15,177 bases of DNA from the NCBI GenBank assembly GCA_016839515.1, contig JAEOUE010000232.1, positions 1 through 15,177 on the forward strand, given 5' to 3'. The translations under genes were made by a program, and so were the position numbers. Position 1 is the first letter of the stretch. Every line of letters starts with the position of its first letter. Of this stretch, positions 1 through 15,177 are shown in pieces. The notes under the pieces were generated by a model. That model saw only the letters and a list, made by a program, of their open reading frames with translations, did not search any database and had not been told where the DNA came from. Source of the stretch: Candidatus Hodarchaeum mangrovi (lineage in GTDB: Archaea; Asgardarchaeota; Heimdallarchaeia; Hodarchaeales; Hodarchaeaceae).

Positions 1-47
1 AACAAAAAATAAACTACAATACTTTGAATTTTAGCGGAAAATTTTGG

Positions 48-482
48 TTATTCATTTGAAGAAATCTCAGGGTTAGTATCATCGTAATCAGGAACACGAG
101 TAATAATTTTTTGCCAAGGTTCTAACACTTCTCGAGTAATTTTAATTCTTTTTGTTGCAGCTTTTCTTCCTTTATCGGTCATAATAATTTTTTTTCTTTG
201 CCTTTTTTTGTAAGGATTCTCTTTAATGGTTATCCATCCAGCTGATTCAAATTCTTGGAGAATTGGGTAAATCCTATTCGGACCTGGTTCCCAACGCCCA
301 TCTGTATGTTCTTTAATCAAAGCCATTAATTGAAAACCATTATCAGCTTTTCCTTGTTTGATTAAATGAAGCATAATTAAGCGTAAAAAACCCTGTTTAA
401 TACGGGATTCAAATTTTTGTACTAATTTTTCCTCCAAATCAGTAATATTTTCGTTCTCCTGATCAAAAACCACTTTTGACAT
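48..482 (-). CDS. PadR-family winged-helix transcriptional regulator (short type)
   Basis: 144 aa with PadR pattern: GFLRLIMLHLI, NGFQLMALIKE, WEPGPNRIYPILQEFESAGWI, RKKIIMTDKG. ATG preceded by SD-like AGGGGA. Confidence 0.9.
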   Translation of the reverse strand: MSKVVFDQENENITDLEEKLVQKFESRIKQGFLRLIMLHLIKQGKADNGFQLMALIKEHTDGRWEPGPNRIYPILQEFESAGWITIKENPYKKRQRKKIIMTDKGRKAATKRIKITREVLEPWQKIITRVPDYDDTNPEISSNE

Positions 483-542
483 ACAATCCCCTTAAATTAA
501 TTATATTAATCAGACATTTCAAGAAAAATTTAAATATTCCTG

Positions 543-560
543 ATTTGGATATATCCAGAT
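543..560. promoter_or_regulatory. Palindromic operator-like site 1 (ATTTGGATATATCCAGAT) between divergent padR and SDR
   Basis: Perfect 12-bp palindrome TGGATATATCCA at 546-557. The same core recurs in three other intergenic regions. Confidence 0.75.
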
Positions 561-563
561 TTA

Positions 564-578
564 AAAGAAATTTTTAAA
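564..578 (+). promoter_or_regulatory. Candidate archaeal BRE-TATA promoter of the SDR gene
   Basis: Purine-rich AAAGAAA followed by TTTTTAAA, about 55 nt upstream of the start codon. Confidence 0.4.
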
Positions 579-633
579 GCTAAAAAATCATGTTCAATAG
601 ACTTTACCAAGATTTATTTCGAGATGATTATTA

Positions 634-1443
634 TTGAAATTTCTAGAAGATACAGTAGCAATGATCACCGGAGGAGCACAGGGTTTAGGTCTAGCAATAG
701 CTGAAGAATTAGCAAAAGCTGGTGCAAAAATAGCTATAGTTGATATAAATGAATCTAAACTCAATGAAAGTATAAATAATTTAAAATCATTAGGACACAA
801 AGTTTATGGTGTTATTTGTGATGTTTCAAAGACTGATGATGTTGAAAGAGCAGTAAAAGAAGTTTTGAAACAGTTTAAAAAGATAGATATATTGATTAAC
901 AATGCTGCAATTGCTCCAGATACTCCTTTTCTTGAATGTTCTTCTGAGCAATGGGATAAAGTTATGGCAATTAATCTCAAAGGCTATTTTAATTGTTCTC
1001 AATCTGTAGTCAGGCATATGATAAAAAATAATATTAATGGTAGAATTGTTAATTTAACCTCAACATTAGGTCTGAGGCCTAAAGCAAACTTAGTGGCTTA
1101 CACAACTTCAAAAGGAGCTATAATCAATTTAACTCAAACAATGGCAGTAGAATTAGGAGAATATGGAATTCGAGTAAATGCAATAGCTCCTGGAATGATT
1201 GATACTCCAATGACCGCTAAAGGGTTTATAAATCCGATGATAAAAAATATCATCTTAGGTGGAATACCAATGAAGCGATTAGGTACACCAGAAGAGATAG
1301 GAAAAGCTGCTGTTTTTCTAAGCTCTGATTATTCATCATTTGTGAGTGGAACTATACTTGTAGTAGATGGAGGACAAAATGCTGGAATGCCTTCACGGAT
1401 TCAAAGATCACCAGATGTCAAAGAAGGACATCTTACACCTTAG
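634..1443 (+). CDS. Classical short-chain dehydrogenase/reductase (FabG-like, probably NAD(H)-preferring)
   Basis: TGGAQGLG (TGxxxGxG), Asp after beta-2 (VDIN), NNAA, catalytic YTTSK, NAIAPG, VDGG. TTG start with SD-like GAGATGA. Confidence 0.95.
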   Translation: MKFLEDTVAMITGGAQGLGLAIAEELAKAGAKIAIVDINESKLNESINNLKSLGHKVYGVICDVSKTDDVERAVKEVLKQFKKIDILINNAAIAPDTPFLECSSEQWDKVMAINLKGYFNCSQSVVRHMIKNNINGRIVNLTSTLGLRPKANLVAYTTSKGAIINLTQTMAVELGEYGIRVNAIAPGMIDTPMTAKGFINPMIKNIILGGIPMKRLGTPEEIGKAAVFLSSDYSSFVSGTILVVDGGQNAGMPSRIQRSPDVKEGHLTP

Positions 1444-1540
1444 AATTTAAATTATTTCTAACTTAAACGGTATTATTACTTTACTAAGAACAATTATTAA
1501 TGCAATGGATTGCAAATACAAAAAAATAAATCAAAATTAT

Positions 1541-1554
1541 AAAAAATAAAAAAA
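1541..1554 (-). terminator. Oligo-T archaeal terminator downstream of the repeat surface-protein gene
   Basis: Minus strand reads TTTTTTTATTTTTT about 27 nt after the stop. A second T-tract lies near 1520-1530. Confidence 0.5.
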
Positions 1555-1580
1555 GGGGATGGGATATTAATTTGAAGACT

Positions 1581-3803
1581 CTATCTTCTTCGTCTGTTGA
1601 AAATGATGATTACTCCAATCATCGAGAAGACTAAAAGTCCAAATTCGAATCCCGATACCGATGGAGAGGTAGTTGTTGTAGTCGTTGTTCCTGTAGTTGT
1701 AGGTAGCGTAGTTGTTGGAGTAGTCGTAGTATCAACAGGTGGTGTACCCGCGGCTAGTTTAATTTCTGAAGGAGTACCAAATCCCATCATTTGGATCCAG
1801 AATCCTTTGAGGTGAAATTCTACAACAGAGCCAGTAGATCGATCCCAGATCATTCTTAGGAGAGGGCCTCCCATAAGGGAACCAGATTGATAACCAAATT
1901 GCGTAGCAGTGCTAATTATAATATATCCTTTAGCAGCATAATAAAGCTGCCAATGATTCCATTCCATTGTTTTAACATATCCCATGAGCATAACTTCAGG
2001 AGAGCTAACTGTTCCGAAAACGAATTTTCCATAAACTGTAGTGCCCATCATAGATGTATTAATTGTAGTAATTTCGATATAGAAATAATCACCTTGACTA
2101 ATCGCTGAATCTGGAGCGTCGGGATAAGCATATGATCCATCAGTTATTTCCATACCATCGGCATCTAATAGAACAGCCCATTGTAGATGAATTTTATCGC
2201 CAACAGAGACTCCATAGGTGGGTACGGAAACATATCGATCAATTCGTATTTCCTTAACAGTACCGAAGCCCATCATATTAGGCCACATGCCTCTGAGTTC
2301 CCAAGTGAGCATAGCACCATCAACAGCATCCCATCTGAAACGCATATAATTAGGATCGGAAGCATTGTCACCATAAACATATTCAAAGTATTCTGCTGTC
2401 CAGTTTACACCATAACCCCGTGATATATAGTAATCTTCCCAGTATTCCCAAGTGTAGTTCCATGATGCCATCGGTTTGAAATAACCCATAAGGTATACTT
2501 CTCCAGTAGTTGCTCCATTTGCAAATGTAAATTCACCATAAACTGATGGTGTAAGCCCACTCATTCCCATAGTCATATTAACTGTTAATACTTCAAGATA
2601 GAAGTTATCTCCTTGGGAAATCATGGAATCATTCGCATCAGGATAAACAAATGAGCCATCTGTAATGGGTAAACCATCAGCATCTTTAAGAGAAGTCCAT
2701 ACAAATTCATATTGGTCTCCTACAAAGACGTTAAAGTGGCCCTCATGGGGAGCTTTGACCAATCTAATCTCAGATACAGTTCCAAATCCCATCATGTTAA
2801 CCCAAAATCCACTCAAATGAAAATCTACTACAACCCCTGTAGAACGATCCCAAACAGTTGTTAAACCTGATCCAGTATCATATCCAAATTCAGTGGCGGT
2901 ATCAATTATAGTATATCCCTTTGCAATATAATAAAGCTGCCAATGAGACCATTCACGACTTTTAACATAACCCATGAGAATAACTTCGGGAGTAGTCTCG
3001 TTTCCAAATATAAATCTTCCATAGGCAACAGTACCCATCATTGATGTATTGATTGTTGTTATTTCGAGGATAGATGTGTCTCCTTGACTTATTGAAGAAT
3101 TTGGTGCGTCTGGATAGGAATATGAACCATCTGTTATTGGAAGACTATCTGCATCGAGTAGGATATCCCACTTTAGATAGATTCTATCACCTTCTGATAC
3201 GCCATAATCTGTGACAGATTCATAACGGGTAATCTCAATTTCAGAGAGAGTTCCAAATCCCATCATACCAATCCAAAAGCCATGTAATTCCCATTCTAAC
3301 ATAGCTCCAGTGCTATTTTCCCAGCGGAATCGCATATAGTTAGGACTGCTGTCATTTTCATATTCATATTGGAAGTATTCAGAAGTCCATGTTACATTGT
3401 AACCATTGCCTTCATAATAGGTTTTCCAATAAGTCCAATTATAGGTAGAGGAATTCATAGCTTTGAAGTATCCCATTAATGCTACTTCATCAGTCGTTGA
3501 TCCGTCCGCAAAGGTAAAATGACCAAAAGCGGTTGGAGAATCGGAAGTTATATTAATGGTGTCAATTTCTATGTAGAAGTGATCTCCTTGTGAAATCGAT
3601 GAATTCGGAGCATCAGGATAGGAATAAGAGCCATCAGTAATATCAAACCCATCAGCATCCTTTAAAGAGGTCCAAACGAATTCATATTGATCTCCAACAT
3701 CAACGTTAAAATGCCCTTCATGTGCAGCAACACGTGTGATGCTTAATGAAGTCAAGCTAACCATCAACAATGCTAGAACCAATATTAGATTTCTACTTTT
3801 CAT
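1581..3803 (-). CDS. Secreted, C-terminally anchored surface protein (probable glycoprotein) with four tandem Met/Trp-rich domains (A-B-A-B)
   Basis: Likely start is ATG 3803 (MKSRNLILV, SD-like AAGATGA; 740 aa) rather than TTG 3872. Signal peptide ends VAA/HEGH. Four ~155-180 aa repeats, Thr/Pro linker, then SGFEF + TM helix + RRRR (PGF-CTERM-like). Many NxS/T sequons. Confidence 0.88.
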   Translation of the reverse strand: MKSRNLILVLALLMVSLTSLSITRVAAHEGHFNVDVGDQYEFVWTSLKDADGFDITDGSYSYPDAPNSSISQGDHFYIEIDTINITSDSPTAFGHFTFADGSTTDEVALMGYFKAMNSSTYNWTYWKTYYEGNGYNVTWTSEYFQYEYENDSSPNYMRFRWENSTGAMLEWELHGFWIGMMGFGTLSEIEITRYESVTDYGVSEGDRIYLKWDILLDADSLPITDGSYSYPDAPNSSISQGDTSILEITTINTSMMGTVAYGRFIFGNETTPEVILMGYVKSREWSHWQLYYIAKGYTIIDTATEFGYDTGSGLTTVWDRSTGVVVDFHLSGFWVNMMGFGTVSEIRLVKAPHEGHFNVFVGDQYEFVWTSLKDADGLPITDGSFVYPDANDSMISQGDNFYLEVLTVNMTMGMSGLTPSVYGEFTFANGATTGEVYLMGYFKPMASWNYTWEYWEDYYISRGYGVNWTAEYFEYVYGDNASDPNYMRFRWDAVDGAMLTWELRGMWPNMMGFGTVKEIRIDRYVSVPTYGVSVGDKIHLQWAVLLDADGMEITDGSYAYPDAPDSAISQGDYFYIEITTINTSMMGTTVYGKFVFGTVSSPEVMLMGYVKTMEWNHWQLYYAAKGYIIISTATQFGYQSGSLMGGPLLRMIWDRSTGSVVEFHLKGFWIQMMGFGTPSEIKLAAGTPPVDTTTTPTTTLPTTTGTTTTTTTSPSVSGFEFGLLVFSMIGVIIIFNRRRR
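1750..3722 (-). repeat. Intragenic tandem duplication: repeats start near 3722 (A1), 3206 (B1), 2747 (A2), 2216 (B2)
   Basis: All four share DAD..ITDGS(Y/F).YPDA..S.ISQGD, EV.LMGY.K and W..MMGFGT..EI. The identical 19-mer ATAATAAAGCTGCCAATGA occurs at 1938-1956 and 2928-2946. Confidence 0.92.
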
Positions 3804-3993
3804 TGTAATCATCTTTAAACTTGTTAAAAACATAAAAATAATTCTATTCTTAGAATTATGTTCAAGATTCAAGTCAATTTCTACTTATTTAAAAGTTTAA
3901 TGTCTAAATTAAGATCACAATAAAGAGAATAGTTTTAGAAAAGAATAGAAGATGATCAATTAATATTAAAATAATGTTTCTAAAGTTTTATAT

Positions 3994-4009
3994 TTTTGAT
4001 ATATCAGAA
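3994..4009. promoter_or_regulatory. Palindromic operator-like site 2 (TTTTGATATATCAGAA) upstream of the repeat surface-protein gene
   Basis: Perfect TGATATATCA at 3997-4006 with near-symmetric flanks; intergenic. Confidence 0.7.
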
Positions 4010-4168
4010 TTTGACCTATAATGTAGTAATTTATACCAAATGCTGAACAAAATAATTTTAAAAAATAATTAAGAATGAAAATTATCTAATTTAATGAATA
4101 ATCTAACGGAAGACAATTTTAATTAAATAAAACAACCAATTCACTATTTTATTTGTTCTTATGATTTA

Positions 4169-4507
4169 TTACCTCTGTTTAAAAATAATATGGTTTTTAT
4201 CCTTTAATCTGAGCAAAAAAGTAGATAAAGAAGTTCGAACACTTGATTCAGATTGATCTGCTTCAACAATTAATAATCTTTCAATCTCTCGTACTGATTT
4301 ATCACCTAAACATAAAGTCCAGATGAATTCCCCTAATTCATCTATAATGAAAACTTCTGAGTTTTTATTCAGTAAAAATTTTTTACCAGGTTCCCAATAG
4401 CCAAGTTTTGTCGTTGTTTGTTGTATAGGGAATAAATGAGATAATTGAATGTCATCACTAGGAATTGGGAGTGAATCTTTAGGATTAGCGTTATCTTTAG
4501 AGTTCAT
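4169..4507 (-). CDS. Stand-alone PqqD-family / RiPP recognition element (RRE)-like protein
   Basis: LLNKNSEVFIIDELGEFIWTLCLGDKSVREIERLL...SLSTFLLRLKDKNHI matches the PqqD pattern. ATG 4507 preferred; TTG 4528 is possible. Confidence 0.8.
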   Translation of the reverse strand: MNSKDNANPKDSLPIPSDDIQLSHLFPIQQTTTKLGYWEPGKKFLLNKNSEVFIIDELGEFIWTLCLGDKSVREIERLLIVEADQSESSVRTSLSTFLLRLKDKNHIIFKQR

Positions 4508-4542
4508 ATAACCACTTATTTTGTACAAAAAAGAAAAGAAGA

Positions 4543-5493
4543 TTATTGTAATCTTCTTCTTTTAATAATAAAGAAAACTGAGAATAATGCTAATGATGTT
4601 AAGAATATTGTTGTTTCAAAGCCTGGTGATTTTTCTGGTGGGATATAGGATTCAGTTCCTTCAGTGTAAGTTGTGATAGTAACCGTAGTATTAGAAATAA
4701 CTGTTTCTATTGTAGTAACGTATTGTACAGGTTTTAATGTAATTTTGCCCCATGTTGATTGATCTGAGAAATTTGCTTCACTAGGCCAAGCACAATACGG
4801 TCCTTCATCAGGTTCTGCTTCTTCAGAATCGTTAACAGATTTGTAAGCATTAATGTAGACTCCCATAGTAAATGGAAAAGTTTCAACACCTAAATTAGAA
4901 AGTGGAATTTTAAAGGAGAACATACCGTGTGGATTTGGTTCATTCCAAGAACTTTGATAAAATCCCCACAGTTGTAATGGGGGGATTAGTCCTGATGGAG
5001 GCATATTATGGCAAACACTAATTGTAAATCCTTCTTCTTCCTCAGTTTCTGGATCAATTGTTTTATTATAAGCAACTTGTTGACTAAAATACACATGATT
5101 TGCTCCAAAGACAGTAAAATAATATTGATCTGTGAGATGTGTAGTAATGTTATCATTTTCAGCGTCGAAAGCGATTTGAGCGTAATCTAACCGTATTTGT
5201 TGTTGTACATAGATAGAATCTACTAGGACGTAAAGAAAAGTCTTGTCATGGGCTAAATATGCGATGGCACCTTCTAAAGTTTGGTTTTCGTAGTTTTCTG
5301 AAGGGCCTAGTTCAACCATAGTCACATTTTCTGCATCTGTACCAACCCAATGTTCCTCTTTCAGATTTCCGACAGAAATGAAGTGAGTAGAAGGCACAAT
5401 GTTTAAAGTTAATGGTTCAGCTGCATGAGTGACTGAGGCACTGATCAATGATAAAGTTATTATAACGAAGAAAACTATGTTTATCTTTTTCAT
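4543..5493 (-). CDS. Secreted surface protein with DOMON/CBM9-like beta-sandwich and PGF-CTERM-type anchor
   Basis: Signal peptide MKKINIVFF...THA; AYLAHDKTFLYVLVD, DYAQIAFDAEND, HGMFSFKIPLSNLG; Thr-rich linker; SPGF + TM + KRRR. ATG 5493 with SD-like GAGTTGA (TTG 5499 alternative). The domain call is from motif resemblance only. Confidence 0.72.
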   Translation of the reverse strand: MKKINIVFFVIITLSLISASVTHAAEPLTLNIVPSTHFISVGNLKEEHWVGTDAENVTMVELGPSENYENQTLEGAIAYLAHDKTFLYVLVDSIYVQQQIRLDYAQIAFDAENDNITTHLTDQYYFTVFGANHVYFSQQVAYNKTIDPETEEEEGFTISVCHNMPPSGLIPPLQLWGFYQSSWNEPNPHGMFSFKIPLSNLGVETFPFTMGVYINAYKSVNDSEEAEPDEGPYCAWPSEANFSDQSTWGKITLKPVQYVTTIETVISNTTVTITTYTEGTESYIPPEKSPGFETTIFLTSLALFSVFFIIKRRRLQ

Positions 5494-5584
5494 TTTCAAT
5501 TCAACTCAATTTTTAGGATGGTTCGACTTAATTTTTTGAATGATGGTCTCTATTAATTACAGTCGAAAAGTTTCGATTAAAATT

Positions 5585-5600
5585 TATTAAAACTTTTCGT
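5585..5600 (-). promoter_or_regulatory. Candidate BRE-TATA promoter of the DOMON-like/PqqD unit
   Basis: Minus strand ACGAAAAG-TTTTAATA resembles archaeal BRE + TATA. Confidence 0.5.
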
Positions 5601-5603
5601 AAA

Positions 5604-5634
5604 GTCTGATATATCCAAAATATATATATCGAAA
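5604..5634. promoter_or_regulatory. Operator-like site 3 (GTCTGATATATCCAAA) plus adjacent degenerate copy (TATATATCGAAA) in the divergent promoter region
   Basis: GATATATC core at 5608-5615; second near-core TATATATC-GAAA at 5623-5634, offset by 15 bp. Confidence 0.68.
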
Positions 5635-5674
5635 TTATAGTTATTCTTACAAAAATCTGTAGGAAAAGATCATC

Positions 5675-6430
5675 ATGTCAATCGACATTTCAGAATTGAA
5701 AAATAATAATATCAAAGTCATTTTTGAAAACCAAGAATTCACTTATCAGAGAAAGGGGTTACCATCCTCTATTTTTGATTTACTTACTAAATATCGTGTA
5801 AATTCTATTGAAGGAATGGTCAACCAGTTTAAGACCAATGAAGATGGTTTACTTCGCAGAACTTCAACAATGTTGCACTCACCACCAGTAGCTACACGGT
5901 CTCCTAATGGTTATTTTCCCATTAATACGGCAGCTAAAGGGATAGGATTTATTCCTAAAGAAGAATATTTGGAAGAATTTGTAGTGCAATTTGAAAATCT
6001 AATTGATGAAGCAATTGAAAAAGGCTCTGATTTTAATCGTGATGAGCGTTTAAATGCCTTGTTAAATTTTTATAAATCCAAAGAAAAGATTACTAATTAT
6101 AAACTTGGGACATTAGAATTATATGGATTAAGAACTTGGAGAAATATTCAATATGATCCTCGAGTTTCTATCTTATATAATTCTACAGAAAGTCAAGAGG
6201 GTGGAGGTCGACCAAATTACATTTCGTTTGAAGTAAAAGGAATCATAGAAATAATTGAGAAAGATACTTTAGCCTGGCGATGGCAACGTAATGTACATGA
6301 TATATTTCACTTATATCGTGCAAAAGAAAGACGAGCTGGAAATTGGCCAGTAGCAGTTTTAAATATCCATGTCCTAGAAACTATTGATAAACGTCCAGGA
6401 GAAAATGCTAGCAAAGAAATTAATATTTAA
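5675..6430 (+). CDS. PNPOx-like (FMN/heme-binding split-barrel) protein
   Basis: C-terminal LELYGLRTWRNIQYDPRVSILY...SFEVKGIIEII fits the T..N+..+P.V.+ split-barrel signature; N-terminal PPVAT strand. Confidence 0.7.
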   Translation: MSIDISELKNNNIKVIFENQEFTYQRKGLPSSIFDLLTKYRVNSIEGMVNQFKTNEDGLLRRTSTMLHSPPVATRSPNGYFPINTAAKGIGFIPKEEYLEEFVVQFENLIDEAIEKGSDFNRDERLNALLNFYKSKEKITNYKLGTLELYGLRTWRNIQYDPRVSILYNSTESQEGGGRPNYISFEVKGIIEIIEKDTLAWRWQRNVHDIFHLYRAKERRAGNWPVAVLNIHVLETIDKRPGENASKEINI

Positions 6431-6457
6431 TTGGATAAACTTGTTGTGAGAAAAAAA

Positions 6458-7900
6458 ATGCAGGAATTATTGGTAGAAATTATTCAGGAAACTCGAAGTA
6501 TTGGAATAAATCATATTGATGCAAGATATGTGAAGGATTATTACGAGATATTCAATGCAAAAAACGGGAACCCTGAAAGATTATCGGAATCATATCGTTC
6601 TGGAGTAGGATTTCGTGTTTTTTTTAATAACTACATGGGTTTTGCTTCAACAAATAACCTTGAAAAGAGTTCATTAAAGAAAACAGTTAAAATGGCTTTA
6701 AAAATTGCTAAATTAACAGAAGGAAAGACTAAAAAGAAGAAAATATTTCAAGAGGAGAAAGAGGTTCATGATAAATACATCACTCCAACAAAAATAGATC
6801 CCTTTTCAGTAGATATTGAAGAAAAGATAATTCCGCTTTTAGAATGCACTAAACTTCTAGCTGAAAAAGATGCTCAAATACGGAATGCTACTGCCTCTAT
6901 GATGAATAGAAAATATTCTACATTGTACATTTCCTCTGAAGGTTCAATAATTGATCAAATACTAATTCAATGTGGTGGAAGTATTACAGGTATGCTCATG
7001 GCAGGTCCTGGAGGGATGTTTGTTAGAACTGCTGAGAATTATAGAGCTCAGGGTTTAGAATTTATTGAAGAATTTGATTTAATAGAACAAGCAGAGACAA
7101 TTGGTAATGATTTAGTTGTATTAAGGGAAAAAGCTATAACAGTCCCTAATGGGAATTATAATCTAATATTAGAACCTAGTCACTTAGGATTGGTAATTCA
7201 TGAGAGCATTGGACATCCTACAGAACTTGATAGAATATTAGGAAGGGAAGCTGATTTTGCAGGTACTTCATTTATAGAAAAAGACTATTTAGAAAATTCC
7301 TTTCGATATGGTTCTGAATTAGTAAATATTATTCATGACCCGACCCTTACTCCCGCATTGGGTACATATGGATATGATGATGAGGCTACAAAAGCTCATA
7401 GAATTAATATCGTTGATCATGGCATTTTAAGCGCATTCCAAAGTGGTAGAAGTACTGCTTCAGAAATAGGAATTGAATTAATAAGTGGTAATGCAAGAGC
7501 ACATGGACATGATCGCGTTCCAATTGATAGAATGGCAAATCTTTATTTTGATCCTGATCCTAAGCTCGCACTTTCCAATTTTGATGAATTAGTCATGGAG
7601 TCAAAAAAGGGAATTTATGCAATGTACTCAAAAACACATTCAATTGCTCCAAATCGATCAAATTTTCAATTTACAACTCAAATGGGATATTTAATTGAAA
7701 ATGGGGAATTAACTAAACCACTGAAAAGTATCGTGTATGGAAGTAGAACACTTGATTTTTGGAAAAATTGTGTAGCTACTACAAAGGATGTAATAATTTA
7801 CGGTACTCCAAATTGTGGAAAAGGAAATCCAGGTCAAACAATTTGGACATCACATGGAGGTCCTTATTCTTTGTTCAAAAATGTTCGTATAGGGGTTTGA
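6458..7900 (+). CDS. tldD: TldD metalloprotease, catalytic subunit
   Basis: GVGFRV, HESIGH (HExxGH) at 7199-7216, YGYDDEA, GNARA, RMANLYF, C-terminal CGKG Cys ligand. ATG 6458 preferred to TTG 6431. Confidence 0.93.
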   Translation: MQELLVEIIQETRSIGINHIDARYVKDYYEIFNAKNGNPERLSESYRSGVGFRVFFNNYMGFASTNNLEKSSLKKTVKMALKIAKLTEGKTKKKKIFQEEKEVHDKYITPTKIDPFSVDIEEKIIPLLECTKLLAEKDAQIRNATASMMNRKYSTLYISSEGSIIDQILIQCGGSITGMLMAGPGGMFVRTAENYRAQGLEFIEEFDLIEQAETIGNDLVVLREKAITVPNGNYNLILEPSHLGLVIHESIGHPTELDRILGREADFAGTSFIEKDYLENSFRYGSELVNIIHDPTLTPALGTYGYDDEATKAHRINIVDHGILSAFQSGRSTASEIGIELISGNARAHGHDRVPIDRMANLYFDPDPKLALSNFDELVMESKKGIYAMYSKTHSIAPNRSNFQFTTQMGYLIENGELTKPLKSIVYGSRTLDFWKNCVATTKDVIIYGTPNCGKGNPGQTIWTSHGGPYSLFKNVRIGV

Positions 7901-7902
7901 AA

Positions 7903-9294
7903 ATGACAACAGAGTTATTAAATCAGTCCCCACAAGATTTGGCTAATGAAATTATTAGATTAGGTTTAAATACAGGCGCACAAGAACTTCAAGTCAAGAT
8001 TAGAGAAACAGAAGCAAATTATATTCGTTTTGCTAATTCAGAAATTCATCATTTCTCATCTAATCTCATTAAAGAGATAAATATAACTAGTTTGATCGGG
8101 AAAAAAAAAGGGATTTTAACCATAGTACCAACGAATGATGAAGATATTATTTTTGGTATTCGCCAATTGATTAAACTAACGAAAACTAATTTTGAAGATC
8201 CAAATCAACTTCCTTTTTTAGAATCTAGATATCACTATAAAAGTTTAGATACTTTGGATCCACTATTTACTTCATTTGATCAATCCAAATTAATTGAAAT
8301 TGTTGATTCTGCTATTAAAACAGCACATGAATATGATAAGCGCGTTTCGAACGTTAGTGGAATGTTACAATCCTTGAAACACCAATATTATATAGAAAAC
8401 AGTAATGATTTACAATTACAATCCCACCAATCAGAGTATTGGTATGGGATAGATGTTTTAGCTCAAGATAATTTAAGCTTTGGACGTAATTCACAAGGGG
8501 AGACAAATCGTTTCAGTAGAAATATCCCATTCGTAGAATTAGCCGAACTAGCTGCTAAATATGCTATTCTGGGATTGAATCCAATTAAGCTTGAACCTGG
8601 TGATTATCCAGCGATTTTGGATTATTATGCTACTTTTGAACCTCTAGTATTTCTTAATCTAAGTCTGAGTGGAGTTTTTGTGATTCAACATCGGAGCTTC
8701 CTTGCACAAAAATTAGGATCAAAAATCTTCAATAGTAATTTCAACTGGCAACATGTTCCCTATTCCACTAATATTGTTACATCAAAACCTTTTGATGACG
8801 AGGGTGTTCCAACAAAAGAATTCTATTTTATAAAGGAAGGTATATTGGAAAATTTTGCTCATAATCGTTGGTCATCATCTAAAATGGAAGTAGATGCAAA
8901 TGGTTGTGGTTATGAATCTGAAAGGACTTCTTTTGGTATTCCAATAGCTACAAAACTTATTCCTTCAGAGAACCATACCTTGAACGATTTAATCAAATCT
9001 GTTGACAATGGGGTATTCGTTTCGAGACTTTTTTATTCCAATTGGGCAAACCCAATGGCTGGAATCCTCACTGGAACAACTAGAAATGGATTTTTTAAGA
9101 TTAAATCTGGCGAAATCACTGAATCATTGTATCCAATGCGACATACCACCTCAATCTTTGAAATGTTTGGTGAAGGATTAGAAATAGGTAATCAATTACA
9201 TCAACCTCCAATGCAAATGATGCCTGGAGTCCAATCAATCCTTTTGCCTGCGGTGATATCACCAAAATTACACTTAACAACATACGCAAATTAG
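7903..9294 (+). CDS. pmbA: PmbA/TldE non-catalytic partner subunit
   Basis: IRFANSEIH, LEPGDYPAIL, PFDDEGVP, TGTTRNGFFKI; no HExxGH. ATG 7903 with SD AGGGGT, 2 nt after the tldD stop. Confidence 0.9.
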   Translation: MTTELLNQSPQDLANEIIRLGLNTGAQELQVKIRETEANYIRFANSEIHHFSSNLIKEINITSLIGKKKGILTIVPTNDEDIIFGIRQLIKLTKTNFEDPNQLPFLESRYHYKSLDTLDPLFTSFDQSKLIEIVDSAIKTAHEYDKRVSNVSGMLQSLKHQYYIENSNDLQLQSHQSEYWYGIDVLAQDNLSFGRNSQGETNRFSRNIPFVELAELAAKYAILGLNPIKLEPGDYPAILDYYATFEPLVFLNLSLSGVFVIQHRSFLAQKLGSKIFNSNFNWQHVPYSTNIVTSKPFDDEGVPTKEFYFIKEGILENFAHNRWSSSKMEVDANGCGYESERTSFGIPIATKLIPSENHTLNDLIKSVDNGVFVSRLFYSNWANPMAGILTGTTRNGFFKIKSGEITESLYPMRHTTSIFEMFGEGLEIGNQLHQPPMQMMPGVQSILLPAVISPKLHLTTYAN

Positions 9295-9315
9295 CCATTA
9301 ATTAAGTGATTTTAG

Positions 9316-9819
9316 ATGCCAACTGCAATTGTTTTCGCAGCACATGGAAGTCCACCATTAGATTTTCCCAAAAAAGAATTGAGTGAGTTTTTTTCTCTAC
9401 ATGATAAACAAAATAGAACTACTGAGGAAACAACGCGTTTTAAAGCTTTAGAATCGAAAATGCTGAATCATTTTCGAAATGAACAAAATGATCCATATTT
9501 CTTTGCTACATATGACATCGCCAAGAATTTGGAAAGAAAAACAGAAATGAAAGTTTTTGTCGGATTTAATGAGTTTTGTAAACCAACTATATCAGAAGCT
9601 ATAGATAAAGCCGTAGAATCAGGGAATAATGTCATTTTAATTGTAACACCGATGTTGACTAGAGGAGGAAGTCATGCTGAAAAAGATATTCCTGAAATCA
9701 TTGATAAATGTCAAAATAAGTATTTGAATGTAACTTTTACTTATGTTTGGCCATTTAATCCCGTCTATATAGCTGAATTTCTACATCAACAAATAAAAGA
9801 ATCAATACAAGGACGTTAG
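9316..9819 (+). CDS. cbiX: CbiX/SirB-type class II chelatase, single-domain (CbiXS-like) with an insertion
   Basis: AAHGS, GFNEFCKPTI, PMLTRGGSHAEKDIP; both metal-binding histidines are present. Confidence 0.88.
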   Translation: MPTAIVFAAHGSPPLDFPKKELSEFFSLHDKQNRTTEETTRFKALESKMLNHFRNEQNDPYFFATYDIAKNLERKTEMKVFVGFNEFCKPTISEAIDKAVESGNNVILIVTPMLTRGGSHAEKDIPEIIDKCQNKYLNVTFTYVWPFNPVYIAEFLHQQIKESIQGR

Positions 9820-10559
9820 CAACGAGGAATCTGAACATCACTATTCGTTAACTCAACAATGATTCTTGCTTGATCTCTTGTTATTTGTCCATCTCTTAAC
9901 CAGCAGATTCGATCTGCAATATCAATCAGTTTTAGGTCATGAGTTGTATTTATTACAGTTACTCCCGTCTCTTTATTTAATTTCTGAAGCAATTCGACAA
10001 TTTTCATACCAGTTACTAGATCCAAATTAGCTGTCGGTTCATCAGCAAGAATAAGAGATGGTTTATTGACAATTGCTCTTGCAATTGCCACTCTTTGTTG
10101 TTGTCCTCCCGATAATTCAGTTGGAAGATGATTCATTCTATCATGCAGTCCCACTATTCTTAATACTTCCTCTGATCTCTCTTTTATTTCCTTTCTTGGC
10201 TTTCCTGCGAGGAGTAGAGGGAGACTTACATTATCTAAAGCTGTTAGTGAATTAATCAAATTAAATGTTTGAAACACAAATCCAATTTTAAAGACTCTTA
10301 ATGACGATAATTCTGTTCTTTTCATATCTGAAAGTGGTAATCCATCAATAAAACATTCGCCTTCATCTGGAGTGTCCAAAGCTCCAATAATATTGAGAAA
10401 AGTTGTTTTTCCTGATCCAGAAGGTCCCATAATAACAATATAATCTCCTTGATAGATTTTTAGGTTTATCCCCTTTAATGCATGAATTTTTTCTTCACCC
10501 AATAAAAAAAACTTATGGATATTTTCTGCTTTTACCGTTACGTTCTTCATCTCACTCAA
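9816..10559 (-). CDS. ABC ATPase, MacB/LolD/SalX-type (copy 2)
   Basis: Walker [10 protein letters not shown]-loop [25 protein letters not shown]-loop THD. Confidence 0.95.
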
Positions 10560-11317
10560 ACTCTATTTAATTCTTCAGAAGGGGCCTCATAAGCTCTTTC
10601 ATCTGATAAAATCACTTTAACATTGTGCAACTGTTCTATTCGTTTTATTTTTCCATCTGCTATCCAAATAATTCTATCTGAAACATCTATCATCTTTAAA
10701 TCGTGGGTGGCCGTTAAAATTGTTGTACCATGTTCGGTATTTAATCTTCTGAGAAGATTTATAATTTCAAGTCCAGTTTCTAAATCAAGATTCCCCGTTG
10801 GTTCGTCTGCTAATATGATTGCAGGATCATTAACTAATGCTCGAGCTATTGCCACTCTTTGTTGTTGTCCCCCACTGAGTTGTGCTGGACGATGATTCAT
10901 TCGATCAGTAAGGCCAACTAGCCCTAAAACTTCTTCTACTTTTTTCTTACGAACCTCACGAGATCTTTTAGCAAAAATTGCTGGCATTTCCACATTTTCA
11001 AATGCTGTAAGATTAGGAATGAGATTGAATGTCTGAAAAATGTATCCAATTTTCCTACATCGAAGCCATGCTAATTCATAAGCATCCAATTTTGCTATAT
11101 CAACTTCATCAATGTAAACCCGTCCTTGTGTTGGCTTATCTAATCCCCCAACACAGTTAAAGAAGGTTGTTTTTCCTGATCCCGATGGTCCCATCAAACT
11201 GACATATTCACCGTGTTTAATCTCAATTGAGATTCCTTTCAATGCTTCAATTTCTGTATCCCCCATATGGTATACACGATGAACATCTTCTGTTTTTAAT
11301 GTGAACTGAAAACTCAT
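10556..11317 (-). CDS. ABC ATPase, MacB/LolD/SalX-type (copy 1)
   Basis: [42 protein letters not shown] 11317 with SD-like AGGCGA; 4-nt overlap with the next gene. Confidence 0.95.
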   Translation of the reverse strand: MSFQFTLKTEDVHRVYHMGDTEIEALKGISIEIKHGEYVSLMGPSGSGKTTFFNCVGGLDKPTQGRVYIDEVDIAKLDAYELAWLRCRKIGYIFQTFNLIPNLTAFENVEMPAIFAKRSREVRKKKVEEVLGLVGLTDRMNHRPAQLSGGQQQRVAIARALVNDPAIILADEPTGNLDLETGLEIINLLRRLNTEHGTTILTATHDLKMIDVSDRIIWIADGKIKRIEQLHNVKVILSDERAYEAPSEELNRV

Positions 11318-11327
11318 TTTTATTCGC

Positions 11328-11939
11328 CTATGTTTTACGTAGAGCATCAGCAGGATTCATTCGTGAAGCTCCAATTACTGGAATAATTGAAGCAATTAAA
11401 GTTAGAAATGTTGACAATATTGTCCCAAGTATTATTATAATTAAATAAAATTCAAAATTGTGTTCAATTAGTTGTAATATTTCCTTTAATGGAAATTCAA
11501 TTCCACTTAACCCCATTCCTAATAATACTCCAAGTATTGACCCTATAAATCCTGATATGATTCCAATAAAGAGACTTTCGAACATGAAAAGCTTAACAAC
11601 GTGTACTGGCATAGTTCCTAAAGTCATATAAGTACCAATCTCTCTATTACGTTGACCTACTTCCATAAACATACTATTCATGACACCTACAACACATAGT
11701 AAAAGTCCTACAAAGAACAAATAGCTTTGTTCTCGTGCTATGTTGGAAGTAGGGTCAAAAAAGTCGATAATCGTGGAATAAGTGATAAGAGTAACAATAA
11801 AGGATATTCCAAGAATTACTCCTATTCCTGTTATGATTGATCTCCCTTTACGTTGTTGTGTATTCTTCAGTGCATGTTTCATTGCTGTCCAAGCGCTATA
11901 CTTGGTATTAGGTAACCCTAATCGATTCAACTTTACCAT
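11328..11939 (-). CDS. Minimal FtsX/MacB-family (type VII) ABC permease lacking the extracytoplasmic domain
   Basis: RKGRSIITGIGVILGI (TM1), NSMFMEVGQRNREIGTYMTLG, FESLFIGIISG, ASRMNPADALR. Only about 15 residues separate TM1 and TM2. Confidence 0.9.
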   Translation of the reverse strand: MVKLNRLGLPNTKYSAWTAMKHALKNTQQRKGRSIITGIGVILGISFIVTLITYSTIIDFFDPTSNIAREQSYLFFVGLLLCVVGVMNSMFMEVGQRNREIGTYMTLGTMPVHVVKLFMFESLFIGIISGFIGSILGVLLGMGLSGIEFPLKEILQLIEHNFEFYLIIIILGTILSTFLTLIASIIPVIGASRMNPADALRKT

Positions 11940-11956
11940 TTTTCTTCCTCTGTGTA

Positions 11957-12319
11957 TTAATGTTCATCTTCCTGAATATCTGTGATTCGGTGGGTTTCTT
12001 CTATAATCATTGACCAGCGAATTTTCTTTGTTATTAATAATTTTAAATGATTAACCAACCGTTTTCGGGTATCCTCCTCTCCTAATTGTGTTGCATTCCA
12101 TGTAACAAATGGAGAATAAAATCTTGCGAGTTCTAATACTGGTTGATCATCAACAATTATGAATTTAATAAACCCTAATTCACCCAGGAAACACGATGCA
12201 TTAGGACAGAGGATATCAATTTCTCTCTGTTCCTTCTTTAAAAAAAGAATATTATATTTTGATTCATCCTCTATCTTATACCCACACGGACATTGAACCG
12301 TTACATCGGTAGTTGTCAT
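11957..12319 (-). CDS. Small soluble Cys4 (CPC...CPNASC) putative Zn-binding protein, first gene of the ABC operon
   Basis: 120 aa, ATG with SD-like AAGGA, 17 nt from the permease gene. Four Cys in two knuckle-like pairs. Confidence 0.75.
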   Translation of the reverse strand: MTTTDVTVQCPCGYKIEDESKYNILFLKKEQREIDILCPNASCFLGELGFIKFIIVDDQPVLELARFYSPFVTWNATQLGEEDTRKRLVNHLKLLITKKIRWSMIIEETHRITDIQEDEH

Positions 12320-12440
12320 TAAACATACGTCCTTTTCAGATATAAAATTTTAAAATTGTGGCTTTATTAAAATAACATGTAAAAAATTGATTTATGATCG
12401 ATTTACTCGTTTTATTAAAAAGAATTTAACTGTTCTGTAT

Positions 12441-12456
12441 TTTGGATATATCGAAA
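12441..12456. promoter_or_regulatory. Palindromic operator-like site 4 (TTTGGATATATCGAAA) upstream of the ABC operon
   Basis: GATATATC core at 12445-12452 with TTT/AAA symmetric flanks; intergenic. Confidence 0.72.
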
Positions 12457-12493
12457 TTTGTAATATTTTAATATACCAATTATAATCATCATC

Positions 12494-13894
12494 TCAATGA
12501 TGTCGTTTTGGTTTGCCTAAAACTCTCATTCTTGATACTCTAATCTCAGGAAAACGGGTATAATAAGCATCATTTACTTCTTTACCTATTGCTTCCACCA
12601 TTGACAACAGTTCAAAGGCATTTCCAAATATTGTAATTCTATTAGTTGGTCTAATAGTTTCATCATTTTTAATATGATATGCTTCGGTTGAGCTAAGTTC
12701 AAAATCACCGTTTATTATGTCAAAATAGTTAATTGAGGCGATTCCATCCACTTTAACTCCCCTTTTAATATTATTCAGAGTTTCACCACGTAGTTCCTCA
12801 TTACTATTCAAAGTTAGATTTGTTAAGGCTATTTGAGGGGGTCTTCGGTGGATAGTAAAATCATTCAATAGAGGTAATCCTCGTAAAGTATTTCCACTTG
12901 GTGTTTTACCAGTTTCAATGGATGTTTGCAAGTCAATTGGATAATTTTGAATTTTCCCATTTTGAATTAATACAAGATTCTTAGTTGGAACTCCTTCATG
13001 ATCAAATGGATGGGCACCAATTCTTAATGGATTATTAGCTTCTTCACTTAAGATTATATGTTCTGAAAATGATAATTCTCTTAATTTGGAAATTAGAAGT
13101 TTATCCTCAAACATTCTTGAGAGCAATGGTCTAAAAATAAGATCTCCTAATTGGCACATAGCTCTGGAGCTAAAGACTATTGGATATATCTGGTTTGCTT
13201 TTACATCTGAACCTTTTAAATAGGGTTGTAAATCGTTTAATCTCTTTTCAATAAAAGTTTCATAATTAAATTCTTTATTATGTTGGATATGACCGAGATT
13301 TCCTTCAAACGTTAAGCTTCTTTTTGTTCCTGCCACTAATTGAACTGCCAATTGAAATAAAGTATTCTTATATACAAGTTCAACTTCATTTGTATTAGTC
13401 AATAAAACATGGGTTTCTTTAATTGTATGTACCCCCGATTTAATAAATAAAGCAGACTTATGAGTTTGAACTGTTTCCTGAATTTTTTTAATAGAGGATA
13501 CAATCTCTTCTAATTTCATATCTCTTAATTCATAATCATAATTAGATCTTGAAAATTTATCAAGATCAATAAATTGAGGTGATGAAAATTCAAAGGGTTG
13601 TTGTAAATAAGCATTGGCTTCCTCTCCTGTGAATGAAGCAATATGTTCTTCGATTTTAGAGAAATTTGTATCATCAATTGCTTGAAAATACATTAGAGAG
13701 TTTTTCTGATAACGTATTCCAAATCCTTTCTCAATAATGGTTTTTATGTCAAAGATCTTTGATGAAGAGAATGTCACCGTTTTAAGTTTATTATAGCAAG
13801 CAAATATTTCTGCTGAGCTGGCACCTAGGTTTAAAATGGAGTTTAAAATTCGTTTTGATTTATCAAAAGCACTATTAGTTATTTCTGAATTCAT
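12494..13894 (-). CDS. Divergent PmbA/TldE-like subunit (second pair)
   Basis: AEIF, EKGFGIR, PFDHEGVP, SGNTLRG, IINGDFELS. ATG 13894 with SD-like GGTGG; the TTG 13990 extension overlaps the upstream gene. Confidence 0.85.
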   Translation of the reverse strand: MNSEITNSAFDKSKRILNSILNLGASSAEIFACYNKLKTVTFSSSKIFDIKTIIEKGFGIRYQKNSLMYFQAIDDTNFSKIEEHIASFTGEEANAYLQQPFEFSSPQFIDLDKFSRSNYDYELRDMKLEEIVSSIKKIQETVQTHKSALFIKSGVHTIKETHVLLTNTNEVELVYKNTLFQLAVQLVAGTKRSLTFEGNLGHIQHNKEFNYETFIEKRLNDLQPYLKGSDVKANQIYPIVFSSRAMCQLGDLIFRPLLSRMFEDKLLISKLRELSFSEHIILSEEANNPLRIGAHPFDHEGVPTKNLVLIQNGKIQNYPIDLQTSIETGKTPSGNTLRGLPLLNDFTIHRRPPQIALTNLTLNSNEELRGETLNNIKRGVKVDGIASINYFDIINGDFELSSTEAYHIKNDETIRPTNRITIFGNAFELLSMVEAIGKEVNDAYYTRFPEIRVSRMRVLGKPKRHH

Positions 13895-13911
13895 TCTTTC
13901 CACCAACACAT

Positions 13912-15177
13912 CTAATTTAGTACTTTCAATCTTTCGAAAAACATAGGAGGAGCGATTGATCCTGAAATTAGCCCTCCACCCTTTGTACAAAATATTGTTG
14001 TAGGAACAACATTCTTGCCAATAAGCTTCAATCTTTTCATAAAGTCATCAATAGGATAATTAATGTCCACATTAAGGTATAAATCTTTACTTACTTTTCC
14101 CTGACTGATTATTCTAGACTGTTCAGGAACAATTTGAATTTTGTTGTTATCCCAATCAATATAAATAAAATTAATCCCCTGACAATAAATTCCAATATCC
14201 ACTTCAGTAATTAATTGTTCTAAATTATAATCACCTGATTCTACAACTAAATTAGTACAAGCTGGGAATGAAGGATTTGTGAAGGAAGAGAAACGTGCAT
14301 TGTGAGTATTAGAACATTTTAATAATCTTGATGTTTTTGAATCAGTTATAAAGGTGATAATCTTTCCTTTTTCAATGATCAATGACTTCTCTGTTTGATA
14401 TCCCTCTGCATCATAATATGTTTGGGGTAAAAGGGGGAATTTTTTCATGACAGGGACGTCATAAATAGTTAATAACCCAGAAAAAACCTTTTTTTCAGTT
14501 TTTTTCCAAGGACCGGTTGTTAATGCAACATCTCCCTCAATTCCATGCATTAGTTCATGAATGATTCTACCTACAGAGGATCCATCAAAAAGAACATTCA
14601 TTCGTTCCTTTGGAGGATTATTTACTATTAAAGTATTTAATAATCGTGATTTTCTCTTTTCAATAAATTCTTTTGCTGTTTTCGGATCAAAATTTAATTT
14701 ATTTAACCTTCCACAATAATAGCTTGTTCGAACAATCCTTTTTTTGGCGTATGTAACCTCATTAGTTATTTGAATTTTAAAATCCTCAACTGGATGAGTT
14801 ATATAATACTCATCTGAATCAAAATAATTCCATAATCCAGATCGATCAGAATAATGGACAGTAGTTATAATCGGTCTCTCAGAGTTCTGGGGAGTGAAAT
14901 TTCTAATGAAATTTAACTTATCTCTTGTCGAAATTTGTTCATCTAAATTATTAATTAACTTTCGTTGAGAGGTTTGTTTATTTAATACTTGATATTGCGA
15001 CTTAAAACTTTTTGATTCCTTAAGTAGGTTAGCTGATTCAGCAGCATTATTGATCAATTCCTCAAGGGCAGCTTCTGAATTAATGGTCGTACTACTTTGT
15101 CCTTGGACTCCATCGATCCAAACACTCAATAATATTTCACTAATATTCTCTCCTTGGATCCACGTTTTTTTACCTTG
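13912..15177 (-). CDS. Divergent TldD-like protein (second pair), 5'-truncated by the window edge
   Basis: Frame stays open from 15177 (QGKKTWIQGENISEILLSVW...). IIHELMHGIEGD, YDAEG, HNAR, CTNLVVESGD, C-terminal CTKG. Confidence 0.87.
   Translation of the reverse strand, partial: QGKKTWIQGENISEILLSVWIDGVQGQSSTTINSEAALEELINNAAESANLLKESKSFKSQYQVLNKQTSQRKLINNLDEQISTRDKLNFIRNFTPQNSERPIITTVHYSDRSGLWNYFDSDEYYITHPVEDFKIQITNEVTYAKKRIVRTSYYCGRLNKLNFDPKTAKEFIEKRKSRLLNTLIVNNPPKERMNVLFDGSSVGRIIHELMHGIEGDVALTTGPWKKTEKKVFSGLLTIYDVPVMKKFPLLPQTYYDAEGYQTEKSLIIEKGKIITFITDSKTSRLLKCSNTHNARFSSFTNPSFPACTNLVVESGDYNLEQLITEVDIGIYCQGINFIYIDWDNNKIQIVPEQSRIISQGKVSKDLYLNVDINYPIDDFMKRLKLIGKNVVPTTIFCTKGGGLISGSIAPPMFFERLKVLN

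Follow-up and report, generated by a model that had tools for sequence, protein, structure and literature searches.

The window analysed here is a stretch of 15,177 nucleotides from Candidatus Hodarchaeum mangrovi, an uncultured archaeon of the Asgard lineage, which is near eukaryotes. It belongs to a ~30 kb cluster of about 25-30 genes (peptidases and transport) that spans contigs C300, C182 (the window) and C38 of the same genome (G000, 33% GC). The octamer GATATATC recurs between the genes, one of which codes for a PadR-family regulator. Does this PadR read the word, and does it control the entire locus? Judged from the sequence, we consider it likely (probability about 0.78) that a paired form of the word is the operator of the PadR at 48-482, controlling padR and about nine transcription units on the three contigs. 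An earlier note on this DNA had counted six units; the number becomes about nine because the putative regulon reaches C38 and probably C300.

Table 1. Genes and candidate operators of the locus, with positions in the window unless a contig is given.
Feature	Position	Strand	Match or location
padR, PadR-family winged-helix regulator, 144 aa	48..482	-	Pfam PF03551
Operator A, AATATTCC-N7-GATATATC	533..555		between divergent padR and SDR
SDR, short-chain dehydrogenase	634..1443	+	Pfam adh_short_C2
Surface protein 1, secreted/surface, two internal repeats, C-terminal membrane anchor	1581..3809	-	
Operator B, GATATATC-N7-GACCTATA	3998..4020		upstream of surface protein 1
PqqD/RRE-like protein	4169..4528	-	Pfam PF05402, 28.2 bits (cut-off 23.4)
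Surface protein 2, secreted/surface	4543..5499	-	
Operator C, GATATATC-N7-TATATATC	5608..5630		between divergent surface protein 2 and PNPOx-like operon
Pyridoxamine 5'-phosphate oxidase-like (PNPOx-like) protein	5675..6430	+	Atlas feature score 0.95 to PNPOx-named clusters
TldD (HESIGH motif) and PmbA, pair 1	6431..9294	+	
CbiX-like chelatase-fold protein	9316..9819	+	Pfam PF01903
Operon: 120-aa Cys-containing protein, FtsX-type permease piece, two ABC ATPases	9816..12319	-	
Operator D, GATATATC-N7-GTAATATT	12445..12467		upstream of 120-aa/ABC operon
PmbA and TldD (HELMH motif), pair 2	12494..15177	-	tldD start on contig C38
Operator E	C38:12743-12765		outside window; starts tldD-pmbA pair 2 unit

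The paired word in the promoter gaps

The window has five copies of GATATATC (548, 3998, 5608, 12445 and 13183) where 0.51 are expected, and none of 200 shuffles reaches five. As the earlier note had described, a copy is found in each of the four gaps preceding gene starts (483-633, 3810/3873-4168, 5500-5674, 12320-12493), none in the convergent gap 1444-1580, and a single extra copy within a coding sequence, at 13183 in a pmbA-like gene. For surface protein 1 the ORF finder opens at 3872, and the ATG at 3809 agrees with the starts of the orthologues.

The octamer alone does not mark promoters: 24 of the 139 copies in the genome are intergenic, 41.8 per Mb vs 33.5 per Mb in coding DNA. Nor is the element a lone 16-bp palindrome, as had been proposed with the consensus TTYNGATATATCNRAA, which is exact at two of the four sites and has one mismatch at the other two. 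The element is instead a pair of 23 bp, (G)ATATATC-N7-GATATAT(C). The degenerate tandem copy reported near 5608 exists (TATATATC, 5623-5630) but is not unique, as all four sites have a companion 15 bp from the core; the companions of 548, 3998, 5608 and 12445 score 5, 5, 7 and 5 of 8. The coding octamer at 13183 is without a companion (best 3/8). Intergenic enrichment is thus absent genome-wide for the octamer alone, but the pair is concentrated in the promoter-type gaps of the cluster.

Pairs were scored out of 16 (two 8-bp arms, 8 each), with at least 13/16 required for a site. Eight out of 1403 promoter-type gaps in the genome reach this score and six of the eight are in the cluster, two of them on the neighbouring contig C38, a count that is partly circular since the metric was built on these same cluster sites. 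The candidate operators number six, A-D together with C38:5246 and C38:12743. Of the cluster cores, 12 of 18 have a companion of at least 6/8 at 15 bp, as do 2 of 115 coding cores and none of the 18 other intergenic cores; at every other offset from 9 to 30 the count is at most 3 of the 18 cluster cores. The shorter pattern ATATC-N7-GATAT is not a selective marker (18 coding and 5 intergenic matches in the genome). In a non-circular test, a matrix made from the four window sites alone ranked two intergenic C38 sites first and third genome-wide; C38 was found to be syntenic with the window after the matrix had picked its sites. Two apparently intergenic matches, C75:7553 and C94:2356, were dropped, because by eye each sits at the end of a contig, in an AT-rich reading frame that the ORF caller had missed.

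Five genomes holding the cluster were compared; padR is present in G000, G004 and G019 and absent from G002 and G013. Where padR is present (three genomes), each of the 19 orthologous operator slots reaches 13-15/16 and the core is perfect in 18 of them, so the word is conserved at orthologous loci. G004 has six matches to the tandem pattern genome-wide, all inside the cluster. Operator A, flanked by TATA-like words on both strands (529 on +, 566 on -), is kept 5' of padR in G004 and G019. Operators C and D are kept in all five genomes, and the weaker arm of C overlaps a TATA-like word. Scans of metagenomes and genome contigs gave no further loci.

The PadR protein and its link to the word

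The window PadR matches PF03551 with 48 bits (cut-off 27). According to the AF2 model (pLDDT 83) it folds as one domain whose first and last helices are long (residues 7-41 and 102-128), and its best Foldseek matches are PadR-family structures. It has no cysteine and no TRASH tail. The family signature, in the accessible text of PMC5728393, consists of two tyrosines and a basic wing residue. The recognition-helix tyrosine (IYP) and the basic wing residues are invariant among the PadR homologues, as matched by motif position and not by a residue-level alignment to B. subtilis PadR; the first signature tyrosine, also matched by motif position, is Phe in the window PadR and Tyr in seven other full-length homologues. 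A seeming second padR copy on C300 is merely the overlap of that contig with window positions 1-305, at 99%.

The word co-occurs with this PadR, in orthologues as well as in homologues of f20, a family of another Asgard class. In G019 padR is relocated away from SDR and both genes retain a site. Among the 30 of 35 PadR-family matches examined in four sister genomes, a perfect core accompanied by a companion is confined to the two orthologues. As a computational footprint, a palindromic operator stands in the own promoter of 3/3 padR orthologues and of 17 of the 25 f20 homologues, which were chosen by protein score and drawn from few genera; the 17 have at least 13/16 upstream (shuffle mean 0.18, maximum 2), and eight fall below. 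A pattern scan of 61 f20 genomes places at least 12 of 31 distinct loci directly 5' of a listed PadR match.

The word is common to several clades of Asgard PadR, including the copper PadR-TRASH proteins, and lies upstream of them. A basic residue before IYP is not the specificity determinant, because TRASH proteins (LIYP/LVYP, TLYP) and f20 proteins (SIYP/SLYP) carry the same word. On the kinship of the word-sharing clades, a PadR tree of 81 rows leaves the deep forks unresolved. The central claim of the earlier note, that the PadR controls the SDR, the surface proteins, the RRE, the PNPOx operon and the ABC operon as one system, is therefore supported by the pair, its conservation and its co-occurrence with padR, although the word is not private to the window PadR.

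Operator geometry and other readings of the sites

It is very probable that the window PadR binds the pair. It would probably repress by sitting on the TATA/start region and coming off when a ligand is bound, a model borrowed from B. subtilis PadR (PMC5728393, as far as its available text goes). With a slight preference we place one dimer centred on the 7-bp spacer, so that the symmetry centre may lie in the spacer and not in the octamer. The dimer would then read TAT-N9-ATA, cf. TGT-N8-ACA of B. subtilis PadR and TGT-N10-ACA of RosR; the half-site is TAT/ATA, unlike TGT/ACA of the canonical TGT-Nx-ACA operators, and GACATATC variants turn up at operator E of G004, operator B of G019 and several TRASH loci.

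A serious possibility, if somewhat short of an even chance, is that the same PadR uses another geometry: a dimer would bind every single octamer together with its TTY/RAA flanks, and a further dimer would be drawn in cooperatively by the second copy, on the opposite helix face. The octamer is nearly always perfect with symmetric flanks, three of the four window sites have weak (5/8) companions, and both triple arrays and steps of 14, 15 and 16 bp are seen 5' of PadR genes in f20. The spacers of 5, 6, 7, 8 and 9 bp account for 4, 4, 13, 12 and 6 of 39 f20 rows, and a rigid spacer-centred dimer fits poorly with such a variable step. By hand count, the same spacers in the class of G000 itself give 2, 1, 19 or 20, 13 and 5 of 41 rows, and several of the 8-bp pairs lie between genes that have no PadR close by. 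One fixed spacing is the rule in the window cluster and in family f12 (13/13 at 14 bp) but not in f20. Against two dimers, the weaker arm retains its inner G (15/18 sites; f20 12/14) and loses its outer C (5/18; f20 1/14), there is no third copy beyond the strong arm, and half-sites in solved PadR-type operators are 8 to 10 bp apart, with ~25 bp needed (PMC7145548, accessible part).

It is unlikely that the operators are real but read by a regulator encoded elsewhere, e.g. a C160-type PadR paralogue, with the local PadR only a target. G000 has 12 PadR-like matches, the C160-type paralogue is present in all five cluster genomes and its promoter scores 12/16 in G000 and 13/16 (7+6) in G019; the sharing of the word by several clades points the same way. 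G002 and G013, which also lack the SDR orthologue, keep two of four testable operators: C and D are intact (14-15/16), and B (11/16) and E are lost. The padR deletion in these genomes looks recent, because G013 retains a remnant of 51 aa with 37/51 residues identical to a homologue, so the retained operators are ambiguous and not refuting. However, B and E are lost only in this padR-less pair, and B scores 15/16 in G004 and 14/16 in G019. The C160-type genes have their own conserved palindrome, GGAAACC-TATATA-GGTTTCC, and the PadR-TRASH clade is found in 0/21 f1 genomes and not in G000. Finally, the word moves with padR in G019, where a copy of operator A is also kept 5' of the relocated SDR, and it tracks homologues in another class.

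We also find it improbable that the second arm is a TATA box beside a PadR octamer and BRE, in which case the PadR may recruit TFB/TBP and activate instead of blocking. Several weak arms are indeed TATA-like (TATATATC, GTTATATA, GGTATATA) and the spacers are purine-rich. However, which of the two arms is perfect can differ between orthologous positions (site D), some other weak arms are not TATA-like (GACATATC at G004 E), and by eye several f20 promoters have a separate TATA-like word upstream of the array.

A chance occurrence in AT-rich DNA between genes, or an element common to promoters in general, would fit the low GC content, the 139 octamers without intergenic enrichment and a looser genome scan (14/16, any core) in which spacing 15 is unremarkable (10 matches vs 3 to 7 at other spacings), but it is practically negligible given a perfect core in only 0.7% of other promoter-type gaps, the 15-bp companion bias of the cluster cores, and cross-genome conservation and a homologue test far above shuffles.

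What the PadR would control

Under the preferred reading, in which the window PadR reads the pair, the targets are three TldD with a zinc-type motif, three PmbA, three M28 peptidases, an RRE protein and ABC/FtsX parts. The RRE gene starts 14 bp downstream of surface protein 2 and is therefore probably co-transcribed with it. For the PNPOx-like protein Pfam PNPOx_N gives only E=0.064 and a single-sequence fold prediction is uninformative (pLDDT 34); Atlas matches for C38:4078-5181 score only about 0.8. No maturase (YcaO, radical SAM) is found beside RRE and TldD/PmbA among the window and C38 proteins scanned, and no microcin-type precursor is recognised among cluster ORFs of at least 55 aa. We lean towards a cluster that captures, transports and degrades some class of peptides. 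Since neither the 781-aa membrane protein of the cluster nor surface proteins 1 and 2 have a family match, the uptake is suggested by gene content only. The available text on E. coli TldD/E likewise pairs TldD with PmbA/TldE and assigns the metal motif to the TldD subunit (PMC5810440), whereas the cluster here has three pairs with M28 peptidases and an RRE.

Among known regulators, B. subtilis PadR shares the winged-helix family; it is a two-domain subfamily 1 protein that binds the palindromic padC operator as a dimer, with ligand-relieved repression (PMC5728393, consulted in part; PDB 5X11), whereas the window PadR is short and single-domain and its word lies within a doubled octamer. In size, fold and the long first and last helices around the winged helix, and in being a single domain with a C-terminal helix of the dimerisation type, it resembles LmrR-type PadR of subfamily 2 (Foldseek 3F8B, 1XMA, 9QBC), at about 20-24% identity, but its targets are not a single drug pump. 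RosR of Halobacterium salinarum, a PadR/MarR-type protein acting in oxidative stress, is likewise archaeal with a defined operator (~25 bp), but its targets are dispersed (PMC7145548, in part) and the putative targets here form one physically clustered locus. Asgard PadR-TRASH copper regulators have the same paired octamer upstream of regulator and targets; they differ in their Cys-rich TRASH tail, CopA/CopB/CopZ neighbours and, in f12, the 14-bp step, compared with a cysteine-free protein, a 15-bp step and peptidase targets. At the CopA-like gene of G000 no operator was seen, as no gap of contig C53 is among the eight scoring at least 13/16.

The regulatory logic is ordinary, an autoregulated PadR regulon with prokaryotic one-component control. 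The literature searched, mostly outside subscription journals and supplementary operator tables, gave no PadR operator or sequence-level regulon in Asgard archaea. As a tentative and rather doubtful extension, there could be an Asgard-wide PadR grammar, in which clades with unrelated C-terminal sensors (TRASH copper, long helical tails, short form) read the same GATATATC arm and the spacer (6, 7 or 8 bp), set by the dimer geometry of the clade, picks the regulator. Here it would be placed over a peptide-capturing locus, the peptide counterpart of polysaccharide utilisation loci, made constitutive in some relatives by regulator deletion.

The analysis offers a concrete protein-DNA pair from Hodarchaeales that can be put to the test with a single small recombinant protein. 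The common operator would make a functional unit of about 25 genes, most of them uncharacterised, and so narrow the search for a substrate, and the word predicts targets for a large PadR clade present in 110 of 135 f20 genomes.

A paired element upstream of the cluster genes

The window contains five copies of the octamer GATATATC (positions 548, 3998, 5608, 12445 and 13183), where 0.51 are expected; none of 200 shuffles had as many. As the earlier note held, it is present in all four gaps that precede gene starts, the fifth copy being coding, and the convergent gap contains none. The 16-bp palindromic consensus proposed there is exact at two sites but has one mismatch at the other two. The lone octamer is no promoter mark in the genome of Candidatus Hodarchaeum mangrovi (G000; 4.0 Mb, 33% GC). 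It shows no intergenic enrichment genome-wide: of its 139 copies, 24 are intergenic, a density close to that in coding DNA as masked by our own simple ORF caller.

The true element is a pair. Alignment of orthologous gaps reveals a weaker second copy 15 bp from the main copy. At this distance, 12 of 18 cluster cores have a companion matching at least 6/8; among the other intergenic cores none of 18 has one, among coding cores 2 of 115. The remaining offsets between 9 and 30 reach 3/18 cluster cores at most; in three of the four window operators the companion is 5/8 only. A matrix built from the four window sites ranks two intergenic sites of contig C38 first and third genome-wide. With a pair score out of 16, which was designed on these same cluster sites, eight of 1403 promoter-type gaps in G000 reach at least 13, six of them belonging to the cluster. 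All 19 operator slots in G000 and the sister genomes G004 and G019 score 13 to 15, 18 of them with a perfect core. Genome-wide tandem-pattern matches fall inside the cluster in 6/6 (G004), 2/2 (G000), 2/2 (G013), 1/1 (G002) and 2/3 (G019) cases. The symmetrised consensus is (G)ATATATC-N7-GATATAT(C), taken over 18 operators without operator E of G019, which is split between two contigs. Several transcription units do share these sites, but the six units first proposed become about nine, via six operators. Outside the cluster, a perfect core and a 5/8 companion occur together in a single gap, flanked by genes for an ABC ATPase and a 224-aa protein.

Coordinates of the features (window = contig C182 of G000; L-numbers are fetched stretches)
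Feature	Location
padR	window 48..482 (-)
SDR gene	window 634..1443
Surface protein 1	window 1581-3809
Predicted operator A	window 533..555
Predicted operator B	window 3998..4020
Predicted operator C	window 5608..5630
Predicted operator D	window 12445..12467
Predicted operator E	C38:12743-12765
Paralogues of the ~370-aa family	L001:1691-2824, 4078-5181 (C38)
Non-cluster gap	G000:C45:781-963
Paralogous module	G000:C97 (L130:4074-19955)
GAATATT words	G000:C174 upstream of 5726; L263, L273
padR remnant	L074:4188-4358 (G013:C55)
padR deletion	G002:C31 near 23900-24000
Neighbouring PadR paralogues	G158:C139 (L169:8262-8300, 13062-13082)
C160-type palindromes	L260, L264, L268, L269
8-bp-spacer GATATATC pairs	L227:2182, L228:2688, L229:2645, L230:2771, L231:2810, L232:2479

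Association of the word with PadR proteins

The window regulator is a PadR-family member. The sources of its close homologues label them Candidatus Hodarchaeota or Hodarchaeales. Two of 60 relatives yielded a full orthologue, and searching 400 genomes across the phylum added none. The pair lies 45 to 75 bp upstream of both orthologous genes; in G019, where padR has been relocated to another contig, apart from the SDR gene, a site is retained at each. Among the PadR-family loci of the four sister genomes (30 of 35 matches), a perfect core with companion is found at the two orthologues only, and one C160-type paralogue scores 13 with an imperfect core. The two best other-class homologues, picked by protein similarity alone, have pairs scoring 15 and 14. 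A profile including them identified a large PadR clade in 110 of 135 genomes of family f20, a family that, from its size, may be Lokiarchaeia-like. The best 25 further f20 loci are non-independent, being drawn from few genera; 17 score at least 13 and 14 at least 14, compared with 0.18 and 0.03 in dinucleotide shuffles. The co-occurrence of motif and PadR is thus seen in relatives, at both full orthologues and at these 17 loci. Scanning 61 f20 genomes for the pattern yielded 31 distinct loci, of which, by hand count, at least 12 lie directly upstream of an f20-profile PadR match.

In other families of the class the word precedes CopA, CopB and CopZ genes, and these same families possess a PadR that bears a Cys-rich TRASH tail (14 of 83 genomes of the class, none in family f1). 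A pair of at least 13 is present inside the fetched stretch at 5 of 16 TRASH-type loci. In 19 genomes of family f12 all 13 variable-gap matches have a 6-bp spacer, and 5 of 6 annotated loci are at PadR-TRASH or copper ATPase genes. From the orthologue, f20 and TRASH loci we therefore conclude that the word accompanies PadR proteins across the phylum; the window protein, with the word upstream, is the candidate in G000. It is not itself a PadR-TRASH copper regulator, because it is free of cysteine and the pair is absent from the copper ATPase promoter. The tree keeps the TRASH clades apart from both the window clade (7 rows, 99/99) and that of f20 (27 rows, 99/97), which are also separate from each other, but gives no order among them.

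Other arrangements were observed. In families f3 and f4, intergenic pairs with an 8-bp spacer sit at orthologous positions, and the 5 kb fetched there contain no PadR gene. In genome G158 two PadR paralogues 5 kb apart each head an ABC operon, one with a 16+15-bp triple array and the other with a 14-bp pair. A separate conserved palindrome, GGAAACC-TATATA-GGTTTCC, upstream of C160-type genes is probably the operator of that paralogue, and repeated GAATATT words precede another PadR-like gene, whose product in G000 has a CC pair close to its end.

The gene cluster and its predicted regulation

The window encodes PadR, the SDR, a PqqD/RRE protein, PNPOx-like and CbiX-like proteins, a 120-aa protein, two TldD/PmbA pairs, two ABC ATPases, an FtsX piece and two surface proteins that had no match in the family search. 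C38 adds a third TldD/PmbA pair, three M28 peptidases, an FtsX/MacB permease and a 781-aa membrane protein, which has no match in Pfam and NCBIfam and which may be OPT-like. The end of C38 codes for the apparent start of the tldD gene truncated at the right edge of the window; as the sequences do not overlap, the join rests on translation and synteny, and both parts lie on a single contig in G004 (C101) and G002 (C31). Window 1-305 is shared with the end of contig C300 at 99% identity; the few differing bases hint at strain variation where the assembly breaks. C300 carries, downstream of padR and co-directional, homologues of HMG-CoA synthase, thiolase and the thiolase's small partner subunit.

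Of 83 genomes of the class, 5 contain a close orthologue of the PNPOx-like marker gene, and all 5 belong to the genus of the window genome; a sixth has a 30% match in a different context. Surface protein 1 is internally duplicated in G000, with two ~370-aa repeats, and has a single copy (~420 aa) in G004, G002 and G013. Two paralogues of a distinct, uncharacterised family of ~370 aa are interleaved with the M28 peptidases on C38, and there are three each in G004 and G019; their Atlas matches are weak and PNPOx-like. A paralogous module elsewhere in G000 (membrane protein, 1472-aa FtsX-like protein, two ABC ATPases, FtsX piece, 120-aa protein) adjoins genes resembling sugar catabolism and has no octamer. 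The HE..H-type motif is present in all three TldD and none of the three PmbA proteins; TldD/E of E. coli trims unfolded peptides N-terminally (PMC5810440). The locus is not identified as a RiPP cluster; alongside the RRE and TldD/PmbA proteins, no maturase turned up among the window and C38 proteins scanned. The annotation suggests that the cluster captures and breaks down a class of peptides, a breakdown product of which would be the inducer.

The structural model of PadR (pLDDT 83) shows a winged helix whose first and last helices are long, and is nearest in fold to LmrR-type PadR proteins. Published work describes B. subtilis PadR as a palindrome-binding repressor released by phenolic acids, with operator TGT-N8-ACA (PMC5728393), and the archaeal RosR operator as TGT-N10-ACA with about 25 bp needed (PMC7145548); the cluster pair, in comparison, reads TAT-N9-ATA around its spacer. 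Because the weaker arm keeps its inner G (15/18 sites) and loses its outer C (present in 5/18), and no third copy is seen on the far side, we favour one PadR dimer per pair, centred on the spacer, at slightly better than even odds. Two dimers, one per octamer arm, may bind instead, as the f20 steps of 14 to 16 bp and the triple arrays would fit. Operators abut or overlap TATA-like words, A lying between those at 529 (+ strand) and 566 (- strand) and C overlapping one at 5621. Since such words are common in DNA this AT-rich, we only infer that PadR on its operator would repress transcription there.

Loss of the regulator

In G013 the SDR gene and the 5' two-thirds of padR are gone, leaving the last 51 codons with their own stop and 73% identity to a homologue. 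In G002 the remainder is deleted too, apparently between two short TTATAATC repeats, a stepwise loss of the regulator. Counting against the window PadR as the reader, operators C and D still score 14 to 15 in both padR-less genomes, where B and E have dropped to 11 to 12 and are lost. The loss looks recent, because the remnant is still 73% identical and ends at its own stop, and relic sites are therefore expected. Even so, a second reader besides the window PadR may serve the predicted operators, and these assemblies are 91 to 93% complete.

The locus is predicted to work like an ordinary autoregulated PadR regulon. In the largely open-access literature searched, we found no description of the operator and no PadR regulon described in Asgard archaea. 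The new elements comprise a regulator that has no TRASH tail, its peptidase gene cluster, a pair spaced at 15 bp, a large PadR clade in f20 and naturally occurring deletions of the regulator.
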